Shown: in pieces, positions 1 through 64,000 of the stretch | Layout: each line of letters begins with the position of its first letter | How positions within the stretch are numbered: position 1 is the first letter of the stretch | Assembly: GCA_963677575.1 (NCBI GenBank) | Contig: OY782038.1 | Span: 1,916,195 to 1,980,194, forward strand | Direction: 5' to 3' | DNA from: an uncultured Draconibacterium sp. | GTDB lineage: Bacteria > Bacteroidota > Bacteroidia > Bacteroidales > Prolixibacteraceae | DNA length: 64,000 nucleotides | Made by a program: the position numbers and the translations under genes | The notes under the pieces: generated by a model | The model's input: the letters and a program-made list of their open reading frames with translations, nothing else | The model's database searches: none | What the model was told of the DNA's origin: nothing

Positions 1-558
1 ACAATGGATCACTTGAAAATCGGGAAGGCACACCTGGTAGGAATTTCTTTGGGATGCATTGTTATTCGTGCCATGGACAAACTGGATCCCGGACGGGCCG
101 AATCCATTATTCTGGGCGGTGCGGTGGTACAGTTTAACTCACGCATAAACGCGCTGGTATCTGTAGCCAAATTATTGCAAACGATTTTCCCGTATATGTG
201 GTTGTACAAAATCAATGCATGGATATTGATCCCTTACAAAAAAGACATTGAATCGAGAAAGCTGTTTATTAAGGAAGCTATTCGTTTAGGCGAAAAAGAG
301 TTCAGGAAATGGCTGCGCATGTCGACCGAAATAAAAGATAGTTTACAGGAGTTTCTGATTAAAGAAGCATCGGCTCCGGTTCTTTACCTGATGGGCGACC
401 GCGATCATATGTTCTTACCAACGGTTTCGAACCTTGTAAAAAAACATTTTAATTCGAAATTGGAAATTATAAAAAACAGTGGTCACGTTTGCAATATCGA
501 TCAACCCGATATTTTTAATGAACGCAGCATACAGTTTATCAAAAGCTTGTCGACCTAA
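1..558 (+). CDS. alpha/beta hydrolase (frame open at window start, probably 5'-truncated)
   Basis: GISLG nucleophile elbow, GDRD acid, SGH histidine motif. Confidence 0.8.
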   Translation, partial: TMDHLKIGKAHLVGISLGCIVIRAMDKLDPGRAESIILGGAVVQFNSRINALVSVAKLLQTIFPYMWLYKINAWILIPYKKDIESRKLFIKEAIRLGEKEFRKWLRMSTEIKDSLQEFLIKEASAPVLYLMGDRDHMFLPTVSNLVKKHFNSKLEIIKNSGHVCNIDQPDIFNERSIQFIKSLST

Positions 559-663
559 TCAGGTTTTCATTCCATCAACATTTTAAGCCACAAAAAAACT
601 GCTCCCTTTGTGTAAAACACATGGAGAACAGTTAATTTTATTTCATTTTATCCTGCTGAGAAC

Positions 664-1146
664 CTATCGGTTATGGTATTCAGCGATAATCTTTTTTACA
701 TCGGTTGGCGCTACACGACCATAAACTTTTTCACCAACTGTTACTACCGGCGCCAAACCACAGGCTCCCACGCAGCGTAAGCAGTTAATGGAAAATTTAC
801 CATCTTCAGTCGATTCTCCTACTTCAACTTTTAGCTGGCGTTTAAATTCGTTTAGCACCTGCTCGGCACCACGAACATAACAGGCTGTTCCCATACAAAT
901 CGAGATTGGATTTTCGCCCTGCGGAATCATAGTGAAAAAGCTGTAAAATGTTACAACACCGTAAACTTTTGCTACTGATGCATTTAGCTCTTTTGCAATT
1001 ACTTCCTGCACTTCAGCCGGCAAATAGCCCAATTTGCTTTGCACCTGGTGAAGCACATTTATCAATTCGCTTTCCTTGTTCTCAAATTCAAGACAAATAT
1101 CTTTTATGAGTTGTATTGTATTTTCTGCTAATTTAATTTTTGGCAT
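664..1146 (-). CDS. hndA: NuoE-like [2Fe-2S] subunit of NADH-linked [FeFe] hydrogenase
   Basis: CMGTAC...CLRCVGAC thioredoxin-like 2Fe-2S motif; last gene of the hydrogenase operon. Confidence 0.88.
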   Translation of the reverse strand: MPKIKLAENTIQLIKDICLEFENKESELINVLHQVQSKLGYLPAEVQEVIAKELNASVAKVYGVVTFYSFFTMIPQGENPISICMGTACYVRGAEQVLNEFKRQLKVEVGESTEDGKFSINCLRCVGACGLAPVVTVGEKVYGRVAPTDVKKIIAEYHNR

Positions 1147-1212
1147 GATTCAAACTTTTTAGTTTTTTAGAATTAAAGCATTTAATCATTCTTGCATTAA
1201 AGCATTCACGAA

Positions 1213-2964
1213 CTACGTCCTGTCGAAATATTCGGTGTGCAACAGATGATGTGCTTTTTCGCTCATCGGCTCACCCAGGAACTTTTCATACAACTCAATA
1301 ATATGTGGATTTTCGTGCGATTTGCGCAGCGTTTTGTTTTGATCTTCCTGATACAGGGCAGCTTGTCGTTTTTTCAGAATGCCTGCATCGCCATGATGGT
1401 ACGGTTGCCCGCCACCACCGATACAACCGCCGGGGCAGCTCATAATTTCAATGGCGTGGAATTCACTTTTTCCTGCCTGAATATCTTCCAGCAATTTTCG
1501 CGCATTACCCAATCCGTGCGCGATACCAATTTTTATTGGTAACCCGTCAAAATCAATAGTTGCTTGCCTGATACCTTCCATTCCGCGCAGCTCATCAAAA
1601 TCCAATCGTGGCAATTCTTTTTTAGTATGAACTTCATACGCCGTACGAACAGCCGCCTCAATTACACCACCTGTTGTTCCGAAGATTACACCTGCGCCCG
1701 TTGATTCTCCAAGCGGGTTATCAAAGTCTTCGTTTGGCAGTGCTGTAAAATCAATATTCGAGAGTTTAATCAATGCTGCCAACTCGCGAGTTGTAAGCGC
1801 ATGATCAACATCCGGGTTATCATTGGTTTTAAACTCATCGCGGCCACACTCGTATTTTTTAGCCACACATGGCATAATCGAAACGACCACCAAATCTTCG
1901 CGTTTTATCCCCAACTGATCGGCAAAATAAGTTTTGGCAATGGAGCCAAACATTTGCTGAGGAGATCGTGCAGATGAAGGAATATCTTTCATTTCCGGGA
2001 ATTGGTGCTCGAAAAATTTCACCCATGCAGGACAGCACGAAGTTAATATCGGTAATTTCACATCTTTGTCACCAGCCAAATGTTTTCCCAAACGGTTCAG
2101 CAACTCGGTGCCTTCTTCCATAATGGTAAGGTCAGCGGCAAAGTCGGTATCAAAAACATGGTCGAATCCAAGACGACGCAAAGCAGTTACCATTTTACCG
2201 GTTACTAAAGAGCCGGACTCCATGCCAAACTCCTCACCCAATGCTGCGCGCACTGCAGGAGCTGTTTGAACGATCACTGTTTTTGTTGGATCGGAAAGTG
2301 CACGAATTACTTTCCCGGTTTCATCAACTTCTGTTAATGCTCCGGTGGGGCAAACAGCCACACACTGACCACAATATGTACACACCGAATGATCAAGATT
2401 CATTTCGAAAGCCGGCGAAACAACCGATTCAAAACCGCGGTTGATGGCCGATAAAACACCAACAGTTTGCACTTCGTTACACATGGTTTCGCAACGGCGG
2501 CACATAATACATTTATCCACCTCGCGAATTATTGCCGGTGACGTATCTTCGCGGTACGTAGATTGCTCACCTTTATAATGAATTTCGCGAATTCCCAAAT
2601 TGTGTGCCAGGTCCTGCAAATCGCAGTTGCCTGATTTGGCACAGATCAAACAATCAAAAGGATGATCAGAAAGGATCAACTCCATTACCGTTCTGCGTGC
2701 ATTTATCACACGCATTGAGTGGGTATTAATTTTCATACCTTCACTCACATTAGTACAACATGCCGGCGCCAGGTTTCTCCGTCCTTCCACTTCAACCACA
2801 CAAATACGGCAGCCACCGGGTTTGTTTTCAATGTTCAGGTCATCAAGTTTCATGTGGCACAGCGTTGGAATATGCAAACCAACACCCGATGCCGCTTCAA
2901 GAATTGTAGTTCCCGATTTTACCACAACCGGTTTATTATCTATCGTAAGATTTACTGTATCCAT
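1213..2964 (-). CDS. hndD: group A [FeFe] hydrogenase catalytic subunit
   Basis: H-cluster motifs TSCCPAW, MPCVAKKYE, EIMSCPGGCIGGGG; N-terminal 2Fe-2S, His-ligated and 2x4Fe-4S domains. Confidence 0.95.
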   Translation of the reverse strand: MDTVNLTIDNKPVVVKSGTTILEAASGVGLHIPTLCHMKLDDLNIENKPGGCRICVVEVEGRRNLAPACCTNVSEGMKINTHSMRVINARRTVMELILSDHPFDCLICAKSGNCDLQDLAHNLGIREIHYKGEQSTYREDTSPAIIREVDKCIMCRRCETMCNEVQTVGVLSAINRGFESVVSPAFEMNLDHSVCTYCGQCVAVCPTGALTEVDETGKVIRALSDPTKTVIVQTAPAVRAALGEEFGMESGSLVTGKMVTALRRLGFDHVFDTDFAADLTIMEEGTELLNRLGKHLAGDKDVKLPILTSCCPAWVKFFEHQFPEMKDIPSSARSPQQMFGSIAKTYFADQLGIKREDLVVVSIMPCVAKKYECGRDEFKTNDNPDVDHALTTRELAALIKLSNIDFTALPNEDFDNPLGESTGAGVIFGTTGGVIEAAVRTAYEVHTKKELPRLDFDELRGMEGIRQATIDFDGLPIKIGIAHGLGNARKLLEDIQAGKSEFHAIEIMSCPGGCIGGGGQPYHHGDAGILKKRQAALYQEDQNKTLRKSHENPHIIELYEKFLGEPMSEKAHHLLHTEYFDRT

Positions 2965-2981
2965 AATTTTCAGGTTTCTGA

Positions 2982-4775
2982 TTAGGTTAGGGTTATTGCA
3001 TTGAATTTACATTTCTCGTAACACACGCCACATTTAATACACAAAGTCTGGTCGATATAATGTGGCTGGCGGCGTTCGCCGGAAATTGCTCCTACCGGGC
3101 AATTGCGGAAACAAAGTGTACAACCGGTACACAAATCTTCAACAATATCGTAACGCAACAGCGATTTACACTGACCCGCCGGACACTTTCCGTCCAGGAC
3201 ATGAGCCTTGTATTCATGCTCGAAATTATTTATGGTTGAAAGCACCGGGTTGGGCGAGGTTTGTCCCAAACCACAAAGTGCCGTATCTTTAATTACCACA
3301 CTTAAATCTTTCAACTTTTCAATGTCTTGCTCTTCTCCTTTTCCCTGGGTAATTTTATCCAGCAACTCGTAAAGGCGCTTGTTTCCAACACGGCATGGTG
3401 TACATTTTCCGCACGATTCCTCCAGCGTAAAATCCAAATAAAATTTTGCGATGGAAACCATACAATCGTCCTCGTCCATTACAATCATTCCGCCCGATCC
3501 CATCATAGAACCCGATGCCAGTAGGTTGTCGTAATCAATCGGGATATCCAAATCTTCTTTCGTTAAACATCCTCCTGACGGACCACCGGTTTGAACAGCT
3601 TTAAATTCTTTTCCGTCTTTAATTCCACCGCCAATATCGTAGATCACTTCACGGAGTGTTGTTCCCATTGGCACCTCAATTAGACCAACATTGTTAATCT
3701 TTCCGGCTAAGGCAAACACTTTTGTTCCCTTTGATTTTTCGGTACCGATTTTACTAAACCATTCAGCACCTTTATTCAAAATTACCGGAATGTTTGCAAA
3801 AGTCTCTACGTTATTTACGTTGGTAGGTTTTCCCATGTACCCGGAAACGGACGGGAACGGTGGTTTGAAAGTTGGCTCACCACGTAAACCTTCCATAGAG
3901 TGGATCAGCGCAGTTTCTTCACCGCAAACAAAAGCTCCGGCACCGTAACGCAATTCAATATGAAAATTAAAACCACTACCTAAAATATCATCACCAATCA
4001 AACCATATTCTTCGGCTTGTTTAATGGCAATTTTCAAACGTTGGATAGCCAGCGGATATTCAGCCCGGATATAAACCAGTCCCTTGTCGGCGCCAATACA
4101 ATAACCGCAAATGGCCATCGCCTCCAGTACCGAGTGTGGATCACCTTCCAAAATCGAACGATCCATAAATGCGCCGGGGTCTCCCTCGTCGGCGTTGCAA
4201 ACCACGTATTTCTGGTCGTTTTCTACATTTTTTGTTATCTCCCACTTTAAACCTGTTGGGAAACCGCCACCACCGCGGCCACGCAAACCCGAGTCTTTTA
4301 TTTCTTTTATTACCTCTTCGGGTTTAAGCTCCGATAAACATTTTCCCAAAGCCTGGTAACCATTGCGGGCAATGTATTCATCAATATTTTCAGGATTGAT
4401 AAAACCGCAATTCTTTAAGGCGATTCGGATTTGCTTTTTATAGAAATCCATGCCTTTAGAATCGCTTATATGCTCATCGTTAGTAGGATCGGTATATAAC
4501 AAACGTTTTACCGGACGGCCTTTTACAATGTGTTCCTCAACAATTTCTACCACATCGTTTGGCGTAACCTGAACGTAAAAAGCGTTGTCGGGCAATACTT
4601 TTACAATGGGTCCTTTTTCGCAAAAACCAAAACAACCGGTCAGTACCACCTGAACTTCATCTTCGAGCCCAAAGTCCTGAATCAATTGATTTAGTCTGTT
4701 TTTAATTTCGTCGCTTTCCGATGCTTTACACCCGGTACCACCACAAATTAAAATATGCATTTTGTAGTCAGTCAT
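2982..4775 (-). CDS. hndC: NuoF-like FMN/NADH-binding subunit (HydB/HndC)
   Basis: GLRGRGGGGFPTG, NADEGDPG, GAGAFVCGEET, ESCGKCTPCR, C-terminal 2x4Fe-4S. Confidence 0.93.
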   Translation of the reverse strand: MTDYKMHILICGGTGCKASESDEIKNRLNQLIQDFGLEDEVQVVLTGCFGFCEKGPIVKVLPDNAFYVQVTPNDVVEIVEEHIVKGRPVKRLLYTDPTNDEHISDSKGMDFYKKQIRIALKNCGFINPENIDEYIARNGYQALGKCLSELKPEEVIKEIKDSGLRGRGGGGFPTGLKWEITKNVENDQKYVVCNADEGDPGAFMDRSILEGDPHSVLEAMAICGYCIGADKGLVYIRAEYPLAIQRLKIAIKQAEEYGLIGDDILGSGFNFHIELRYGAGAFVCGEETALIHSMEGLRGEPTFKPPFPSVSGYMGKPTNVNNVETFANIPVILNKGAEWFSKIGTEKSKGTKVFALAGKINNVGLIEVPMGTTLREVIYDIGGGIKDGKEFKAVQTGGPSGGCLTKEDLDIPIDYDNLLASGSMMGSGGMIVMDEDDCMVSIAKFYLDFTLEESCGKCTPCRVGNKRLYELLDKITQGKGEEQDIEKLKDLSVVIKDTALCGLGQTSPNPVLSTINNFEHEYKAHVLDGKCPAGQCKSLLRYDIVEDLCTGCTLCFRNCPVGAISGERRQPHYIDQTLCIKCGVCYEKCKFNAITLT

Positions 4776-4793
4776 AGTTTTCGGTTTATATTT

Positions 4794-5189
4794 TTAATCG
4801 TCTATGGTTTTAAAGCTTACCGGAATAATTCCGTCAACCAGCTCGCCGCGTTTAATGTATGAGTCGATAATTTCGCGGGCTTTTTCTTTTTTCACGTGTC
4901 CGTAAATCACCGGTTCCTTGCCCGGAAGTTTTACTTCAACGGTTGGTTCGGCATAACAGTAGCCCATGCAACCGGTTTGCGTAACAACCGCATCAATGGC
5001 TTCCTGTTCCAACTCTTCCACAAAATATTTCATGGTTTCCTTAGCGCCGGATGCAATACCACAAGTAGCCATTCCCACTTTAATTTGCACAACCTGATCA
5101 GGGTTAGCACTGTTTTCCCTGAGTTTGATTTTCGACTGAGCCTCTTCTTTCATCTTCCGAAGATCAGCCAGTGTTTTAATTTTAGTCAT
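4794..5189 (-). CDS. hndB: thioredoxin-like [2Fe-2S] ferredoxin subunit (HndB/HydD)
   Basis: VGMATCGIASGA...TGCMGYCYAEP; position in operon. Confidence 0.82.
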   Translation of the reverse strand: MTKIKTLADLRKMKEEAQSKIKLRENSANPDQVVQIKVGMATCGIASGAKETMKYFVEELEQEAIDAVVTQTGCMGYCYAEPTVEVKLPGKEPVIYGHVKKEKAREIIDSYIKRGELVDGIIPVSFKTIDD

Positions 5190-5209
5190 ATCGCTTTTTT
5201 GTTTATTCG

Positions 5210-5758
5210 TTATTTAGTCACTTCTATCTCTTGTAAATTCAATTTTATCAATTCCAAAATTCCTTCGCGTATTTCCTTTTGCTGGTACGAAACATCACCC
5301 AGCACCTCTTCCAACTCATCGGAACTTATCTGAAACTCACCTTTTTCAGTTTTATGGTGATACACCAAATTTCCGTCGATGTAGCTTAAAAACATCAGGT
5401 ACAAGGTTTCCCTGATATCTCCTAACGGTGGTCGGTCGATGTTCGACAGCTGAAAACGCGCCGTTAAAACGGTGCCCACATTTAGCTCCGATTCGAGGGA
5501 AAAACTGCCACCGGCAGCCTCGGCATTGTGCTTTAAAAGCGGAATACCAAGCCCCACTTTTCGTGTAGTTCGCGATGTAAAGAACGGATTTATGGCTTTG
5601 GCCAGCGTTTCCTTGCTCATTCCGCAGCCATTGTCTCTAATTATTAGTGAACAAAGGTCTGCTATTTTATCCTCCTCAACTATGATTTCAATCAACGTTG
5701 CTTTTGCGCTTACGGAGTTCTGCACAATATCCAGAATATGTTCGGACAATGTTCTCAT
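5210..5758 (-). CDS. HATPase_c (histidine kinase-like ATPase) protein
   Basis: DIVQNS N-box, DNGCG G1, PFFTSR F-box, GLGIP G2. Confidence 0.85.
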   Translation of the reverse strand: MRTLSEHILDIVQNSVSAKATLIEIIVEEDKIADLCSLIIRDNGCGMSKETLAKAINPFFTSRTTRKVGLGIPLLKHNAEAAGGSFSLESELNVGTVLTARFQLSNIDRPPLGDIRETLYLMFLSYIDGNLVYHHKTEKGEFQISSDELEEVLGDVSYQQKEIREGILELIKLNLQEIEVTK

Positions 5759-6495
5759 ACAATTTCAACAAATCTACCATCTTGCTGATTCAGAGCTCTC
5801 TTTACCTCACAAAAAGATAATTCATGAATATTAAAAACAGAATAGTGAGTGCCAACCTGTTCTAAAAAATGAGCATCTGAATTATAAATTAACGAAATTT
5901 TATCACCTAAGTCATAATGTTTTCGAGCATGCTTTTCGCTGGTTTTTCCGGTAATTCCCATGGCATCAAATTCAAGGTCTTTTGGAACAAAACCCAGGTG
6001 GCTAAATAAACCGTTCAACGGCCGGTTAACATGTGCCGGGATAAATATTCCACCCAGCTCGTACACATACTTTTGAACCGAAGAAATACCTTTTTTTAAT
6101 GCTGATGTAAGGTAATACGGAACCAACTCCAACACTTTTTCATTAGCATCAACAACCGGCTGATAACCAAAGTGTCCATCGGGATTTGGAATGCGTGTAA
6201 TGTTTTGCTCCAAATATTGCTGAAACTTATCCAGTTTCTCGTCATCCTCGAAAAAGGCCAGGCAATGCACTTCTTCTTTGGTAGTAATTTCTACGCCGGG
6301 AAGTGCCAATATTCCCTTTTCGCGGGCCAAGTCGCGAATTACTTTCGCGTTTAGGGTCGAATTATGATCGGTAATTCCAATAATATGCAATCCTGCCTCC
6401 CGGGCTTGCTCCACAATTTTACGCGGAGCCATTTCCAGGTCAGCACAGGGCGAAAGTACGGTATGAATATGTAGGTCGGCCCTGAATTTTTGCAT
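5755..6495 (-). CDS. PHP-domain metal-dependent phosphoesterase
   Basis: DLHIHT, ITDHN, PAH and NSDAH motifs. Confidence 0.88.
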   Translation of the reverse strand: MQKFRADLHIHTVLSPCADLEMAPRKIVEQAREAGLHIIGITDHNSTLNAKVIRDLAREKGILALPGVEITTKEEVHCLAFFEDDEKLDKFQQYLEQNITRIPNPDGHFGYQPVVDANEKVLELVPYYLTSALKKGISSVQKYVYELGGIFIPAHVNRPLNGLFSHLGFVPKDLEFDAMGITGKTSEKHARKHYDLGDKISLIYNSDAHFLEQVGTHYSVFNIHELSFCEVKRALNQQDGRFVEIV

Positions 6496-6499
6496 CTTA

Positions 6500-6832
6500 T
6501 TACGTTAAGGTAATATATAAATTCCCTGCCATTTCAAATGTGGCTTTGTCGGTTCCCAATACAGGAATTCCTTCTTCGTTACTGCGTTCGAGCGTATCTT
6601 CTTCGGGCTCAAAACCCTTTACCAAAATTACTGCTGCCAGCTCTTTCAGCGAGGCAATAGCCATTACATTTTGATGCGTTTGCAGTGTTATCCATACCTG
6701 CCCTTCCTGCGCATTTCCCATTACATCGCTCAGCAAATCGGAAACATACCCTCCGGAAATTTCATTGTCTAATCCGGATTCGCCGGAAAAAACTTTTAAT
6801 CCAAATTTTTCAACCAGTTCAGAAACCTTCAT
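6500..6832 (-). CDS. DRTGG-domain protein
   Basis: YVSDLLSDVM..G.VWIT pattern; start moved to ATG 6832 (MKVSELVEKF). Confidence 0.75.
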   Translation of the reverse strand: MKVSELVEKFGLKVFSGESGLDNEISGGYVSDLLSDVMGNAQEGQVWITLQTHQNVMAIASLKELAAVILVKGFEPEEDTLERSNEEGIPVLGTDKATFEMAGNLYITLT

Positions 6833-8186
6833 TTCTACCTCCTCTTCTGTTACAGTCAGCGTCAAAACGATTTCTCCCCCAGGCTTTTTCCAGGTTCTTA
6901 GTCGCTTTTTCGATGGTTATTTTTTTCTCGTTTAAGTATCTGTTTTGCAAAAAAATACAATCTGTCATTTTTGCTTTCCCTTGCACCATATCTTCGGCTA
7001 GCGCATGACAATTGGGTGCCCCGCAACTGCCGCAATCTATTCCCGGAAGCTGACATAAAATCCGTTCAACTTTCTGCATTTTTTCCAATGCTTTCAGGCG
7101 ATCGGTATCCAGGGCAAAAACATACCGGGGTTCAATCGGGTCGGCTTTCATTTTATCTTTTATTCCCAGGCAGCTCACTGCCGAAATATCGATTGATGAA
7201 GCATTCGGATAACGTTTTGATCGTTTTTGCAATCGCTCAACCGTAAGGAAACGGTTGCCTGTAAGCAAAATTCCGCCGGCACATCCCTGGTGACACGATT
7301 TCAGTTCCAGAAAATCGAGCACCGGAACCTCTTCGTTCTCCATGCGTTCCAGAATTTTAACTACGTTGTGGATGCCGTCTACCGCCATCGAATTGCGTTT
7401 AAAGTGTCGTGCCTCGCCACGCGGAAGACTCCACAAAATTCCATCGAGCGTTAGGTTTTTGCGCAATGGAGCCGTATCAGTTTTTTCTTCCTTTTCAATA
7501 ACCCGCATGATGTGATTGTACAAATCACTCATTTTAATCAGGCCATCAACCGCCGATACTTCTTCGCCCAAAGGACGTTTTACAGCAGCCATTTTTGCCG
7601 AACAGGGCGACACATAAAAAGTACCTATTTCTTCGCGTTCAATTCCTTTCTTGCTCAACAGCTCAATGGCATGACAAGCTGCCAAATCGTGAGGTGCTTT
7701 TACCGGAACAATATTATCAACCAATGAAGGATAGCGCGATTGTATTAAACGAACAATGGCCGGACAAAATGACGATATCATCGGTTTATGCGTCGATTTT
7801 TCAACTTCTTGTTTTATCTCATCAATCAACATCCCAATGGGCTGCTCCACCTCAAAGATGTGTGTAAATCCGAGTTTCAAAAGTGCCTCGTAAATTTTCC
7901 CTTCGCTATAAATTTCGGGAAACTGCCCAATCATTACCGCCGGAAAAAGCACCACCCGGTATTTGTATTTATTCAGTTGTTCCAAACTATCGTGCTCTAC
8001 ATAAAAAGCATCAACCGGACACGCGCGCAGGCAGTTTCCGCAATCCACACAACGATCGGAATTTATATTCGCCACTCCCCCACGTATCCGAATTGCCTCG
8101 GTTGGACAGGCTTTCATGCAATGCGTGCAGCCCGTACATTTATCCGTGTCAACTGTTATGGCATGATATTTTTCTACAACCTTCAT
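6819..8186 (-). CDS. atypical [FeFe]-hydrogenase-like Fe-S protein (putative sensory/group D type)
   Basis: N-terminal 2x4Fe-4S; degenerate H-cluster motifs SSFCPAI, SPCSAK, ELKSCHQGCAGG; C-terminal CGSCGAPNC Fe-S motif. Confidence 0.8.
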   Translation of the reverse strand: MKVVEKYHAITVDTDKCTGCTHCMKACPTEAIRIRGGVANINSDRCVDCGNCLRACPVDAFYVEHDSLEQLNKYKYRVVLFPAVMIGQFPEIYSEGKIYEALLKLGFTHIFEVEQPIGMLIDEIKQEVEKSTHKPMISSFCPAIVRLIQSRYPSLVDNIVPVKAPHDLAACHAIELLSKKGIEREEIGTFYVSPCSAKMAAVKRPLGEEVSAVDGLIKMSDLYNHIMRVIEKEEKTDTAPLRKNLTLDGILWSLPRGEARHFKRNSMAVDGIHNVVKILERMENEEVPVLDFLELKSCHQGCAGGILLTGNRFLTVERLQKRSKRYPNASSIDISAVSCLGIKDKMKADPIEPRYVFALDTDRLKALEKMQKVERILCQLPGIDCGSCGAPNCHALAEDMVQGKAKMTDCIFLQNRYLNEKKITIEKATKNLEKAWGRNRFDADCNRRGGRNEGF

Positions 8187-8189
8187 CTT

Positions 8190-8600
8190 CTAAAAATTAT
8201 TTCTGAAAGTTAAAACTGTTCCCTCTCCTAACTCGCTTTCAATCGTAAATTCATCGGTGTTTCGGTTAATATTTGGCAAGCCCATTCCCGCGCCAAATCC
8301 CATATTCCGAACAGCTTTGGTAGCGGTTGAGTAACCTTCCTGCATGGCTTTTTCTATATCCTCAATACCGGGGCCATTATCCTTAACAATAACAGTAATT
8401 CCTGTTCCGTCGATTTCGGCCAGCATTTTTCCTCCAACAGAGTGAGCAACAACATTAACCTCGGCCTCGTAGATAGCCACCACAATTCGTTTGATCACTT
8501 TTGGATCAACCTGTAATTGTTTCAGCATTTTTTTTATTCGGCTCGAAGCTCTTCCGGCCTTGCTAAAATCGCCGTTTGCTATGTCAAATTCCAACTTCAT
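8190..8600 (-). CDS. anti-sigma-factor-type Ser/Thr kinase (RsbT/RsbW-like)
   Basis: EAEVNVVAH, DNGPGI, GFGAGMGL motifs. Confidence 0.85.
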   Translation of the reverse strand: MKLEFDIANGDFSKAGRASSRIKKMLKQLQVDPKVIKRIVVAIYEAEVNVVAHSVGGKMLAEIDGTGITVIVKDNGPGIEDIEKAMQEGYSTATKAVRNMGFGAGMGLPNINRNTDEFTIESELGEGTVLTFRNNF

Positions 8601-8944
8601 TAATAAACGGGGGGCAAACCTTTTTTAAATAATACCCCGCTTGAACGGAAAATAGAATACGGTGTTTCCAACAGAACCAAGCCTGTTTCATTAGCCAGCT
8701 CGATCATTTCAGGTGTGGCACTTTTGTTTCGTGCCAGCAGCACCACTTCAATGTCGGCCATTTCGGCTGTACGAACAAGCTGTAAATTCGCCAGTCCTGT
8801 TATTAAAAGTATATGTTCCGTATCCAGCGTTAAAACATCGCTCATCAGGTCGGAACTAAAAGCTCTCAGCAAATTGTGGTCTTCTTCGGCATCTCCGGCA
8901 ACCACTTTTGCGTTGGTCAAATCAATAATCTCAGATAATTTCAC
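8600..8944 (-). CDS. DRTGG-domain protein
   Basis: FSSDLMSDVL..LLITGL pattern; GTG start; first gene of operon. Confidence 0.75.
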   Translation of the reverse strand: MKLSEIIDLTNAKVVAGDAEEDHNLLRAFSSDLMSDVLTLDTEHILLITGLANLQLVRTAEMADIEVVLLARNKSATPEMIELANETGLVLLETPYSIFRSSGVLFKKGLPPVY

Positions 8945-8966
8945 TTGGTCAGTTTAAAACTTGGCA

Positions 8967-8974
8967 CAAAGATA
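8967..8974 (-). promoter_or_regulatory. Bacteroidota sigma-70 -7 element for the hydrogenase operon
   Basis: TATCTTTG matches TAnnTTTG, 23 nt upstream of the GTG start. Confidence 0.55.
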
Positions 8975-9165
8975 ATTCTACCACTACTTTTTTTTACTGC
9001 TGCAAGTCAAGTTATTCCGAATTTATAATGAATAAAAACAAGCCCTATTTGTCTCTATTTCTGTCGGATCGATTTTCAGAAATCTGTTTTAAAACAATTC
9101 CTCAAAATATAAAGCGCCTGTGGTTTTATATGCCTCGTAAATTGTGTATTTTTCAGATACAAAAA

Positions 9166-10113
9166 ATGAAAGACCAAACTATGATTTACGATAAAGAATC
9201 GTTTCTAAACAATAATATCGATGATCCTGCCATCCATCAGAAAATTATTGATGCGCTGCCCATACCTATTTTTTACCGCGACACAGAAGGAATTTACCGG
9301 ATGTGTAATGCCGCGCACGAAAAATTTACCGGCAAAACAAAGGAACAAATTTTGGGCAAACCGTTACACGAGGTTCATGTAAAAGAAATGGCAGATAAAT
9401 ACCTGGCACAAGACAAAGAATTAATTGCCAATCCTGATGTTCAGGTGTACAACACACAAGTGCGCCATGGCGACGGGACCTCGCACCATGTTATTTTGAA
9501 TAAAGCTGTTATTCGCGATAACGAAAATAAAATTGTTGGAATTGTTGGTTCCATCAACGACATTACCGAATTAAAGAAAACCGAAAAACGCCTGGAAAAA
9601 GCGCAGGAAACCATGCAGGTTTCTTCGCAAATGATACATAAAATTTCTACCGGTATTGTAATGGTCGACAGTAATTTTAAAATTGTAGACTCCAACGAAT
9701 ATTTTGCCAAACTAATGGGCGAAGACACGGAAGAATTGTACGAAACCATTCCCGGGCTTACCGGTGCCGATGTAAAAGGATTGGTGCCCGACATTATTTA
9801 CAAAATGATATCGAGCGTTCTTACTTCAGGCGATGAATTGGCCGAACGGGATTTAAAATTTCACAATAAACTCATGCATGTTTCGGTACGTACACTTTAT
9901 AAGAACAAGGTAGTTGGTGTGGTATTCCGCGATATGTCGGCACCAATGCTTGTGCAGGATGAGATTATTAATCGTGCACGAAAAATCAATAAACAAAATA
10001 TTGAGACGGTGCAAAAAATCGCCTTTTTAATGGGCGAAAACGCTGCTGAAACAGAAGAACTGTTAAATTCCATAATTGAAACCTATCGCTATGGTGACGA
10101 CGACAAATCCTGA
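9166..10113 (+). CDS. double-PAS protein with a tail resembling sensory-hydrogenase (HydS/HfsB) C-termini
   Basis: PAS/PAC signature (IFYRD..G.Y..CN, IVGIVG..DIT), second PAS, tail VQKIAFLMGENAAETE; start uncertain (9166 or 9181; ORF opens at 9028). Confidence 0.7.
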   Translation: MKDQTMIYDKESFLNNNIDDPAIHQKIIDALPIPIFYRDTEGIYRMCNAAHEKFTGKTKEQILGKPLHEVHVKEMADKYLAQDKELIANPDVQVYNTQVRHGDGTSHHVILNKAVIRDNENKIVGIVGSINDITELKKTEKRLEKAQETMQVSSQMIHKISTGIVMVDSNFKIVDSNEYFAKLMGEDTEELYETIPGLTGADVKGLVPDIIYKMISSVLTSGDELAERDLKFHNKLMHVSVRTLYKNKVVGVVFRDMSAPMLVQDEIINRARKINKQNIETVQKIAFLMGENAAETEELLNSIIETYRYGDDDKS

Positions 10114-11290
10114 TTACCACGTTGAAATTGAGTTTCAGCAAAAACGCCCCAAAGGCGAAATTGCCTGTGGCGACGTATTTCAGTCAAGTATTATTCGTGA
10201 GGAAGGACGCACCATTTTAGTATTGAGCGACGGCATTGGCCATGGCATTAAAGCGAGTGTTTTGGCAACGCTAACTTCAACAATGGCATTAAAATATTCG
10301 CTACTACACACCAAACCAGAAGTAGCCGCGCGCATAATTATGGAAACGTTGCCCAAAAGCAGCGACGGAAAAGAAAGTTATGCCACATTCACCATTATTG
10401 AACTGGACGATGAGGGACATGTGCGAATTGTGAATTACGACAACCCGGGAATTTTGGTACTCAGAAACGAAGTTGCCATACAAGGTAAAGAATATAACCT
10501 GACCATCAGAGGTGAAGAAAACCTGGGCAAAGTACTGCATTGCAAAGAGTTTACTGCCCGTAAAGAAGACCGCATAATTTTTATGTCGGACGGCGTTGAA
10601 CAATCAGGATTGGGAAACCAACGTTATCCGCTTGGTTGGGGAATAGAAAACATCGAAGATTTTGCGCTGAACCAAATAAAACGAATGCCCGACATTTCGG
10701 CCACAAAGCTGGCACGTAAAATTGTTAACCAGGCAGTTATGAACGACCAGTTTTCGGTTAAAGACGACACCAGCTGCGGCGTAATGTATTTTCGCGAGCC
10801 GCGTAAATTTATGCTCATTACCGGTCCACCTTTCTACAAAATAAAGGACTTTGATTTTGTTGGCCGAATTCAGAATTTTGATGGTAAAAAAATTATTTGC
10901 GGAGGAACCACTGCAGAGATTATTGCCCGCGAACTTGACCTCACTGTAGAAATTCAACACGGTAATAAAAATCTGGAAAAGTTACCACCAACTGCAAAAA
11001 TGCAGGGTTTTGAAATGGTTACTGAAGGAATTCTTACCTTGGGGAAAGTTGAAGAAATACTAGAGAATTACGACAGCGATACCCGGCTTACAGACAGTAC
11101 GCCCGAAGAAATTGTGAAGCTCTTGCTGCAGCACGATTGTATTGATATTATTGTTGGAACCCGGATTAACTGGGCACACCAGGATCCGGAACAACCACTG
11201 GAACTTGAACTTCGCAAATTTGTAGTAAAACGTATTGTTAAACTGCTGATACACAAATTCTTTAAAAAGGTAAAGATCGAATACGTATAA
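10091..11290 (+). CDS. SpoIIE/PP2C-type Ser/Thr phosphatase (HfsC-like)
   Basis: CGD, LSDGIGHG, FMSDGV, KDDTS PP2C motifs; CGGTTAEI C-terminal domain. Confidence 0.85.
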   Translation: MVTTTNPDYHVEIEFQQKRPKGEIACGDVFQSSIIREEGRTILVLSDGIGHGIKASVLATLTSTMALKYSLLHTKPEVAARIIMETLPKSSDGKESYATFTIIELDDEGHVRIVNYDNPGILVLRNEVAIQGKEYNLTIRGEENLGKVLHCKEFTARKEDRIIFMSDGVEQSGLGNQRYPLGWGIENIEDFALNQIKRMPDISATKLARKIVNQAVMNDQFSVKDDTSCGVMYFREPRKFMLITGPPFYKIKDFDFVGRIQNFDGKKIICGGTTAEIIARELDLTVEIQHGNKNLEKLPPTAKMQGFEMVTEGILTLGKVEEILENYDSDTRLTDSTPEEIVKLLLQHDCIDIIVGTRINWAHQDPEQPLELELRKFVVKRIVKLLIHKFFKKVKIEYV

Positions 11291-11504
11291 TATTCCGGAA
11301 AACAAGAACAGGAATTGGTTGAACAAAGCTGCCCGAATTTCGTACTACTACTGAGGGTCTTCCCCATGATTTGAATAGTTATTCTTTCAAAATAAAAACA
11401 AGACCGGATATGAAACGAGCTTATAAAATATTACATCGTAGTAGATTATTAAAAAAAGTGCGAGTTCCATACTATACCGAAAAAAAATAAACAATTATAA
11501 TAGT

Positions 11505-12119
11505 ATGAAAACAATATTTACCATCTTATTCTCGCTTCTGTTTCTCACTTCGTTTGGGCAAATCAAACGTTTTTTAATCCAGGGACAGGTTGTCGATCAG
11601 AATGACAATCCGGTCAGCGATGTTTATATTGTAAATCTCGACAACCACGAGAAAGATATCAGCCAAAAAAATGGTGTATTTTCCGTTTGGGTTTCACCAA
11701 GCGATTCGCTGGTACTTTCACATATTTCGTATTTCAGAAAAATAGTTTCGGTGCACTCGTTGCTTGTTAATCCAAAGATGGAACTTGTTTCCGAAAATGT
11801 AGACATTCCTGAAATAGTCGTGTCGCCCGAACAGGTTTCAGAAATGGACAAGGCCAAAGAAAACCTCGCCTTTATGAAAGAATATAGTACGCCAATTAAA
11901 TTTCGCATGGCGGAAGAAGAAAGTGACCCGGTTACAACGATAATGACTGAAAATAACGACTTGATGCGCTCGGAAGCCTCATCGATAAGCATTGCCCGTT
12001 TTTCTCCATCCGAAAATATTGGCAAACTATTCACCCGCTGGAAAAAGAATAATCAATCGGATGACTATTTTTCTACACGTAAAACCCGCGAGGAATTGGA
12101 AAAAAAGAATAATAAGTAA
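11505..12119 (+). CDS. exported protein with carboxypeptidase-regulatory-like domain
   Basis: signal peptide; IQGQVVD...G.FS...DSLV.SHI.Y pattern. Confidence 0.6.
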   Translation: MKTIFTILFSLLFLTSFGQIKRFLIQGQVVDQNDNPVSDVYIVNLDNHEKDISQKNGVFSVWVSPSDSLVLSHISYFRKIVSVHSLLVNPKMELVSENVDIPEIVVSPEQVSEMDKAKENLAFMKEYSTPIKFRMAEEESDPVTTIMTENNDLMRSEASSISIARFSPSENIGKLFTRWKKNNQSDDYFSTRKTREELEKKNNK

Positions 12120-12236
12120 CAAGCACTCAGCCCAGATATTTTCCTGGTTATTTCAACCAGTTTACTCATAATTTACAATGTGTCACAAACTTTTGAATAC
12201 TCCGACTGTTCTTTAGTTGTACATAAATTGTAAAAT

Positions 12237-12773
12237 ATGAAAAAACTAATTCTTATAAACGTATTACTACTGGCTGTAATTACAGCTTTCGGGCAAAGTT
12301 CGCTGCACGATTTTACCGTGAAAGACATTGAAGGAAATGATTTCGACCTTTCCACATTGAAAGGAAAAAAAGTGTTGGTTGTAAACACTGCATCAAAATG
12401 TGGCTTAACACCGCAGTTTGAACAATTACAAAGCGTGTTTGAGCAATATGGAGGCGATGATTTTGTTATTATTGGATTTCCGGCAAATAATTTTGCTAAC
12501 CAGGAACCCAAAAGCAATGCCGAAATTGTTGAATTTTGCGAGATGAATTACGGAGTTACATTCCCGATGATGTCAAAAATTTCGGTGAAAGGCGATGATA
12601 TGCACCCAGTATACCAGTGGCTGACTCAGAAAAGTAAAAATGGTAAACAAGACTCAGAAGTTAGCTGGAACTTTCAGAAATACCTGATCGATGAAAACGG
12701 AATGTTAGTTGATGTAATTGAGCCAAAAGTTAAACCCGATGATGCTAAGATCATTAGCTGGGTAACGAATTAA
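12237..12773 (+). CDS. glutathione peroxidase family protein (Cys type, exported)
   Basis: VVNTASKCGLT, GFPANNF, WNFQKYLI. Confidence 0.92.
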   Translation: MKKLILINVLLLAVITAFGQSSLHDFTVKDIEGNDFDLSTLKGKKVLVVNTASKCGLTPQFEQLQSVFEQYGGDDFVIIGFPANNFANQEPKSNAEIVEFCEMNYGVTFPMMSKISVKGDDMHPVYQWLTQKSKNGKQDSEVSWNFQKYLIDENGMLVDVIEPKVKPDDAKIISWVTN

Positions 12774-12801
12774 TTCCAGAAATGCATGTATTATAAATAC
12801 G

Positions 12802-12831
12802 AAAAAAGGCCGACATTTGTCGACCTCTTTT
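12802..12831 (-). terminator. terminator-like hairpin after tRNA-like element A; also faces the convergent peroxidase gene
   Basis: AGGTCGAC-AAAT-GTCGGCCT followed by a T tract on the minus strand. Confidence 0.65.
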
Positions 12832-12832
12832 G

Positions 12833-12907
12833 TGGGGAGTACTGGATTCGAACCAGTGACCCTCCCGATGCAAATCGGGATGCTCTGAACCAATAAGCTA
12901 AAACCCC
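12833..12907 (-). ncRNA. tRNA-Val-derived tRNA-like element A (no canonical anticodon arm)
   Basis: D arm, variable loop, T arm and 3' acceptor strand match the neighbouring tRNA-Val; anticodon arm is TCCCGAT-TTGC-ATCGGGA. Confidence 0.8.
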
Positions 12908-13143
12908 TCTATCAATTTCAGAATTGCACTTCTACTTTTCCAGTTTTTAAGTTGCATTTCACGTTTAATTGCATCACTTTTTTCTCCAAAAGTTTCATAA
13001 TATTTTAACTCCCATGGTTTCCCGGTTGACGTAAATCCTTTGTTAGATGAGTTATGACGCTGCAAGCGTCCTTCAACATCACTTGTAGAACCAATATAGA
13101 ATTTATTTAGTTTCTCTGAATACAAAATATAACAGTAATACAT
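12898..13143 (-). CDS. small GIY-YIG nuclease, intact copy A (81 aa)
   Basis: YCYIL..YIG motif, conserved Arg (RLQRH) and Glu (KRE); ATG start. Confidence 0.9.
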   Translation of the reverse strand: MYYCYILYSEKLNKFYIGSTSDVEGRLQRHNSSNKGFTSTGKPWELKYYETFGEKSDAIKREMQLKNWKSRSAILKLIEGF

Positions 13144-13157
13144 GATATTAAAATACG

Positions 13158-13187
13158 AAAAAAGGCCGACATTTGTCGACCTTTTTT
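13158..13187 (-). terminator. terminator-like hairpin after element B
   Basis: AAGGTCGAC-AAAT-GTCGGCCTT followed by a T tract. Confidence 0.6.
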
Positions 13188-13188
13188 G

Positions 13189-13264
13189 TGGGGAGTACTG
13201 GATTCGAACCAGTGACCCTCCCGATACAAATCGGGATGATCTGAACCAACTAAGCTAAAACTCC
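13189..13264 (-). ncRNA. tRNA-like element B
   Basis: as element A; anticodon arm TCCCGAT-TTGT-ATCGGGA; one D-stem mismatch. Confidence 0.8.
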
Positions 13265-13500
13265 TCTATCAATTTCAGAATTGCACTTCTGCTTTTCCAT
13301 TTTTTAAGTTGCGCTTCGCGTTTTATTGCTTCACTTTTTTCCTCAAAAGCTTCATAATATTCTAACTTCCACGGTTTTCCAGTTGATGTAAATCCTCTAT
13401 TTGAATTATTATGTCGTTGTAAACGACCTTTCACGTCTCCCGTAAAACCAATATAGAATTTATCTAGTTTCTCTGAATACAGAATGTAACAGTAATACTT
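13255..13500 (-). CDS. GIY-YIG nuclease copy B, start codon mutated (ATG to AAG); possible pseudogene
   Basis: 66/81 aa identical to copy A; the only nearby in-frame start is TTG 13515 at the end of the hairpin T tract. Confidence 0.75.
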   Translation of the reverse strand, partial: KYYCYILYSEKLDKFYIGFTGDVKGRLQRHNNSNRGFTSTGKPWKLEYYEAFEEKSEAIKREAQLKKWKSRSAILKLIEEF

Positions 13501-13513
13501 GACATTAAAATAC

Positions 13514-13544
13514 AAAAAAAGGCCGACTTTTGTCGACCTTCTTT
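13514..13544 (-). terminator. terminator-like hairpin after element C
   Basis: AAGGTCGAC-AAAA-GTCGGCCTT followed by a T tract. Confidence 0.6.
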
Positions 13545-13545
13545 G

Positions 13546-13621
13546 TGGGGAGTACTGGATTCGAACCAGTGACCCTCCCGATACAAATCGGGATGATCTG
13601 AACCAACTAAGCTAAAACTCC
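13546..13621 (-). ncRNA. tRNA-like element C
   Basis: same sequence as element B. Confidence 0.8.
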
Positions 13622-13856
13622 TCTATCAATTTCAGAATTGCACTTCTGCTTTTCCATTTTTTAAGTTGCGCTTCGCGTTTTATTGCTTCACTTTTTTCCT
13701 CAAAAGCTTCATAATATTCTAACTTCCACGGTTTTCCAGTTGATGTAAATTCTCTATTGAATTATTATGTCGTTGTAAACGACCTTTCACGTCTCCCCTA
13801 GAATCAATATAGAATTTATCTAGTTTCTCTGAATACAGAATGTAACAGTAATACAT
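13612..13856 (-). pseudogene. GIY-YIG nuclease copy C, frameshifted
   Basis: 245 nt versus 246 nt; 1-nt deletion near 13757 relative to copy B; YIG changed to YID. Confidence 0.88.
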
Positions 13857-13869
13857 GACATTAAAATAC

Positions 13870-13900
13870 AAAAAAAGGCCGACTTTTGTCGACCTTCTTT
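13870..13900 (-). terminator. terminator-like hairpin after tRNA-Val copy 2
   Basis: same sequence as the hairpin at 13514-13544. Confidence 0.65.
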
Positions 13901-13901
13901 G

Positions 13902-13976
13902 TGGGGAGTACTGGATTCGAACCAGTGACCCCCTGGGTGTAAACCAGGTGCTCTGAACCAACTGAGCTAACCCCCC
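13902..13976 (-). tRNA. tRNA-Val(UAC), copy 2
   Basis: full cloverleaf: GGGGGGT/ACTCCCC acceptor, GCTC/GAGC D stem, CCTGG-TTTACAC-CCAGG anticodon arm, ACTGG-TTCGAAT-CCAGT T arm. Confidence 0.97.
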
Positions 13977-14013
13977 AATATTTAAAAAATCATTAACAGT
14001 AATGAAGCACATT

Positions 14014-14044
14014 AAAAAAGAGGTCAATCAAAATTAACCTCTTT
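14014..14044 (-). terminator. terminator-like hairpin after tRNA-Val copy 1
   Basis: AAAGAGGTTAAT..ATTGACCTCTTT followed by a T tract. Confidence 0.6.
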
Positions 14045-14046
14045 CG

Positions 14047-14121
14047 TGGGGAGTACTGGATTCGAACCAGTGACCCCCTGGGTGTAAACCAGGTGCTCTG
14101 AACCAACTGAGCTAACCCCCC
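14047..14121 (-). tRNA. tRNA-Val(UAC), copy 1
   Basis: identical 75-nt cloverleaf to copy 2. Confidence 0.97.
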
Positions 14122-14170
14122 AATATGCTATTTCTGTTTCTGAACGCACCCCCTTTTCAGTAAGGCGCTG

Positions 14171-14178
14171 CAAATATA
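14171..14178 (-). promoter_or_regulatory. -7 promoter element for the tRNA-Val transcript
   Basis: TATATTTG matches TAnnTTTG, about 50 nt upstream of tRNA copy 1. Confidence 0.6.
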
Positions 14179-14220
14179 AAACCTATTTTCAGTTCTGCAA
14201 AAATTTTTTCAAGATTTTTC

Positions 14221-15525
14221 TCAAAGCACTTCTGCTACCACAAACGTGCTGCCTCCTACAAATATCATATCCGTTTTATCTGCAACAAGTTGAGCTTTCA
14301 CGTAAGCCTCGTTTACTGACGAATACACCTCCCCTATCAAACCAAACTCTTTGGCCCTTTTGGCCAACTCGTCTGCATCCATAGCTCTTGCAATGTCAGC
14401 TTTTACAAAATAGTACTTCGCCTGTTTGGGTAAAAGTGCCAAAACTTTCCCCGGATCTTTATCGCCAACAGTGCCAAAAATAAAATGCAACTGCTTGTAA
14501 GCCGTATTTTTCAGTTGCTGAACAATCGATTTAATTCCATCTTCATTGTGCCCTGTATCGCAAACCGTTAACGGATTATTGCCAATCACCTGCCATCGCC
14601 CCAATAACCCGGTATTTGTTACTACATTTTTCAGTCCTTCTCGCAAATTATCTTCTGTAATTTTATAATCCTTTTTATTTAAAAGATCAACGGCTTTTAG
14701 TACGGCCGGAATATTTTTATGCTGATATTGCCCCAATAAATCCAAGACCAATTCAGTATAAACGTCCTCCCCCTCCTTTTGCACATTGAGTTGTTGTTTG
14801 CCATCCATGCTCAACATTGAATACGCAACATTGTATTCCTGATCAGAGAAATAAATTGAAGTATCTACTTCTTGCACTTTTTCATTGAAAACCGGAGTTG
14901 TTTCTTTTTGTGTTGTTCCAATAACCACCGGAACGTCCTTTTTGATGATTCCGGCTTTTTCTCCTGCGATTTTCTCCAAGGTATCTCCAAGAAGGTTGGT
15001 ATGATCCAAACCAATATTGGTAATAATACTCACATCGGGCGTAATAACATTGGTAGAATCAAGTCGCCCGCCGAGCCCAACTTCCATTACTGCCACATCA
15101 ATTTCCTTATCGGCAAAATAATCGAATGCCATAGCAACCGTCAGTTCGAAAAATGAAGACTGGATTTTCCACAAATTATTGTTAATTATAAAATTACTCA
15201 CCCAGTCAACCACCTCCGATTCCGGAATCATTTCGCCATCAATTTTTATCCGCTCACGAAAATCTTTCATGTGTGGAGACGTATACAATCCCGTTTTATA
15301 TCCCGCCGCCTGAAGTACCGATGCCAGCATATGCGAAACCGATCCTTTCCCATTCGTTCCGGCAACGTGGATTGTTCGGTATTTCTGATGCGGATGACCA
15401 TAATATTCATCCAGTTTCAAAGTATTTTCCAGGGTGTTTTTGTAGGCAGCCGGCCCAGTTCGCTGAAACATAGGCAACTGACTAAACAGGTAGTATAAAG
15501 TAGCTTTGTAATCCAATGAATTCAA
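14221..15525 (-). CDS. folC: folylpolyglutamate/dihydrofolate synthase
   Basis: HVAGTNGKGS, YTSPH, EVGLGGRLDSTN, CDTGHN. Confidence 0.95.
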   Translation of the reverse strand: MNSLDYKATLYYLFSQLPMFQRTGPAAYKNTLENTLKLDEYYGHPHQKYRTIHVAGTNGKGSVSHMLASVLQAAGYKTGLYTSPHMKDFRERIKIDGEMIPESEVVDWVSNFIINNNLWKIQSSFFELTVAMAFDYFADKEIDVAVMEVGLGGRLDSTNVITPDVSIITNIGLDHTNLLGDTLEKIAGEKAGIIKKDVPVVIGTTQKETTPVFNEKVQEVDTSIYFSDQEYNVAYSMLSMDGKQQLNVQKEGEDVYTELVLDLLGQYQHKNIPAVLKAVDLLNKKDYKITEDNLREGLKNVVTNTGLLGRWQVIGNNPLTVCDTGHNEDGIKSIVQQLKNTAYKQLHFIFGTVGDKDPGKVLALLPKQAKYYFVKADIARAMDADELAKRAKEFGLIGEVYSSVNEAYVKAQLVADKTDMIFVGGSTFVVAEVL

Positions 15526-15616
15526 TATTTATTAACTATTGCAAGTTTATTAATTTTTGGCTCATCAGACCCTATTTCTGACGAATTTATCTACATTTAG
15601 AACAAATCATTTATAT

Positions 15617-16948
15617 ATGCTGAGTAAAACCAAAAAGAGTAAAATTTTCGTTCTTGACACGAACGTAATTTTACACGATCACACATGTATTTACCAGTTC
15701 CAGGATAACGACATTATCCTTCCGATTACAGTACTCGAGGAGCTGGACAAATTTAAACGAGGAAACGACCTTATCAACTTTCAGGCACGCGAATTTACCC
15801 GGGTGCTTGATGAAATTGTTGGAGATGACATTTTTAACGGCGGGAAATCGCTTGGTGTAGGAAAAGGCCGCATACGAATTGAAACGGGCAAACCATTCTC
15901 GGATGAGTTAAAAGCTTCGTTTCGTGAGGATATCCCCGATCATAGAATCCTGGCGATCGCAGATTTTACCGCAAAAGCTTATCCGCGTCGAAAAACAGTT
16001 CTGATCAGTAAAGACATTAACCTTCGGATGAAGGCCAAGTCGCTGGGCATTCAGGCTGAAGATTACAAAACCGACCAGGTAACCGACGAGAATGTACTGG
16101 ATAAAACCATTACAACTTTCGATAATTTTGACGATATGGTTATCGATCAACTTTATCAACAAGGTTCGTTTGCAAAAGCCGATGTTAAAGATTTTACACC
16201 CGATGCGAACGAGTGTTTTATTTTCAGAGGCAACCAATCGAGTGCACTGGCGCGATACGACAACAAATCGGAGCGCGTTTACCGTGTAGAGAAAAAATCG
16301 GCTTACGGCATTAAACCACGAAATGCCGAACAGACTTTTAGTTTGAATATGCTGATGGATCCGGAAGTACGACTAATGGCGCTTACCGGAAAAGCAGGAA
16401 CCGGAAAAACATTGTTGGCACTGGCTGCCGCAATAGAGCAACACCGCCAGTACGAACAGATACTTTTAGCCCGCCCAATTGTAGCATTAAGTAACCGAGA
16501 CATTGGTTATTTGCCCGGTGATGCGAACGAAAAGATCAATCCATACATGCAGCCGCTTTTCGATAACCTGGCTGTAATTAAGCATACTTTCAACCCACGA
16601 AGTAACGAGTACCAGCTTATTGAAGAGATGGTAAAAGATGAAAAACTGAACATCACACCTCTGGCATACATTCGTGGACGAAGTTTATCGAATGCATTCT
16701 TCATTATAGATGAAGCGCAAAACCTTACTCCGCACGAAATAAAGACCATTATTACACGTGCCGGCGAAGGAACAAAAATGGTATTCACCGGCGATTTGTG
16801 GCAGATCGACTCGCCTTACCTCGATATGAAATCGAACGGGCTGGCGTACATGGTAGACCGCATGCGCAACCAGGAATTGTTTGCACACATTAATTTGGTG
16901 AAAGGCGAACGAAGTTACCTGGCCGAACTGGCTAGTAACTTATTGTAA
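15617..16948 (+). CDS. PIN domain + PhoH-like ATPase (PhoH2 type)
   Basis: VLDTNV PIN motif, GKAGTGKT Walker A, RGRS, IDEAQN, GDLWQID. Confidence 0.9.
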   Translation: MLSKTKKSKIFVLDTNVILHDHTCIYQFQDNDIILPITVLEELDKFKRGNDLINFQAREFTRVLDEIVGDDIFNGGKSLGVGKGRIRIETGKPFSDELKASFREDIPDHRILAIADFTAKAYPRRKTVLISKDINLRMKAKSLGIQAEDYKTDQVTDENVLDKTITTFDNFDDMVIDQLYQQGSFAKADVKDFTPDANECFIFRGNQSSALARYDNKSERVYRVEKKSAYGIKPRNAEQTFSLNMLMDPEVRLMALTGKAGTGKTLLALAAAIEQHRQYEQILLARPIVALSNRDIGYLPGDANEKINPYMQPLFDNLAVIKHTFNPRSNEYQLIEEMVKDEKLNITPLAYIRGRSLSNAFFIIDEAQNLTPHEIKTIITRAGEGTKMVFTGDLWQIDSPYLDMKSNGLAYMVDRMRNQELFAHINLVKGERSYLAELASNLL

Positions 16949-16951
16949 CTG

Positions 16952-17025
16952 GTCATTCCGTCCATCAAGCTGACGGATTCGGAATCTGCAACCATGATAG
17001 ATGCTGAAATAAATTCAGCTTAACG
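16952..17025. repeat. REP-like inverted doublet (GTCA...TCT / AGA...TTAAC)
   Basis: GTCATTCCG..TTCGGAATCT followed by AGATGCTGAAATAAATTCAGC, directly after a stop codon. Confidence 0.65.
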
Positions 17026-17117
17026 TAACATAGAATAATTGATTCAAAAAGAAGTATTTGCAATAAGCAGCTTTTTTCTACCTTTGCAGCCTATTTAGAA
17101 TTAGTCAAGATAGCAAG

Positions 17118-18422
17118 ATGGATTACAAGGGGAAGAAAGCTGCTTTTTACACATTAGGCTGTAAACTTAATTTTTCAGAAACGTCGACCATTGCCGGTTC
17201 CTTTAAAGAAGTTGGTTTTGACCGTGTTGAGTTTGATGAAAAAGCCGATGTGTACGTGATTAACACCTGTTCGGTTACCAACCAGGGAGATAAGGCCAGT
17301 CGTAATATTGTGCGCAAGGCCGTAAAACAAAATCCTGATGCTATGGTAATTGTGGTAGGTTGCTACTCGCAGCTAAAACCAGACGAAGTAGGACACATTG
17401 AAGGTGTTGATATGGTACTCGGTACTCAGGAAAAGTTTCATATTCCGCACTACCTTGGCGATCTGCAAAAACGCGAAACTACCGAGATTAAAACAACGCG
17501 TTTAGCCAATATAAAAAATTACCATAAAGCATTTTCGTGGGGCGACCGCACACGCAGTTTCCTCAAAGTGCAGGACGGTTGCGATTATTACTGTTCGTTT
17601 TGTACCATTCCGTATGCACGAGGACGAAGCAGAAACGACAACATCGTTAATACGGTTAAAGAAGCACAAAAATCCGTTCAGAAAGGATACAAAGAAATTA
17701 TACTTACCGGCGTAAATATTGGCGACTTCGGTAAATCAACCGGCGAGAATTTTCTTGATTTATTGAAAGCCCTGGAACAGGTCGATGGCTTGGAACGACT
17801 GCGTTTAGGATCGATTGAACCCAACTTGCTAAAAAATGAAATTATCGAGCTGGTATCCAGCTCGAAAGTCATTATGCCGCATTTCCACTTGCCTTTGCAA
17901 TCGGGCTCCGATGAAATCCTGTCGTTGATGAAACGAAAATATTCCACCGATTTGTACCGAAAAAGAGTGGAGCGTATTCGCGAAATCGTACCCCATGCTT
18001 TTATTGGTGTTGATGTAATAGCAGGTACAAACGGCGAAACCGAAAAATATTTCCAGGAATCGTTCGACTTCCTTAACAGCCTCGAAATCTCGCAATTACA
18101 TGCTTTTACCTACTCTGAAAGAAGTGGAACGCAGGCGCTGAAGATTCCGTGGAAAGTAGATGTGGAAGAACGCAAAAACCGTACACAGAAATACATCAAT
18201 CTATCGGAGAAAAAGCTGCGCGCTTTTTACGAGAAACATATAGAATCAGAACAAACAGCACTTTTTGAGGCGCAGAAAAGCCAGGATAATATGCATGGTT
18301 TTACTGAAAACTACATAAAAGTTGAGGTTCCTTATCAGAAAGAGCTGGTAAATAAGCTGGGCAGCGTAAAATTAAAGTCAATTCTGCCAAACGGTAGCGT
18401 TTCTGTAGATTTTATCGCCTGA
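17118..18422 (+). CDS. mtaB: tRNA t6A methylthiotransferase MtaB
   Basis: TLGCKLN, NTCSVT, radical SAM CDYYCSFC. Confidence 0.92.
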   Translation: MDYKGKKAAFYTLGCKLNFSETSTIAGSFKEVGFDRVEFDEKADVYVINTCSVTNQGDKASRNIVRKAVKQNPDAMVIVVGCYSQLKPDEVGHIEGVDMVLGTQEKFHIPHYLGDLQKRETTEIKTTRLANIKNYHKAFSWGDRTRSFLKVQDGCDYYCSFCTIPYARGRSRNDNIVNTVKEAQKSVQKGYKEIILTGVNIGDFGKSTGENFLDLLKALEQVDGLERLRLGSIEPNLLKNEIIELVSSSKVIMPHFHLPLQSGSDEILSLMKRKYSTDLYRKRVERIREIVPHAFIGVDVIAGTNGETEKYFQESFDFLNSLEISQLHAFTYSERSGTQALKIPWKVDVEERKNRTQKYINLSEKKLRAFYEKHIESEQTALFEAQKSQDNMHGFTENYIKVEVPYQKELVNKLGSVKLKSILPNGSVSVDFIA

Positions 18423-18455
18423 TTTTTCAATACTTTTGTACCAAACAACAGCAAT

Positions 18456-19253
18456 ATGGATTACAAAGAACTTTGTTTTCAGGTTCAAAATATAGCACAC
18501 CGCACAGGTAATTTTATTCGTGGCGAGCAAAAAAAGATTTCTGAGAAAAATATAGAAATTAAAAGTGTTGCCAGCCTGGTAACCTACGTTGATAAAACGG
18601 CAGAAAAACAAATTGTCGATGCTTTGAAAGAGCTGCTTCCGGAAGCCGGTTTTGTTGCCGAAGAAGGAACTGCCGAATCGAATAACGAAAAATATACCTG
18701 GTTTGTCGATCCACTGGATGGCACGACAAACTACCTGCACGGTTTAGCGCCGCATTCGGTTAGTATCGCTCTGGCCGAAGGCAACGAATTAGTGTTGGGC
18801 GTGGTTTATGAAGTAGGCGCCGACGAAATGTTTTATTCATGGAAAGGCGGCCCCGCTTACTGCAACGAAGAGATTATTCAAACAGCAAAACGTTCAAAAT
18901 CGGAAGATACACTGATTGCAACCGGATTCCCTTATTACGCTTTCGACAAAGTAGACGAGTACATTGGCGCCATGAAGGAGCTGATGCAATCAACCCGTGG
19001 AATTCGCCGTTTTGGTTCGGCAGCCATTGATTTGTGTTACGTTGCAGCCGGACGTTTCGATGCTTTTTACGAACACGCCCTACATGCCTGGGATGTAGCA
19101 GCCGGCGTATTTATCTTACAGCAAGCCGGCGGAAAAACTACTGATTTTAATGGTGGCGACAACTGGTTATTTGGTGGCGAACTGGTATCAGCCAGCAACG
19201 CTTATTTCCCCAAATTCTTTGAAATAGTAAACAAGTACCTCGGCGAGAAATAG
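18456..19253 (+). CDS. inositol monophosphatase family (SuhB-like)
   Basis: EE, DPLDGTTNY, WDVAAG. Confidence 0.92.
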   Translation: MDYKELCFQVQNIAHRTGNFIRGEQKKISEKNIEIKSVASLVTYVDKTAEKQIVDALKELLPEAGFVAEEGTAESNNEKYTWFVDPLDGTTNYLHGLAPHSVSIALAEGNELVLGVVYEVGADEMFYSWKGGPAYCNEEIIQTAKRSKSEDTLIATGFPYYAFDKVDEYIGAMKELMQSTRGIRRFGSAAIDLCYVAAGRFDAFYEHALHAWDVAAGVFILQQAGGKTTDFNGGDNWLFGGELVSASNAYFPKFFEIVNKYLGEK

Positions 19254-19380
19254 TACCTCTTGTCATTTCTACGAGTAAACAAGGAGAAATCTTTTATTAC
19301 AGAACTATTCTTAAACAGATTTCTCACTTGGTTAGAAACGTCAGCCATGATTTTTTGTAAATTGCAACAAACAAATCACC

Positions 19381-19857
19381 ATGGCAGAGAAACAAATTGC
19401 AATTCTTCGGGAACAACTGTCGAAATTGGACGAAAAAAAGTTCGATCTTGACGCCTGGAAAACACACACCCTCATTTTTCTGGAACGAATTTTCGGGAAA
19501 GACAATTCGAAACTTAAGCTCATTCAGGATCTTCATTACGATTACTCAAGTTGGAGCCTACGCGACACTGCAGCTGCCGGAAAAACAAAAGACAAAGACC
19601 CGGTAAAAATGCGAGCCAGCGAAATTCTGGAAGCCACCATTGCAGAACTGGAAACACTCGGGCTTCCTGATGAAGAAAAAGAACAACAAAAAGTATGGGA
19701 ATTGCTTCAGGATGAATTAACAGGAAAACAGGTGAAGGAAATTGATGCTTTAGTAAAATCAGACAACAAAGAGAAAGCCAAAAAAATCAGTGAAGTTCTT
19801 GAAAATCTTGAAAAAGAAAACCTTTCTTTGCTGATCGCAAAACTACTTTTGAGCTGA
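19381..19857 (+). CDS. hypothetical helical protein
   Basis: 158-aa ORF co-oriented with neighbours; no recognised motif. Confidence 0.7.
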   Translation: MAEKQIAILREQLSKLDEKKFDLDAWKTHTLIFLERIFGKDNSKLKLIQDLHYDYSSWSLRDTAAAGKTKDKDPVKMRASEILEATIAELETLGLPDEEKEQQKVWELLQDELTGKQVKEIDALVKSDNKEKAKKISEVLENLEKENLSLLIAKLLLS

Positions 19858-19860
19858 TTT

Positions 19861-20901
19861 ATGAGCAAAGACAAAAAGATTGCCATTGTAATTCTAAACT
19901 GGAACGGGGTAAAACTTTTCCCCGATTATCTCCCATCTGTAATAGAACATTCCAAAGGCGAAAACATTGAGGTAATTGTTGCCGACAACGGATCAACCGA
20001 CAATTCGCTGGAGTTTTTGAAAGCCAATTTTCCTGAGGTTACTTTGCTCGACCTCAAAGAAAATTATGGTTTTGCCAAAGGCTACAATGTTGCTTTAAAC
20101 CAGATTGAGGCTGATTATTTTGTGCTGCTAAATTCGGATGTTAAAGTTGAACCAAACTGGATCCAACCGTGCATCAACCAATTTGTACAGGATGATAAAG
20201 TTGTTGCCGTTCAGCCCAAAGTTTTAAGTTTTAACGAACCCGAACTTTTTGAATATGCAGGAGCAGCAGGAGGTTTTATCGATAAATTTGGTTACCCGTT
20301 TTGCCGTGGCAGAATTCTCGATCATGTGGAGAAAGATGAAAATCAGTACGACCAGTCGAGTGAAATTTTCTGGGCAACCGGAGCGTGTATGTTTGTAAAG
20401 GCCAAAGCTTTTAAAAAGGCTGGAGGTTTGGATGCCAGTTTTTGGGCACACATGGAAGAAATTGATTTATGCTGGCGCTGGAAAAACCAGGGCTACAAAA
20501 TTGTATACGAACCCGGTAGTGTAGTTTATCATTTAGGTGGCGGAAGTCTCGAGTACGGAAATCCCAAAAAGGTTTACCTCAACTTCCGCAACAATCTTTA
20601 CATGCTTTATAAAAACCTGCCGAAGAAGAAATTCCTGCCCATTTTATTAACCCGAATGATTCTGGATGGCGTTGCTGCTGCCAAGTTTTTAGTGGGAAGA
20701 GAATTTAAAGCTTTTAGTGCCGTGGCAAAAGCACATCGCGATTTCTACAAGAACATTTCGGCACTGCGCAAAAAAAGAAAGGATTTGTTAAAGTTGGCAA
20801 GTGTTAACAATCACAAACAGATTTACCCGAAAAGCATCATGTGGAAGTTCTTTGTACAGAAAAGATATAAATTTGCCGAACTGAATTTCAATCCGGAATA
20901 A
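19861..20901 (+). CDS. glycosyltransferase family 2
   Basis: IVILNWNG, DNGSTD, LLNSD, EEIDLCWR. Confidence 0.92.
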   Translation: MSKDKKIAIVILNWNGVKLFPDYLPSVIEHSKGENIEVIVADNGSTDNSLEFLKANFPEVTLLDLKENYGFAKGYNVALNQIEADYFVLLNSDVKVEPNWIQPCINQFVQDDKVVAVQPKVLSFNEPELFEYAGAAGGFIDKFGYPFCRGRILDHVEKDENQYDQSSEIFWATGACMFVKAKAFKKAGGLDASFWAHMEEIDLCWRWKNQGYKIVYEPGSVVYHLGGGSLEYGNPKKVYLNFRNNLYMLYKNLPKKKFLPILLTRMILDGVAAAKFLVGREFKAFSAVAKAHRDFYKNISALRKKRKDLLKLASVNNHKQIYPKSIMWKFFVQKRYKFAELNFNPE

Positions 20902-20903
20902 CC

Positions 20904-21320
20904 ATGCAAAAATTAAAATTTCAAGAACCTGTTTATACTTATCACATTGATTTTGTTGGACATGTAAACAATATCATTTACGTTCAATGGCTGGAAAATG
21001 CCCGTGTTAAACTGATTGAAGCAATGGGTTTATCTATCTCGCAAATTTCAATTGACGACGATATTTTACCCATCATCACAGAAACGAACATTCAATACAA
21101 AAAGCCGTTTTTTCTGAACAACGAAGTGCATGTTGAAGTCTGGGTTTCAGAGATTTTTAATGTTTCGGCAAACTTTAAATTCCGCTTCCGGAACGAAAAA
21201 GGCGAAATCTGTTCTACTGCTCAACAAAAAGTTTTGTTTATCGACCGTGCAACTCAGCGTCCTTCGCGTAAGTTTGTGAAATACAGGGAGAATTTCGAAA
21301 AATATTTATTACGCGAATAA
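20904..21320 (+). CDS. acyl-CoA thioesterase (hotdog, 4HBT/YbgC-like)
   Basis: IDFVGHVNN..Y..W.E.AR. Confidence 0.88.
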   Translation: MQKLKFQEPVYTYHIDFVGHVNNIIYVQWLENARVKLIEAMGLSISQISIDDDILPIITETNIQYKKPFFLNNEVHVEVWVSEIFNVSANFKFRFRNEKGEICSTAQQKVLFIDRATQRPSRKFVKYRENFEKYLLRE

Positions 21321-21333
21321 GTGCATAAAAGAA

Positions 21334-22047
21334 ATGACCTTCAAAACCAGACTTAAACCAATAATTGAAGATAATACTAACAAGGCTGGGAAATGGTTTG
21401 ATCTTATCATTCAATTTTTTATTATTCTATCATTGCTCTCTTTTTCTATTGAAACTTTACCCAACGTAGATGATAGATTAAGAGAATTTTTACATGAATT
21501 CGAATTATTTTCAATAATTGTTTTTACGATTGAGTACCTTTTGAGATTATGGGTCTCTGATAAAAAACTTAAATTCATATTTAGCTTTTATGGATTAATC
21601 GACCTTTTTGCAATTCTACCATTTTATCTCTCTTTTGGTATTGATTTACGAAGCATTAGAGTTTTTCGACTCATTAGATTATTCAGATTATTTAAGATAC
21701 TTCGCTTCAACGATGCAATTCAAAATTTCATTAGGGCACTAAAATCAATTAAGGAAGAGTTAATACTCTATTTTATCGTTTCTTTATTTCTAATCTTTTT
21801 ATCCGCTGTTGGGATATATTATTTTGAAAATCCTGTCCAACCAGAAGTTTTCAAATCAATTTTTCACAGCGCTTGGTGGGCTGTTGCAACCTTAACAACA
21901 GTTGGTTACGGCGACATTTACCCAATTACAGCAGGAGGTAAGATTTTCACATCGCTAATTTTATTAATTGGATTAGGAGTAGTAGCAGTTCCAACAGGAT
22001 TAATTGCCTCAGCATTCTCAAAAATAAAAGATGACAAAGACAAATAG
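21334..22047 (+). CDS. voltage-gated-type potassium channel (ion transport protein)
   Basis: S4-like RVFRLIRLFRLFK; pore TLTTVGYGD. Confidence 0.92.
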   Translation: MTFKTRLKPIIEDNTNKAGKWFDLIIQFFIILSLLSFSIETLPNVDDRLREFLHEFELFSIIVFTIEYLLRLWVSDKKLKFIFSFYGLIDLFAILPFYLSFGIDLRSIRVFRLIRLFRLFKILRFNDAIQNFIRALKSIKEELILYFIVSLFLIFLSAVGIYYFENPVQPEVFKSIFHSAWWAVATLTTVGYGDIYPITAGGKIFTSLILLIGLGVVAVPTGLIASAFSKIKDDKDK

Positions 22048-22106
22048 GTCTTCTTTGTGATTCTCTTTTTGTCAATTCAAAAATCCGTTATAACTTTGTC
22101 CCGATA

Positions 22107-22197
22107 TTTACGCAATGGGGTGTCCCGATAAAGCATCGGGACTGAGATTATACTCAAAGAACCTGATCCGGTTAGCACCGGCGTAGGGAGAGCGAAA
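22107..22197 (+). ncRNA. TPP riboswitch
   Basis: GGGGTG..CTGAGA..ATAC...GAACCTGATCCGGTTAGCACCGGCGTAGGGA aptamer core; boundaries approximate. Confidence 0.9.
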
Positions 22198-22215
22198 AGG
22201 ATTTGTTCCTACCTC

Positions 22216-22241
22216 ATTGGTTAGTTTATTAACCAATTTTT
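22216..22241 (+). terminator. riboswitch expression-platform terminator
   Basis: ATTGGTTA-GTTTAT-TAACCAAT-TTTT between the aptamer and ATG 22250. Confidence 0.7.
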
Positions 22242-22249
22242 CAAAAGAA

Positions 22250-24691
22250 ATGAGAAGACTTAGTTTAATGCTGCTGTTGCAATTGATGGCAGTAATTGCT
22301 TTCGGGCAAATTAATTTAACAGGCGTTGTTAAAGGAGATGGAGAAGCTTTGGCCGGTGCCAGCGTGGTAATCGAAAAATCGTTTTATGGCGTATCGACCA
22401 AAGCCAACGGAGGTTTTGAATTTAAAAACCTGAAACCGGGCGATTACACTTTGCTGGTTTCGTTTATCGGTTTCGAACCACAAAAGATCGAGCTTCAACT
22501 TTCTGCAAGTAAAAACATTGAAGTAAACCTGAAGCCCAACGTAATTATGACCGATGAAGTGTTGATTTCGGCAACACGCGCCGGTAATAAAACACCGGTT
22601 GCCTACAACAATGTTTCAAAAGAACAGCTAAAAAGCCAGAACCTGGGACAAGACATCCCGTACCTGCTACAACTAACACCTTCGTTTGTGGCAACTTCTG
22701 ATGCGGGTGCAGGTGTGGGGTACACCAATTTCCGTATCCGTGGAACAGATTTGAACCGTATCAATGTTAGCATAGACGGTATCCCTATTTCAGAATCAGA
22801 ATCGCACGGAACCTGGTTTGTTGACATTCCGGATTTGGCATCATCGCTTGAGAATGTACAGGTTCAGCGTGGTGTTGGAACATCAGCTAACGGAGCAGCT
22901 GCTTTCGGTGGCTCTATCGACCTGCAAACCAACACCCTGAATAAAGAACCTTCTGCCGAATACCGCATGTCGGTTGGTTCTTTTAACACCTTAAAAAACA
23001 CTGTTTCGGCAGGAACCGGACTGATTGACGGGAAATTTACATTCGATGTTCGTTTAAGTAAAGTAAAATCAGACGGCTATGTCGACCGTGCTTACTCTGA
23101 TTTGAAATCATTCTTTGTTTCGGGAGGCTACTATTCAAAAAAATCGGTCTTAAAAATTAATATTTTCTCTGGTTTGGAAGAAACTTACCAGTCGTGGTGG
23201 GGTGTTCCGTCGGTGCGTTTAAACAACGATATGGAAGGAATGCAGCGCTACGAAGACCACTGGCTGTACTCGCACGAAGAAACCCAGCACATGATAAATT
23301 CTGATAGTCGCACCTACAATTATTATACTTACGACAACCAGATTGACCACTACCAACAAGATTATTACCACCTGCATTTTTCGCATCAGTTTAACGAGTA
23401 CCTGCACCTGAACACAGGATTGCATTACCGTCGCGGTCGTGGTTATTACGAGAACTACAAGAGTGATGAAGATTTTGAAGATTACCAATTGCCCTACCCG
23501 GTAGTGGGAAATGACACTGTTTTTTCAACCGACCTGGTAAATCGCAAATGGCTTGATAATGACTTTTACGGGATTGTTTTTGCCTTGAACTATAAAAAAG
23601 ACAGGGCCGACTTTACTTTAGGCGGCGGTTGGAATACTTACGACGGTGATCATTTCGGAAATATTATTTGGGCTGAATATTTGGGCAATACAGCTACAAA
23701 CTACGAATGGTACCGCGGAAACGGCTTAAAGAAGGATCTTAATTTTTACGGAAAGTTCAGCTACCAACTGGCAAAGAAATTAAATGTTTATGCCGATTTA
23801 CAATACCGCAACATCAACTATAAAATTACAGGGATCAATGACGATTTGAGAAACATTGCACAGGAACACAACTACAATTTCTTTAACCCGAAACTGGGTG
23901 TATTCTACCAGCCAACGGATAACCAGAAAGTGTATCTTTCGTTTGCTGTAGCTAACCGCGAACCGAACCGCGACAACTTTGTAGATGCCGATCCGAACGG
24001 AAAACAACCGGTACACGAAACCTTACACGACTGGGAAATGGGGTACAACTTTCAATCTTCAAATTTTACAGCAGGAGCCAATTTGTATTTTATGAATTAC
24101 AAAGACCAACTGGTTTTAACCGGCGAAATAAACGATGTGGGTAGCGTAATTTTGCTAAATGTTGACAAAAGTTACCGAGCCGGATTGGAGCTTCAGACTG
24201 GTTGGCAGATTTCGCCGACACTGCAATGGAATGCAAATGCTACTATTAGTCAAAATAAAATAAACGATTTTGTTGAATATGTAGATGATTGGGATACCGG
24301 CGGACAGCAAGTATTTGAACTGGGAACTACCGATTTAGCCTTCTCCCCCAACTTTATCGGAAACAGCCAGATACTGTTTACTCCATCTAAGAACTTTTCA
24401 ATTAGTTTGATTTCGAGTTATGTTGGTAAACAATACATCGACAATACATCAAACAACGACAGAGTGATTGATGCCTATTTTGTAAACAATATGAAAGTTG
24501 ATTATAGCATTAAAACCGGTTTCTTCGATGAAATTGTTTTGCACTGTATGGTAAATAACCTGTTTAACGAAGAATATGAATCGAACGCCTGGGTGTATTC
24601 CTACTTTCTCGGTGGAGAACGCTACAAACAAGACGGTTATTTTACACAGGCAGGAGTACACTTTATGTTTGGAGTAGACTTCTCTTTTTAA
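22250..24691 (+). CDS. TonB-dependent receptor, probable thiamine uptake
   Basis: signal peptide, CarboxypepD-like domain, plug (IRG..RINV.IDG.P), terminal aromatic residue; lies under a TPP riboswitch. Confidence 0.88.
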   Translation: MRRLSLMLLLQLMAVIAFGQINLTGVVKGDGEALAGASVVIEKSFYGVSTKANGGFEFKNLKPGDYTLLVSFIGFEPQKIELQLSASKNIEVNLKPNVIMTDEVLISATRAGNKTPVAYNNVSKEQLKSQNLGQDIPYLLQLTPSFVATSDAGAGVGYTNFRIRGTDLNRINVSIDGIPISESESHGTWFVDIPDLASSLENVQVQRGVGTSANGAAAFGGSIDLQTNTLNKEPSAEYRMSVGSFNTLKNTVSAGTGLIDGKFTFDVRLSKVKSDGYVDRAYSDLKSFFVSGGYYSKKSVLKINIFSGLEETYQSWWGVPSVRLNNDMEGMQRYEDHWLYSHEETQHMINSDSRTYNYYTYDNQIDHYQQDYYHLHFSHQFNEYLHLNTGLHYRRGRGYYENYKSDEDFEDYQLPYPVVGNDTVFSTDLVNRKWLDNDFYGIVFALNYKKDRADFTLGGGWNTYDGDHFGNIIWAEYLGNTATNYEWYRGNGLKKDLNFYGKFSYQLAKKLNVYADLQYRNINYKITGINDDLRNIAQEHNYNFFNPKLGVFYQPTDNQKVYLSFAVANREPNRDNFVDADPNGKQPVHETLHDWEMGYNFQSSNFTAGANLYFMNYKDQLVLTGEINDVGSVILLNVDKSYRAGLELQTGWQISPTLQWNANATISQNKINDFVEYVDDWDTGGQQVFELGTTDLAFSPNFIGNSQILFTPSKNFSISLISSYVGKQYIDNTSNNDRVIDAYFVNNMKVDYSIKTGFFDEIVLHCMVNNLFNEEYESNAWVYSYFLGGERYKQDGYFTQAGVHFMFGVDFSF

Positions 24692-24714
24692 AAAATTGAG
24701 GATTGGAGATTGAA

Positions 24715-24766
24715 GATTAACGATTGCAGAATTATGATTTAACGTTCAAATCTGCAATCGTTAATC
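24715..24766. terminator. 16-bp perfect inverted repeat between convergent genes
   Basis: GATTAACGATTGCAGA (24715-24730) / TCTGCAATCGTTAATC (24751-24766). Confidence 0.65.
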
Positions 24767-24774
24767 AATATTCA

Positions 24775-25905
24775 TCATTCTAAAATCACTTTCCCTTCAA
24801 TTTCAACCAACAGATCATCGCGGCATACATCGGCCAAAATATAAACTACCGGTAAATCTCCGTAAACCTTCTTCACTACATTTCGAATTTTAGTGTAATC
24901 TTTCCTGTTTTTAACGTAAACCCTGGCGTGACCGAATTTTGGATTAGCAACATCGTCGGGTAAAGCAGCCAGAACCTTATCGGAATACAAACGTTGCATA
25001 TTCTGAATCGTTATTTCAGTTTGTTTTGCCGCATCGCCTACACCAACCGTTTTTTCGCCAATAATGGATGCCGTTCCGGAAATAAAAATCAACTTTTTGT
25101 TTCGATATTTTAAGTAACGTGCCCGTTCAAACTTTGGTGTTGTTTTTAGATTACACTCTTCGCCAACCAAAACTTTTTCGGTGTATTGATGTGCCGAAAT
25201 CTGATCAGGATTATCAACAGGTTGCGTGTACATCTCTTTCGATTTTACAGCAACATATTCGATAAGCACACCACCGTGCGTCATTCCAATTCCTGTTGCA
25301 GCCGGATATCCCGTTTGCTCAAACACTTTTCCATAGGCATCCGAGCGCACATTATTAAACTCCTGGTAACGCTGTTCTTCACCGTCGAATCCCAAAATAT
25401 CTTCCAGGTAATTCCACTGGCGAACAATCGAATTCAGCGGGAATTGTGCTTCCTCAAAAGTTTCAACAAGCTCATCAAAAGCCTTCTCTGCATTCAATTT
25501 ACAATCGCTGTTATGATTGGCATGAACAGTTCCCAACAAAATTTCGGTGGTACCATTCAGAAACAAAGCCGTACCATTTTCGCCTTCCGAAAGCATCTGG
25601 CAATCCCAGTTCTCAGGATCGTAATAATACGCCTCAACAATAACTTTGCAACTTAGCGGTGCCTGGGAAATAAAACTTATCAGAATTTCGCTTCCAATCA
25701 GTTCTTTCACCTGAGAGCGAACATCTTTCAGCAGTTTATCGTACTCTGAATTTGAATTGGTATCGACAAAGAAATTTAGTTTGAAGATCCGTTTTCCTGA
25801 ATTGATTTTCTCCAATTGCTCCAGGCAATTTTGAAGTTGCAAACTTAAGCCTTTACAACCGTTTTCAGGTTTTATATATGTTCTGTCTCCGTTTAGAAAA
25901 TACAT
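24775..25905 (-). CDS. YjgF/Rid-fold protein resembling the FkbO/Hyg5 chorismatase family
   Basis: IVRQWNY..DI, YQEFN..R, PAATGIG, FISGTASI, ADVCRDDLLVEIEG. Confidence 0.6.
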   Translation of the reverse strand: MYFLNGDRTYIKPENGCKGLSLQLQNCLEQLEKINSGKRIFKLNFFVDTNSNSEYDKLLKDVRSQVKELIGSEILISFISQAPLSCKVIVEAYYYDPENWDCQMLSEGENGTALFLNGTTEILLGTVHANHNSDCKLNAEKAFDELVETFEEAQFPLNSIVRQWNYLEDILGFDGEEQRYQEFNNVRSDAYGKVFEQTGYPAATGIGMTHGGVLIEYVAVKSKEMYTQPVDNPDQISAHQYTEKVLVGEECNLKTTPKFERARYLKYRNKKLIFISGTASIIGEKTVGVGDAAKQTEITIQNMQRLYSDKVLAALPDDVANPKFGHARVYVKNRKDYTKIRNVVKKVYGDLPVVYILADVCRDDLLVEIEGKVILE

Positions 25906-26090
25906 CCTATTCTCCCCTCACTCAAAAGAAATGAAGCACAAATATGCGTGTTTTTTACTTCAAAAAAATGATTTCGGTCAAATTTCTTGTCATAAGTACA
26001 AAGAGCTATAATTACACTTCGTAATAACATTCATGATTCCCGGAAATCACTAACAGGAATGAAAGCTAAACAATATTCAACAAACTCTCC

Positions 26091-26149
26091 CTCACTCCCT
26101 CTCTTCGCGAAGAGAGGGACGATTGTGTCGTAGGCACAATCATGGTGAG
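26091..26149. repeat. REP-like branched palindrome
   Basis: CTCAC/GTGAG closing stem around a perfect 24-bp palindrome TCCCTCTCTTCGCGAAGAGAGGGA and a GATTGTG/CACAATC hairpin. Confidence 0.65.
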
Positions 26150-26215
26150 TCAATAAATTTTGAAGCATATTTTGCTATTAATTTTCACTTGACTTTCATA
26201 AAAGAAGTTAAGCGA

Positions 26216-26896
26216 CTAATAATCATCTGATGCTGTGGCTCCGTTTAGCACCGCTTCAGTTGAACCAATCCCCAAACGATCGGCTCCCATATCAAGAAAA
26301 GCCACTGCTGTTTCCCAGTCGCGGATGCCCCCCGACGGTTTTACCTGCATTTTATCGCCAACGGTTTTTACCATCACCTCGATGTATTCAGGTTTGGCAC
26401 CACCCGGTCCGAATCCGGTTGATGTTTTTACAAAATCGGCACCTGCCTCGTACGACAATTCGCAGGCTTTAGCAATTTGCTCAAGCGTTAAATGACCACT
26501 TTCCTGGATAACCTTTACCAGCACATTGTGTTGGTGAGCCACCTCAACTACGGCTTTAATATCGTCGCGAACATAATCGTATTCGCCCGACAAAAAGCGG
26601 CCGATATTCATTACCATATCAATTTCGTCGGTTCCGTCTTCAATGGCCTGTTTTGCCTGAAATGCTTTGGTCGGTGTTGCATCAGCTCCGTGCGGAAAAC
26701 TAAGCACACACGACACTTTTACGCCACTGTCTTTCAACAATTCTTTAGCCGGTTTTATATCACAAGGTTTCACACACATACTGAAAACCTTATTCTTAAT
26801 GCACATTTCGGCATTCGCTTTCAAATCGGCCAGCGTTTGTTCCGGTTTCAAAACCGCGTGGTCGATCGTTTGTGCTACTTGTTCTTTTGTATACAT
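26216..26896 (-). CDS. deoC: deoxyribose-phosphate aldolase
   Basis: IDHAVLKP, EIDMVMN, DFVKTSTGF, KPSGGIR. Confidence 0.95.
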   Translation of the reverse strand: MYTKEQVAQTIDHAVLKPEQTLADLKANAEMCIKNKVFSMCVKPCDIKPAKELLKDSGVKVSCVLSFPHGADATPTKAFQAKQAIEDGTDEIDMVMNIGRFLSGEYDYVRDDIKAVVEVAHQHNVLVKVIQESGHLTLEQIAKACELSYEAGADFVKTSTGFGPGGAKPEYIEVMVKTVGDKMQVKPSGGIRDWETAVAFLDMGADRLGIGSTEAVLNGATASDDY

Positions 26897-26899
26897 ATT

Positions 26900-27130
26900 T
26901 TATTCTTCTGTAATTGCTTTTAAAATTTCCTGAGCTTTTGGCAAATCACTTTCACTCACAAAAATATCGATGGCAGACGGAACGCCGCCTCCAAAACCGG
27001 CAGCAATACCCTGTTGAAATCCATCTTTTATAAGAGGATTGATACCGGCAGTTTCCAGCTCCTGTTTCAGCCGGCTAATCATTATATGTTCTCCGGTAAA
27101 AAGTTTTACTAGTTTACTTTGTTTATCCAT
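26900..27130 (-). CDS. DUF2007-like small protein
   Basis: LKQELETAGI...IFVSESDL.KA.EIL pattern. Confidence 0.65.
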   Translation of the reverse strand: MDKQSKLVKLFTGEHIMISRLKQELETAGINPLIKDGFQQGIAAGFGGGVPSAIDIFVSESDLPKAQEILKAITEE

Positions 27131-27147
27131 TGAATTTGATTTAGCAA

Positions 27148-27348
27148 TTAATCTTCCATTTCTTTTAAAATCTGCTCCACCTGCTCGTTGGTTTTGGTCA
27201 GTTTGTCTTTGCAGGTTTTTAGCAACACCGAAACACGTTTTACTTTTTCGGCCAGTTCATCAACATCCAGCTCCTCATTTTCTATCTTTTCAAGAATTTC
27301 TTCTATCTCAGCCATCGCCTCGCTGTATGAAATCTTTTTAGCTGCCAT
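27148..27348 (-). CDS. xseB: exodeoxyribonuclease VII small subunit
   Basis: SYSEAMAEIEEILEKIE...LDVDEL; adjacent to xseA. Confidence 0.92.
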   Translation of the reverse strand: MAAKKISYSEAMAEIEEILEKIENEELDVDELAEKVKRVSVLLKTCKDKLTKTNEQVEQILKEMED

Positions 27349-27349
27349 C

Positions 27350-28783
27350 CTATTTATTTTTTGTGATTTTACTCGTTACTTTTCCATCGGCAAAACGTGT
27401 TTCCAGTTCTTCTCCAACTGCCACATCTTTGCTCGATTTAATAATTTCTCCGTCTTTCAAAGTTAATGTAAATCCTCTTTTCAATACATTTTCAGGATTT
27501 AATAAACGTACTGAATTTTCGTTAATCAGAATGCGGTCGTGCTCTTTTGCCAGCATATTTCGCACACGTCCCGACAACATATCCTGCTGATGATTCAATT
27601 TTGCATCCGCTTTAAATACAGCCTCTCCAACAAGCCGCCTCATTATACGTTGCGTTTTGCCGATATTATTTTTTGCCTCTACAAACCACACCGAAAGTCC
27701 GGAATCAATATTATGTTTCAGTTCGCTCAACTCGTTGTGCTTCTTAAACGAAAACAGACTTACATTTTGCTGTAATTCGTTGCCACGCTTGTTTAACTTC
27801 CTTTGTCTGTCGTTAATAAATTCGGCTACTGAATATTTTAAACCTTCGGCTACTCGCTCCAGCTTTTCTTGTTGTGCATCCAGCGTTTCGCGGGTTAATT
27901 GAACGATACCATTTTCCAGTTCTAACAATCGCTCGTAGTAGCGTTCAACGCCACTGATAAAAAAACCAGCTACTGCTGTTGGTGTTTTCATCCGAGTGTG
28001 TGCCACCAAATCAATTATGGTATCATCTTTTTCGTGGCCAATTCCGGTAATTACCGGCAATGAAAACTGGGTAATGTTCATGGCCAGATCATAGTCATCA
28101 AAACTGCTCAAATCGGCGGTTGCACCTCCTCCACGAATAATTGCTACTGCATCAAAAAAATCGTCGTGAGCAAAAATCTGCTCCAAAGCATGAATAATGG
28201 AAGGCACAGTTTCCGCGCCCTGCATATACGCTTCAAACAGTTTGGTGTAGAATTTAAAACCATATTCGTTGTTTTCCAGCTGGTTCATAAAATCCTGGTA
28301 ACCGGCAGCAGTTGCCGACGAAATTACCGCGATTTTTTGCGGTACCAGCGGCAGCACCAATTCCTTGTTCATGTCAAAAACACCTTCGGCTTTCAAACGA
28401 TTTATGATTTCTTTTCGCTGCATGGCCATGTCGCCAACCGTGTAAGTCGGGTCGATGTCTTTAATATTCAAACTCAAACCATAAGCCTGATGATATTCAA
28501 CTGTTGCCTGCACCAACACTTTTATGCCTTCTGAAAAAAGCTGCCCTGTGCTGGTTTCGAAATACGGTTTTAGCATTCGGTAAGTGTACGACCAAATTGT
28601 TGCCCGCGAACGCGCCGTAATGGTGTTGCCCTCTTTTTCAACCAACTCCAGGTAACAATGGCCACTTCGGTTATGCTTTAACTCACTCACCTCGGCAACT
28701 ACCCACACCATTCCCGGAAATGCATCTAAAAGGGCATCCTTTATTTTGGCGTTTAGTTGCGAAAGTGTAAGTTGCTCGTTCAT
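27350..28783 (-). CDS. xseA: exodeoxyribonuclease VII large subunit
   Basis: N-terminal OB fold (SGHCY.EL), IIRGGG, GIGHEKD, TPTAVA. Confidence 0.95.
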   Translation of the reverse strand: MNEQLTLSQLNAKIKDALLDAFPGMVWVVAEVSELKHNRSGHCYLELVEKEGNTITARSRATIWSYTYRMLKPYFETSTGQLFSEGIKVLVQATVEYHQAYGLSLNIKDIDPTYTVGDMAMQRKEIINRLKAEGVFDMNKELVLPLVPQKIAVISSATAAGYQDFMNQLENNEYGFKFYTKLFEAYMQGAETVPSIIHALEQIFAHDDFFDAVAIIRGGGATADLSSFDDYDLAMNITQFSLPVITGIGHEKDDTIIDLVAHTRMKTPTAVAGFFISGVERYYERLLELENGIVQLTRETLDAQQEKLERVAEGLKYSVAEFINDRQRKLNKRGNELQQNVSLFSFKKHNELSELKHNIDSGLSVWFVEAKNNIGKTQRIMRRLVGEAVFKADAKLNHQQDMLSGRVRNMLAKEHDRILINENSVRLLNPENVLKRGFTLTLKDGEIIKSSKDVAVGEELETRFADGKVTSKITKNK

Positions 28784-28786
28784 TGC

Positions 28787-30424
28787 TTACCTGATTTTAT
28801 TGATCTTAAAGGTTTCAACACCGTTTTTTGTTTTTACCAGAAACAGAAAAATTCCCGACTCCGTTGTTTCTAAATCATTCAAAACAATTGATGGACTGGC
28901 TGGAAGTTGCCAGCTTTTTACCACCCGGCCATCCAAGGCATAAAGTTTTATATCGAGATTACCCGACTGCAGGTTTGTTACCGACTGCAGCACAATCCGG
29001 TCTTTTACAGGATTTGGAAAAACAGTCCATGTTTTATTTTGTGGTGTTATTTCTGCCGATGCCGGGTTAAGTAACGAACACGCCACTTGCATATTCGGAA
29101 CTCCATAGCCTTGCAACGAATCGGGCAAATTATAAAGGTGTCCGCTTTTCTCCAGGGCATCTTTTATTTCTACAGCTGTTTTTTCAGGATAAGCTTGCCA
29201 CAGCGAGGCCGCCATTCCCGCCAATACTGGTGAGGAAAAAGAAGTTCCGTTCCCTAGTCCTACTGTTCCGTCGGTTCGCTGAATTGCCGTTTGGTAGCCC
29301 ATTGCCGAAACATTGGGTTTTAACGAACCATCAGCAGCGGGGCCGGCAGATGAAAAATACGCAGGATTAAAACTCATATCCACGGCACCAACTCCAATTA
29401 CATTTTTTCCATCGGATGGCGCAACAATGCGAAACCAGGAATTATTTCGTTCATTTCCGGCACTTGAAAACACCAGGATTCCGCGCGAAGCTGCAATATT
29501 TGCCCCCTGCGTAACACGTGTGGTATTTCCATCCATATCGGCATAAACATGGTTTGTTGCCGTGTCCTGAAACTCTGTATATCCCAGCGAAGAATTTATA
29601 ACATCTGCTCCTACACTGTCGGCATATTCGGCGGCTATCACCCAATTATCTTCTTCAATAATATATTCGGAGTTGGCATCTTCCGAGCGCAACAACCAAT
29701 AAGAAGCTTTTGGCGCAGTACCGATCAACTCTCCGGGAATATTTCCACCCATACACGACAACACATTCATTCCGTGCGAATAGGTTGAAAAGAAATCATC
29801 GTTTGGATTCACAAAATCTTTTGTTCCCAAAATCTGGTTGTTGGCCCATAGGCTGTCGAACGCCGGCAATTCATCAACTTTGTAAAATCCGGCATCGAGC
29901 ACGGCAATTTGAATCCCCTCTCCACGAAAGTTTTCATTGTACAACAACTGTCCTTCCATCATCCCAATCTGATGAACGGAAGCTCCATAAGCAGAAGTAT
30001 CCAGGGGGGATAAATCTGTTATTTGCTCGTTAGCGAATTTGTTATGGAAGCTTTTTGTGGTGATATCGGGTTTCGACAGTTGTACCTCCCGAATAAAACT
30101 CCAATACCCAAGTCTGTCGGCTAAAGTTGCCGAATCGCAGCGGACCGTAATACCGTTCAACCATTTTGAGGCATGCAACAATTCCACATCGAGCGTGAGT
30201 ATCGAGTCGATATAATTCTGATTTACCGGAAGATCTAATGAATCGATGGAAATATTTTGATTAATGCGGCGCTGAATAGCTCGCTCTGAAAGATACATTT
30301 CAGGATGATCAAGCGAGTACTCCGAATTATTTTTATCGGTAAAACCGATCCAAAAATAATTCTGGGCATTGATTTGTTGCAAACCCAACAACAGCGTGCC
30401 AAGGAGTAAAATTAAATACCTCAT
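28787..30424 (-). CDS. S8 subtilisin-like serine protease with T9SS C-terminal domain
   Basis: VLDAG, HG, GTSFSSP catalytic triad; VFPNP...KINK sorting domain. Confidence 0.9.
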   Translation of the reverse strand: MRYLILLLGTLLLGLQQINAQNYFWIGFTDKNNSEYSLDHPEMYLSERAIQRRINQNISIDSLDLPVNQNYIDSILTLDVELLHASKWLNGITVRCDSATLADRLGYWSFIREVQLSKPDITTKSFHNKFANEQITDLSPLDTSAYGASVHQIGMMEGQLLYNENFRGEGIQIAVLDAGFYKVDELPAFDSLWANNQILGTKDFVNPNDDFFSTYSHGMNVLSCMGGNIPGELIGTAPKASYWLLRSEDANSEYIIEEDNWVIAAEYADSVGADVINSSLGYTEFQDTATNHVYADMDGNTTRVTQGANIAASRGILVFSSAGNERNNSWFRIVAPSDGKNVIGVGAVDMSFNPAYFSSAGPAADGSLKPNVSAMGYQTAIQRTDGTVGLGNGTSFSSPVLAGMAASLWQAYPEKTAVEIKDALEKSGHLYNLPDSLQGYGVPNMQVACSLLNPASAEITPQNKTWTVFPNPVKDRIVLQSVTNLQSGNLDIKLYALDGRVVKSWQLPASPSIVLNDLETTESGIFLFLVKTKNGVETFKINKIR

Positions 30425-30500
30425 TCTTATAAAACGTTCAATACCTTTCAATCGTCCAAGTTAATGAATAAATAGCTTTTTACCTTGAATGCAAACAGTT

Positions 30501-31289
30501 TTATCGCTGCCTTTGATCGCGCATCATATATTCCGACGGATCTTGCAAAAACTTTTCAGGATCGAGGATAGAGCCTCTATTTTTTTCCAGCTCTTGCATT
30601 TTTAGATTATCAACACTGTCGCGAACATTGGGATTCAGAATTTGCCCGTTATCGTAAAAAAGCGTGTACTCAAGATTGCCTTCTTTATCAAAATATTTCC
30701 ACTCGCCATGGCGCAGGTTATTCCGGTATTCGGCAACCATTTGCTGACGGCCGTTTTCGTAATTCACCAAAAACAAACCATGCCGCATCCCCACCTTCAT
30801 TTTGCACTGCATGTAAGGTTCGCCGCTTTTATAAAAAATCTGGTAATCGCCGTCTTCCTGATTATTAACCCACTCCTTTTCTTCCATTACTTCGCCGGTA
30901 TCGTAGTACTGGTGCGATTTACCATTTTTCAAACCGTGTTTATATTCTTCATCGGCGGTAAGCTGGTTATTCTTGTAAATTTTCCAAACACCTTCTTTTT
31001 GCTGATTTACATAGTTTCCTTCAGCCAGTTTTTTGCGCCAAACATCAAATAATTGCGTATAAGCCGTGTCGCCTTTATACTGGATAATTGCTTTAACCTG
31101 TCCCCCGGGATGGTAGCGTTTCCACTCTCCTACCGGTTTATCGTCTTTAAAATATCCTTCGTACAACAAACGCCCGTTAGCTTGTTTTTTCTGCCAAAGT
31201 CCCTGACGCAAACCATTGGCATCGGTTTGGTTTGTTTGTGCAAAAACCAACGTCGGAAGAAAGATAAATAAAGCAAGCAAATATCTCAT
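30501..31289 (-). CDS. MORN-variant repeat protein (YwqK-like)
   Basis: repeated G.W..Y...G units; signal peptide. Confidence 0.8.
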   Translation of the reverse strand: MRYLLALFIFLPTLVFAQTNQTDANGLRQGLWQKKQANGRLLYEGYFKDDKPVGEWKRYHPGGQVKAIIQYKGDTAYTQLFDVWRKKLAEGNYVNQQKEGVWKIYKNNQLTADEEYKHGLKNGKSHQYYDTGEVMEEKEWVNNQEDGDYQIFYKSGEPYMQCKMKVGMRHGLFLVNYENGRQQMVAEYRNNLRHGEWKYFDKEGNLEYTLFYDNGQILNPNVRDSVDNLKMQELEKNRGSILDPEKFLQDPSEYMMRDQRQR

Positions 31290-31410
31290 AACACACTATT
31301 TTAGGTAGAACGCGAAATTAGAGAAATATTTTGTCTGACATAAAAATCGAGATTAATAATCCCCGGTTAAATTGTTAACTTCACCAGCATAAACCAACTA
31401 ATTCTTGCAA

Positions 31411-32205
31411 ATGAAAAAACTTAAACTTACACTAAAGATTTTTCTGGGTCTTTTTATCATAGCATGCATTTTGCTTTTGGGTTTCAGAAGCTATTTGTTT
31501 TCTGACGATGTAAAGCTGACAAAGTCAATAACACAGCAATTACAATCGAAAAAAGTAATGCTTGTTTTTGCCCACCCTGACGACGAATCGTACACCACAG
31601 AATTGCTTCTGGATGCCGAAAAAGAAGGCATCGAAACAGCACTGTTAACTTTCACTCCGGGTGATGCCGGAACACAAATGCCGCAGGTTTGCCAGCAACA
31701 GTTTTTAGGCGATGTGCGTAAAGCCGAAGTGTACAAAAGTGGTTATGCTCTGGGAGTTGACTACCAAAAAGTTTTTGAATACGGCGACGGTACCTTAAAA
31801 GACCAAAACCTGCAACAGTTAGTTGATGATATAGAAAATGAGTTAGTGAGATTTAAACCTGATCTGGTTGTTACTTTTTGGCCCGAAAGCGGAATGACCA
31901 TGCACCCCGACCACATGACGATTGGGAAAGCAACACAGCTGGCTTTTATCAATTACAACAAAAGCAAAAATGCAAAACTGGCTTACACGATTATGCCATC
32001 AAAAGTGGTTTCGATGTTGGGCGGTGGCGAAATGCTGAAATTACAGCCTGAAGCCAATATTTCGATAAAAGCCAATGCCGCTGTTAAGGTTCGACTTTGG
32101 GATATTCATGCCTCGCAAAACCAATTTGTGAAAGATTATACTGGAATGCCCTCTTGGTTGATTTATCGTTTAATAAACCGCGAGTACTATTTTGTGGAAA
32201 AATAA
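31411..32205 (+). CDS. PIG-L/LmbE family deacetylase
   Basis: FAHPDDE, HPDH, HASQ. Confidence 0.88.
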   Translation: MKKLKLTLKIFLGLFIIACILLLGFRSYLFSDDVKLTKSITQQLQSKKVMLVFAHPDDESYTTELLLDAEKEGIETALLTFTPGDAGTQMPQVCQQQFLGDVRKAEVYKSGYALGVDYQKVFEYGDGTLKDQNLQQLVDDIENELVRFKPDLVVTFWPESGMTMHPDHMTIGKATQLAFINYNKSKNAKLAYTIMPSKVVSMLGGGEMLKLQPEANISIKANAAVKVRLWDIHASQNQFVKDYTGMPSWLIYRLINREYYFVEK

Positions 32206-32228
32206 GAAGATTATTATCCCGATAGAAT

Positions 32229-32307
32229 CGTCATTCTGAACTCGATTCAGAATCTGTTTCTACTAAAATATAGCCACTGAATCCATTGGCTGACGGACAG
32301 GATGACG
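32229..32307. repeat. REP-like inverted doublet (CGTCA... / ...TGACG)
   Basis: CGTCATTCTGAACTCGATTCAGAATCT and CTGAA..CAGGATGACG between convergent genes. Confidence 0.7.
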
Positions 32308-32326
32308 CAACTAATTTATCTAAAAA

Positions 32327-32689
32327 TCAATAAATTTCTTTGGTCATGCGCTCCGTGGCAGTCATGTAGTAGCGCGCAAAGTTATCGTCTTTCATAAAAA
32401 CGGTAAGTTGTTCGCGCCAGCCTTCTGCTTCTTCCGATAATTCTGCAATACGACGACCTGCTTCTTGATCATTTGGATCTGCACGAAATGCTTTAATCAC
32501 CGGAATAAATTCATCCATCCAGTCTTCGTAACGATCCATTAATTTTTGCTGATCGCCTTCCAACGGGAATTCAGCTTTATCGTTCAATACTTTAGCTGAA
32601 AGTTTTTCTCCCGCCACAACTCCGGCTCCAAGCGTTAATCCCAATTTTGTTAGAAAACTTCTTCTGGTTTCTTCGTACTCGTTGCTCAT
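32327..32689 (-). CDS. hypothetical protein with twin-arginine-like N-terminus
   Basis: TRRSFL followed by a hydrophobic stretch. Confidence 0.6.
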   Translation of the reverse strand: MSNEYEETRRSFLTKLGLTLGAGVVAGEKLSAKVLNDKAEFPLEGDQQKLMDRYEDWMDEFIPVIKAFRADPNDQEAGRRIAELSEEAEGWREQLTVFMKDDNFARYYMTATERMTKEIY

Positions 32690-32784
32690 TTCTGCATTTT
32701 TTAATTCACTTTTTACAAACGCAGTTTAACAGATAAAGTTTAAGCTAAAATTAAAAAGTCTTTCCACATGGAGATTTTTGCAAA

Positions 32785-35700
32785 CTAATTCACAACAAAC
32801 TTGCTATATGCAAATTTGTCGTTGTAATGAACCCGAATAAAATATAGTCCGGCATTAAACGAGGCAGTTTCTATTTTCATTTTTCTCTTTATACCAAGTT
32901 GTTCAGAAAACATAAGCTCTCCCTCTACATTAAAAACCTGAAGCATAGCATCTTTTCCTCCAATTTCTGAAAGTTCAACATTCAGTACCGATTTTGTGGG
33001 ATTTGGATAAACTTTTAGCTTTTGAGTGCTCAGTGTTTTATAACTAACCGCAGTAATATTTTCGATATTAATTGAATAATCTTCAACTTCTCCAAAAGCT
33101 GAATTACAAGGTATTATATTATTATCGTAAACAACTCGTACACGCATCCGAGTATTTCCCATTGTGGCATCTTCTGGTACAGAAAAATTCGCCTGATAAA
33201 CATGTTCACTACTATTAAAAACTGGCAGATCGATATATTCGTTGGCATCAAATTCAGCATTTTGGTTATAATCTATCCAGGCACCACATTTATCCAAATC
33301 AAAATGATAATTTAAAGTTACCGATATCGCATATTCCCGACCTACCTGCAAATCTGTTGACAGATTGCTAAAATCGGAGTAACCAGTCTGCTCTGAAGTA
33401 TTATCTATAGTATTTAATTTAACATTACTGATCCAATCAGCCCCAGTTCCGTCTGTGCCTACTGCATTGCAATATTGAAGTATATTTTTCTCTATTAAAA
33501 CAGAATAATCTTCAACTTCTCCTTTAATGTCATTTCCACATGGAGAAGGTTCCTCAACCTCATTTTGTAATCGCAGGCGCATGGTGTAGAAACCGGGAGT
33601 TACATCCTCAGGTACTGAAAAAGTTACTGAAGCATTGTGCCCTTCATCAAAATCGCCAAATACTAACAATTCGTTTGTTTCAAATTCTTTGTTATTGTTA
33701 CTATCAATCCAGGCAAAACATTTATCGTTTGTGTTGTGCTCGTTAAGCGTAACCTGCAGTGTATATTCGCCCCCTATCCTGAGTTTGGCATAAACACTTG
33801 TAAAGTCAGAATAAGTCTCGTTACCTGAGCTCTGGTCAATTGTTTCCAGTTTGAAATTCTTAATCCAATCAGACGTTTGATTGCTACCTGCCGCAGTACA
33901 ATAAGCAGGTGCATTTTTTGTCGAATTCTTCCAGATTCCACGACCTAAACTTGCAGCAAAAATCTGATCGGAGGAATAATGTATCTTCAGATCATTTACT
34001 CCTACCGATGGAAAACCTTCCGAATAAAGCTCCCAGTCATTCATTGTATTATCGATATAATAAATACCAATATCCATTCCCAGGTACAAAGCATCTGTTT
34101 CTGTAGCATCAAACACCAAGCACCTTGCTTCAATATTTGGCAATTGTTTTGAATAGTTTTCCCAGGTTACACCGCCATCTTTCGACAAATAAACTTTTTC
34201 GCCGTTATTAAAAGCACCTAAAGAAACTGCAACTTTTAACGGATCTGACGGATGCACTGCAATTCGGGTAATCCATTGATTGGGCAAACCAGTGGTTATC
34301 TCGGTCCAACCAGCACCATCATCAGAGGTACGCCACAACCTTGCTCCTTTCGAAGCATAAATATAGTTCGGGTCAGATTCTCCGATAGCCAGGTTAGTAA
34401 CATTTCCGATACCGAAAGTGCCAATTGCAGTCCAACTCTGCATGCCATCAGTAGTTTTATATACCTTATTATTACCGAAATATATGATCGAAGGATTAGT
34501 AGGATGCATAACTAATGGAGACACCCAGTCTCCTTCTCCGGGTTGTGTAACAGAATGTCCGGTAGAGTGTAGTTCTCCATTTTGAATAGAAAAATATTTG
34601 GTGTTAGGATTGTCATAGTCTATAAGGCACTCCATTCCATCGGCACCATAAATGCCATCCCAAAGCCGACCATCCCAAAGATAAATTCCGTTATCCTGTG
34701 AACCATTCATGTGCAAATTTGAGTTTGTTTTACACACTGTTAAACGGTACGGCTCAAGAGCTACCATCGTATTAAACAGATTTACCCAACTATTGCCTTC
34801 GTCAGTGGTGTATGATACTCCTCCGTCTGTGCATACGTACAGTTTGTTTCCTGCATAAACAAAATCATGAATATCGCAATGGATATAATGATTGTTAGGA
34901 TATGTCCAGTCTGATGTTTTTACCCATGAATAACCGCCATCCATAGATTTATGAGTTTCGAATTCTCCGGTATGAATAAGCTTTTCGTTGTCAGGACTTA
35001 CAATAAAGGTTCCGTGGTGCCACATTTCTCCTTTCGTATATTCATGATCACCGATATAAGTAAAATTTTGCCCCCTATTAGTTGACTTATAAATACCTTT
35101 TCTACCGGTCATAAGGTAAACCACATTGGGAGCAGCTGCTGTTAAACCTATAAAAACCCGTCCCCCTAGTTCAAGGTTAATTTTTACAAAAGAATCTCCT
35201 CCGTTTGTTGAACGGTAAAACCCGCCAACCTGGCTGGCATACACAATTTGTGGCTCATCGGGTTTATAAAACATATCATCAAAATCACCCGCCTGCTTTA
35301 AAATCCAGTTCGTTCCGCCATCAACAGATTTATAAATACCTTTTGAGCAGGAAAAAAGCAATGTCTTATTATCGTCGGGGTGCATGATTAACTTTCGGCC
35401 TTTTACTCCTTCGGTATATGCAAAACTTAATCCCGATATATTCCAGTTCTCTCCTCCATCGTTTGAGATGAAAATACCCGTGCAATTAGTTGTATTATTG
35501 TCACCATCGCCGGTAGCCCAATAAACGTTATCCGTATTAACCGGATCGATAACAATACTACAAACGCCCCTGCTGCCTACATTATCGGTCTTTGAAACCC
35601 AATTTTGCCCACCATCCACCGATTTCCAAACCCCGTTTGTAGGGCCACCAATATAAAGTGTATTTTCATTTTTGGGGTCAACTGCAATTCGGTCTATTCT

Positions 35701-36081
35701 GCCCAACCCGGGAGAATAGTGACCATTATTTGTATTTATATTATCAGGGCCAAGGCTTCTCCAAACATTTATATTTGCGCTCTTTGTATTAGTACTGGTT
35801 TTAAACCTGTCGAATTCTTTTTTTGCAATATCAACTCCCTGAAAATTAATATTCCCATAAGGATAGCCTTTACTCCAAATTTCATATTCCCATCGTTTAT
35901 ATTGTTTATAACCAGTACCTTTCCCGGTGCCAACCTTCGAAAAATATTCATTTGCTGCTTTCCGGATTTCAAACATATTGGCCTCCGGGTCATTCATCAT
36001 TTTAAGATACTGTTGCCCTTTTACCTGATAAAAAAAGAAAACAACACTTATTACTGATAATACGATAAAACGAATATTCAT
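32785..36081 (-). CDS. T9SS-secreted BNR/VPS10 beta-propeller protein with two GEVED domains
   Basis: multiple S.DGG..W Asp boxes, GEVEDY twice, VYPNP..KFVV sorting domain. Confidence 0.85.
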   Translation of the reverse strand: MNIRFIVLSVISVVFFFYQVKGQQYLKMMNDPEANMFEIRKAANEYFSKVGTGKGTGYKQYKRWEYEIWSKGYPYGNINFQGVDIAKKEFDRFKTSTNTKSANINVWRSLGPDNINTNNGHYSPGLGRIDRIAVDPKNENTLYIGGPTNGVWKSVDGGQNWVSKTDNVGSRGVCSIVIDPVNTDNVYWATGDGDNNTTNCTGIFISNDGGENWNISGLSFAYTEGVKGRKLIMHPDDNKTLLFSCSKGIYKSVDGGTNWILKQAGDFDDMFYKPDEPQIVYASQVGGFYRSTNGGDSFVKINLELGGRVFIGLTAAAPNVVYLMTGRKGIYKSTNRGQNFTYIGDHEYTKGEMWHHGTFIVSPDNEKLIHTGEFETHKSMDGGYSWVKTSDWTYPNNHYIHCDIHDFVYAGNKLYVCTDGGVSYTTDEGNSWVNLFNTMVALEPYRLTVCKTNSNLHMNGSQDNGIYLWDGRLWDGIYGADGMECLIDYDNPNTKYFSIQNGELHSTGHSVTQPGEGDWVSPLVMHPTNPSIIYFGNNKVYKTTDGMQSWTAIGTFGIGNVTNLAIGESDPNYIYASKGARLWRTSDDGAGWTEITTGLPNQWITRIAVHPSDPLKVAVSLGAFNNGEKVYLSKDGGVTWENYSKQLPNIEARCLVFDATETDALYLGMDIGIYYIDNTMNDWELYSEGFPSVGVNDLKIHYSSDQIFAASLGRGIWKNSTKNAPAYCTAAGSNQTSDWIKNFKLETIDQSSGNETYSDFTSVYAKLRIGGEYTLQVTLNEHNTNDKCFAWIDSNNNKEFETNELLVFGDFDEGHNASVTFSVPEDVTPGFYTMRLRLQNEVEEPSPCGNDIKGEVEDYSVLIEKNILQYCNAVGTDGTGADWISNVKLNTIDNTSEQTGYSDFSNLSTDLQVGREYAISVTLNYHFDLDKCGAWIDYNQNAEFDANEYIDLPVFNSSEHVYQANFSVPEDATMGNTRMRVRVVYDNNIIPCNSAFGEVEDYSINIENITAVSYKTLSTQKLKVYPNPTKSVLNVELSEIGGKDAMLQVFNVEGELMFSEQLGIKRKMKIETASFNAGLYFIRVHYNDKFAYSKFVVN

Positions 36082-36107
36082 GAATTTAATTAAATGATTA
36101 TAAAAAG

Positions 36108-36152
36108 AATCCTGGGTTTGAATATAATTGGTATTTCATCAAACCCAGGATT
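36108..36152 (-). terminator. 14-bp inverted repeat after susD
   Basis: AATCCTGGGTTTGA / TCAAACCCAGGATT. Confidence 0.6.
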
Positions 36153-36235
36153 TGTATTGTTAAAGGCAGAATTTAGGCATGAAGCTTTATTTTCCTCAAT
36201 ACCTGCCATTTAACCAATTAATACTCAAATTTTAC

Positions 36236-37699
36236 TTACGGCATATATACTCCATCAAATGGAGTCTGGTCGCCATCAGGCCAAATACCATCAACCATTG
36301 CATCGTTACTAATAATTTCGCTAAACGGTATTTGGTAAACAAATCTCCAGGAATGAACAGGGAAGGTTGTATTGCCACCATAATTAATATGGTTGCCGGT
36401 ACGTAAAAGAGGTTTTTGGTTACGAATTAATTCAAACCAATCGAAACCTTCGCCATAAAGTTCTTTTCTCCTTTCTACCAACAGTGCTTCAATCAGATCG
36501 TTTCCTGTTTCTTCTGATTTTTTTGCACCACGCATTTCCTGAAGTTCCCATAACAAAGTTTTTCCTTCATTTTCTCTATCCATCCGCATTAGTGCTTCTG
36601 CCTCAATAAATAACATTTCGTCGGCACGCATAAATACAATATTTCCCAATAAATCATCCGTATCTCTAAACTTCAGAGAGGTATATATCTGATCCCAAAC
36701 ATAACCAAACTGCGAAGCCCTTATATCCTCAGGATCGAACATCTCCACAAAGTCTGTTGCAAGGAAAAAGCACTGAAACGTAAATCCATCTCGCGTCCAG
36801 TTTGCCCACATTGCAAAAGGAGAATAATCTCCCATATTTTGATCTTTGGTTGGAGCCACTCCCCACATCCATGAAGCCGTGTTTACATCATTAAAACCAG
36901 CAAGATAGTCATCGTTTGAAGTAAGAGGGAGACCAGTGCGTGCTTTTCCTGCATATTCTGCTGCTTTTTCCCAATTATTCATTGTTAAATATACTTCGGC
37001 CAAAAAGCCTTGACAAACATTAACATTTATCCTGTTTTTCCTGCTGCCACGGTCGTAGCCATCAAGCAACGTTTCTGCCATAGTTAAATCATCTAAGATT
37101 TGCTGATACGTTTGCTCAACAGTTCCTCTTGGTTTTCCTTCGGTTTTGTCAGAAGTAGGCTCTGTATAAATAGGTACTCCTGGCATATCCTGAGCAATAA
37201 TATAGGTATGCTGAAATAACCTGATTAACTGAAAGTAAGCCCAACCACGCAATGCATACGCCTGCCCCATTACATGATTTTTTTCGGTTTCGCTCCCGGT
37301 ACTTTCAGGAGTATAAGCAATCACACTGTTGGTGTTGTTAATTAATTGGTAATAAAAATTCCATAAAGCTCCCGTTTTAAATATGTCTCCACGGGTATGT
37401 CCCCACATGTTGTAATCATATGAATACCAACCGCCCCATACAATCATATCTTCTCCACATACGCTTTGAAACATTTGATGGCTTGGATAACCCCAGTCAT
37501 CTGATCTCCCTGAACCTCCATTTCCTGTTTCCATTTGATAGTAACAACCGTTTAATGCAGCTTGTGCCCCTTGCACAGTATTAAAAACCGATATATCAGA
37601 AACAGAAGAAGATGGATTTGTCTCTAAATAGTCTTCGCACGAGGTAGTTCCGAATACTATTAATGCTGCTATAGTTACTATTTTTATATAGTTTTTCAT
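36236..37699 (-). CDS. SusD/RagB family lipoprotein
   Basis: lipobox TTSC; W..YY..IN..N, R.DEM.FI.AEA, ERRKELYGEG..WF. Confidence 0.93.
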   Translation of the reverse strand: MKNYIKIVTIAALIVFGTTSCEDYLETNPSSSVSDISVFNTVQGAQAALNGCYYQMETGNGGSGRSDDWGYPSHQMFQSVCGEDMIVWGGWYSYDYNMWGHTRGDIFKTGALWNFYYQLINNTNSVIAYTPESTGSETEKNHVMGQAYALRGWAYFQLIRLFQHTYIIAQDMPGVPIYTEPTSDKTEGKPRGTVEQTYQQILDDLTMAETLLDGYDRGSRKNRINVNVCQGFLAEVYLTMNNWEKAAEYAGKARTGLPLTSNDDYLAGFNDVNTASWMWGVAPTKDQNMGDYSPFAMWANWTRDGFTFQCFFLATDFVEMFDPEDIRASQFGYVWDQIYTSLKFRDTDDLLGNIVFMRADEMLFIEAEALMRMDRENEGKTLLWELQEMRGAKKSEETGNDLIEALLVERRKELYGEGFDWFELIRNQKPLLRTGNHINYGGNTTFPVHSWRFVYQIPFSEIISNDAMVDGIWPDGDQTPFDGVYMP

Positions 37700-37823
37700 C
37701 TTATTAAAATTGTTTGTTATTATATGGTATAAGATGTAACTCGCATGATTTTAATTATTCGCGTTTGTGTGAGAATCTTTCTCATGCTCGTTTCATCGTC
37801 ATAACATTTAAAAATTTCTAATT

Positions 37824-40800
37824 CTATAAACTTAATTGTAACCCAAATGAAACTGTTTTTACAGTTGGGAACCTGTTGCCTGTTGTTCCGCTAAGACTCT
37901 GTTCCGGGTCTGTTCCCCGTTTTTTTGCTTTCCCCCAGGTTACCAGGTTGTCTCCTTTTACAAATAACCGTAATGAGTTGATATTAATTTTATTCACGAT
38001 ACTGTTTGGCAGTGTATATCCCAATGTTATATTCCGAAGGCGGACAAAGCTGTTATTGTAAACATATTTTGAAGAATAGCTTGACATTGAATTTGAGAAT
38101 CCTTGAGAAAAACGTGCAATTGTACTGGTATTATTTTCCGGAGTCCAGGCATCTAAAACATCCTCGTGGAAAGAATACCCTGTTCTGTATCCCATCATTT
38201 GAGCATAGTCTGAATCATACAATTTCCCTCCAAAACTGTAATAAAACATCACAGATAAATCAAGACCTTTATATTTAAAATTGTTTGTGTAGCCACCAAA
38301 AACATCGGGCAAAGCGTCGCCCAAATATTTCTTTTGCTTGTCGCTGCTAACATCTGTTTGATCTTCTGTCAATACCCTGTCGGTTATTACTTCTTCTCCA
38401 TCAACAGTTTCGTAAATGTTCATCCACCACTGGTCATTTCCATTTTCGGGATTAATACCTGCATATTCCGCTCCCCAAAAATTATAACGTGATTCTCCTT
38501 CACGCCATTTAAAAACACCTGCATTCATTTCATCCTGTGGCAATTTTGTTATTTCATTTTTATAATGAGTAGCATTTATATCCATTGACCATGAGAAATC
38601 GTTTTGTTCCATTATTTTCCACGACAAATCGAACTCAACACCTTTGTTCTCTACATCGCCAATATTCTTATCAATTCCGCTAAACCCTGTTGAAGGAGCC
38701 ATTGGATCAGTAAAAAGCAAATCTTTTGATTGACGCTTAAAGTATTCTACCGATCCGGTTAAACGATTCAGTACAGTAAATTCAAGTCCAACGTTAAACT
38801 GAAGGTTGGTTTCCCATTTTAGACCTTCATTTGGTAATCTGGTAATTAACAAGCCTGGAGAGCCATAATCATTGTACCCCGTTCCATATAAACCCTGATA
38901 AGCATACATTGTGGATAAATTATCGTTACCTACAGCGCCATAACTTGCTTTTACTTTCAGGTTATCCAACCAGCTATATTGTTTAAAAAAATCTTCTTCA
39001 GAGGCTCTCCACGATGCACCTACTGACCAAAATGTTCCAAATCGTGAAGCATCGCTAAATCGTGAAGTTCCATCACGACGCAAACTCCCTGAGAAATAAT
39101 ATTTACTTTTATAATCGTACTCAACCCTTGAAAACCAACTCAGTAACCGGTAATTGTCTTCGTACGAATTTGATCCGGTCATTGTAGCTGCCGATGCCAA
39201 TTCATATAAACCTCCAAAAGGCAAATCTTCCCTGGTTGCCTCTAAATTATTTCTCTTAAATTTATAAGCTTCCTGCCCTAATAAAACATTAACCGAGTGG
39301 TCTGATATTTTTTTATTGTATGTAAGCAAGTTGGTAACTGTACTAGTGGTTGCCCTTGTAGTTGACTTAGAAACCTGTCCTCTTCCAATCATGTACCCAT
39401 AATCCGGGGTAGTATAACCATGGTAAGAAGTTAAGTAATAATCCAAACTAAAAGTCGACCTGAATTTTAGTTCAGGAGTAAAGGTAATTTCGGCATAATT
39501 CCTGGTAGAAATATTATCCACCAATGTTTCGTATTTGTTATAGGCTGCATCTGCCAGAGGGTTCCAACCAATCCATGACTGGCGGGTATCTCCATAGTCA
39601 TATATTTTATTCCCGTTATCGTCAGTTCTATATGCATTGGTATCATAATCATATTCATACACCGGATAAATAGAAGGAACAGTACGCAAAAGCCAAACAA
39701 CATCTGAGCCAACATCTGAGCCGGCCGGACTCTCAGATAAACTATGCGAGAACGACGTATTCGTTCCCATTTCAAGCCAGTTTTTTACTTTTGCTGAGAC
39801 ATTTGAACGAGCCGAAATCCGGTTAAACTTTTGTGTTGTAAAAATACCTTTATCGTCGAGGTAAGAAGCAGATAAATAATAATTGGTTTTATTTGTTTTA
39901 CCGCTAAAATCGATCGTATATTCCTGAGTTGGTCTTGACTTTAACAGTTCATCGTCCCAGTCTCCCTCGAAAAGGAGATTCGCATTCGGATCAAGTTTTC
40001 CATCAATTCCTACCGGCTTGTCAATACTAAACGGATTAATTTTTAGTTCATTCCCCAGGTTATCGGTCGCATAAAGTGCAGCCTCTGCTTCACTTGAACC
40101 ATTATCTATTGCCCCAAAATACATCGCTTCCCATGTTGTTTCAACAAATTCCTGGGGCGATAATCTGCGTGGTAAATCAACAGCTAATTTCGAAAAACTA
40201 AATGTTGAACTTACATTGATTTTCCCTTCATCTGATTTTCCCTTTTTAGTAGTAATGATAATTACACCATTTGCAGCCCGTGAACCGTAAAGAGCACTTG
40301 CCGAAGCATCTTTCAGTACAGTAATCGACTCAATATCTGATTGAGAAATGGCATTTATATAACCTCCGTAAGGAACTCCATCAACAACATAAAGTGGCGC
40401 AGTAGATGCATTCATAGACCCAATACCACGGATAACAACAGTAGGATTTGATCCTGGCTGCCCACTGTTATTGATTACCTGTACACCACTACTCATACCC
40501 TGCAAAGCTTGTATCGGGTTTGATGTTTTTATTTTCTTAAGTTTTTCTTCTGAAACCAACGATGCAGAACCTACAAATGATGATTTTTTTGATGTACCAT
40601 AGGCCACAACAACAACTTCGTCAACCCCAATAATCTTATCTTCTAAAATAATATTGTAAATCTGCTGACCGGTAATTTCAACCTCCTTAGTTTGTAGGCC
40701 AATAAACGAAACCACAATAAATTTAGCGTTATCTGACAATTTTAAAGCAAATTTGCCATCAATACTGGTTACTGTTCCTTGCTGCGTACCTTTTATCGAG

Positions 40801-41276
40801 ACACTGGCGCCCGGAATCAATTCTCCCAAACTATTCGTTACAGTACCATAAATTTCGCGATCCTGATCTTTTGCCTGCCTTAAAGTAGCAGCAGCATCGG
40901 TTTCATCTTTCTTTCGCGTTACAATAATCTGTTTGTCACGCACCTCGTAGTCCAATTTTTCACCTTTGAATAATTCAACAAGAATATTATCAATAGATGC
41001 ATCTTTTAAATCGAAACTGACTTTTCGACCTTCATTTACGACCTCTTTTCTGTACAGGAAATAATAATCACTGATTTCCTCAATGTGTTTGATTACTTCT
41101 TCTACGGTAGCTTTTTTACAGCTCACAGTTAGCCTTGTAGAATTTTGATAATCAGCATCATTTGCCCAGGAATGAACTCCACTGACCAACAGGATCAGAA
41201 TTGTTACCTGCGAAATAAAAAACATACTTCTTAGACTGTCATGGTTTTGTAACCACGATTTTAGTGTTAATTTCAT
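37824..41276 (-). CDS. SusC/RagA TonB-dependent transporter with N-terminal STN domain
   Basis: STN extension, VVVAYG, LKDASASALYGSRAANGVIIITTK, terminal FGLQLSL. Confidence 0.95.
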   Translation of the reverse strand: MKLTLKSWLQNHDSLRSMFFISQVTILILLVSGVHSWANDADYQNSTRLTVSCKKATVEEVIKHIEEISDYYFLYRKEVVNEGRKVSFDLKDASIDNILVELFKGEKLDYEVRDKQIIVTRKKDETDAAATLRQAKDQDREIYGTVTNSLGELIPGASVSIKGTQQGTVTSIDGKFALKLSDNAKFIVVSFIGLQTKEVEITGQQIYNIILEDKIIGVDEVVVVAYGTSKKSSFVGSASLVSEEKLKKIKTSNPIQALQGMSSGVQVINNSGQPGSNPTVVIRGIGSMNASTAPLYVVDGVPYGGYINAISQSDIESITVLKDASASALYGSRAANGVIIITTKKGKSDEGKINVSSTFSFSKLAVDLPRRLSPQEFVETTWEAMYFGAIDNGSSEAEAALYATDNLGNELKINPFSIDKPVGIDGKLDPNANLLFEGDWDDELLKSRPTQEYTIDFSGKTNKTNYYLSASYLDDKGIFTTQKFNRISARSNVSAKVKNWLEMGTNTSFSHSLSESPAGSDVGSDVVWLLRTVPSIYPVYEYDYDTNAYRTDDNGNKIYDYGDTRQSWIGWNPLADAAYNKYETLVDNISTRNYAEITFTPELKFRSTFSLDYYLTSYHGYTTPDYGYMIGRGQVSKSTTRATTSTVTNLLTYNKKISDHSVNVLLGQEAYKFKRNNLEATREDLPFGGLYELASAATMTGSNSYEDNYRLLSWFSRVEYDYKSKYYFSGSLRRDGTSRFSDASRFGTFWSVGASWRASEEDFFKQYSWLDNLKVKASYGAVGNDNLSTMYAYQGLYGTGYNDYGSPGLLITRLPNEGLKWETNLQFNVGLEFTVLNRLTGSVEYFKRQSKDLLFTDPMAPSTGFSGIDKNIGDVENKGVEFDLSWKIMEQNDFSWSMDINATHYKNEITKLPQDEMNAGVFKWREGESRYNFWGAEYAGINPENGNDQWWMNIYETVDGEEVITDRVLTEDQTDVSSDKQKKYLGDALPDVFGGYTNNFKYKGLDLSVMFYYSFGGKLYDSDYAQMMGYRTGYSFHEDVLDAWTPENNTSTIARFSQGFSNSMSSYSSKYVYNNSFVRLRNITLGYTLPNSIVNKININSLRLFVKGDNLVTWGKAKKRGTDPEQSLSGTTGNRFPTVKTVSFGLQLSL

Positions 41277-41351
41277 ATAAATTAATTTTTTGTACTATTC
41301 CTTTAACATTGCCCTAACTACATGCAATATTTCTTATTAAACAGTACCAGG

Positions 41352-42542
41352 TTATTTAACTATATATTTGTTTTCGTTGATTTTCTGTATTTTTACAGAT
41401 GCTGTTGAGGCTATATTATTAATTGCAGTTTGACAATTGTTACTTAATACAAGTTTCCCCGATATTTCAATAGCCCCCGTTAACGAATTTTCATACTCTA
41501 TTTCAATGTTATAAAACCTTTCCAGTTTTTTTGTTATACGATTAAGCTCTTCTCCATCAAAAAGGAAATAACCGTCTTTCCAACTTGTATGATAGCTAAT
41601 ATCAACTTCTTTTACAGATGATTCCTGTGTTGTTTTATTGTAACTGGCAATCTGATTGGGTTCCAGATAAATTGGTTTGGCAAAAGGCAAACCATTTGCT
41701 TCTTTTATACGAACACGGCCTTTGGTAAGTACCGTACTTACAATATTATCTACCCTGTAAGACGATACGTTGAATTCTGTTCCCAAGGCCTCGACAGACA
41801 GTTCGTTCGTGTTAACAATAAAAGGTTTCGATTTATCTGCCTTAACTTTAATATAAGCTTCGCCTTCAAGAAAAATCTCTCTCTTCTCTTTGTTAAATAC
41901 ATTTGGAAATAGCAAACGACTACCCGAATTCAACCATATTTCTGATCCGTCAGCTAAAGTTAAATAAGATGTTTTTCCAAAGGGAATAATAATCTGGTTG
42001 AAAGCAGCAGCATCCTTTCTACCATTTTTTTCCGCCCGAATTGTATCATTATCAACAATTACCCTGTCGGCAGTATAATCAACGGCCGATTTTTTACTTT
42101 CAATTGCAATATTCTTCCCATCAGATAAGATAAGTTGAGCATCAGAACTTTTCTCCGGAACGTATGCACTTTCCGTCAATAATTGTTCCCGAACCATATT
42201 TTTCTTATAAAAAGCGAAGTAACCTAATGAAAAAAATACAATCGCTACTGCAGCATATTTGGCAATACTTGTAAAGGATATTAATGGCCTTTTCTTGCTG
42301 TTCCGGTTGTATTTATTCAGGGCATTTAACAGAATTTCATGCTTTTCTTTGGATGATAATTTCTTATCGTTTGAACAAAACAACTTGCATAACTCAACCG
42401 ATTTGAGCAATACAGGCTTCTGCTTAATATTCGTTTCCTGATAATTGTTCCAGTATTCATCCAATTCTGATGTTGGATAATAGACCCATTCTATAAATTT
42501 CGGATCTTCAAGAAACTTCAAATACTCCTTATCAATAATCAT
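41352..42542 (-). CDS. FecR-family anti-sigma factor
   Basis: LADGSEIWLNSGS.L.FP, LEGEAY, LGTEFNV; start set at ATG 42542. Confidence 0.92.
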   Translation of the reverse strand: MIIDKEYLKFLEDPKFIEWVYYPTSELDEYWNNYQETNIKQKPVLLKSVELCKLFCSNDKKLSSKEKHEILLNALNKYNRNSKKRPLISFTSIAKYAAVAIVFFSLGYFAFYKKNMVREQLLTESAYVPEKSSDAQLILSDGKNIAIESKKSAVDYTADRVIVDNDTIRAEKNGRKDAAAFNQIIIPFGKTSYLTLADGSEIWLNSGSRLLFPNVFNKEKREIFLEGEAYIKVKADKSKPFIVNTNELSVEALGTEFNVSSYRVDNIVSTVLTKGRVRIKEANGLPFAKPIYLEPNQIASYNKTTQESSVKEVDISYHTSWKDGYFLFDGEELNRITKKLERFYNIEIEYENSLTGAIEISGKLVLSNNCQTAINNIASTASVKIQKINENKYIVK

Positions 42543-42761
42543 ATCTTTCCCCAGAATTTTAGAATAAGACTTGAAAAGACACAAAAAGGGGACACAAAAT
42601 CACAACTATTTTCAAAAAATAATGACAAATTGATATTCCCAACACGAATTAAACAGACCAAATCTGCAAAAAACGTCAAAACACTATCAATTACACAAAG
42701 ACAATAACGGCTTATATAACTTGCGCGGAAGAATTATCAGGATATTATTAGAAAAGTCAAA

Positions 42762-43370
42762 TTAACGGCTGGCCAGTATATAAAGCAAAAGGATAAAGTC
42801 GCTATTTAATTTCGACTTAGACGTGCCACCGTTATCGAGTAGCTCTCTTAATTTTCCAAGAGTGCGATAGGTTTGTTTTTTTGCTGATCCGGCATTTACT
42901 CCCAGAATATCACCAATCTGGTCAAAGCTAAGACCTTGATTATATCTCAGGTAAATTATTTCTTTTTGCTTGCTGGTAAGTTTATTTAGTGCATTTTGAA
43001 TTCTCTTTTTTTGCGAATCACCTATTTCATTGTCAATCCAGTATTTCTCTGCCGAATATTCAATTCCAAATTCAATATTCTCTGAAACTCCTCTCATTCT
43101 TTGGGACGATGATAATGAGTCAATTAGAGCGTTCTTTAATGATCTAAACAAATAAAATTTTATTGAACCAAGGTTCCGGATTTGATCTCTTCTTTCAAAG
43201 AGTTTAATAAAAACTTCCTGAATACAATCCTTTACCAAATTATCATCGCCACATATTTTTGTTCCATAAGCATACAGCAAATCAATATGTTGATTATAAA
43301 TCAAGGTGAAAGCTGAATGATGCCCAGCCTTAAAATCTTTCCATATTTTATTATCTTGCTTATTGTCCAT
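42762..43370 (-). CDS. ECF sigma-70 factor
   Basis: D.IQEVF..L region 2; LT.KQKEIIYLRY..GLS..QI region 4. Confidence 0.92.
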   Translation of the reverse strand: MDNKQDNKIWKDFKAGHHSAFTLIYNQHIDLLYAYGTKICGDDNLVKDCIQEVFIKLFERRDQIRNLGSIKFYLFRSLKNALIDSLSSSQRMRGVSENIEFGIEYSAEKYWIDNEIGDSQKKRIQNALNKLTSKQKEIIYLRYNQGLSFDQIGDILGVNAGSAKKQTYRTLGKLRELLDNGGTSKSKLNSDFILLLYILASR

Positions 43371-43565
43371 TTAATTCAACATTATTCACAATCAAATATT
43401 ACACCTCCTGAGGTCTGACAATCATAAAGGCAGCTTTAATCAGCAAAATAAATTAGAATTGATTTAGCTAAATGAAGAACGCTAATTTATAAAATCATTT
43501 AAATTATACAACAAGCTTAAAACTTAGTCACTTATTGATTATACTTAATAACCGTATCCCAACTC

Positions 43566-43664
43566 ACTTCTTCAAAGTCAATATCAGTTACCCCGAGATC
43601 ATCTTTTGGCTGGTCTTGTGCATCTGCTTGTTGACCTACATCAATACCAGACTAAGCACAACCC
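43566..43664 (-). repeat. decayed copy of the dnaK 3' end
   Basis: gapless 79/99 match to 53800-53898; translates GQQADAQDQPKDDLGVTDIDFEEV versus Dna[25 protein letters not shown]; contains an in-frame TAG. Confidence 0.9.
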
Positions 43665-43865
43665 GAGCTTTCATTTTTTTGTATTATAAAAAAACACTTC
43701 TTGAAAAAATACCGCTAAATGCAGGACTATTAATGCATTAGAGTATGCATCTCAACAATACTATATCAACAAATACGAATACTAACTTGGTTCCAACAAA
43801 TACTAAATCATTCAATTAATTATTCTTATGAAAAGTATTTTTGAACAAACCAAAAAGGACGCAGA

Positions 43866-44402
43866 ATGTATTCAAACCAGTATAACTGCAAAAGACCATC
43901 GTATAAATTACTGAACAAAACCCGAAACATTTTTTTCGGTTTCACTCTTCTTCTCGCATTGTTTATTACACATAAAAGTAACGCTCAAAGTGCAATTTTA
44001 TCGGCAGGCAGTACTGTCGAAAACGCCAATTATTCGCTGAGTTATTCTATTGGAGAGCTTTCGGTTGCTACCTATAAAAAAACAACGGTAACATTAACGC
44101 AGGGTCAACAACAGGGAAGCTTGATTATAACCTCCATAAATTCATCAGAGGATTTGGGAATCCAGGCAAAAGTCTACCCCAATCCTACCAGCAACTTTGT
44201 TATGCTAACCTTCGAAGGCGTCAACATTGATGACCTGAAATTCTCTTTAACCAATGTTAATGGAAGCCTCCTGTTAGCTGAGAAAAACCTTTCGCAGCAG
44301 CAACAGATTTCCATGTGCCAGTATATAAGTGGCATCTATTTTTTAACTGTATCCAACAGGAAAAACACTTACATCCATACATTCAAAATCATTAAAAAAT
44401 AA
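43866..44402 (+). CDS. small T9SS-sorted protein
   Basis: SYSIGE..TLTQG.QQ N-terminal domain; VYPNPT...KIIKK sorting domain. Confidence 0.8.
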   Translation: MYSNQYNCKRPSYKLLNKTRNIFFGFTLLLALFITHKSNAQSAILSAGSTVENANYSLSYSIGELSVATYKKTTVTLTQGQQQGSLIITSINSSEDLGIQAKVYPNPTSNFVMLTFEGVNIDDLKFSLTNVNGSLLLAEKNLSQQQQISMCQYISGIYFLTVSNRKNTYIHTFKIIKK

Positions 44403-44420
44403 TATTTCAAGCCCAATGTT

Positions 44421-47400
44421 ATGAAAAAAATCAAGTCGTTTATATTCATTTTCTTATTAGGGGTAGGATCTTTGTTGGCTCAAACACCCGGAGCTTTTAA
44501 TTACCAGGCAGTTTTACGCGACACCGAAGGAAAAATAATAAGCAATCAGGATGTTAGCATACAAATAAGTATTCTGCAACAAAGTGCATCCGGCGAAATC
44601 GTATTTCAGGAAAAACATTCAATCAATACCAACGAGTTTGGCTTAATTGTATTAGAAATAGGTAATGGATTACCTTTAACCGGAACACTTGCTGAAATAA
44701 ATTGGGGAGAAAGCACTCACTTCTTAAAAGTCGAATTGGATGCTACTGGTGGTGAATCGTATGTTGAAATGGGAACTAGTCAGATGCTTAGTGTTCCGTA
44801 TGCATTGTATGCTAAATCATCAGGATCAAATTTTAGTGGAAAATATTCTGATTTGGAAGGGACGCCTGATCTCCCCAATGATATTTCCGACCTTAGTGAT
44901 GCCGGGAAATTGCTTTTTGATGGGGATTATAACAGTCTCATCAATAAACCGGACTTAAGCCAACTGAATAGTGAAAACACTGACGCCTGGGACAAAGATG
45001 TAACAGATGATTTCGATGGAGACTACAACAGCCTAACAAATAAACCAACTACAATTTCAGCAGATCAAGCAACGGCAATTGATGCAAACTCGGCAAAAGT
45101 ATCAAATGTTAAAGCCGATTGGGATGCAACAACAGGAGAAGCACAAATTCTCAATAAACCAGATTTAACGGTTTATGTTGAAGAAACCAATACTTCCAAT
45201 TGGGATAAAAATGCCAGCGATGATTTTGATGGAAACTACAACAACCTGACCAACAAACCAACCACAATTTCAGCAGCTCAGGCAACGGCAATTGATGCAA
45301 ACACGGCAAAAGTATCGAATGTTAAAGCCGACTGGATTGCAACAAGTGGAGAAGCACAAATTCTCAACAAACCCGATTTAACGGTTTTTGTAGAAGAAAC
45401 AAATACTGCCAATTGGGATAAAAATGCCAGCGATGATTTTGATGGAGATTACAACAACCTGACTAATAAACCAACAACAATTTCGGCAACACAGGCAACA
45501 GCAATTGACGCAAACACGGCAAAAGTATCGAATGTTAAAGCCGACTGGATTGCAACAAGTGGAGAAGCACAAATTCTCAACAAACCCGATTTAACGGTTT
45601 TTGTAGAAGAAACAAATACTGCCAATTGGGATAAAAATGCCAGCGATGATTTTGATGGAGATTACAACAACCTGACTAATAAACCAACAACAATTTCGGC
45701 AACACAGGCAACAGCAATTGACGCAAACACGGCAAAAGTATCGAATGTAAAAGCCGACTGGATTGCAACAATCGGAGAAGCACAAATTCTCAACAAACCC
45801 GATTTAACGGTTTTTGTAGAAGAAACAAATACTGCCAATTGGGATAAAAATGCCAGTGACGATTTTGATGGAAATTACAACAACCTGATCAACAAACCAA
45901 CAACAATTTCGGCAGCGCAGGCAACGGCAATTGACGCAAACACTGCAAAACTATCAAATGTAAAAGCCGACTGGAATGCCGCAAGCGGAGAAGCACAAAT
46001 TCTGAATAAACCGGACTTAACTGTTTATGTAGAAGAGGCCAACACTTCCGGCTGGGATAAAAATGCTGCCGATGATTTTGATGGGAATTACAACAACCTG
46101 ACCAACAAACCAACAACAATTTCGGCTGCACAAGCAACAGCAATTGACGCAAACACGGCAAAAGTATCGAATGTAAAAGCCGATTGGAATGCGACAACAG
46201 GCGAAGCTCAAATACTCAACAAACCAGACCTAACTGCTTTTGTAGAAACAACCAATACTACAGGTTGGGATAAAGACGCCAGTGACGATTTTGATGGAAA
46301 TTATAACAACCTGACCAACAAACCAACAACCATTTCGGCTACACAAGCAACGGCAATTAATGCAAACACGGCAAAAGTATCGAATGTAAAAGCCGATTGG
46401 AATGCGACAACAGGCGAAGCACAAATTATGAATAAACCGGACTTAACGGTTTTTGTAGAAAAAACCAATACTTCCGGTTGGGATAAAAATGCTTCTGATG
46501 ATTTTAGTGGTAGTTTTAATGATCTTTCTGATGTGCCGGCAAACCTGGACACCGATGATACCGATGATTTTAGTGGCAACTTTAACGACCTAAGCAATGT
46601 TCCTGCCAATCTCGACATAGATGACTCCGATGATTTTGATGGAGATTACAACAACCTGACTAATAAACCAACAACAATTTCGGCAACACAGGCAACGGCA
46701 ATTGACGCAAACACGGCAAAAATTTCGAATGTTAAAGCCGACTGGAATGCAACAACAGGCGAAGCACAAATTCTGAATAAACCAGATTTAACGGTTTTTG
46801 TAGAAGAGGCAAATACTTCCGGTTGGGATAAAAATGCTTCTGATGATTTTAGTGGTAGTTTTAATGATCTTTCTGATGTGCCAGCTAATCTCGACGTGGA
46901 TGACTCCGACGATTTCGATGGAGATTACAACAGCTTAACTAATAAACCGTCTCAAGATATAATCCATGATGCCGATGCTGACACCAAGATTCAGGTTGAA
47001 AAAAATTCAGATGAAGATATTATTCGTTTTGATATTGCAGGAAATGAGAAAATGATATTGGATAATAAGTCGCTGTCATTTCCAGACAATAACCAAAGTG
47101 TTTTTATCGGCACAAACTCAGGCTCACAGATTTCCGGCAACGAATATGGATACAATACTTTTGTGGGTTTTCAGGCAGGAAGAAAAACAAACGGATCGTA
47201 CTGGGACGGAAGCGGTAACTCTTTCTTTGGTCATATGGTGGGAGACAATAACACATCCGGAAGCAATAATGCTGCATTTGGTAAATCTGCACTTTACAAA
47301 AATACTATTGGTAGTAACAATGTGGCAATTGGAGAAGAAGCACTTTATGAAAATCAAACCGGTTCTGGTAATATTGCTATTGGGTATCGGGCAGGAAGAA

Positions 47401-47993
47401 ACATTTCTGGTAGTAATAAACTCTTTATCGACAATTCAAACACCGATTCTCCACTTATTTATGGTGAGTTTGACAATAATTTACTTCGTATAAACGGTAC
47501 GCTAAATATTAATAATGCATACAATTTACCGGCAGCTGACGGAACCGCTGGACAGTATTTAACCACTGATGGTTCCGGAACAACACAATGGACTTCAGGA
47601 AAAACCTATACACTTGGATTGAATACCGACTTAGGTGGATATGTTATATATGTTACTCCCAATGGCAAACATGGATTGGTAGCAGCTACTCAAGATCAAT
47701 CAACTTCAGCCACATGGTATGACGCACAGGATGCCATCAGCGATCCGTCAAATCACGATTCAGCAGGACAGAATTTTACTGATTGGCGACTACCTACAAA
47801 ATATGAATTAAATATTATACATACATATAGAACGGAATTAAACGCAAGCTTAGGACAATTTACGCGCTACTGGAGTTCAACTGAATATGATCCTGACAAC
47901 TCTTACAATCAATTATTTAACGCTGACACTATCGACCAGGGTGCTGGATCAAAGACTGCAACAAATTATGTTCGTGCAATACGCTCGTTTTAA
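44421..47993 (+). CDS. large exported fibre/adhesin-like protein with 71-aa tandem repeats, YadA-head-like NxAxG repeats and DUF1566-like C-terminus
   Basis: FNYQAVLRD N-terminal domain, repeats, NNAAFG/NNVAIG/GNIAIG units, WRLPTKYEL..YWSSTE..VRAIRSF. Confidence 0.75.
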   Translation: MKKIKSFIFIFLLGVGSLLAQTPGAFNYQAVLRDTEGKIISNQDVSIQISILQQSASGEIVFQEKHSINTNEFGLIVLEIGNGLPLTGTLAEINWGESTHFLKVELDATGGESYVEMGTSQMLSVPYALYAKSSGSNFSGKYSDLEGTPDLPNDISDLSDAGKLLFDGDYNSLINKPDLSQLNSENTDAWDKDVTDDFDGDYNSLTNKPTTISADQATAIDANSAKVSNVKADWDATTGEAQILNKPDLTVYVEETNTSNWDKNASDDFDGNYNNLTNKPTTISAAQATAIDANTAKVSNVKADWIATSGEAQILNKPDLTVFVEETNTANWDKNASDDFDGDYNNLTNKPTTISATQATAIDANTAKVSNVKADWIATSGEAQILNKPDLTVFVEETNTANWDKNASDDFDGDYNNLTNKPTTISATQATAIDANTAKVSNVKADWIATIGEAQILNKPDLTVFVEETNTANWDKNASDDFDGNYNNLINKPTTISAAQATAIDANTAKLSNVKADWNAASGEAQILNKPDLTVYVEEANTSGWDKNAADDFDGNYNNLTNKPTTISAAQATAIDANTAKVSNVKADWNATTGEAQILNKPDLTAFVETTNTTGWDKDASDDFDGNYNNLTNKPTTISATQATAINANTAKVSNVKADWNATTGEAQIMNKPDLTVFVEKTNTSGWDKNASDDFSGSFNDLSDVPANLDTDDTDDFSGNFNDLSNVPANLDIDDSDDFDGDYNNLTNKPTTISATQATAIDANTAKISNVKADWNATTGEAQILNKPDLTVFVEEANTSGWDKNASDDFSGSFNDLSDVPANLDVDDSDDFDGDYNSLTNKPSQDIIHDADADTKIQVEKNSDEDIIRFDIAGNEKMILDNKSLSFPDNNQSVFIGTNSGSQISGNEYGYNTFVGFQAGRKTNGSYWDGSGNSFFGHMVGDNNTSGSNNAAFGKSALYKNTIGSNNVAIGEEALYENQTGSGNIAIGYRAGRNISGSNKLFIDNSNTDSPLIYGEFDNNLLRINGTLNINNAYNLPAADGTAGQYLTTDGSGTTQWTSGKTYTLGLNTDLGGYVIYVTPNGKHGLVAATQDQSTSATWYDAQDAISDPSNHDSAGQNFTDWRLPTKYELNIIHTYRTELNASLGQFTRYWSSTEYDPDNSYNQLFNADTIDQGAGSKTATNYVRAIRSF
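44920..46950 (+). repeat. intragenic 213-bp tandem repeats plus 66-bp sub-repeats
   Basis: unit starts (DW codons) at 45117, 45330, 45543, 45756, 45969, 46182, 46395, then 46740 after a 132-bp insert. Confidence 0.95.
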
Positions 47994-48078
47994 ACAAAAT
48001 CAATTTACAACAAATAAGAACAGCCCGACCTCGGATAAACATGGACATAAAACCAGAGCTGGGCAAAAACTAAAACAC

Positions 48079-48855
48079 ATGAAAAAAGTAGTATTTATAT
48101 CAGCAGCCTTACTTATGGTAAATTTGGTTGGGCTTTCGCAAGCCAAATACCAACCTAAAGTGGTAGTATTATTTATGGGAGAAAAGAATCCCACTTTTGA
48201 TGAGAGCAAATTCCCGAATTGCGACTTTTATTATACTCCGGGCATTACCGCCGAAGAGAAAAAGCTGGAGTCGGTTGCTTCTAAAGGATTAGGAGCCTTG
48301 GGAATTAAAGGAACCGAAACCAATTACGATGTAGTTTTTAGCGGCACACCTGAGGAAGCGTATGCCACTACTATTACCGAAGCTGTATTTTTCGATAAAA
48401 ACGGAAATGTTTCGGGCTTGTTTAAATCGGCTAAAAACGTATGCACCAGTCCAAAGAAAAACCTGCAGGGATCTATGGATTTTGTGAACTACGACAGCTT
48501 TAGCAAAGACTATATTAAAAAAGGAAACACAACAAAAGAAGCCAAAAAAGCACCTAAAAAACCAAAACATTTGTTCGACTATTATGGCAGTGGTTTCCCT
48601 GCCGACTTTGAAGTAGTTAATGCCAAAGGAGAAAAAGCAATGGTATCTGAACTTGTTACCGGCAATCCGTTAACCTTATTCTATTGCCTGTACCTAAGCC
48701 CCGAAATTGATTTGGCAGCCGGTATGGAAAGCGGTAAAGGGAAAAAAGGTAAAGATTATATAAATGACAATATTAATACTGTAAAAGGCATCAAGCAACT
48801 AAGTCTTCTTTCTGATATTGAATACGATATATTTGGCAACCAGGTAGTTTGGTAG
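48079..48855 (+). CDS. hypothetical exported protein
   Basis: signal peptide MKKVVFISAALL; start set at ATG 48079. Confidence 0.7.
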   Translation: MKKVVFISAALLMVNLVGLSQAKYQPKVVVLFMGEKNPTFDESKFPNCDFYYTPGITAEEKKLESVASKGLGALGIKGTETNYDVVFSGTPEEAYATTITEAVFFDKNGNVSGLFKSAKNVCTSPKKNLQGSMDFVNYDSFSKDYIKKGNTTKEAKKAPKKPKHLFDYYGSGFPADFEVVNAKGEKAMVSELVTGNPLTLFYCLYLSPEIDLAAGMESGKGKKGKDYINDNINTVKGIKQLSLLSDIEYDIFGNQVVW

Positions 48856-48899
48856 TCATACTTATATTAACTCTTCTTCAAATAACAAACATTAATAGC

Positions 48900-48927
48900 A
48901 TTAGGTGTAGTAAAAACTACACCTAAT
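48900..48927 (+). terminator. perfect 12-bp hairpin
   Basis: ATTAGGTGTAGT-AAAA-ACTACACCTAAT. Confidence 0.7.
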
Positions 48928-48978
48928 ACATTTTTAAACAAACCAGTTCATGCATACAAAAAGTTTATATTTATACAC

Positions 48979-51900
48979 TTGAATTTTCTGAGATACATAC
49001 TGCTGTTTAATGTGCTTTTTTATGTTAGCTATTCGCGGGCAAAAATTAACATAAACAAAGACCGTTATGCCCGTTTTTCATCGCTAACAACTAACGATGG
49101 ACTATCTGGCAATTATGTTTTGGATATCCTGCAAGACAATAAAGGTTTCATCTGGATTGCCACACGAAGTGGTCTAACCCGCTACGATGGCTACCACTTT
49201 GTAAACTTCACTCATTCGCCCGATGATTCATTATCCATTTCAAGCAACTATGTTCAATGCCTGGCAGTTGACGAAGAAGGAACGTTATGGGTGGGTACAA
49301 AAAACGGCTTAAATAAATACGACGATCATACCGGTACTTTCAGCATTTGGGCGGGAATCAACAAAGATAAATCAGTTCCCAGCAATCCGTATATTCGAAA
49401 AATTTTACCCGACTCAAACGCTGTTTTGTGGGTAGAAACTGTTGATGGCGTTCTGAATAAAATAAATACAAAAACCGGAGAAGTTTTATATTATCCACAT
49501 CACCAGGTTACGCAGGAGTACTATTCATATCATTGCCTGTTTAAAGATTCTGACGGAGATATTTGGGTGGGAAACCGCGGAAAAGGGCCATACCGTTTTC
49601 ATCCCGAATCGGGCAACATTCACTTAATAAAAGCAGATCCTGCAAGACAAGACAAAAAACGCGACCAGGAAGTTGCCTATGTTATTGAAGACTCACAAAA
49701 CAGATTTTGGGTAGGATCGATTGATGGTTTTTGGCGTTTTTACAAAGACACAGAAACCTTTGAACGGGTTATTCCCATGTCTTCATTTCACTGTATTGAA
49801 GACCGCGATGGAATATTGTGGCTAAGCGGAGGAAACGGTGTTTACCGTTTTAATGCCAATACCAACAGCGCCGTTTTATATTCGAACAACGAAAGTGATC
49901 CGCATTCGCTGATTAATAATTCTATAAATGCTTTGTTCGAAGACCGGGACGGAAACATTTGGATTGGAACGAACGACGGTATTTCTGTTTTCTCAAAATC
50001 TGATAATGAGATTCAGTATATACGGCGGCTGACAGATTCTGATAACACATTAAATTCAAATACAATCTCTGCTGTTTTAGAGGATAAAGAGGGAAATATT
50101 TGGTTTGGTACGCAAAAAAAAGGCCTCAGTAAATGGAACTCCCAAACCGATACTTTTACCAACTTTCAATACAAAAAAGGAGACAACAATTCGCTGGCAT
50201 CAAACAAGGTTTCAGCCCTTTATCAAGACAGAAAGAATAACATTTGGATTGGTTTGTGGCAAGGTATCGGATTTAATAAATACGAGCCCCAAACAAATAG
50301 CTTTAAAAAATTCAGTTACGATCCGGATTCTTACAAAAAAGATTGGTACAGCTCTTTTCTTGAAGACAATGAAGGAAGGTTTATGGCCGGACTTTGGGGA
50401 GCTAACGGAGTACATCTTTTTACTCGGAAAGATGAAAAGTTTCTTCCGTACAATTTTAGCGCCCACAGCACCCCTATGAATTACCCGCTTACAGGATTAG
50501 TATTGGATAACCAAACCATTTGGACTGGTCACGCCAATATTATTTACCAGTATCACATTGATACCGACTCTTTCTCTGTGTTCTATGGAACCGACCCTAA
50601 TAAAACTGTGGAAGCGGGTTTAAATGATTTTGACTATTTCCGAAATTTTCATCGAACCATAAAAATTGATGACAAAATATATTTTGCAACTACTCATGGT
50701 TTGCTTTGTACCGACAGTACAAAAACTCGGTTTGAACAACTAATCTCCAATACAGAAATAACTGCACTGGCGAAAAATGATGTCAATGGGATTCTGTGGT
50801 TTGGAACAAATAAAGGTTTTGGTGTTTTAACCCAAAACAATGAATTTAAACTGATCCGAAACAATAGCGACAAAAACAGTCCGCTGTGGCAAAAAGAAAT
50901 CATCAATCTAAACGAAATTAACGGAAAAGTTTATGTTGCTACCAATCTCGGATTACTGATTTATAATCCACAAACTGACAGTTTTTTAAAATCCGGGAGT
51001 AATATGGAGCTACACCTTGCCAACAACAAAATAAACACAATCGTTTCATACGATCGGGGAATTCTTGTTGGAACCGATAATAACCTTATTAAAATTAACA
51101 AAACTAACAACCGAATTGAGCTTGACACTTTATTACAGGGATTAATGATTAATGATATTCTGACAGAGTCATCTAATCTTAACCTTATTCTTGGAACCAA
51201 CAAAGGTATTTACTGTTTTAGCAATGGAACTTTCAAGCCAATAGAAAATACTACGCAATTCAATATTTTCGACTTAACAAAAGATAATGATGGCCTTATC
51301 TGGGCAGGAACCAACAAGGGATTACTATCCATTTCGGCCGATTATACAGAAATAAAACTACACGATCAGCCTGGCAAATATTGTTTAAGCTCGCACCTTA
51401 TTAGTTTTTTGGCAACCGATTCTATAGGAAATATTTGGGCAGGAACCACCAACAATGGACTTAACCGAATTAATAGCAAATCGTTAGCCGTTGAGCATTA
51501 TTACCAATCCATGCAAAACACCGGCAGATACCCCGAAAAAAAGGCATCTGTTTTTCTTCAGCAAAAAAATGAAACAATTTGGGTTGGTGGTGAAAAACTT
51601 CACAAATTCAATCCGGAAGCCAACAAATTTGAGCCCATTCCTGAGAATGATTTTCCTTACAAAAAGATTTTAAGTTTGCAGGAAGACGGTAACGAATACC
51701 TTTGGATTGGGACTGCCAACGGCCTGGTTTTATTCAATACCCAAACAAATAATGCACAACTTTTTAGCTATTTACACGGATTACCGGATTTCGATTTTTC
51801 GGGCGGATCGCTAAAATTATCATCAGGTAATTTAGTGTTTGCGGGTAAAAAGGGAGCCATTATCTTCAACCCTGAATCGCTCAGCAATCAAACCGTTTCG

Positions 51901-52944
51901 GATAAAATAGCCATTACCGGTGCTACAGTTTTCGGATCGCGCATTTTCTTTCCAGCAGACAGCGAGTCTCCCATTCAGTTAAAATACAATCAGAATTTCT
52001 TTACACTCGAGTTCTCAACAATGCAGTTTAGCGGTCTGAAAGAAGAGTATCAATACATGCTTGAGGGTGTTGATCCGGGTTGGGTAGAAACAAAAAACAA
52101 CAGTGCCAGTTACACCAATATTCAGCCCGGAAATTATGCTTTCAAAATAAAATCGAAGATTGGCGATCAGGAAGTAAATACCTTTTCTCTTACCATCCGA
52201 CCTCCATTCTGGGAAACATGGTGGTTTATTCTTATTACCATTGGTTTGGCGTCAGGTTTTATAGCTTACTGGGTTTCTACCCTTACGAAAAAGCAAAAAA
52301 CGGAAGAGCAAAGAATTATACTGGAACACAAACTGTTACAGTTACAAATGAATCCGCATTTTATCTTTAATGTTCTTATTGCCATTCAAAGTTTTATTTA
52401 CCGGAAAGACACTTATGAGTCGGGATTATACCTTTCGAAATTTGCGAAACTCATGCGGATTTTCCTGCAAAACTCGCGTAACGAATGGATAACACTTTCA
52501 AAGGAAATAGAATCGTTGCAATATTATTTAAACCTGCAACAACTGCGCACTGAAACGAAGTTTCAATACGACATCGAGTGCATCAATATTCCCGATTCGG
52601 ATTACATTCACATTCCTCCAATGATCATTCAACCTTTTGTTGAAAATTCTATCGAACATGGTTTTGCCAACCTCTCCTATCCGGGAAAAATATGGATTTC
52701 TTTCGAAACAAAAGAAACTTGCCTTGAAGCTGTTATCCGCGATAATGGCAACGGATATTACCCCAGAAAGGAAAAGGCAAAAGCAAAAACTCACGAGTCG
52801 ATGGCCACTGAAATCATACAAAAACGGATTGAAATATTAAACAATAAAAAATGTAAAACCGCACTTACCATACACAACATAAGCGACGAAGGAAAAACCG
52901 GAACTGAAGTTGTTATAAGATTCCCTTACAAAGAAGAATTTTAA
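48979..52944 (+). CDS. membrane sensor kinase: beta-propeller repeats + Y_Y_Y + LytS-type His_kinase
   Basis: repeated D..G.IWIGT..G blades, YTNIQPGNY.F, transmembrane helix, LQMNPHFIFN, IQPFVENSIEHG. Confidence 0.9.
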   Translation: MNFLRYILLFNVLFYVSYSRAKININKDRYARFSSLTTNDGLSGNYVLDILQDNKGFIWIATRSGLTRYDGYHFVNFTHSPDDSLSISSNYVQCLAVDEEGTLWVGTKNGLNKYDDHTGTFSIWAGINKDKSVPSNPYIRKILPDSNAVLWVETVDGVLNKINTKTGEVLYYPHHQVTQEYYSYHCLFKDSDGDIWVGNRGKGPYRFHPESGNIHLIKADPARQDKKRDQEVAYVIEDSQNRFWVGSIDGFWRFYKDTETFERVIPMSSFHCIEDRDGILWLSGGNGVYRFNANTNSAVLYSNNESDPHSLINNSINALFEDRDGNIWIGTNDGISVFSKSDNEIQYIRRLTDSDNTLNSNTISAVLEDKEGNIWFGTQKKGLSKWNSQTDTFTNFQYKKGDNNSLASNKVSALYQDRKNNIWIGLWQGIGFNKYEPQTNSFKKFSYDPDSYKKDWYSSFLEDNEGRFMAGLWGANGVHLFTRKDEKFLPYNFSAHSTPMNYPLTGLVLDNQTIWTGHANIIYQYHIDTDSFSVFYGTDPNKTVEAGLNDFDYFRNFHRTIKIDDKIYFATTHGLLCTDSTKTRFEQLISNTEITALAKNDVNGILWFGTNKGFGVLTQNNEFKLIRNNSDKNSPLWQKEIINLNEINGKVYVATNLGLLIYNPQTDSFLKSGSNMELHLANNKINTIVSYDRGILVGTDNNLIKINKTNNRIELDTLLQGLMINDILTESSNLNLILGTNKGIYCFSNGTFKPIENTTQFNIFDLTKDNDGLIWAGTNKGLLSISADYTEIKLHDQPGKYCLSSHLISFLATDSIGNIWAGTTNNGLNRINSKSLAVEHYYQSMQNTGRYPEKKASVFLQQKNETIWVGGEKLHKFNPEANKFEPIPENDFPYKKILSLQEDGNEYLWIGTANGLVLFNTQTNNAQLFSYLHGLPDFDFSGGSLKLSSGNLVFAGKKGAIIFNPESLSNQTVSDKIAITGATVFGSRIFFPADSESPIQLKYNQNFFTLEFSTMQFSGLKEEYQYMLEGVDPGWVETKNNSASYTNIQPGNYAFKIKSKIGDQEVNTFSLTIRPPFWETWWFILITIGLASGFIAYWVSTLTKKQKTEEQRIILEHKLLQLQMNPHFIFNVLIAIQSFIYRKDTYESGLYLSKFAKLMRIFLQNSRNEWITLSKEIESLQYYLNLQQLRTETKFQYDIECINIPDSDYIHIPPMIIQPFVENSIEHGFANLSYPGKIWISFETKETCLEAVIRDNGNGYYPRKEKAKAKTHESMATEIIQKRIEILNNKKCKTALTIHNISDEGKTGTEVVIRFPYKEEF

Positions 52945-52978
52945 CCCGGTTACAAAAGCAACACGAAAAACTACTACT

Positions 52979-53737
52979 ATGGATAATTCAGTAATTCGCA
53001 CCGTTATTATTGATGATGAACCCCGGGCCAGGGAAACCCTGAATAAAATGCTGCGAACTTATTGTAAAGATATTGATATTGTTGGCGAAGGAAATAATGT
53101 AAGAAGTGGTATTGAACAAATAGAAAGCCTGCATCCGGATGTTGTATTTCTTGATATTAGAATGCCTGACGGTACCGGTTTTGATCTTTTGGAACAACTA
53201 AACTACATTGATTTTACCTTGGTAATTTTAACCGCTTACGACGAATATGCGCTAAAGGCTTTTAAATTCTCGGCTATTGATTATTTGTTAAAACCACTCG
53301 ATCCTGAAGAATTAATAAGCTCCGTTAAAAAAATTAAAAGCAGCCTGAACGTACAGAACAACCAGTTAAAAACATTACTTGAGAACATAAATACTTCATA
53401 CAAACCCTTTCAGAAATTAGTGCTTAAAACAGCTGAATCAATTTATATCGTTAAAACCGATGACATTATCAGAATTGAAGCTGAAAGTAATTATTGCCGG
53501 TTTCACATTCAAAACTCACCCGCAATTTTCATTTCGAAGACGCTAAAAGAATACAATAAAATTTTGCAACATTCCAACTTTTTCCGGCCACATCAGTCAC
53601 ACCTGGTTAACCTGAACCGGATTGTGCGTATCGATAAACAGGATGGAATAACTATCCTCATGGACGATGGCTCGAAAGTGCCGGTTTCGTTTCGTAAAAA
53701 AGACCTGCTACATGCTGCAATCTCACAGCTTGAATAA
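52979..53737 (+). CDS. LytTR-family response regulator
   Basis: IIDDE, FLDIRMP receiver; FFRPHQSHLVNL LytTR domain. Confidence 0.95.
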   Translation: MDNSVIRTVIIDDEPRARETLNKMLRTYCKDIDIVGEGNNVRSGIEQIESLHPDVVFLDIRMPDGTGFDLLEQLNYIDFTLVILTAYDEYALKAFKFSAIDYLLKPLDPEELISSVKKIKSSLNVQNNQLKTLLENINTSYKPFQKLVLKTAESIYIVKTDDIIRIEAESNYCRFHIQNSPAIFISKTLKEYNKILQHSNFFRPHQSHLVNLNRIVRIDKQDGITILMDDGSKVPVSFRKKDLLHAAISQLE

Positions 53738-53775
53738 AAAAAGCCCTTTCATCCAATGATGAAAGAGCCTTTCTT
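53736..53775. terminator. bidirectional terminator between lytTR and dnaK
   Basis: AAAAAAGCCCTTTCATC..GATGAAAGAGCCTTTCTTT. Confidence 0.65.
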
Positions 53776-53792
53776 TATCGTTTATCTAAACC

Positions 53793-55706
53793 CTATTTGA
53801 CTTCTTCAAAGTCAACGTCGGTTACTTCATCGTCGTCTTTTGGCTGGTCTTGTGGACCTGCTTGTTGACCGGCATCAGGACCTGGCTGAGCACCACCCTG
53901 TGCTTGCGAAGCATTGTACATCTCCTGTGAAGCTGCCTGGAATACAGTGTTCAACTCGTTCATTGCTGCATCAATAGCCGCAATATCTTTAGATGCGTGA
54001 GCTTCTTTCAGCTTTTTCAATGCATCTTCAATCGGGCCTTTTTTGTCAGCAGGCAATTTGTCACCGTATTCTTTCAACTGCTTCTCAGTCTGGAAGATCA
54101 AACTGTCAGCCTGGTTGATTTTATCAGCAGTTTCTTTTGCTTGCTTATCGGCTTCAGCATTTGCTTCAGCTTCCGATTTCATGCGGTTGATCTCATCATC
54201 CGAAAGACCTGATGAAGCCTCGATACGAATTGACTGCGATTTACCTGTTGCTTTATCTTTAGCATGCACATGCAAAATACCATTTGCATCAATATCGAAA
54301 GTTACCTCGATTTGTGGGATACCACGTGGTGAAGGTGGAATTCCGTCTAAGTGGAAACGACCGATAGTTTTGTTACCTGATGCAATTGGACGCTCACCTT
54401 GCAGAACATGAATTTCTACTGAAGGCTGATTGTCGGCAGCGGTAGTAAATGTTTCCGATTTTTTTGTCGGAATAGTTGTATTCGACTCGATCAACTTGGT
54501 CATTACCCCCCCCATGGTTTCAATACCTAATGAAAGAGGAGTTACGTCAAGCAGAAGAACGTCTTTTACTTCTCCGGTTAAAACACCACCCTGAATAGCT
54601 GCACCAATTGCAACCACCTCATCAGGGTTTACACCTTTTGAAGCCTCTTTACCAAAGAAAGCTTTTACTTTTTCCTGAATAGCAGGAATACGTGTTGAAC
54701 CACCAACAAGAATCACTTCATCAATATCGCTTGCTGATAAACCTGCATTTTGCAATGCTTTACGACAAGGTTCGATTGTAGCGTTGATCAATGTATCGGC
54801 CAACTGCTCGAATTTTGCACGTGACAGTGTTTTTACCAGGTGTTTTGGAATACCGTTAACCGGCATAATGTATGGCAGGTTGATCTCTGTTTGCGAAGAG
54901 CTCGACAACTCGATTTTAGCTTTTTCAGCAGCTTCTTTTAAACGCTGCAATGCCATTGGATCTTCACGAAGATCAATACCTTCGTCGTTTTTAAATTCTG
55001 CTGCCAACCAGTCGATAATTACCTGATCGAAGTCGTCACCACCAAGGTGAGTATCACCATCGGTTGATTTTACTTCGAAAACGCCGTCACCCAATTCAAG
55101 AATAGAAATATCGAAAGTACCACCACCAAGGTCGAATACTGCAATTTTCATATCCTTGTCCATCTTATCCAAACCGTAAGCCAACGATGCAGCAGTAGGT
55201 TCGTTAATGATACGACGAACGGTTAAACCGGCAATCTCACCGGCTTCTTTGGTAGCCTGACGTTGTGAGTCGTTAAAGTAAGCAGGAACAGTAATAACTG
55301 CTTCTGTAACTTCCTGACCAAGATAATCTTCAGCAGTTTTCTTCATTTTCTGAAGTGTCATTGCCGAAATTTCCTGTGGCGAATATTTTCTGTCGTCAAT
55401 TTGTACACGTGGAGTGTTGTTGTCGCCTTTTACAACCTGGTAAGGTACGCGGGCAACTTCTTTTGATACACGATCAAAAGTTTCTCCCATGAATCGTTTG
55501 ATCGAGAAGATTGTTTTTGTTGGGTTAGTGATTGCCTGACGTTTTGCAGGATCACCAACTTTGCGTTCTCCGTTTTCTACGAAAGCAACGATAGAAGGTG
55601 TAGTACGTTTTCCCTCGCTGTTAGGGATAACTACAGGTTCGTTACCTTCCATTACAGAAACACAAGAGTTTGTGGTTCCTAAGTCAATTCCGATAATTTT
55701 TCCCAT
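53793..55706 (-). CDS. dnaK: chaperone DnaK
   Basis: [37 protein letters not shown]. Confidence 0.99.
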
Positions 55707-55757
55707 TGTTATATTTTTAAAGTTTTTATTGTTTCAAAAATTTACGTCAGGAAATAA

Positions 55758-55772
55758 TCAATGATTGTGCCA
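55758..55772 (-). promoter_or_regulatory. sigma-54-like -24/-12 motif upstream of dnaK
   Basis: TGGCACAATCATTGA (GG-N10-GA; the -12 C is replaced). Confidence 0.45.
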
Positions 55773-55897
55773 TGGAAAAATCAGCCGAGTCAATGTAAAA
55801 TCTGACACAATATTGCCCAGTCAAGGTCAAAATCCTGTCAGAAGTGATGACAAAACGACAGAAATGAAGGATTAAAGATGAAGAATTATTGATTAAT

Positions 55898-55946
55898 AAT
55901 TCAGCAGGTGACTTTATGATTCAACATGAAAGTCACCTGCTGAATT
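55898..55946 (-). terminator. 18-bp perfect inverted repeat after the 463-aa gene
   Basis: AATTCAGCAGGTGACTTT / AAAGTCACCTGCTGAATT. Confidence 0.7.
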
Positions 55947-55950
55947 GGTT

Positions 55951-57342
55951 TTAGAAGATGGCGTAGTTAAGACTGGCACTACTAAAAAAACGAAATTGCC
56001 TGTTATAGGATGAATCACTATTTTGATACCAGTTATAATTAGAGCTTAACTGAAAACTAGCCTTTAGCCGGGGTGAAAAATAGTAATTCAAACTTCCTGA
56101 AATACCTGTATGAAAATTATTACGATCGTAGTAATTCGTTTCATCGTCATCATAGTCGGTTCGACTATAATTTCCATTCACTCCAAACGAGGCAGAAGTA
56201 CGTGTATTAAAATACCAGTTATAACCATAGCTAAGATTTCCATTAAAATTGTTGTTATCATTTGACGTTCCATAGTCACCCAAGTCATTAAAATATCGAA
56301 AAGCATACAAGTAAACACTTAAATAACGTTGCCATTTTAATCCGATTGGCTTATATGAATCAAGTTCCAGGTTGACTCTTAGGATTTCGTCGTACTCATT
56401 ATTATCATCTTTAATAATGATTTTTGAGTAATCATAATCATAGGTTTCTGTTTTTTCTTTATATAGGCGGTAATACAATTGACCTGAAACTGTCGCCTGT
56501 AAACGCGTTCCTGAGTGTCTTGATTCGTGACCATAGGACCACATATCGTTTAAAGAAGTAAAAAAGCCAATATCATTATCCGAAACCAGATTCATAGTAT
56601 TCAATAGCGAATCCAAACTTTCCAATTCATAAATATGTCGTAATCGTGCATCGAAAAATCGTTGATTCCGAAGTTCTGCAACCTTGTTGGCAATCTCAAT
56701 AAGTTCAGCTTCTTCCGGAAGTCGGTTCAGCTTATCCTTTTTATATAAATCTTCAATTACATAAATGGCTCTCCTAGCATCACTGATTTGTTCAATTCGT
56801 CCAAATCCACCTCCTATATTGATTCTTGGCCGAAAATAAATAGAACGTAACTTATACTTTTCGGTTAAAGAATTGTCGTAATCCCATAAATCTTGCTCAC
56901 GATTTAAGGCGCGACTTAAGTATAAACTTGTCGACCACGTCCAGAACCATCTGTCATCACTTTTAGTGTAGATACGATTCAGAAAGCCACCATTAATTCG
57001 AAAATTGTAGTAATCATCTTTTACCTTATCATAGTCTTCACGTTTTTCCCGGTCCAGAGTCATTCCTGAAGAAAAGATTCCCCACCCCTCGGATTGGATT
57101 TTTGATGTATTTCGGTAGTAGGAGTAATTCATTTCGAAATCGTTACTCAAATCAAAATAATAACGATCCTGACTTTCTTCGTAATTATACCTCTGAATGC
57201 TGTTATTAAAACTATAGTTAAAATCCAACTGGTGCCGCTTAATCTCCGGCAACTTAAACTTCGAAAGATCAAAGTTTTCGTACTGGGCAAAAGAGAAATA
57301 ACTGATAAACAGAAATGCGATTAAAGGGTAAATTCGTTTCAT
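55951..57342 (-). CDS. putative outer-membrane beta-barrel protein
   Basis: signal peptide, Tyr/Asn-rich alternating strands, C-terminal LNYAIF. Confidence 0.7.
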   Translation of the reverse strand: MKRIYPLIAFLFISYFSFAQYENFDLSKFKLPEIKRHQLDFNYSFNNSIQRYNYEESQDRYYFDLSNDFEMNYSYYRNTSKIQSEGWGIFSSGMTLDREKREDYDKVKDDYYNFRINGGFLNRIYTKSDDRWFWTWSTSLYLSRALNREQDLWDYDNSLTEKYKLRSIYFRPRINIGGGFGRIEQISDARRAIYVIEDLYKKDKLNRLPEEAELIEIANKVAELRNQRFFDARLRHIYELESLDSLLNTMNLVSDNDIGFFTSLNDMWSYGHESRHSGTRLQATVSGQLYYRLYKEKTETYDYDYSKIIIKDDNNEYDEILRVNLELDSYKPIGLKWQRYLSVYLYAFRYFNDLGDYGTSNDNNNFNGNLSYGYNWYFNTRTSASFGVNGNYSRTDYDDDETNYYDRNNFHTGISGSLNYYFSPRLKASFQLSSNYNWYQNSDSSYNRQFRFFSSASLNYAIF

Positions 57343-57499
57343 TGTTATTGGTTTTTATGGTGATGATGTGTTGGTTGCAACAACTGTGCCATTTAACAAA
57401 ATAGTAAATATTATACAACATGCAACACTCAAATAAAATACCAGTCTGTTTTATCAATCAGAATCTTTACTATTTTTAGAAGACTAAACAATATCCATT

Positions 57500-58609
57500 A
57501 TGGCAACTAAATCATTAAGAACTGAACCACAGAAAAGACTTCAATCGTTAGACGTACTGCGCGGATTTGATATGTTTTGGATAACCGGCGGCGGCATTTT
57601 GGCAACTGCCATTTCGCAAATTACAGGTGCCGAATGGCTGGGGCACCAAATGCACCACGCCGAGTGGGCAGGTTTTCATTTCGAAGACCTTATTTTTCCG
57701 TTATTTATGTTTATTGCCGGTGTTGCCATTCCTTTTTCGATAAAGGCTAAAATTGAAAAGAATGTTCCGAAAAAACGTCTGGCAGTAAAAGCCTTAAAAC
57801 GGATGGTCATTCTAATCATCCTCGGAATTCTGTACAACGGCACTTTCCAGAATGGTTTTGCAAATGGCCGTATTGCCAGTGTGCTGGGGCAGATTGGTAT
57901 CGGTTACTTTTTTGCTTCCCTCATCGTTATTTGTTTCCAGTCGTTTAAAAGCCGAATTTACTGGCTGGTCGGCATACTTGCTGGTTTCGGAATAATTCAG
58001 TTGCTTATCCCTGTTCCGGGAGTTGGCGCCGGTGTTCTTACGCCCGAAGGCTGTATAAACGGCTACATCGACCAGCTATTATTACCTGGCCGCTTACATG
58101 GAGGCACTTTCGATCCGGAAGGGATATTGTGTAGTCTTTCGGCAACCGGAATAATATTAATGGGCACCATTGCAGGAAACATTTTGCGTAACCGCAAAAC
58201 CACCGACTGGCAGAAAATAGGTTATATGGCTGCCACAGGAGTTGGTTTGATTATTCTGGCGCTTGCCTTTTCAACGTTCTACCCGATAATTAAAAAATGC
58301 TGGACCTCAACATTTAATATGCTTGCAGGTGGTATCAGTTTTCTGCTGATGTCTTTGTTTTTCCTCATTATCGACCATTGGAAAATACGCGGTTGGGCTT
58401 TCTATTTCCGGGTAATCGGAATGAACTCTATTTTCGTTTACCTTTTTGTGCGCATTATTGATATGCAGTTCATAACCGAATTCTTCTTTGGCTGGATCAC
58501 CAAACCAATGGGCGACGCAGGTCAATTCCTGATGTTGCTGGTTGGCCTTGCACTAATTTGGGGATTGCTTTATTACATGTACAAAAAGAAGATTTTCCTG
58601 CGGGTTTAA
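57500..58609 (+). CDS. HGSNAT-like (DUF5009/DUF1624) membrane acyltransferase
   Basis: RLQSLDVLRG, DLIFPLF.F..G, DPEG, IIKKCWT. Confidence 0.85.
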   Translation: MATKSLRTEPQKRLQSLDVLRGFDMFWITGGGILATAISQITGAEWLGHQMHHAEWAGFHFEDLIFPLFMFIAGVAIPFSIKAKIEKNVPKKRLAVKALKRMVILIILGILYNGTFQNGFANGRIASVLGQIGIGYFFASLIVICFQSFKSRIYWLVGILAGFGIIQLLIPVPGVGAGVLTPEGCINGYIDQLLLPGRLHGGTFDPEGILCSLSATGIILMGTIAGNILRNRKTTDWQKIGYMAATGVGLIILALAFSTFYPIIKKCWTSTFNMLAGGISFLLMSLFFLIIDHWKIRGWAFYFRVIGMNSIFVYLFVRIIDMQFITEFFFGWITKPMGDAGQFLMLLVGLALIWGLLYYMYKKKIFLRV

Positions 58610-58646
58610 AAACTTCGTATTTACATTTGTTACAAACAATTAAATT

Positions 58647-59057
58647 TTGAGCATCTTACAAGAAGATATTATTATTGAATTTCTTCAGAAACATTTAACT
58701 GGAGTTTATGCATTGTATTTGTACGGAAGCTTTGCCAGTGGCGTGGCAACAACTGAAAGCGATGTTGATTTGGCATTTCTTTCTGACGAACAAATTTCAA
58801 ACGTAGACAAATGGAAAGTTCAGGAAAAGCTAGCTGCTGAACTAAACAAAGATGTTGACTTGGTTAACCTAAAAGACGCCAGTACAGTGCTGCGCAAAGA
58901 AATTGTTGAGAAGGGAAATCTTCTCTACTCTTCCGACCGATACAAAACCGAATCTTTCGAAATGACAACTTTGTCGATGTATATGGATTTGAATGAATCA
59001 CGGAAAGATATCTTAAACGATTACAAAGAAGAATATGGACGAGATACTTCTAAATAA
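58647..59057 (+). CDS. mntA: minimal nucleotidyltransferase antitoxin (type VII TA)
   Basis: LYGSFASG..TTESDVDLA (GS-x10-DxD), DVDLV; TTG start; overlaps the HEPN gene. Confidence 0.88.
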   Translation: MSILQEDIIIEFLQKHLTGVYALYLYGSFASGVATTESDVDLAFLSDEQISNVDKWKVQEKLAAELNKDVDLVNLKDASTVLRKEIVEKGNLLYSSDRYKTESFEMTTLSMYMDLNESRKDILNDYKEEYGRDTSK

Positions 59058-59435
59058 AAGCACCACCATCGACCGCTGCATAACGCGAATTTGCGAGGAT
59101 TTTCAGGATGATTTCAGCACAAATTTCACAAAACAAGATGCAGTAATCCTGAATATAGAACGAGCATGCCAGGCCGCCATTGATATGGCAATACATGTTA
59201 TTCGTGTTAAAAAGTTGGGGGTACCACAAAGTCATCGCGATGCTTTCGACAAAATTGAAAAAGAAAGACTTATTTCTGCAAAATTGAGCGAAAATTAAAA
59301 AGCGATGGCAGGATTCAGGAATATTGCAGTCCACAACTACAGTAATTTAAACCTCGAAGTGGTTATCAATATTGTTGAGAATCATTAACCAATCTACAGG
59401 ACTTCTCCAAACTTATCCTTAATCCTATAAATTAA
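59035..59435 (+). pseudogene. hepT: HepT/DUF86 HEPN RNase toxin, inactivated
   Basis: LNIERACQAAIDMA; in-frame TAA at 59296 precedes the RNIAVH catalytic motif; apparent 1-nt deletion near 59385. Confidence 0.88.
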
Positions 59436-59441
59436 TCCTTC

Positions 59442-60788
59442 CTAATATTTGCTGCGGTAAATCGATAATGAAAACTCCGGCCCCGGTACAACAAACTGTT
59501 CGCCATCGGCAATACGCCAGGCAGCGTTCAGCTTCACCCTCGACTTGCTGTTCAGTTGTGTGAAATAGGCAACATAAGGAATAAAATTGTTGCTTAACGA
59601 ACCAACGTTATCGAAATTATTCAGCTCGATACCAGGTACATAACGCATTCCAAAATCGAACTGCGTTTTCAGGTTCGGGTAGTAACTCCAACCGAGGTTA
59701 ATCTCAGCAGTTGCCCAGTCGCGGCTCACATTCGAGTTAGTCAGGTACTCATCAATGTACTCCATATTCGTTTTGGTATAGCGGTTATACACCAGTCCTG
59801 CCGAGAAATTGCGATTCCATTTTACATTTACATATTTGGCATTATCGTACTGAATGTATCCACCAAACAGGAAATCAGGCTCCTGATTGTAATATTTAAA
59901 ATGCGGACCAATTTCAAAGCGATTTCCCTGGTAACGCGGATCAAATTCACTGAAATGCCACTCGGCAGCCATCGATTCAGGCGAAGCCAGCACAAAAGTA
60001 CCGCGGATAAAATCGACCACTTCCTCCATTTCTTTTTCAGGAACATGTCCTTCCTTAAATTCGCGGTTGTGTTTTATATTGGCAATTACCTGTGCAAACT
60101 GTGCAATTTCGTAATCAGAAAATAAACGACCGGGGTAATACTTTTCCAACAGGTAGTGCGCGGTCATTAAATGGTTCATCGGGCTCAATCGTCCCGATCC
60201 CCAACCAACTTTAGCATTCAAACCATAACGCAGGCGATCTTTTGTATCACTTTCGTCAACCGGTGTGGTTACACCCAGCGAGTCGGTGCTGGTTCCGTCC
60301 AGGTTTTGTTTATACACCTCGTATCGTCCCCAGGCACTTACATCAATTACGGTATAACTTTTTGCATCGTAATAATAGCGGTAACTATAATCGATATTGG
60401 CCGAAGCTCGTACTCCATAAAAATCCTGGTCGGCTGTAATATATTCCACTTTCGAGCTGTCGGTCCAATCGCCATAACCGCCGTATGGCCCAACTTCTAA
60501 TCGTATATTCAGGCGTTCCTGTTTGTAATCCAGTAAATTCCAGTAGGTATTTTCAATACCGAATTTGCCATTTAGCAAGGTACGATCTTCATCAAAACGG
60601 CTTTCGTCGCTCAACAATTCTTCCGTTTCTTTACTCACGCCCAAAATCAATCCCCAATTCAGTTCGCGCTTTTTAAACGAAACAACATCGTTATTGATCT
60701 CAGGCTCTTGCGCATTGACCATAAAAACAGCAAATACAAAAATCAGAGGTAAATAAATTCTGGGGAACAGGCTATTTAGTTTTCTCAT
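59442..60788 (-). CDS. putative outer-membrane beta-barrel protein, distant paralogue of 55951-57342
   Basis: signal peptide; shared G.GR..A.Y..E helical insert; terminal aromatic residue. Confidence 0.7.
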   Translation of the reverse strand: MRKLNSLFPRIYLPLIFVFAVFMVNAQEPEINNDVVSFKKRELNWGLILGVSKETEELLSDESRFDEDRTLLNGKFGIENTYWNLLDYKQERLNIRLEVGPYGGYGDWTDSSKVEYITADQDFYGVRASANIDYSYRYYYDAKSYTVIDVSAWGRYEVYKQNLDGTSTDSLGVTTPVDESDTKDRLRYGLNAKVGWGSGRLSPMNHLMTAHYLLEKYYPGRLFSDYEIAQFAQVIANIKHNREFKEGHVPEKEMEEVVDFIRGTFVLASPESMAAEWHFSEFDPRYQGNRFEIGPHFKYYNQEPDFLFGGYIQYDNAKYVNVKWNRNFSAGLVYNRYTKTNMEYIDEYLTNSNVSRDWATAEINLGWSYYPNLKTQFDFGMRYVPGIELNNFDNVGSLSNNFIPYVAYFTQLNSKSRVKLNAAWRIADGEQFVVPGPEFSLSIYRSKY

Positions 60789-60957
60789 TTTCCGACTTTG
60801 AAATTAGCCACAAAGAAAATAAACCTTCTGAAAACTACGCGCATAATCCGGTTAATAAAAGTTAAGCACTTACGGTTGGCGAGCGAAAAAACGGCAGCTT
60901 TGGGGTTAAAATAAAAGGATTGGTTAATTTTGCGGTCTAATTTGAATACAAACAGAC

Positions 60958-61773
60958 ATGTCAGTACATAGCGAAGTTCGTAAAGTTACCACGCACCGTT
61001 TATCGGAAATGAAATTGCGTGGCGAAAAAATATCGATGTTAACTGCCTATGATTACAGTATGGCGCAGTTGGTTGATGAAGCAGGATTGGATGTTATTCT
61101 GGTTGGCGACTCGGCCTCGAACGTAATGGCGGGCCACGAAACCACACTGCCCATTACCCTTAATGAAATGATCTTTATGGGGGCATCAGTGGTGCGCGCC
61201 GTAAACCGTGCACTTGTTGTGGTAGACCTTCCGTTCGGAACCTACCAGGGCAACTCGCGCGAAGCGCTTAATTCGGCCATTCGTATTATGAAAGAAACAG
61301 CTGCCGACGCGGTAAAACTTGAAGGTGGCGAAGAAGTAATCGAATCGGTAAAACGTATTCTTTCGGCCGGAATTCCGGTAATGGGGCACCTAGGGCTGAT
61401 GCCACAGTCGATTCATAAGTTTGGGACCTACACCGTACGTGCCAAACAGGAAGCTGAAGCCGAGAAACTGATCAACGACGCCAAACTACTGGAAGAAGCC
61501 GGCTGTTTTGCAGTGGTATTGGAAAAAATTCCTGCCTCGCTTGGAGAAGAGGTTGCCAAAGCGCTTAAGATTCCGGTAATTGGAATTGGTGCCGGTGGCG
61601 GTGTTGATGGTCAGGTGTTGGTAATTCACGATATGTTGGGAATTACCCAACAATTCTCGCCACGCTTTTTACGTCGTTACCACAACCTTGCAGCCGAAAT
61701 AAAAGGTGCTGTAGGAAATTACATCAACGATGTAAAATCGCAGGATTTCCCGAGCGATAAGGAACAGTATTAA
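60958..61773 (+). CDS. panB: 3-methyl-2-oxobutanoate hydroxymethyltransferase
   Basis: MLTAYDY, LVGDS, AVKLEGG, GHLGL.PQ, GIGAG. Confidence 0.97.
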
Positions 61774-61785
61774 AGTTCAACTTAC

Positions 61786-61874
61786 TGTCATTTCGAAGGA
61801 AAGAATGACTGAGAAATCTTTATCTTAGAAACAGATTTCTCCTCTCCTGAAGTTTCGGGATCGTCGAAATGATA
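61786..61874. repeat. REP-like inverted doublet
   Basis: TGTCATTTCGA..GAGAAATCT / AGATTTCTC..TCGAAATGATA. Confidence 0.7.
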
Positions 61875-61887
61875 ATAAGCACTGAGA

Positions 61888-62595
61888 ATGGAAGTAATTT
61901 ACGAAGACAACCATATTATTGCAATAAACAAGGCGTGCGGCGACGTTGTGCAGGGCGATAAAACCGGCGACGAAACCGTTTTGGACAAGGTGAAACATTA
62001 CCTGAAAGTGAAATACAACAAACCGGGAAATGTATACCTTGGCCTGCCTCACCGCCTCGACCGCCCAACAAGTGGTATTCTTATTTTGGCCAAAACCAGC
62101 AAAGTGCTGCCACGCCTCAATAAGCTTTTCCAAACCAAAGATGCCATGCGAAAAGTGTATTGGGCAGTAGTTGATAAACGTCCGCCAAAATACACCGACA
62201 CGCTGGAGCACTACCTGCGAAAAGATCAGGAGAAAAACCGGAGTTACGCCTACATCGAACCAAAACCGGGAGCGAAATTTGCCAGCCTCACCTACCGTCA
62301 TGTGGCCAGCATCGACCGCTACCATTTGCTGGAGGTGGAAATACACACGGGTCGTCATCACCAGATAAGGGTGCAGTTGCGCCAGTTGCATTTACATATT
62401 AAAGGCGATTTAAAGTACGGTGCTGCACGCTCGAATAAAGACAAAGGTATTCACCTGCATGCACGCCAGGTAGAGCTGATCCACCCCGTGCGAAAAACAC
62501 CACTTACCATTGTTGCCGATCCGCCAAAAGATCCGGTTTGGGATGAGTTTTTAAAACTTTTTAAAGCCGGGAAGTTTAGTCCGGTGAAGGTGTAA
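61888..62595 (+). CDS. RluA-family RNA pseudouridine synthase
   Basis: HRLDRPTSG, TGRHHQIR, LHA. Confidence 0.93.
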   Translation: MEVIYEDNHIIAINKACGDVVQGDKTGDETVLDKVKHYLKVKYNKPGNVYLGLPHRLDRPTSGILILAKTSKVLPRLNKLFQTKDAMRKVYWAVVDKRPPKYTDTLEHYLRKDQEKNRSYAYIEPKPGAKFASLTYRHVASIDRYHLLEVEIHTGRHHQIRVQLRQLHLHIKGDLKYGAARSNKDKGIHLHARQVELIHPVRKTPLTIVADPPKDPVWDEFLKLFKAGKFSPVKV

Positions 62596-62820
62596 GTTGA
62601 AGGACTGAGGGACTGATTGGTGAATGAGTGATTAGGAGATATTGCAAGGCGAAAATGCTTAAATGATTCAATCTTGTTTTTCGGCTTTGCGTAATACCGT
62701 TCTTTAAACTTGTGGCTAGTGGATAAAAGCTGTTCTCAACTTCTGACTTTCTTCTCTTAGAAACTCTGTGGTTACTTTGTGTAACTCTGTGGTAAAGAAT
62801 TCGGATTTTCTATAAAACTG

Positions 62821-62855
62821 AAACAGATCTCTCCTCGTTCCTCGTCGAGATGACA
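62821..62855. repeat. single REP-like unit related to 61829-61874
   Basis: AAACAGATCTCTCCTC-GTTCC-TCGTCGAGATGACA. Confidence 0.65.
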
Positions 62856-62965
62856 GCAGTTCTCAACTTTCTACATTTGCTCCTGATGCTGTAGTCGGGA
62901 TTTTGTCCGGTAATACCGTCCTCAACTTTTACCTTTTCACTTTTGCCTTTTGCCTTGGGAATCAT

Positions 62966-63448
62966 CTACTCCAAATCACGGGGTTTAAATGCAAAAGGCA
63001 ACAAATTATCGGCACCTTCCAATACCAGGATATGTTTGCGGCCATCCATAATTATGCGAATGTGTTTTTTATATCGTGTTTCGGTTTCTACCAGCACCTG
63101 GCGGCACGAACCACACGGTTGCGCCGGATGCTCAACTATTCCATGCGAATTTTTTGCAGTTACGGCAATGGCTGTTACTGCCTGATCGGGGTAGGTAGAG
63201 TTGGCATAAAACAAAGCTACCCGCTCGGCACAAAGGCCATCGGTAAAGTCGACGTTTTCCTGGTTGCTGCCTGTAATTACCTCACCGTTTTCGAGCAAAA
63301 GCGCGGCACCCACACAAAATTTTGAATAAGGTGCATAAGCATTTTTACTGGCCTTGCGCGCTGCAAGTAATAATTTTTGATCGGCCTCGGGCAATTCCAC
63401 TACTGCATCGTATTCGCAAACCTTTATCCTGAGTTCTTTCCTTCGCAT
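62966..63448 (-). CDS. cdd: cytidine deaminase
   Basis: AYAPYSKF.VGAA, G.NQEN, CAER, PCGSCRQ. Confidence 0.95.
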   Translation of the reverse strand: MRRKELRIKVCEYDAVVELPEADQKLLLAARKASKNAYAPYSKFCVGAALLLENGEVITGSNQENVDFTDGLCAERVALFYANSTYPDQAVTAIAVTAKNSHGIVEHPAQPCGSCRQVLVETETRYKKHIRIIMDGRKHILVLEGADNLLPFAFKPRDLE

Positions 63449-63663
63449 AAACGGGTATTTTTCTCAAATGTACAATTTTATATTAAATGGTAATTGAAAG
63501 GATGTGTTTTCAACTACAGGGAAATCGTTGTTTAATTTCTTTTATCCAAAATCCAATAAACCCATCTTACTCACGTTTCATTGTTTATAAAATGCTTTGT
63601 TTTTGGTGGGTAAATGCCCCGAGGTATTTTATTTTTGGCATCAGCAAACGTTGTAACAGAAAC

Positions 63664-64000
63664 ATGAGACACATAATTTCCTTTACCTTTTTTATTTTAC
63701 TGGCCACAAGCGCAATTTCTCAACGAATTACCCGCGAAGAATACATCAGGCAGTGGCAACTGGTGGCTATTGAAGAGATGAACCGTAGCGGAATACCAGC
63801 CAGTATTACCATGGCGCAGGGTTGTTTGGAATCGGGAAACGGCAACAGCGAACTGTCGCGAGAATCGAACAACCATTTTGGTATTAAATGTAAAAGAAGC
63901 TGGAAAGGGAAAAAAGTGTATTACGACGACGACCGTCGTAACGAGTGTTTCAGAAGTTACCGCTCGGTAAAAGATTCATATGAAGATCATACCGACTTTC
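63664..64000 (+). CDS. GH73 glucosaminidase-domain protein (3'-truncated; absent from the ORF track)
   Basis: ATG 63664 reads MRHIISF...IPASITMAQGCLESGNG.S.LS...NNHFGIKC...FRSY; open to window end. Confidence 0.88.
   Translation, partial: MRHIISFTFFILLATSAISQRITREEYIRQWQLVAIEEMNRSGIPASITMAQGCLESGNGNSELSRESNNHFGIKCKRSWKGKKVYYDDDRRNECFRSYRSVKDSYEDHTDF

Follow-up and report, generated by a model that had tools for sequence, protein, structure and literature searches.

A small GIY-YIG nuclease gene and hairpin-bearing pseudo-tRNAs in tandem units behind tRNA-Val genes of Bacteroidota

We have found that a minimal GIY-YIG nuclease gene lies behind a tRNA gene, most often tRNA-Val(TAC), and runs into a tRNA-like element whose outer anticodon stem is replaced by a distinctive hairpin, a layout common to the phylum Bacteroidota. 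The window, the whole stretch of 64,000 nucleotides analysed here, comes from an uncultured Draconibacterium sp. (contig OY782038.1) and holds three such units in tandem. New are the invariant TCCCG/CGGGA stem of the tRNA-like elements and the presence of the same pseudo-tRNAs beside tRNA genes with no nuclease. The layout is best explained as an ancient, chromosomally resident module of Bacteroidota and not as a recent insertion.

The array occupies the minus strand (Table 1). An earlier note on this DNA had described a promoter followed by tRNA-Val, a hairpin, a second tRNA-Val, three units and a final hairpin, and the pattern match, the Rfam hits and the spacing all agree with this order. 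The pattern TTTG-N19-TATATTTG, which we take to be the Bacteroidetes promoter consensus, is matched only once across the 12.8-14.2 kb region. Each unit consists of a hairpin, a GIY-YIG ORF and a tRNA-like element; the units are spaced by 356, 357 and 356 nt and are 85-94% identical to one another. Alignment bears out that the five tRNA and tRNA-like copies of the array share a 31-nt block, GGGTCACTGGTTCGAATCCAGTACTCCCCAC, without a single difference, even those in units whose ORFs differ by a dS of 0.78. The hairpin following the first tRNA-Val is a diverged version of the unit hairpin, and the short remnant in the spacer between the two tRNA-Val copies appears, from its resemblance to the start of the ORF, to be the relic of a unit without its ORF. 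The neighbours of the array include folC, gpx, a PhoH/PIN protein and a SpoIIE phosphatase, and within about 6 kb on either side there is no integrase, transposase or reverse transcriptase, as had been noted before.

Table 1 Features of the tRNA-Val array, with positions in the window
Feature	Position	Strand	Basis and remarks
Bacteroidetes-type promoter match TTTG-N19-TATATTTG	14171-14201	minus	Pattern match; upstream of tRNA-Val copy 1
tRNA-Val(TAC) copy 1	14046-14121	minus	Rfam, 71.2 bits
Terminator-like hairpin and T-run, 3' of tRNA-Val copy 1	14014-14045	minus	13-bp stem; fold of 14012-14127
24-nt remnant resembling GIY-YIG ORF start, in the spacer between tRNA-Val copies	13994-14017	minus	83% (repeat family D6); alignment
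tRNA-Val(TAC) copy 2	13901-13976	minus	Rfam, 71.2 bits
Unit A terminator-like hairpin	13871-13900	minus	
Unit A (proximal) GIY-YIG pseudogene	13612-13856	minus	G18D, T20R, 1-nt deletion, stop after 45 codons
Unit A pseudo-tRNA	13545-13621	minus	Rfam, 32.9 bits; invariant hairpin 13576-13593
Unit B terminator-like hairpin	13515-13544	minus	
Unit B (middle) GIY-YIG copy	13255-13500	minus	ATG to AAG, S19F; Pfam 8.5e-19
Unit B pseudo-tRNA	13188-13264	minus	Rfam, fold; invariant hairpin 13219-13236
Unit C terminator-like hairpin	13158-13187	minus	
Unit C (distal) intact 81-aa Slx1/UPF0213-type GIY-YIG nuclease gene	12898-13143	minus	Pfam 4.2e-19
Unit C pseudo-tRNA, overlapping the ORF stop codon	12832-12909	minus	Rfam, 46.6 bits; invariant hairpin 12863-12880
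Closing terminator-like hairpin	12802-12831	minus	

Three ORFs of 81 codons had been counted in the array. There are indeed three units, but only the distal ORF is intact: the proximal copy is frameshifted and the middle copy has lost its ATG. The S19F substitution of the middle copy falls at a position where the family shows no variation, and a TTG at 13515 opens the 86-aa ORF that remains (13255-13515); judged from these changes this copy is probably decaying. Against the Pfam GIY-YIG family PF01541 (cut-off 22.6 bits), copies C and B score 69 and 68.1 bits, respectively, and the fragment of copy A 20.8 bits, which is under the cut-off. The identity of 66 in 81 residues reported for the two comparable ORFs was recovered (64/78 plus 2 of the final 3). 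Two of the three ORFs being defective had escaped the earlier note, as had the invariant stem and the pseudo-tRNA loci that have no nuclease.

Residues Y5, Y16, R26, H30 and E62 are invariant in an alignment of 25 relatives of the protein. Its AF2 model (pLDDT 94.5) has a predicted secondary structure of E-E-H-H-E-H-H, in agreement with the beta-beta-alpha-alpha-beta-alpha core of the GIY-YIG superfamily. The closest solved relatives by sequence are the UPF0213 proteins 1zg2 (1.7e-6) and 1ywl (4.4e-6), then SLX1, and the ranking by fold agrees, the Foldseek matches of the model being 1zg2, Slx1, I-TevI and UvrC. These comparisons place the protein in the stand-alone Slx1/UPF0213 (YhbQ-type) family of minimal nucleases and not with the UvrC or I-TevI types. 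No NCBIfam model matched it above its cut-off, the homing endonuclease model TIGR01453 reaching 21.7 bits against a cut-off of 56. All 81 residues belong to the catalytic domain in both Pfam and the AF2 model, with no C-terminal DNA-binding module; a catalytic domain of this size with no obvious sequence-recognition module counts against a coupling of nuclease and hairpin. Slx1-family enzymes cleave branched and stem-loop DNA (structures PDB 6seh and 7cq4). To our knowledge every characterised GIY-YIG enzyme is a DNase, and minimal nucleases of the Slx1/UPF0213 (YhbQ) type occur widely among bacteria but have no known function. The protein shows a dN/dS of 0.04-0.13, that is, strong purifying selection, which suggests a long-resident, selected gene.

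The tRNA-like elements score 32.9-46.6 bits in Rfam, above the tRNA threshold of 29, as against 71.2 bits for the true tRNA-Val copies. In the predicted fold their anticodon arm has 7 bp and a 4-nt loop in place of the standard 5 bp and 7-nt loop, and only 4-5 of the 7 acceptor pairs form when read by eye. They thus have neither the anticodon arm nor the paired acceptor of a functional tRNA, and because of the altered arm and the incomplete acceptor pairing we regard those in the window as pseudo-tRNAs. ARAGORN gives them a 2-base 'anticodon' and labels pseudo-tRNAs of this class as Lys, Cys, Gln, 'Stop' or SeC tRNAs. Under permissive thresholds, the sole Rfam 15 family above threshold in the region is tRNA (RF00005), the rest being weak, chance-level sRNA matches. 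As RNA the elements fold into a cloverleaf-like structure (z about -5) in which tRNA-like T and D arms are kept. The TAG stop of the ORF falls within the tRNA-like element, at tRNA positions U8-A9-G10, and at 53 of 59 loci the ORF likewise ends within the pseudo-tRNA.

The D arm, the T arm and the 3' acceptor strand of the pseudo-tRNAs are copies of the local tRNA, and between them the outer anticodon stem TCCCG/CGGGA is extended by covarying pairs. The hairpin has the form TCCCG(A)...(T)CGGGA, with 7-8 bp and a loop of 3-5 nt, and TCCCG...CGGGA is present in 90 of 109 units. Stem variants occur too, for example TTCCGA at L012 and L013. The five outer pairs are invariant in 37/37 sequences, by construction, since these sequences were chosen for holding the motif. 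The next two pairs are compensatory in the same 37 sequences (AU 31/GC 6 and UA 28/CG 8), and across 185 distinct arms Watson-Crick pairing holds at the extension positions in 172/185 and 148/160. The pairs that are not Watson-Crick show no strand bias of G.T against A.C. True tRNAs at the same loci carry other stems. Copies of different tRNAs share the same outer stem, and their inner pairs and loop resemble the neighbouring tRNA, a combination for which the explanation favoured below does not account. In the window, TCCCG-N(3-14)-CGGGA occurs 4 times against 0.34 expected, which rules out chance; three of the four are pseudo-tRNA elements and the fourth (22123-22141) is part of a TPP riboswitch.

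Several other origins for the hairpin were considered and rejected. It is not a dispersed REP-like element, as it is not scattered: outside the arrays, nearly all matches at the loci are further pieces of pseudo-tRNA. It is not a double-stranded palindrome read by a dimer, being palindromic to the centre in just 14 of 189 arms, and the unpaired centre of mostly 3-5 nt fits a hairpin better. Nor is it a foreign hairpin that was copied and pasted, as loops and inner pairs mimic the neighbouring anticodon loop (TAC-type for Val, TCT-type for Arg); they vary even between loci of one contig. The motif scan gave one false positive, L163, a genuine high-GC tRNA-Pro(TGG), and two high-GC matches, L100 and L191, that are probably unrelated.

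The earlier note had proposed looking for the layout beside tRNAs of other Bacteroidota. We examined 79 genome loci that hold relatives of the 81-aa protein; the tRNA upstream of the nuclease is tRNA-Val(TAC), lying directly before it, in 57, tRNA-Arg(TCT) in 8, and Lys and Glu in one each. In Chitinophagaceae the nuclease follows tRNA-Arg(TCT). The hairpin or a degenerate variant of it is found at 78 of the 79 loci (the exception is L077), and 15 of the 79 have at least two near-full-length copies, the largest number being 7. Downstream of the ORF, 37 of 57 loci, Val and Arg alike, repeat the 3'-terminal 28 nt of the local tRNA with 0-3 mismatches and mostly none. All the pseudo-tRNAs are in sense orientation within tRNA or rRNA transcription units. 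The same hairpin-bearing pseudo-tRNAs also flank many other tRNA genes with no adjoining nuclease gene. Where at least 1 kb of sequence lies on each side, the nuclease is present in cis at 6 of 27 hairpin loci; it is absent in cis at 12 of 17 Val(TAC) hairpin pseudo-tRNA loci, and at the tRNA-Ala(TGC) loci in rRNA spacers it is found at 0 of 17. The many hairpin loci with no nuclease in cis likewise count against a coupling of the two.

No named system of this architecture was known to the earlier note, and the literature, Rfam and PADLOC gave us none. Full-text searches combining GIY-YIG with tRNA, pseudo-tRNA, Bacteroidetes and YhbQ found no description of the layout; one paper on Tn7/Tsy that mentions both 'GIY-YIG' and 'tRNA-Val' is unrelated to the array (PMC10293859). 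Among the PADLOC defence models there was no convincing family, the best match having an E-value of 4e-4 over about 35 residues.

The nuclease and the neighbouring folC diverge in step (Mantel r = 0.76, with 0 of 2000 permutations as high), indicating that descent is mostly vertical and not by classical mobility. The gene order folC/tRNA-Val/GIY-YIG is kept from Prolixibacteraceae to Flavobacteriaceae. When viral contigs were scanned with the family profile no relative came up, and a viral origin of the nuclease was rejected. The number of units is less constant. A comparison of close relatives, also proposed in the earlier note, gave 1, 2 or 3 ORF units among Draconibacterium species, and the three units of D. 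halophilum match in length and spacing, the proteins of at least two being identical. On the best reading, arrays grow and shrink by recombination between the tRNA-derived repeats. The earlier note would have given up its view had the layout been confined to this locus, its copy number been fixed and the protein shown no specificity for the adjacent structures; the layout recurs and the number varies. Its suggestion of a module of nuclease and structured element that is amplified locally and uses the tRNA gene as its expression platform is supported.

The explanation that we favour, though only tentatively, is that tRNA operons house a resident nuclease together with hairpin repeats cognate to it, the hairpin being a DNA site at which cutting drives recombination. 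The gene of the minimal Slx1/UPF0213-type nuclease lies in the tRNA operon, is probably expressed by read-through of the terminator from the tRNA promoter, and is fused to a tRNA-derived repeat in which the invariant hairpin takes the place of the outer anticodon stem. We infer that the nuclease recognises this hairpin as its cognate site, in DNA rather than RNA, where it may be extruded in heavily transcribed operons. Nicks or breaks there would be repaired from the adjoining tRNA copy. Such repair could convert the D-arm, T-arm and acceptor flanks of the pseudo-tRNAs so that they stay identical to the local tRNA, could add and remove tandem units and partial tRNA duplicates, and could perpetuate the nuclease gene itself. 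The hairpin pseudo-tRNAs at other tRNA loci would then be non-autonomous partners served in trans, as REPs are by a RAYT. Strict vertical descent and strong purifying selection suit a host function as well as a persistent selfish one.

One subfamily of Slx1/UPF0213 nucleases has, across a phylum, a fixed genomic partner: a tRNA gene together with tRNA copies in which a stem has been rewritten identically. The TCCCGA/TCGGGA hairpin is a concrete candidate substrate for a minimal nuclease. The comparison also brings to light pseudo-tRNA repeats of a class not yet annotated, in the tRNA and rRNA operons of Bacteroidota, which confuse tRNA finders and break metagenome assemblies. If the nuclease acts on the hairpins, this would be a new nuclease-repeat partnership or an RNA-protein control circuit built on a tRNA scaffold, and possibly a means by which tRNA genes become duplicated and homogenised.

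A possible, if doubtful, alternative places the coupling in RNA. A stable pseudo-tRNA would be released from the tRNA operon and its hairpin would bind the nuclease, serving as decoy, as antitoxin or as partner in an activity directed at tRNA-Val, following the type III toxin-antitoxin logic of repeat RNA, terminator and nuclease gene. The sense orientation of the pseudo-tRNAs and their cloverleaf-like fold are in its favour, as is the order at many loci (L027, L050, L073 and L144), where 2-4 tandem hairpin units precede the tRNA, the terminator and the nuclease ORF. So is the position of the stop codon within the tRNA-like element: RNase P cutting at the pseudo-tRNA would sever the mRNA ahead of the stop and so would limit nuclease synthesis. 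A second, independent link to tRNA-Val(UAC) comes from COG4123, the TrmN6/YfiC family. In prokaryotes, genes for Slx1-like GIY-YIG proteins occur as fusions or in shared operons with COG4123 methyltransferases and in one case with TrmH (PMC1564403), and the TrmN6/YfiC enzyme methylates A37 of tRNA1Val(cmo5UAC) (PMC4119055). Against an RNA-level module, upstream repeat units are missing from the window, the stems are not enriched in G.U, the loops do not match stable RNA tetraloops, the protein does not resemble ToxN and PADLOC, as described, offers no convincing family. The characterised GIY-YIG enzymes that we know of, moreover, act on DNA.

It is unlikely that nuclease and hairpin have no functional connection at all. 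A housekeeping nuclease long co-transcribed with tRNA-Val would then have multiplied as a passive by-product of unequal crossing-over between tRNA repeats, and the pseudo-tRNAs would be an independent feature of tRNA and rRNA operons in Bacteroidota, such as an element for processing or insulation that some other factor reads. Vertical descent with the folC locus, strong purifying selection and the many nuclease-free hairpin loci, above all those at tRNA-Ala(TGC), agree with this. It leaves unexplained the near-universal presence of the hairpin at nuclease loci, the overlap of ORF and pseudo-tRNA, and the movement of the nuclease lineage to tRNA-Arg, Met, Asn and Lys together with the hairpin pseudo-tRNA architecture; pseudogenised copies and rapid change in copy number are also unusual for a plain housekeeping gene.

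The earlier note had raised a self-propagating unit that targets tRNA genes. As a mobile element of the homing-endonuclease type it would cut unit-free tRNA genes, copy itself into them and spread between genomes. GIY-YIG is a classic fold of such enzymes, the 3' end of the target tRNA is repeated directly on both sides of the unit (at Arg loci too), arrays and pseudogenes are common, and the host tRNA has switched in particular lineages. We nevertheless consider horizontal self-propagation improbable: the 81-aa protein has no DNA-binding domain, no relatives turned up in the scanned viral contigs, synteny is kept, divergence follows folC, dN/dS stays at about 0.05-0.1 over a dS greater than 1 and an intact tRNA persists beside the element. 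More speculative still, and to our minds very improbable, the pseudo-tRNA transcript might act as guide or scaffold: its hairpin would bind the 81-aa protein, the segment identical to the tRNA would direct it to the matching tRNA gene, and gene conversion after cutting would maintain the unit. The ORF-less hairpin pseudo-tRNAs at other tRNA genes would be extra guides, by a logic like that of the omega-RNAs of TnpB/IscB, and together they would make up an RNA-guided GIY-YIG system on a tRNA scaffold. Mis-assembly is conceivable for tandem repeats of about 356 bp, but an assembly artefact or a one-off local duplication of no significance is refuted by the differences between the units, by the varying copy number in other genomes and by the recurrence of the architecture in dozens of independent assemblies, including CP048409.1, CP195160.1, OY781961.1 and OY969556.1, records titled as complete genome or chromosome.

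Among known systems, REPIN-RAYT resembles the layout in having a vertically inherited nuclease gene under purifying selection that is flanked by short hairpins, which also occur without the gene at other loci; recognition of the hairpin by the nuclease is putative here. RAYT, however, is an HUH/Y1 (TnpA-IS200-like) relative whereas the window protein is GIY-YIG only, and REPs lie in ordinary intergenic regions whereas the present hairpin is almost confined to tRNA-derived copies in tRNA and rRNA operons. The free-standing GIY-YIG homing endonucleases (T4 Seg, I-TevI) share the fold, the small gene beside a conserved target and the flanking homology, but the window protein has no C-terminal DNA-binding domain, lies outside phages and introns, descends vertically and not patchily, and is nearest to Slx1/UPF0213. 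ToxIN (type III) shares with many related loci the order of promoter, tandem structured RNA repeats, terminator and small nuclease; it differs in that a functional tRNA stands here between repeats and terminator, the repeats of the window follow the ORFs, the nuclease is of another type than ToxN, and toxicity is only hypothetical.

Distal to tyrT in E. coli are repeats (tpr/rtT RNA) in which tandem units, each with a tRNA 3' end and a small ORF, undergo unequal recombination. The likeness is in the tRNA operon followed by such units, but tyrT has neither a nuclease nor an invariant hairpin, and no RtT RNA was among the matches listed in the Rfam scan of the array region. Integrase-mediated tRNA islands are likewise bounded by a direct repeat of T arm and 3' acceptor (attL/attR-like). 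They differ in having an integrase, of which there is none near the array; our units measure 356 bp, the repeat on their downstream side is an almost complete pseudo-tRNA in which a specific stem is replaced, and partial tRNA copies occur upstream of the tRNA as well. Finally, the UPF0213/Slx1-like genes linked to COG4123 (TrmN6) in Firmicutes belong to the same minimal nuclease family and share the connection to tRNA-Val(UAC), the partner there being a tRNA-modifying enzyme and here the tRNA gene with its pseudo-tRNAs.

The array lies on the minus strand, and the layout proposed for it in the earlier note, one promoter, two tRNA-Val genes, three units and a final hairpin, is borne out by pattern matching, Rfam and repeat spacing. 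The promoter is the sole match in the region to TTTG-N19-TATATTTG, which we take to be the Bacteroidetes consensus, and the two tRNA-Val(TAC) genes are identical. The three units downstream of them are spaced at 356, 357 and 356 nt, each running from a terminator-like hairpin with a T-run through a GIY-YIG ORF to a tRNA-like element (pseudo-tRNA), and a convergent glutathione peroxidase gene lies opposite the closing hairpin. As claimed, the two tRNAs and the three tRNA-like elements agree exactly over a 31-nt block that spans the variable loop, T arm and 3' acceptor, and no integrase, transposase or reverse transcriptase was found near the array. The three nuclease ORFs of that description stand as GIY-YIG units, but only the distal one (copy C) is intact; the middle ORF (copy B) has ATG changed to AAG and S19F at a family-invariant column, and the proximal one (copy A) carries the substitutions G18D and T20R and has lost 1 nt by deletion. 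The TAG stop codon of the ORFs is U8-A9-G10 of the tRNA-like element, so that the two overlap. In the spacer between the tRNA-Val genes, 24 nt survive from the start of an ORF, and a relic of this kind is also seen at the homologous locus L200. The spacer has the look of a unit that is missing its ORF, which suggests that the second tRNA-Val may derive from such a unit, its pseudo-tRNA having perhaps reverted to a real tRNA by conversion. Paired tandem tRNA-Val genes are frequent at nuclease loci.

Positions of features in the window and at homologous loci (L numbers, from genome and metagenome scans)
Feature	Position	Strand	Remark
folC-like gene	window 14221-15525	minus	precedes array
Promoter match	window 14201-14171	minus	
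tRNA-Val(TAC) copy 1	window 14121-14046	minus	Rfam 71.2 bits
Val1-Val2 spacer with ORF relic	window 13977-14045; L200 2468-2531		
tRNA-Val(TAC) copy 2	window 13976-13901	minus	Rfam 71.2 bits
GIY-YIG copy C	window 12898-13143	minus	
Closing hairpin	window 12831-12802	minus	
PIN + PhoH-like ATPase gene	window 15557-16948	plus	divergent from folC
MiaB/RimO-type radical-SAM methylthiotransferase gene	window 17118-18422	plus	after PIN/PhoH gene
TPP riboswitch	window 22106-22206	plus	67.4 bits
824-aa ORF	window 22217-24691		downstream of riboswitch
D. halophilum array	L202 (CP048409.1) 2390-3810		
Upstream pseudo-tRNA arrays	L027 2683-2900; L073 2625-2900; L050 2425-2670; L144 1-340; L199 7300-7500		
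Second hairpin in or after T-loop	L021 1490-1530; L004, L007, L010, L014, L036, L045, L049, L052, L057, L059, L063, L068		
Odd ARAGORN calls	L002 3237-3312; L001 462-539; L034 282-357; L051 3238-3313; L028/L073		
tRNA-Asn pseudo-copy with hybrid arm	L153 1790-2180	minus	
tRNA-Lys(TTT) and tRNA-Pro(TGG) pseudo-copies	L122 150-1121		one short contig

The PhoH/PIN-folC pairing is retained in Draconibacterium relatives. The stem of the TPP riboswitch matches the TCCCG...CGGGA pattern of the array hairpin by coincidence and is unrelated to it.

The anticodon-arm position of the pseudo-tRNA is taken by TCCCG-N(6-12)-CGGGA in 90 of 109 units; the anticodon stems of real tRNAs at the same loci are CCTGG/CCAGG, CCTGC/GCAGG or ACTGC/GCAGT. 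At 37 of 57 loci the 3'-terminal 28 nt of the local tRNA are repeated (0-3 mismatches, mostly 0) ~65-70 nt 3' of the ORF, at Val and Arg loci alike, so that the T arm, 3' acceptor and usually the D arm match the adjoining tRNA. Across window units with ORFs that stand dS 0.78 apart, the 31-nt block is unchanged, which indicates continuing gene conversion of, or constraint on, these flanks. The invariance of the five outer pairs in our 37-element alignment is by construction, the elements having been picked for the motif; the next two pairs covary among them (AU 31/GC 6 and UA 28/CG 8), and over 185 distinct arms these extension pairs are Watson-Crick in 172/185 and 148/160, leaving an unpaired centre of 3-5 nt in most. 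The loop and inner pairs frequently resemble the anticodon loop of the neighbouring tRNA: copies of different tRNAs have a common outer stem, yet loops of local origin. Many pseudo-tRNAs carry a second hairpin, TCCCGA...TCGGGA, in or just after the T-loop, so the hairpin can stand in for more than one arm. At 53 of 59 loci the pseudo-tRNA contains the stop codon of the ORF. Some homologues (proteins P0057, P0077, P0110; loci L008, L009, L017, L022) end in ...GSGHPG/D, which is simply GGTTCAGGGCATCCCGG translated as the ORF runs on across the D arm and enters the hairpin. ARAGORN labels pseudo-tRNAs as tRNA-Lys, Cys, 'Stop'(tta), SeC or Gln, and in public genomes such elements are probably annotated, wrongly, as unusual tRNAs. 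Pseudo-tRNA repeats lie at the ends of many metagenome contigs.

Copy C matches Pfam GIY-YIG at 4e-19, with its motif residues intact and no DNA-binding extension. A family profile search ranks the UPF0213 structures 1zg2 and 1ywl first and Slx1 next, and the AF2 model (pLDDT 94.5) again has UPF0213 and Slx1 as fold neighbours, with I-TevI and UvrC more distant. The protein is thus predicted to be a minimal, stand-alone Slx1/YhbQ-type nuclease, as had been proposed. It is under strong purifying selection (dN/dS 0.04-0.09 against Draconibacterium orthologues, dS >1; 0.12 for copy C against copy B in the window, dS 0.78).

The best homologues are from Draconibacterium, and a genome scan found at least 79 nuclease loci in Bacteroidota and neighbouring groups. 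As looked for on the suggestion of the earlier note, such ORFs lie next to tRNAs elsewhere too: among the 79, the same-strand tRNA 5' of the first ORF is tRNA-Val(TAC) in 57 (48 at ≤120 nt), tRNA-Arg(TCT) in 8 (Chitinophagaceae and Chitinophagales), and tRNA-Lys and tRNA-Glu in one each; none was found at 12, eight of which have the ORF at a contig edge. Fifteen loci hold at least two near-full-length copies (two in nine, three in three, six in two, seven in one). A folC orthologue is immediately 5' in 39 loci, Flavobacteriaceae among them, pairwise identities of nuclease and folC are correlated (Mantel r 0.76, reached by 0 of 2000 permutations), and no relatives were found in viral contigs; the module is accordingly old and chiefly vertically inherited. 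It is locally dynamic, and unit number varies among congeners with the same flanking genes, as the earlier note had anticipated. Behind the Val-Val pair a single ORF unit is present in L200/L201 (flanks 87% identical in nucleotides) and in D. mangrovi, which has two ORF-less pseudo-tRNAs besides. D. sediminis carries two ORF units plus one unit without an ORF, the window three, of which one is intact, and D. halophilum three of 470 bp, in each of which two different hairpin pseudo-tRNAs occur (TCCCGATTGCGATCGGGA and TCCCGGTTATAATCGGGA). The D. halophilum ORFs are equal in length and at least two encode exactly the same protein, which, with the paired pseudo-tRNAs, points to recent expansion. 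Of the suggested self-propagating or amplifying unit, local amplification is supported, whereas horizontal spread is not, as nuclease identity tracks folC. Two relatives come from MAGs labelled as non-Bacteroidota. The one assigned to Actinomyces viscosus (L060) sits in a complete hairpin/tRNA-Val setting, suggesting that it was mis-binned; the other, in a Candidatus Paceibacterota MAG (L077), follows tRNA-Glu without a hairpin.

The hairpins extend beyond the nuclease. A metagenome scan with GAGCA-TCCCG...CGGGA-GGGTC gave at least 120 loci, and among the matches listed the motif sits in incomplete tandem copies of a wide range of tRNAs: Val(TAC), Ala(TGC) of rRNA spacers, Met(CAT), Asn, Lys, Ala(GGC) and Thr. 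Pseudo-copies 5' of the real tRNA retain the leader and 5' half, those 3' of it the 3' half and trailer. The hairpin or a degenerate form is present at 78 of 79 nuclease loci, whereas hairpin loci are often without the nuclease, which occurs in cis at 6 of 27 (≥1 kb on both sides) and at none of 17 loci beside tRNA-Ala(TGC) among the matches listed. Where the nuclease lineage lies at Met, Arg, Asn or Lys tRNAs, hairpin copies are present as well. Some nuclease-less loci at least belong to Bacteroidota, since a T9SS sorting domain is present in a protein from one of them (L116). Tandem arrays of 5'-half pseudo-tRNAs with the invariant hairpin (2-4 units, period 74-107 nt) occur directly 5' of real tRNAs, between presumed promoter and tRNA; the window has none. 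The hybrid arm of L153, TCTGACT-GAAA-AGTCGGGA, joins a native 5' strand to a hairpin-type 3' strand and is possibly an intermediate or recombinant. The pseudo-copies of L122 lie within a repeated Pro-Arg-Lys tRNA cluster and differ in inner hairpin sequence.

Taken with vertical descent, purifying selection and the traces of local recombination, the locus asymmetry is best fitted by a resident nuclease with putative cognate hairpin repeats, carried on tRNA copies inside tRNA operons. Unequal recombination between tRNA and pseudo-tRNA, which have at least 31 nt and the terminator in common, would give rise to arrays. We favour hairpin DNA as the probable substrate, with the adjacent tRNA as the template for repair, because the GIY-YIG enzymes known to us are without exception DNases and because Slx1 has stem-loop and branched DNA among its substrates; the evidence does not tell DNA from RNA, the stems being free of any bias between G.T and A.C. 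The main rival is an RNA-level circuit, with the elements as decoy or antitoxin or with an activity directed at tRNA-Val. In its favour, the elements lie in sense orientation within transcription units, many loci have upstream repeats followed by terminator and nuclease, stop codon and pseudo-tRNA overlap, and there is an independent link of the family, through Slx1-like/COG4123 association, to tRNA1Val, COG4123 being presumably TrmN6/YfiC. Prokaryotic Slx1-like genes occur as fusions or in operons with COG4123 methyltransferases (PMC1564403), and TrmN6/YfiC is the m6A37 methylase of tRNA1Val(cmo5UAC) (PMC4119055). A nuclease with no functional coupling to the hairpins and a classical homing element are both less likely. 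An artefact is excluded by the same architecture across genome-scan loci and by the copy-number comparison in Draconibacterium.

No Rfam family covers the pseudo-tRNA element, neither PADLOC nor NCBIfam recognises the system, and literature searches found no published description of the tRNA/GIY-YIG/pseudo-tRNA layout, in line with the first impression that no named system has it. As the system also lacks the traits that define homing endonucleases, integrative islands, type III toxin-antitoxin systems and REP-RAYT, we rate it as outside the known kinds, its function being read from anatomy and comparative genomics only. It resembles REP-RAYT in pairing a resident nuclease with proposed cognate hairpin repeats but differs in that the repeats are built on tRNA copies within tRNA operons.

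Follow-up and report, generated by a model that had tools for sequence, protein, structure and literature searches.

A palindromic hairpin takes the place of the anticodon arm in tRNA gene copies linked to a small GIY-YIG nuclease gene in Bacteroidota

Across the Bacteroidota a conserved palindromic hairpin accompanies the same small nuclease gene at many different tRNA genes, in a type of cassette that we did not find described. The window analyzed here (the whole 64-kb stretch of DNA) carries three such elements on its minus strand, at 12832-12909 (A), 13188-13264 (B) and 13545-13621 (C). All three are derived from tRNA-Val and are, as judged by alignment, non-decoding copies of the neighboring tRNA-Val gene, each closing one unit of the nuclease cassette. 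Our preferred reading, to which we give a probability of roughly 0.45, is that the cassette is a selfish resident of tRNA genes with the hairpin as its cis element, probably recognised as a DNA structure, and that the cassette drives both gene conversion and amplification in tandem. The full-text literature searched, which does not extend to subscription journals, gave no account of arm-swapped tRNA copies accompanied by GIY-YIG genes, and a prior description is possible. A mention of GIY-YIG in a Bacteroidetes SOS paper concerns a different protein.

The array lies downstream of two real tRNA-Val(TAC) genes and is a tandem repeat with a unit of 357 bp (3.3 copies, 92% matches; unit length 356/357 bp). 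Each unit consists of a tRNA or tRNA-like copy, a terminator and an 81-aa GIY-YIG gene, the last codons of which overlap the next tRNA copy. Listed from high to low coordinates, the features of the locus are as follows:

14171..14201, minus strand: promoter-like site of Bacteroidetes type, TTTG-N19-TATATTTG, upstream of the first tRNA-Val; the only one at the locus by pattern scan
14046..14121, minus strand: real tRNA-Val(TAC), first gene of the locus (ARAGORN; Rfam 71.2 bits)
13977..14045, minus strand: spacer containing a terminator of its own, followed by a relic of the cassette ORF start, TTTTAATGTGCTTCATTACTGTTAATGA vs TTTTAATGTCATGTATTACTGTTACATT (read from the sequence)
13901..13976, minus strand: real tRNA-Val(TAC), second gene, which opens the tandem array (ARAGORN, Rfam, repeat search)
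13871..13900, minus strand: terminator-like hairpin and T run, recurring after every tRNA or tRNA-like copy
13618..13856, minus strand: frameshifted GIY-YIG pseudogene of unit 1 (two HMM pieces in different frames, stops, no long ORF)
13545..13621, minus strand: tRNA-like element C, hairpin TCCCGATTTGTATCGGGA at 13576-13593
13515..13544, minus strand: terminator-like hairpin
13255..13500, minus strand: GIY-YIG ORF B, with AAG in place of the ATG of the other copies; TTG at 13515 is a possible alternative start
13188..13264, minus strand: tRNA-like element B, hairpin at 13219-13236
13158..13187, minus strand: terminator-like hairpin
12898..13143, minus strand: GIY-YIG ORF A, intact, 81 aa (PF01541, E = 4e-19)
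12832..12909, minus strand: tRNA-like element A, hairpin TCCCGATTTGCATCGGGA at 12863-12880
12802..12831, minus strand: last terminator-like hairpin, followed by a short ORF-start relic and then the 3' end of a convergent glutathione peroxidase gene

The relic of the ORF start in the spacer between the two real tRNA genes is also found at loci L002 and L003 of the comparison set described below. The promoter-like site was identified with the sigma-A promoter consensus of Bacteroidetes; matches to the sigma-70 consensus were set aside, as that consensus is meaningless for these bacteria. The pattern scan of the locus revealed no Bacteroidetes-type promoter inside the repeat units, and none was found for any individual ORF. 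The array is covered by unitigs from an independent sequencing run of the same or a near-identical strain, with a depth of ~126-149 in the flanks and 216-360 in the repeat pieces. Searches for sequencing runs turned up a genomic-type run of the organism and DNA metagenomes, but no RNA.

The swap was defined by aligning five elements, namely A, B, C and both tRNA-Val(TAC) genes. In the two genes the 17-nt anticodon arm reads CCTGG-TTTACAC-CCAGG, and its place, between ..GAGCA and GGGTC.., is taken by TCCCGAT-TTGC-ATCGGGA in element A and by TCCCGAT-TTGT-ATCGGGA in elements B and C. The variable loop, the T arm and the 3' acceptor strand are identical to those of tRNA-Val, and the D arm is 1-2 bases off. 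This bears out the first-pass annotation of this DNA, which had described an exact replacement of the arm by an 18-nt palindrome in all three elements, with an unchanged T arm and 3' acceptor and a nearly unchanged D arm. The 7-bp stem with a 4-nt loop that it proposed was recovered on folding as well (-8.9 kcal/mol, z = -3.8), with 0 of 200 shuffles giving an equal or better value. The motif TCCCG-N3-16-CGGGA occurs four times in the 64-kb window vs 0.25 times expected, and none of 100 shuffles reached four. The fourth match (22123-22141) was rejected as a cassette hairpin: it is a P2-type stem of a TPP riboswitch, fits the consensus of that family and was treated as a coincidence.

That the replacement removes decoding ability, as the annotation had suggested, is supported by ARAGORN, which labels A, B and C 'tRNA-???' with a 2-nt anticodon; none of them has the 5-bp anticodon stem, 7-nt loop and 3-nt anticodon of a tRNA. 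When scored against the Rfam tRNA model (RF00005), a check the annotation had advised, the tRNA-like elements reach 46.6, 32.9 and 32.9 bits, vs 71.2 bits for the real tRNA-Val. They thus pass the gathering score of 29, and folding indicates that cloverleaf-like structures are possible. The 5' acceptor strand, GGGGGGT in tRNA-Val, reads GGGGTTT in A and GGAGTTT in B and C. The cause is the end of the upstream GIY-YIG ORF, whose final codons and TAG stop extend into this strand (four codons plus the TAG for ORF A and element A). The acceptor stem is therefore weakened, and neither version forms the 7 bp of a tRNA acceptor stem with the 3' strand ACTCCCC. Both the 5' acceptor change and the 357-bp tandem repeat were absent from the first-pass annotation.

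By sequence profile and modeled fold, the encoded protein is a minimal, stand-alone GIY-YIG nuclease of the Slx1/UPF0213 type. It matches PF01541 at 69 bits vs a cut-off of 22.6, and its catalytic residues are kept, with Y5, Y16-I17-G18, R26, H30-N31 and E62 invariant in 28 sequences. Profile matches were obtained to the UPF0213 structures 1zg2 (5e-7) and 1ywl (2e-6) and to Slx1 (~1e-4). The structure model (pLDDT 95.1) has 1zg2 and Slx1-Slx4 entries as its top Foldseek matches (TM 0.6-0.7), with I-TevI weaker. UPF0213 was described as the minimal stand-alone form of GIY-YIG by Dunin-Horkawicz et al. 2006 (PMC1564403). The catalytic domain spans the full 81 aa, and there is no DNA-binding module for a long target site. 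A profile search at E <= 1e-10 returned 2,182 clusters of UPF0213/Slx1-like proteins at 50% identity. Several other identities were considered and rejected: PADLOC gave only weak generic GIY-YIG matches (E ~1e-3) for a defence system, NCBIfam only a sub-threshold match to a group I intron endonuclease, and no relative that would point to a phage origin was present in 2.9 million viral contigs.

Comparison was made with 79 related genomic loci retrieved by means of the nuclease protein, 72 of which could be tested for linkage to tRNA genes. At 69 of these 72 the homologous ORF is located downstream of a real tRNA on the same strand, with a tRNA-to-ORF gap of at most 130 nt in 61 of the 69 and typically of ~45 nt. 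The host tRNAs represent nine anticodon types: Val-TAC (45 loci), Lys-TTT (9), Arg-TCT (7), Arg-ACG (2) and Asp-GTC (2), with single loci at Pro-GGG, Pro-TGG, Ala-GGC and Glu-TTC. An exact TCCCG..CGGGA arm follows directly after the ORF in 81 of 110 ORF copies, and most of the rest have variants with 1-2 mismatches, including the doubly compensated TTCCG/CGGAA. While the copies share T-CCCG...CGGG-A, the anticodon stems of the neighboring real tRNAs comprise 16 different sequences. By contrast with the hairpin, the flanks are local: the 31-nt stretch on the 3' side of the hairpin matches the local tRNA perfectly (100%) in 48 of the 81 copies and at 90% identity or more in 55, and the D-arm side is likewise derived from the local tRNA. 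As in genomic islands, a direct repeat of the 3' part of the tRNA is found at the far end of the insert. At the loci that we call type 2, the far tRNA copy retains a different, native-looking terminator.

The order folC, tRNA-Val, cassette is common to Prolixibacteraceae and Polaribacter, with FolC 47-68% and the nuclease 56-76% identical. Since the order has been kept at such divergence of FolC and nuclease, the flanks track the local tRNA over the long term and the hairpin is never erased; at this locus the cassette looks old, vertically kept and under purifying selection. Tandem arrays hold up to seven ORF copies, most of them intact, and hairpin units without an ORF also form arrays on either side of further real tRNAs (Ala, Met, Lys-CTT, Pro, Val). 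Among four Draconibacterium genomes, whose loci were also retrieved by the nuclease protein, the number and kind of units differ at the same locus. In many relatives the ORF runs through the D-arm region so that the 5' acceptor strand is gone, with the stop codon sometimes placed in the hairpin loop, and in several the T loop is replaced by a second hairpin. What is conserved, on the evidence of these alignments, is the hairpin together with locally derived tRNA flanks, and not the full cloverleaf. The proposal that the elements keep the tRNA elbow recognised by RNase P/Z and act as tRNA mimics is not supported as a general statement, as the 5' acceptor strand is already damaged in the window and these relatives have lost either that strand or the T loop.

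The hairpin itself changes in a manner that maintains pairing. Pair 6 is AU in 30 cases, GC in 5, CG in 1 and UA in 1, and pair 7 is UA in 25, CG in 11 and UG in 1, such that every combination observed is paired. Among 87 distinct hairpins the two inner positions are 97.7% and 94.7% paired, vs shuffle maxima of 84% and 75%; the sets in these counts were chosen by pattern, and the invariance of the outer 5 bp is partly built in. The covariation across homologous elements that the annotation had asked about is thus seen as compensatory change of the inner pairs. Its view of a block replacement rather than point decay gains support from the stem being conserved in homologous GIY-YIG-linked elements, among which random decay of the arm was looked for and is not the case. 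The outer 5 bp persist across lineages in which the nuclease is only ~50% identical, and the loop is reduced to 3-5 nt. Additional TCCCGA..TCGGGA hairpins occupy the T loop at L004, L007, L014, L020, L025, L033 and L064 and the D loop at L002 and L003, with interiors that differ within the same copy. G-T pairs (4) show no excess over A-C pairs (3), which is what a need for pairing in both DNA strands would predict.

In our preferred reading of a selfish cassette, A, B and C would be the downstream boundary copies of a tandemly amplified unit made up of a terminator, the 81-aa nuclease gene and a copy of the host tRNA in which positions 27-43 have been swapped. The G+C-rich hairpin that is swapped in, T-CCCG-(variable palindromic interior)-CGGG-A, would be the conserved cis element. 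The nuclease most likely recognises and cuts it as a DNA structure. Candidates are a hairpin, a cruciform or, in single-stranded DNA, a four-way junction resembling a cloverleaf, with the invariant 5 bp beside the branch point. Recombination, either with the real tRNA gene next to it or with a sister copy, would then mend the nick or break. Cutting followed by such repair would explain why the tRNA-derived flanks do not drift away from the local tRNA sequence, why arrays grow, shrink and shed ORF-less units, and how the cassette occasionally moves to another tRNA gene through common D-arm/T-arm homology. As the swap removes decoding ability, the extra copies would be harmless. A nuclease recognition hairpin, one of two roles put forward in the first-pass annotation, is the candidate role that we rank first.

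Several points weigh against the cassette being a selfish element of this kind. Contact between protein and hairpin is deduced purely from their co-conservation, and it is not obvious how a catalytic domain of 81 aa would read 5 bp of sequence. An old, vertically kept cassette at folC/tRNA-Val is unusual for a purely selfish homing gene, and neither a fresh insertion nor an empty site was seen among the loci, whose retrieval by the nuclease protein would miss empty sites. A cut site inside the element does not by itself explain spread to naive alleles, and no relatives that would point to a vector were found on viral contigs.

The main rival, possible but doubtful, is that the hairpin acts in the transcript and that the GIY-YIG protein binds or cleaves tRNA-derived RNA. 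Such RNA, present within the 3' portion of the ORF mRNA as well as in the ORF-less repeats, could then serve as an antitoxin-like inhibitor (following the logic of type III toxin-antitoxin systems), as an autoregulatory site or as a specificity scaffold for a nuclease lacking further domains. Hairpin copies are always in the orientation of the ORF and in the same predicted transcript, at times with the stop codon in the loop, and with no promoter in the units, expression would be by read-through from the tRNA promoter. At many loci (L053, L070, L003, L027), repeat arrays with a terminator per unit precede the ORF, recalling toxI-terminator-toxN. The long retention of ORF and hairpin under purifying selection at one locus would also suit addiction or function. 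However, at minimal loci the ORF is preceded by the real tRNA alone and has its hairpin copy only downstream, conservation does not extend to the cloverleaf, and G-U pairs are not in excess of A-C pairs. To our knowledge, GIY-YIG enzymes characterised so far are DNases. In favor of an RNA partner is the fusion or coupling of other UPF0213 proteins to genes resembling tRNA methyltransferases (PMC1564403). The Bacillaceae GIY-YIG gene, for its part, overlaps an MTS methyltransferase gene by 4 nt within a housekeeping operon. The product of the latter shows weak full-length likeness to TrmN, the tRNA1-Val m6A37 enzyme, but at 45 bits vs a family cut-off of 350 this is far under the threshold, and we treat it as a lead and not as evidence.

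We consider it unlikely, though worth stating, that the hairpin-bearing tRNA copy, as RNA or as folded DNA, is a cofactor or substrate that gives the 81-aa nuclease its specificity, the two forming a self-propagating pair that resides in tRNA genes, copies them and is able to give rise to new real ones. The second tRNA-Val of the window looks like a product of such tRNA-gene creation.

Immunity by target alteration, in which the nuclease targets the DNA of the native anticodon arm and the swapped arm only shields the copy from re-cutting, seems improbable. Homing endonuclease genes normally adjoin a disrupted or altered target, and the swapped block is precisely the part of the gene that is specific to each tRNA. 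Nevertheless, an intact, uncut tRNA gene with its native arm sits ~45 nt upstream of nearly every nuclease gene. Any change would protect, yet the same stem is present at nine tRNA types with compensatory changes, and hairpins are inserted in T and D loops too.

There is very little probability in our view that the stem is a hitch-hiking relic, that is, the functionless anticodon arm of an ancestral donor tRNA whose other parts were overwritten by local gene conversion. Natural TCCCG/CGGGA stems do occur in real tRNAs (tRNA-Val(TAC) at L158, tRNA-Val(CAC) at L119, tRNA-Thr(CGT) at L170), and several Val-type copies retain TAC in the loop (L005, L007, L014). A functionless stem would decay, though, whereas here the outer pairs persist and the inner ones compensate; nor do the shortened loop and the presence, within one copy, of independent T-loop and D-loop hairpins that differ in their interiors agree with a relic. 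Scarcely probable, finally, is a processing or stability signal whose elbow would let RNase P or RNase Z punctuate a read-through transcript and so release or stabilise the nuclease mRNA, for while the window copies exceed the Rfam threshold with cloverleaf-like folds and the ORFs lack their own promoter, the 5' acceptor strand and T loop are damaged or lost as described, and such a signal needs no particular anticodon-stem sequence, yet the stem is the most conserved part.

Among bacterial nucleases without a known role, the stand-alone GIY-YIG proteins resembling UPF0213/Slx1 rank with the commonest. The locus and its relatives give this branch, for the first time as far as could be found, a genomic habitat just downstream of tRNA genes, a candidate substrate in the form of a 5-bp-clamped palindromic hairpin within a tRNA copy, and a footprint that comprises tandem arrays, hairpin-tRNA repeats lacking the ORF, and evolution in concert with the host tRNA. 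With these three defined, the function is directly testable using short oligonucleotides. There is a bearing on genome annotation too, as the copies pass tRNA covariance thresholds and tRNA finders label them tRNA-Cys, Tyr, Ile, Lys or Asn. The findings further bear on the expansion of tRNA gene families and on whether nuclease-driven amplification resembling that of SegB operates in bacterial chromosomes.

A precedent for the preferred reading is SegB of phages T4/T6, a free-standing GIY-YIG homing endonuclease within a tRNA gene cluster that drives recombination-dependent tandem amplification of tRNA and segB; the 3' end of segB has been noted to share microhomology with the 5' end of the tRNA (PMC13096335). 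The present locus is similar in having a GIY-YIG gene among tRNA genes, tandem units of tRNA and nuclease, and an ORF 3' end that overlaps a tRNA 5' end. SegB, however, is encoded by phages, belongs to the I-TevI/UvrC lineage and includes a part that binds DNA, whereas here a chromosomal 81-aa domain of Slx1/UPF0213 type stands alone, and no viral relatives of it were found. SegB units contain normal tRNAs, and neither a swapped arm nor a conserved hairpin is reported for them. The Slx1/UPF0213 proteins (YhbQ/YazA-like, 1zg2, 1ywl) provide the best profile and fold matches and share the minimal stand-alone domain. Slx1 cuts branched DNA, which would fit a hairpin or junction substrate, but it needs Slx4 and has a RING domain, unlike the protein in the window, and descriptions of this family mention neither residence at tRNA genes nor tandem arrays nor a linked hairpin.

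Integrative elements that target tRNA genes (attL/attR) likewise leave an intact tRNA on one side and a partial or altered copy of its 3' part on the other. Such elements prefer the anticodon and T stem-loops as sublocations, which is where sequence changes here too. Unlike them, the 356-bp unit encodes only the GIY-YIG protein and no integrase or recombinase, and the copy has a locally derived D arm with a foreign, conserved hairpin in place of the arm. With ToxIN (type III toxin-antitoxin) the array shares tandem non-coding repeats, a terminator, a small nuclease gene and, as predicted here, expression by read-through. Repeats upstream of the toxin gene have a counterpart at L003, L053 and L070 and none at minimal loci; those of ToxIN are 34-45 nt and always upstream, whereas minimal loci here have the hairpin copy downstream only, and the toxin has the ToxN/AbiQ endoRNase fold in contrast to the GIY-YIG fold. 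REP/BIME-RAYT and IS200/IS605 systems rely on HUH Y1 transposases instead of a linked GIY-YIG gene, and their hairpins are neither in tRNA copies nor limited to tRNA loci. What they have in common with the present cassette are G+C-rich hairpins with a conserved stem and variable loop, scattered ORF-less copies and a single small gene of nuclease type, with recognition of a folded DNA strand as the working model.

The tRNA/cassette array of the window is flanked by folC and a glutathione peroxidase gene, and holds two real tRNA-Val genes, three tRNA-Val-derived copies with a hairpin in place of the anticodon arm (elements A, B and C) and three copies of a GIY-YIG nuclease gene. Close protein relatives indicate Draconibacterium.

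14171-14201, minus: sole Bacteroidetes-type promoter-like site, TTTG-N19-TAnnTTTG (TTTG-N19-TATATTTG), upstream of the first tRNA-Val
14121-14046, minus: tRNA-Val(TAC), first real gene (ARAGORN; Rfam 71.2 bits)
13976-13901, minus: tRNA-Val(TAC), second real gene (ARAGORN; Rfam 71.2 bits)
13618-13856, minus: nuclease gene copy adjoining the real tRNA-Val, frameshifted
13621-13545, minus: element C, 'tRNA-???' with a 2-nt anticodon (ARAGORN; Rfam 32.9 bits)
13255-13500, minus: ORF B, with AAG at the start position instead of ATG; possible TTG start at 13515
13264-13188, minus: element B, 'tRNA-???' with a 2-nt anticodon (ARAGORN; Rfam 32.9 bits)
13143-12898, minus: ORF A, the only intact one of the three nuclease gene copies
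12909-12832, minus: element A, 'tRNA-???' with a 2-nt anticodon (ARAGORN; Rfam 46.6 bits)

Tandem Repeats Finder reported a 357-bp unit in 3.3 copies with 92% matches over 12790-13970, and unitigs of an independent sequencing run support a multi-copy array. A unit, or cassette, comprises a tRNA or tRNA-like copy, a terminator-like hairpin and its T run, and an ORF of 81 aa that encodes a GIY-YIG domain (PF01541, E about 4e-19). All three elements exceed the Rfam tRNA gathering score of 29. In a five-way alignment with the real genes, element A has TCCCGAT-TTGC-ATCGGGA, and elements B and C have TCCCGAT-TTGT-ATCGGGA, where tRNA-Val has CCTGG-TTTACAC-CCAGG; the swapped stretch is bounded by ..GAGCA and GGGTC.., and the T arm, variable loop and 3' acceptor strand are the same as in tRNA-Val. 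This agrees base for base with the arm swap described in the first-pass annotation. The 5' acceptor strand is changed too (GGGGTTT or GGAGTTT vs GGGGGGT), because in the next tRNA-like copy it is overlapped by the last codons and TAG stop of the ORF. Between the two real tRNA-Val genes, the spacer (13977-14045, minus) carries a terminator of its own, followed by a remnant of the cassette ORF start that recurs in the related loci L002 and L003. On this evidence the second real tRNA-Val resembles the downstream copy left by a collapsed unit, and a genuine additional tRNA gene may owe its origin to the cassette. Because a pattern scan of the tRNA/cassette array found no Bacteroidetes-type promoter-like site inside the repeat units, and each ORF ATG lies about 14 nt after the terminator T run, the ORFs are probably expressed through read-through.

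A protein-alignment scan with one genome per species gave 79 loci (numbered L; positions after a number are those in that locus). In 69 of 72 testable loci the first ORF copy has a real tRNA upstream of it on its own strand; the gap is 130 nt or less in 61 of these and typically about 45 nt. The upstream tRNA is Val-TAC in 45, Lys-TTT in 9, Arg-TCT in 7, Arg-ACG in 2 and Asp-GTC in 2, with one each of Pro-GGG, Pro-TGG, Ala-GGC and Glu-TTC. Alignment of each upstream tRNA to the region following the ORF revealed that the local tRNA is present there a second time. An exact TCCCG...CGGGA arm occupies the anticodon-arm position after 81 of the 110 ORF copies; by an arithmetic estimate, about 0.2% of stretches that long would carry the pattern by chance. 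The native anticodon stems of the neighbouring real tRNAs have 16 different sequences. The other 29 mostly carry versions with 1-2 mismatches, including a doubly compensated TTCCG/CGGAA, and a few lack a tRNA copy altogether. Conservation of the stem in homologous GIY-YIG-linked elements, rather than random decay of the arm, is thus what the relatives display. In 48 of the 81 copies, the 31 nt on the 3' side of the hairpin are the same as in the local tRNA, and in 55 they are at least 90% identical to it; where values are low, the T loop holds a second hairpin. The D-arm side likewise follows the local tRNA. Three cassette loci come from assemblies labelled Actinomyces (L056), Comamonadaceae (L073) and Paceibacterota (L075). 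The first two contigs are probably mis-binned Bacteroidota, and L075 has tRNA-Glu upstream and a real tRNA-Ser downstream, without the hairpin.

The 18-mer palindrome folds into a 7-bp stem with a 4-nt loop at -8.9 kcal/mol, a stability reached by 0 of 200 shuffles. Covariation, proposed in the first-pass annotation as a check on the stem, is seen at its two inner pairs. Of 87 distinct interiors, 65 have A-T as the first inner pair, 12 G-C, 4 C-G, 1 T-A and 3 G-T, and this position is paired in 97.7% vs at most 84% in 1000 shuffles; the second is T-A in 48, C-G in 16 and A-T in 7, and is paired in 94.7% vs at most 75%. In a MAFFT alignment of 37 copies these two pairs have 7 and 11 double changes and 0 unpaired cells, and the T-arm pairs change with the local tRNA. 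The outer five pairs are invariant partly by construction in both sets, for which the unselected count over all ORF copies is the fair measure. Judged from sequence, the real element has a stem of 7-9 bp and a loop of 3-5 nt, with T-CCCG/CGGG-A as its clamp. G-T pairs (4) are not commoner than A-C pairs (3), as expected of a palindrome that pairs on both DNA strands, although the numbers are small. In the window, TCCCG-N3-16-CGGGA has 4 matches vs 0.25 expected. The only one besides the three elements is a stem, TCCCGAT-aaagc-ATCGGGA (22123-22141), in a TPP riboswitch (22106-22206, plus, 67.4 bits); it fits the TPP consensus GCccc..gggGC and is probably a coincidence.

In many relatives the ORF continues through the D-arm region, leaving no 5' acceptor strand, and stops at the TAG of TTAGCTC, the TAG of ATAGAGC or a TAA in the hairpin loop; in several loci it passes a D-arm remnant and ends at the loop TAA with the tail ..GSGHPD. 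The C-terminal tail of the nuclease varies with the tRNA type, and in L008, L009, L011, L016, L017, L021 (about 2730-2770) and L076 (about 2725-2760) the tRNA copy encodes it. A second TCCCGA..TCGGGA hairpin with another interior replaces part of the T loop in L004, L007, L014, L020, L025, L033 and L064, and a longer one lies in the D loop of L002 and L003. We read the conserved entity as the hairpin with locally derived tRNA flanks and not as the cloverleaf, because the 5' acceptor strand is often absent and the T and D loops carry further hairpins. tRNA finders call many hairpin copies ordinary tRNAs (Ile-TAT, Tyr-GTA, Cys-GCA, Lys-TTT, Asn-ATT; L012 2787-2862, L022 2845-2920, L048 2735-2810, L002 2737-2812 and others), which would raise and skew the numbers of tRNA genes annotated in Bacteroidota. 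Two kinds of locus can be distinguished. In the first, the terminator after the copy is that after the real tRNA. In the second, the upstream terminator is common to related cassettes and the downstream one is different and native-looking, a pattern that suggests an insert bringing its own terminator and duplicating the tRNA. The latter loci resemble attL/attR of integrative elements, yet contain no recombinase.

Relatives have up to seven tandem ORF copies, mostly intact, and ORF-less units of 77-111 bp lie between the real tRNA and the ORF in L003, L002, L053, L070 and others. A metagenome scan with GCATCCCG-N3-14-CGGGAGGGTC gave at least 120 loci and at least 147 matches. Among the 147 matches listed, 59 have a nuclease gene within 1.5 kb, 36 have an ORF end just upstream (mostly within about 35 nt) and another 36 are on contigs too short to judge. 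Many remaining listed matches are ORF-less arrays at real tRNAs (Ala-TGC, Met-CAT, Lys-CTT, Pro-GGG, Val), some of them upstream of the tRNA and made of leader, 5' half, hairpin and terminator; the hairpin is retained in every listed unit regardless of the tRNA part kept. Such upstream units are seen at Met and Ala tRNA genes in L150 (5200-5700) and L107 (13900-14551, reverse strand), and some units of L150 miss exactly 'TTAGAGCA + hairpin' between two GG repeats. Since a few listed matches are ordinary tRNAs with a natural TCCCG/CGGGA anticodon stem (Val-TAC, Val-CAC, Thr-CGT), the hairpin may descend from a real tRNA arm.

The order folC, tRNA-Val, cassette is common to Prolixibacteraceae and even Polaribacter, in loci whose FolC is 47-68% and nuclease 56-76% identical to the window proteins. 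Each copy matches the T arm of its own genome's tRNA-Val, so the flanks stay like the local tRNA over the long term (concerted evolution). That the hairpin is never overwritten while its flanks track the local tRNA argues for selection on it. In a rough neighbour-joining tree built from the 80-aa proteins, the tRNA type switches several times (Arg-TCT in at least 3 places; Lys-TTT, Asp-GTC and Pro each in more than one), with the hairpin retained throughout. No relatives were found on viral contigs.

The GIY-YIG catalytic residues are invariant, and the profile family is large, with 2,182 clusters at an E-value of at most 1e-10. A PDB-sequence profile search gave matches to UPF0213 (1zg2 and 1ywl, about 1e-6) and to Slx1 (about 1e-4); the confident AlphaFold model (pLDDT 95.1) is structurally closest to 1zg2 and Slx1-Slx4 entries, with I-TevI weaker. 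In Bacillaceae, a UPF0213 gene related to 1zg2 overlaps an upstream MTS methyltransferase gene by 4 nt (L200 2264-3285; L201, L202 2273-3264). Likeness of this methyltransferase to TrmN, the tRNA1-Val m6A37 methyltransferase, is full-length but weak (45 bits vs a family cut-off of 350), a second hint of a tie between this GIY-YIG branch and tRNA-Val. A 2006 survey treated the stand-alone Slx1-like domains of prokaryotes as the superfamily's minimal form, and noted domains fused or in operon with methyltransferases, one tRNA-specific, with no tie to tRNA genes (PMC1564403).

The most economical reading is a selfish cassette resident at tRNA genes, with the hairpin as its cis element. The folded palindrome, its invariant pairs lying beside the branch point, would be what an Slx1-type structure-specific nuclease recognises, and the lesion would be repaired off the adjoining tRNA gene or a sister copy. 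Such a cycle would account for the homogenised flanks, the arrays, the ORF-less units in which the hairpin is always kept and the occasional jump from one tRNA type to another via common D-arm and T-arm sequence. That the nuclease acts on the hairpin, and that it does so on DNA, are both steps that we infer. A serious rival is an RNA-level role of the hairpin copy (antitoxin-like, autoregulatory or scaffold), favoured by the long vertical residence of the cassette under purifying selection, by read-through expression and by the tRNA-enzyme links of other UPF0213 genes. Weaker readings hold that the swapped arm gives the copy immunity, that the tRNA-like copy is a processing mimic or that the hairpin is a functionless relic.

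We found no published description of a GIY-YIG cassette with hairpin-swapped tRNA copies in the literature outside subscription journals. If the hairpin copy were a dedicated nuclease cofactor, the arrangement could prove categorically new. Read as a selfish cassette, it would belong with the GIY-YIG selfish genes that stand free at tRNA loci. Among experimental precedents, SegB of phage comes closest. This GIY-YIG endonuclease, encoded within a tRNA cluster, drives a tandem amplification of tRNA plus segB that depends on recombination, and microhomology between tRNA and segB was noted (PMC13096335); the cassette shares with it a GIY-YIG gene at tRNA genes and the tandem arrays.

Follow-up and report, generated by a model that had tools for sequence, protein, structure and literature searches.

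A minimal GIY-YIG nuclease gene ending within a disabled tRNA copy: a candidate tRNA-resident cassette of Bacteroidota

Introduction

Some long transcripts carry a tRNA-shaped element directly at their 3' end, as exemplified by the tRNA-like structure of TYMV and by MALAT1/mascRNA. RNase P cuts these tRNA-like structures located at the 3' end of other RNAs; both examples keep their fold and are demonstrated substrates of such processing. In a different context, genomic islands integrated in tRNA genes are bordered by an intact tRNA gene on one side and by a duplicated 3' part of the tRNA on the other side.

Two groups of GIY-YIG proteins are also relevant here. SegB, a free-standing homing endonuclease from the tRNA cluster of phages T4 and T6, is encoded by a GIY-YIG gene located between tRNA genes, without any intron or intein. 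This gene is variably present among related genomes, and the tRNA region that harbors it undergoes tandem amplification linked to it (PMC13096335). The Ssn ssDNA nucleases are small GIY-YIG proteins (roughly 80–95 aa) that have a single domain. The NTS/SRM repeats associated with them are hairpins with a conserved stem and a free loop, which are found beside the gene and are also dispersed in the genome (PMC11893778).

The window analyzed here, i.e., the whole 64,000-nucleotide stretch of DNA from an uncultured Draconibacterium sp., carries three tandem units in which the end of a GIY-YIG ORF overlaps a tRNA-like element. The original prediction was that the stop codon of each ORF is built from tRNA positions U8-A9-G10 and that an RNase P-type cleavage at the 5' end of the element would leave a stop-less mRNA, thus providing a built-in auto-limitation of the nuclease. 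The comparison of the array with its relatives leads us to favor another reading (probability of about 0.7), according to which the overlap would be a by-product of a compact cassette resident in tRNA genes and not a conserved regulatory device.

Organization of the tRNA-Val array

The array lies on the minus strand and includes, from 5' to 3', two tRNA-Val(TAC) genes (14121-14046 and 13976-13901) followed by three units of ~357 bp. Each unit comprises a terminator-like hairpin with its T tract, a small ORF that starts ~12–14 nt past this tract and a tRNA-like element that overlaps the end of the ORF and precedes the next terminator. The first unit carries the frameshifted ORF copy 3, the middle one carries copy 2 and the most downstream one carries copy 1. 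The features are the following:

14046..14121, minus strand: tRNA-Val(TAC) gene 1, intact (ARAGORN; Rfam tRNA, 71.2 bits)
13901..13976, minus strand: tRNA-Val(TAC) gene 2, intact, directly after which the cassette array begins (ARAGORN; Rfam, 71.2 bits)
13870..13895, minus strand: intrinsic terminator-like hairpin AGGTCGAC-AAAA-GTCGGCCT and T tract, between tRNA-Val gene 2 and the first ORF (read from the sequence)
13612..13856, minus strand: GIY-YIG ORF copy 3, frameshifted pseudogene, TAG at 13612-13614 (HMM match divided between two frames, 1-34 and 34-80; sequence)
13545..13621, minus strand: tRNA-like element 3, copy of tRNA-Val with the hairpin TCCCGATTTGTATCGGGA (13576-13593) in place of its anticodon arm (ARAGORN tRNA-???; Rfam, 32.9 bits; alignment)
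13255..13515, minus strand: GIY-YIG ORF copy 2, 86 aa from an upstream TTG, TAG at 13255-13257 (ORF list; Pfam PF01541, E=8.5e-19)
13188..13264, minus strand: tRNA-like element 2, hairpin at 13219-13236 (ARAGORN; Rfam, 32.9 bits; fold; alignment)
12898..13143, minus strand: GIY-YIG ORF copy 1, 81 aa, intact, ATG start, TAG at 12898-12900 (ORF list; Pfam PF01541, E=4.2e-19)
12832..12909, minus strand: tRNA-like element 1, hairpin TCCCGATTTGCATCGGGA at 12863-12880 (ARAGORN; Rfam, 46.6 bits; fold)
12802..12826, minus strand: terminator-like hairpin and T tract closing the array (sequence; stable stem in the fold of 12790-12930)

Alignments indicate that the terminator in the 3' flank of tRNA-Val gene 2 is the same as in the cassette units and that the hairpin of 13870..13895 recurs after each tRNA-like element of the window. 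The canonical start of ORF copy 2 (13498-13500) is AAG in place of ATG.

The tRNA-like elements

ARAGORN calls tRNA-like genes with an unassignable anticodon at 12832-12909, 13188-13264 and 13545-13621: instead of an assignable seven-base anticodon loop, it reports a tRNA-??? with a two-base 'anticodon'. Their Rfam tRNA (RF00005) scores are 46.6, 32.9 and 32.9 bits, respectively, for a gathering score of 29, versus 71.2 bits for the real tRNA-Val genes. According to the alignment, the T arm, the 3' acceptor strand and the discriminator of these elements are identical to those of tRNA-Val, and the D arm is nearly so. The 17-nt anticodon stem-loop of tRNA-Val is replaced by TCCCGAT-TTG(C/T)-ATCGGGA, which folds as a 7-bp stem with a 4-nt loop, and the 5' acceptor strand and the leader persist in a decayed form (ATATTGGGGGGTTAG in tRNA-Val versus ATAGAGGGGTTTTAG). 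The elements do not form a seven-pair acceptor stem, as both a 2-nt shift and a 4-nt linker are required to reach 6/7 pairs; the minimum-energy fold of copies 2 and 3 is cloverleaf-like and uses this shifted stem. The tRNA-like element is a disabled copy of the neighboring tRNA-Val. The hypothesis that the element is a genuine tRNA, namely a frameshift suppressor with an enlarged anticodon loop, was rejected, as the length and sequence of the loop vary freely in the relatives and the acceptor stem is degenerate.

The overlap itself is as originally described. The ORFs end by ATA GAG G(A/G)G TTT TAG in the three copies (ATA GAG GGG TTT TAG for 12898-13143 and ATA GAG GAG TTT TAG for 13255-13515), and the Rfam tRNA alignment places this TAG at model positions 8–10, i.e., U8-A9-G10. 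GAGG(A/G)GT indeed pairs with ACTCCCC at 6/7 positions with a 2-nt shift (4–5/7 in the normal register). The D-loop motif that had been quoted, TTAGCTYAGTTGG, is present, but copy 1 reads TTAGCTTATTGG, which is one base shorter. The derivation of the last codons from the 5' acceptor strand was also confirmed, since the region aligns as a decayed copy of tRNA-Val, leader included; cleavage at the 5' boundary of the element would therefore deprive the mRNA of its stop codon.

A TAG at positions 8–10 is a generic property of tRNAs: it is carried by 34 of the 52 tRNA calls of the source genome, so that every ORF running into a tRNA copy in this frame terminates at that codon. TAG is the stop codon of just 23% of the long ORFs of this genome. 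The arrangement found in the three window copies is shared by descent and was thus counted as one event.

The GIY-YIG protein

The protein matches Pfam PF01541 (69.0 and 68.1 bits for a cut-off of 22.6). The GIY-YIG domain spans residues 1–71 of the 81 residues; the protein is reduced to the catalytic domain and has no separate DNA-binding domain. Residues Y5, Y16, G18, R26, R29, H30, N31 and E62 are invariant among 44 homologues. The close homologues (155) come chiefly from Draconibacterium and other Prolixibacteraceae, and the nearest PDB sequences are those of UPF0213 (1zg2, 1ywl) and SLX1, none being a described Ssn. A phage or plasmid origin was considered and rejected, as tblastn searches of phage and plasmid collections with the protein gave nothing at E≤1e-6. 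The genome encodes a second GIY-YIG paralogue (G000:1876522-1876731, 39% identity) that adjoins neither a tRNA nor the hairpin and is therefore considered to be outside the cassette system.

The ORFs of the window are under purifying selection: dN/dS ranges from 0.04 to 0.13 within the Draconibacterium clade and from 0.08 to 0.13 between ORF copy 2 and its relatives. The two window ORF copies are old paralogues (dS 0.76, dN/dS 0.13; 48% of synonymous sites differ). The modules made of the tRNA-like element and the terminator are 95–98% identical among the units of the window. Such an identity between modules associated with old paralogous ORFs suggests either gene conversion from tRNA-Val or a constraint on the module.

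Distribution of the cassette

A scan of species-representative genomes identified 78 loci across Bacteroidota; the set that includes the window comprises 120 GIY-YIG units in 77 loci. Tandem arrays are common among these loci and include up to 8 units. In most homologous units, the ATG is located 5–20 nt past a hairpin and T tract, themselves preceded by a tRNA or a tRNA-like element. We found no account of such a layout in the literature searched, whose coverage was incomplete.

In 46 independent loci, the element could be compared with a genuine neighboring tRNA (Val in 30 loci, Arg in 7, Lys in 6, and Asp, Ala and Pro in one each). The 28 nt past the hairpin show a median identity of 100% with the 3' half of this tRNA (at least 26/28 in 34 of the 46 loci) and the D region matches at 10 or more of 12 positions in 37 loci. 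By contrast, the hairpin arm TCCCGx is found in the anticodon stem of none of the 46 neighboring tRNAs, which, with the Rfam alignment of tRNA-Lys, led to the rejection of the hypothesis that the hairpin is the native anticodon stem of some tRNA (e.g., Arg-UCU or Lys-UUU). As the element matches the neighboring tRNA, the tRNA part is of local origin; the hairpin travels with the nuclease gene.

The same site can be followed within the genus. At the orthologous folC-tRNA-Val site, located downstream of folC, about 10 genomes have a lone tRNA-Val, two have one cassette and three, including that of the window, have an array; the copy number of the cassette at this site is thus 0, 1, 2 or 3.

The signature hairpin

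Throughout the phylum, the hairpin stem retains its first five base pairs (TCCCG/CGGGA). Covariation is seen at the sixth pair (A-T, G-C, C-G, T-A), and the loop is variable in both length and sequence. The hairpin is equally conserved in the units whose stop codon lies 22 nt upstream of it (8–10 state) and in solo modules devoid of any ORF, which indicates that its conservation is independent of translation.

The hairpin is not restricted to the cassette: TCCCGA(0-12 nt)TCGGGA occurs 52 times in the source genome, whereas the median count of palindromes with permuted arms is 1. Among 80 Bacteroidia genomes, the median count is 10.5 in those that harbor the nuclease clade and 4.5 in the others (Mann-Whitney p=6e-5), and the reversed control pattern shows no difference between the two sets; little weight is given to this link, as it is confounded by the cassette-borne copies and by phylogeny. 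Two published nucleic acid motifs were also searched for. The SRM consensus of Ssn is absent within 500 bp of the gene in all 77 loci, window array included. The Pedo-repair RNA motif (RF01715), which we took to occur near GIY-YIG genes, was rejected, as it gave no Rfam match at E≤1 in the window array and 13 related loci; the published motif is an unrelated junction of ~200 nt located upstream of radC operons.

Position of the stop codon in related units

The constancy of the distance between the stop codon and the tRNA in homologues had been set beforehand as the test of the auto-limitation hypothesis. Stop positions were tallied per independent locus in 70 loci of Bacteroidota with a complete unit, involving six tRNA types:

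stop at tRNA positions 8–10: 14 loci (TAG in 12, TAA in 2)
stop in the D loop (GG TAG AGC): 15 loci
stop inside the hairpin, mostly in its loop: 24 loci
stop past the hairpin, within the T arm region: 3 loci
stop upstream of the element: 7 loci
no element recognized: 11 loci

The distance is therefore not fixed, which is the outcome that had been stated to refute the hypothesis. About three quarters of the loci have their stop codon within the tRNA-derived element, but it may fall at positions 8–10, within the D loop, the hairpin loop or the T arm, and in other loci it lies 5' of the element. This spread implies that all three frames relative to the tRNA copy occur. In the units that stop in the hairpin loop, the D loop and the 5' hairpin arm code for a G-S-E/G-H-P-D/G tail at the end of the protein. 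In locus L048, the TAG at positions 8–10 is present and is out of frame. The 8–10 state is scattered on the protein tree (13 changes for 13 rows, i.e., no better than shuffled labels). Taken with the generic nature of the TAG at 8–10, this variability suggests that the stop codon is donated by whichever part of the tRNA sequence the frame meets first.

The acceptor stem is not maintained. In the loci with a stop at 8–10, the 7 nt that precede it are similar to the 5' acceptor strand found in the local tRNA, but no more than 1–6 of the 7 positions can pair, the 3' acceptor strand of the relatives being identical to that of the neighboring tRNA. This corresponds to a one-sided decay without compensation. 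Furthermore, among 20 loci with a hairpin-loop stop, 17 have no detectable trace of the first 16 tRNA bases; as the 5' acceptor strand and the 5' strand of the D stem are gone, most of these units offer no RNase P-type substrate upstream of the stop. Since the remnant is kept in just 3 of these 20 loci, these units may not be simple small-indel derivatives of full tRNA copies. Finally, in loci L007 and L009, ~95 nt are inserted in the D loop of the element, right after TAGCTCAGT, and the ORF is intact and ends at the same TAG. These two loci also hold solo modules made of a tRNA-like element, starting around position 11, and a terminator, without any ORF. These observations are all at odds with the upkeep of an RNase P site 5' of the stop codon.

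Models for the overlap

Taken together, these data can be accounted for by the following model. The window harbors a three-copy tandem array of a compact cassette living in tRNA genes. Each unit combines a terminator with a gene for a single-domain GIY-YIG protein of 81 aa and with a disabled tRNA duplicate, which copies the neighboring tRNA but has a TCCCGA..TCGGGA hairpin as anticodon arm. The nuclease ORF, devoid of its own stop codon, would abut the 5' end of the tRNA duplicate and would end at the first in-frame stop derived from the tRNA. In the Draconibacterium lineage, the frame would happen to meet the near-universal U8-A9-G10, which reads TAG, and the last three codons (E-G/E-F) derive from the leader and the 5' acceptor strand of the tRNA. 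The TAG overlap would thus be a passive consequence of the tight packing of the cassette against the tRNA copy. As there is hardly room for a promoter, the ORF is probably transcribed by read-through from the tRNA promoter, past the tRNA terminator. The cassette may be a selfish or mobile unit, whose spread, as well as the growth and shrinkage of the arrays, would rely on recombination between the repeats that the tRNA and terminator segments form, and the hairpin would be what the nuclease recognizes. By itself, the overlap between stop codon and tRNA does not represent a new mechanism, but it provides a clean marker of the way the cassette is constructed.

Three points fit less easily with this by-product reading. 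The proportion of loci with an in-element stop (about three quarters) is higher than expected for an ORF with its own stop landing beside a tRNA, so that there may be a mechanistic or selective reason for the overlap. The 95–98% identity of the modules fits gene conversion but would also be expected from a functional constraint on the RNA. Lastly, copies 2 and 3 fold as a cloverleaf with the shifted 6/7 stem and RNase P could still cut them. In the original interpretation, RNase P would cut 7–9 nt upstream of the TAG, leading to a stop-less mRNA, ribosome stalling and tmRNA tagging, and thereby limiting the output of the nuclease. In the three copies, the predicted cleavage site is indeed located 5' of the stop codon, the T arm is intact, and the stop is within the tRNA-derived element in most homologous loci. 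However, its position is not conserved among homologues, the acceptor stem decays (1–6/7) while the 3' strand tracks the local tRNA, the 5' acceptor strand is entirely lost in most hairpin-loop-stop units, and the intact ORFs of L007 and L009 keep their TAG despite an insertion that splits the element. Hence, the part of this interpretation that concerns the anatomy stands (last codons derived from a tRNA, stop located 3' of the cut site), but the built-in auto-limitation draws no support from the comparison, given the variable stop and the stem decay. As a conserved design of the family, RNase P auto-limitation is not favored by the sequence comparisons; restricted to the Draconibacterium lineage, where the shifted 6/7 stem and the intact T arm would allow it, such a mechanism is conceivable but unlikely.

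Selection could also act on the overlap in other ways, for instance if the passage of ribosomes were coupled to the folding of the hairpin (the nuclease may bind the hairpin of its own mRNA and repress its own translation or termination) or if compactness were needed for copying between tRNA repeats. The frequency of in-element stops, 24 of which are in or next to the hairpin loop, would be explained in this way, and a conserved stem with a covarying sixth pair and a variable loop is the look expected of a protein recognition site. Furthermore, the single-domain GIY-YIG proteins of the Ssn group recognize their hairpin by both sequence and structure (PMC11893778). As the conservation of the hairpin holds without translation, in the 8–10 units and in the solo modules, this explanation is doubtful. 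More generally, it would be rather surprising if in-element termination were a genuine control device, in which processing by tRNA enzymes (in units with a surviving acceptor stem) or binding of the nuclease to the hairpin (in units with a hairpin-loop stop) decides whether the mRNA retains an accessible stop codon. If it were, a selfish nuclease carried on a tRNA transcript would be kept harmless via non-stop decay or stalling at termination. At the other extreme, the array could be decaying junk, i.e., a segmental duplication of the tRNA-Val region with dead ORFs and a meaningless overlap. ORF copy 3 is frameshifted, copy 2 has lost its ATG and the tRNA-like elements cannot decode, but dN/dS is low, even between the window copies despite a dS of 0.76, the core GIY-YIG residues are all invariant among the 44 homologues and the layout recurs at six different tRNA types, which makes this last explanation very improbable. 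The by-product reading therefore remains the preferred one.

Comparison with known systems

The cassette resembles the RNase P-cut structures of TYMV and MALAT1/mascRNA in that a tRNA-shaped element is found directly at the 3' end of a longer predicted transcript. Unlike in these structures, the acceptor stem decays and the 5' part of the element is absent in many relatives. As in genomic islands integrated in tRNA genes, an intact tRNA is found on one side and a duplicated 3' part of this tRNA on the other side. However, the cassette does not encode any integrase, the insert is just ~360 bp long, and the duplicate spans nearly the whole tRNA, with a swapped anticodon arm.

The position of the GIY-YIG gene among tRNA genes, with neither intron nor intein, the tandem amplification and the presence/absence polymorphism, here observed at the folC-tRNA-Val site, are reminiscent of SegB (PMC13096335). 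SegB is nevertheless a multi-domain phage enzyme with a DNA-binding part, whereas the 81-aa protein of the cassette consists of a catalytic domain without separate DNA-binding domain and is encoded by the chromosome. Furthermore, each copy of the cassette is paired with a hairpin-bearing tRNA copy into which the ORF reads, unlike what is found for SegB. The size of the protein and the hairpin that lies beside the gene and is dispersed in the genome recall the Ssn nucleases, but the cassette sits in tRNA genes, a location that is not reported for Ssn in PMC11893778, where the word tRNA is absent.

The cassette thus joins a minimal nuclease gene to a duplicated host tRNA, the anticodon arm of this duplicate having been swapped for a phylum-wide signature hairpin. 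If the nuclease recognizes this hairpin, as Ssn proteins do theirs, the cassette would be an integrase-free element that colonizes tRNA genes without destroying them, and it could provide small site-specific nucleases.

Variation within the cassette arrays

In the middle of the three tandem GIY-YIG nuclease ORFs (ORF copy 2), the codon at the canonical start (13498-13500, minus strand) is AAG; in the other copies and in every relative it is ATG. This copy nevertheless retains a dN/dS of about 0.1 relative to its relatives despite the AAG; therefore, either the ATG was lost recently or an upstream TTG (13515) serves as the start codon.

The two tRNA-Val genes that precede the cassettes are separated by the following spacer:

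13977-14045, minus strand, 69 nt: terminator, then CATTACTGTTA

The CATTACTGTTA segment is similar to the opening codons of the nuclease ORF (ATGTATTACTGTTA). The spacer looks like the remnant of a cassette from which the ORF has been deleted. The same spacer is also found in L007 and L009, two related loci that carry GIY-YIG units and that harbour the following additional features:

L009, 2130-2480: solo modules of about 111 nt
L007, 2240-2480 and 2830-2950: solo modules of about 111 nt
L009, 2746-2845: D-loop insertion of about 95 nt
L007, 3215-3312: D-loop insertion of about 95 nt

Each solo module consists of a tRNA-like element that lacks its 5' end and begins at about position 11, together with the hairpin and a terminator; these modules are arranged in tandem without any intervening nuclease ORF. 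In the last tRNA-like element, the D loop is interrupted by the insertion (CCCGATAAAACAGAAATC...TTTTCGGCAT) directly 3' of TAGCTCAGT, and the nuclease ORF located upstream is intact in both loci.

In eight other related loci (L010, L013, L017, L032, L043, L053, L074 and L076), a second micro-hairpin of the TCCCGA..TCGGGA type, located 20-60 nt past the first one, takes the place of some of the T loop in the tRNA-like element (for example GGTTC[TCCCGATGCATCGGGA]CTCACC in L010). Repeated insertion of the hairpin seems to have occurred in the loops of these pseudo-tRNAs.

Three cassette contigs (L054, L066 and L083), all from metagenome bins, are labelled as Prosthecochloris (Chlorobiota), Actinomyces and Comamonadaceae. 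Either these are mis-binned Bacteroidota contigs or the cassette has spread beyond the phylum.

The micro-hairpin outside the cassettes

A 20-nt version of the hairpin, TCCCGAT(GCTACG/CGTAGC)ATCGGGA, recurs on contig C1 of the source genome as part of a larger repeated sequence (...aaaattcctgaaact[hairpin]caggctgtcgtacctcctcaaac...), for example at:

C1 1004448, 1089708, 1802360, 1829748, 2463408, 2501149 and 5120760

Together with its context, it has the appearance of a dispersed repeat bearing the same micro-hairpin as the cassettes. The same contig encodes, outside the window, a second and distant GIY-YIG paralogue:

C1 1876417-1876842: GIY-YIG paralogue, 39% identity

Neither a tRNA nor the hairpin adjoins this paralogue; the sequence that follows it (...cagtcgtacctccttcgaaatgac...) is similar to the repeated sequence in which the dispersed hairpins are embedded.

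Within the window, one of the 52 TCCCGA..TCGGGA hairpins of the genome, TCCCGATAAAGCATCGGGA, lies at 22123-22141, flanked by GGGGTG and CTGAGA. This placement looks like that of P3 in a TPP riboswitch.
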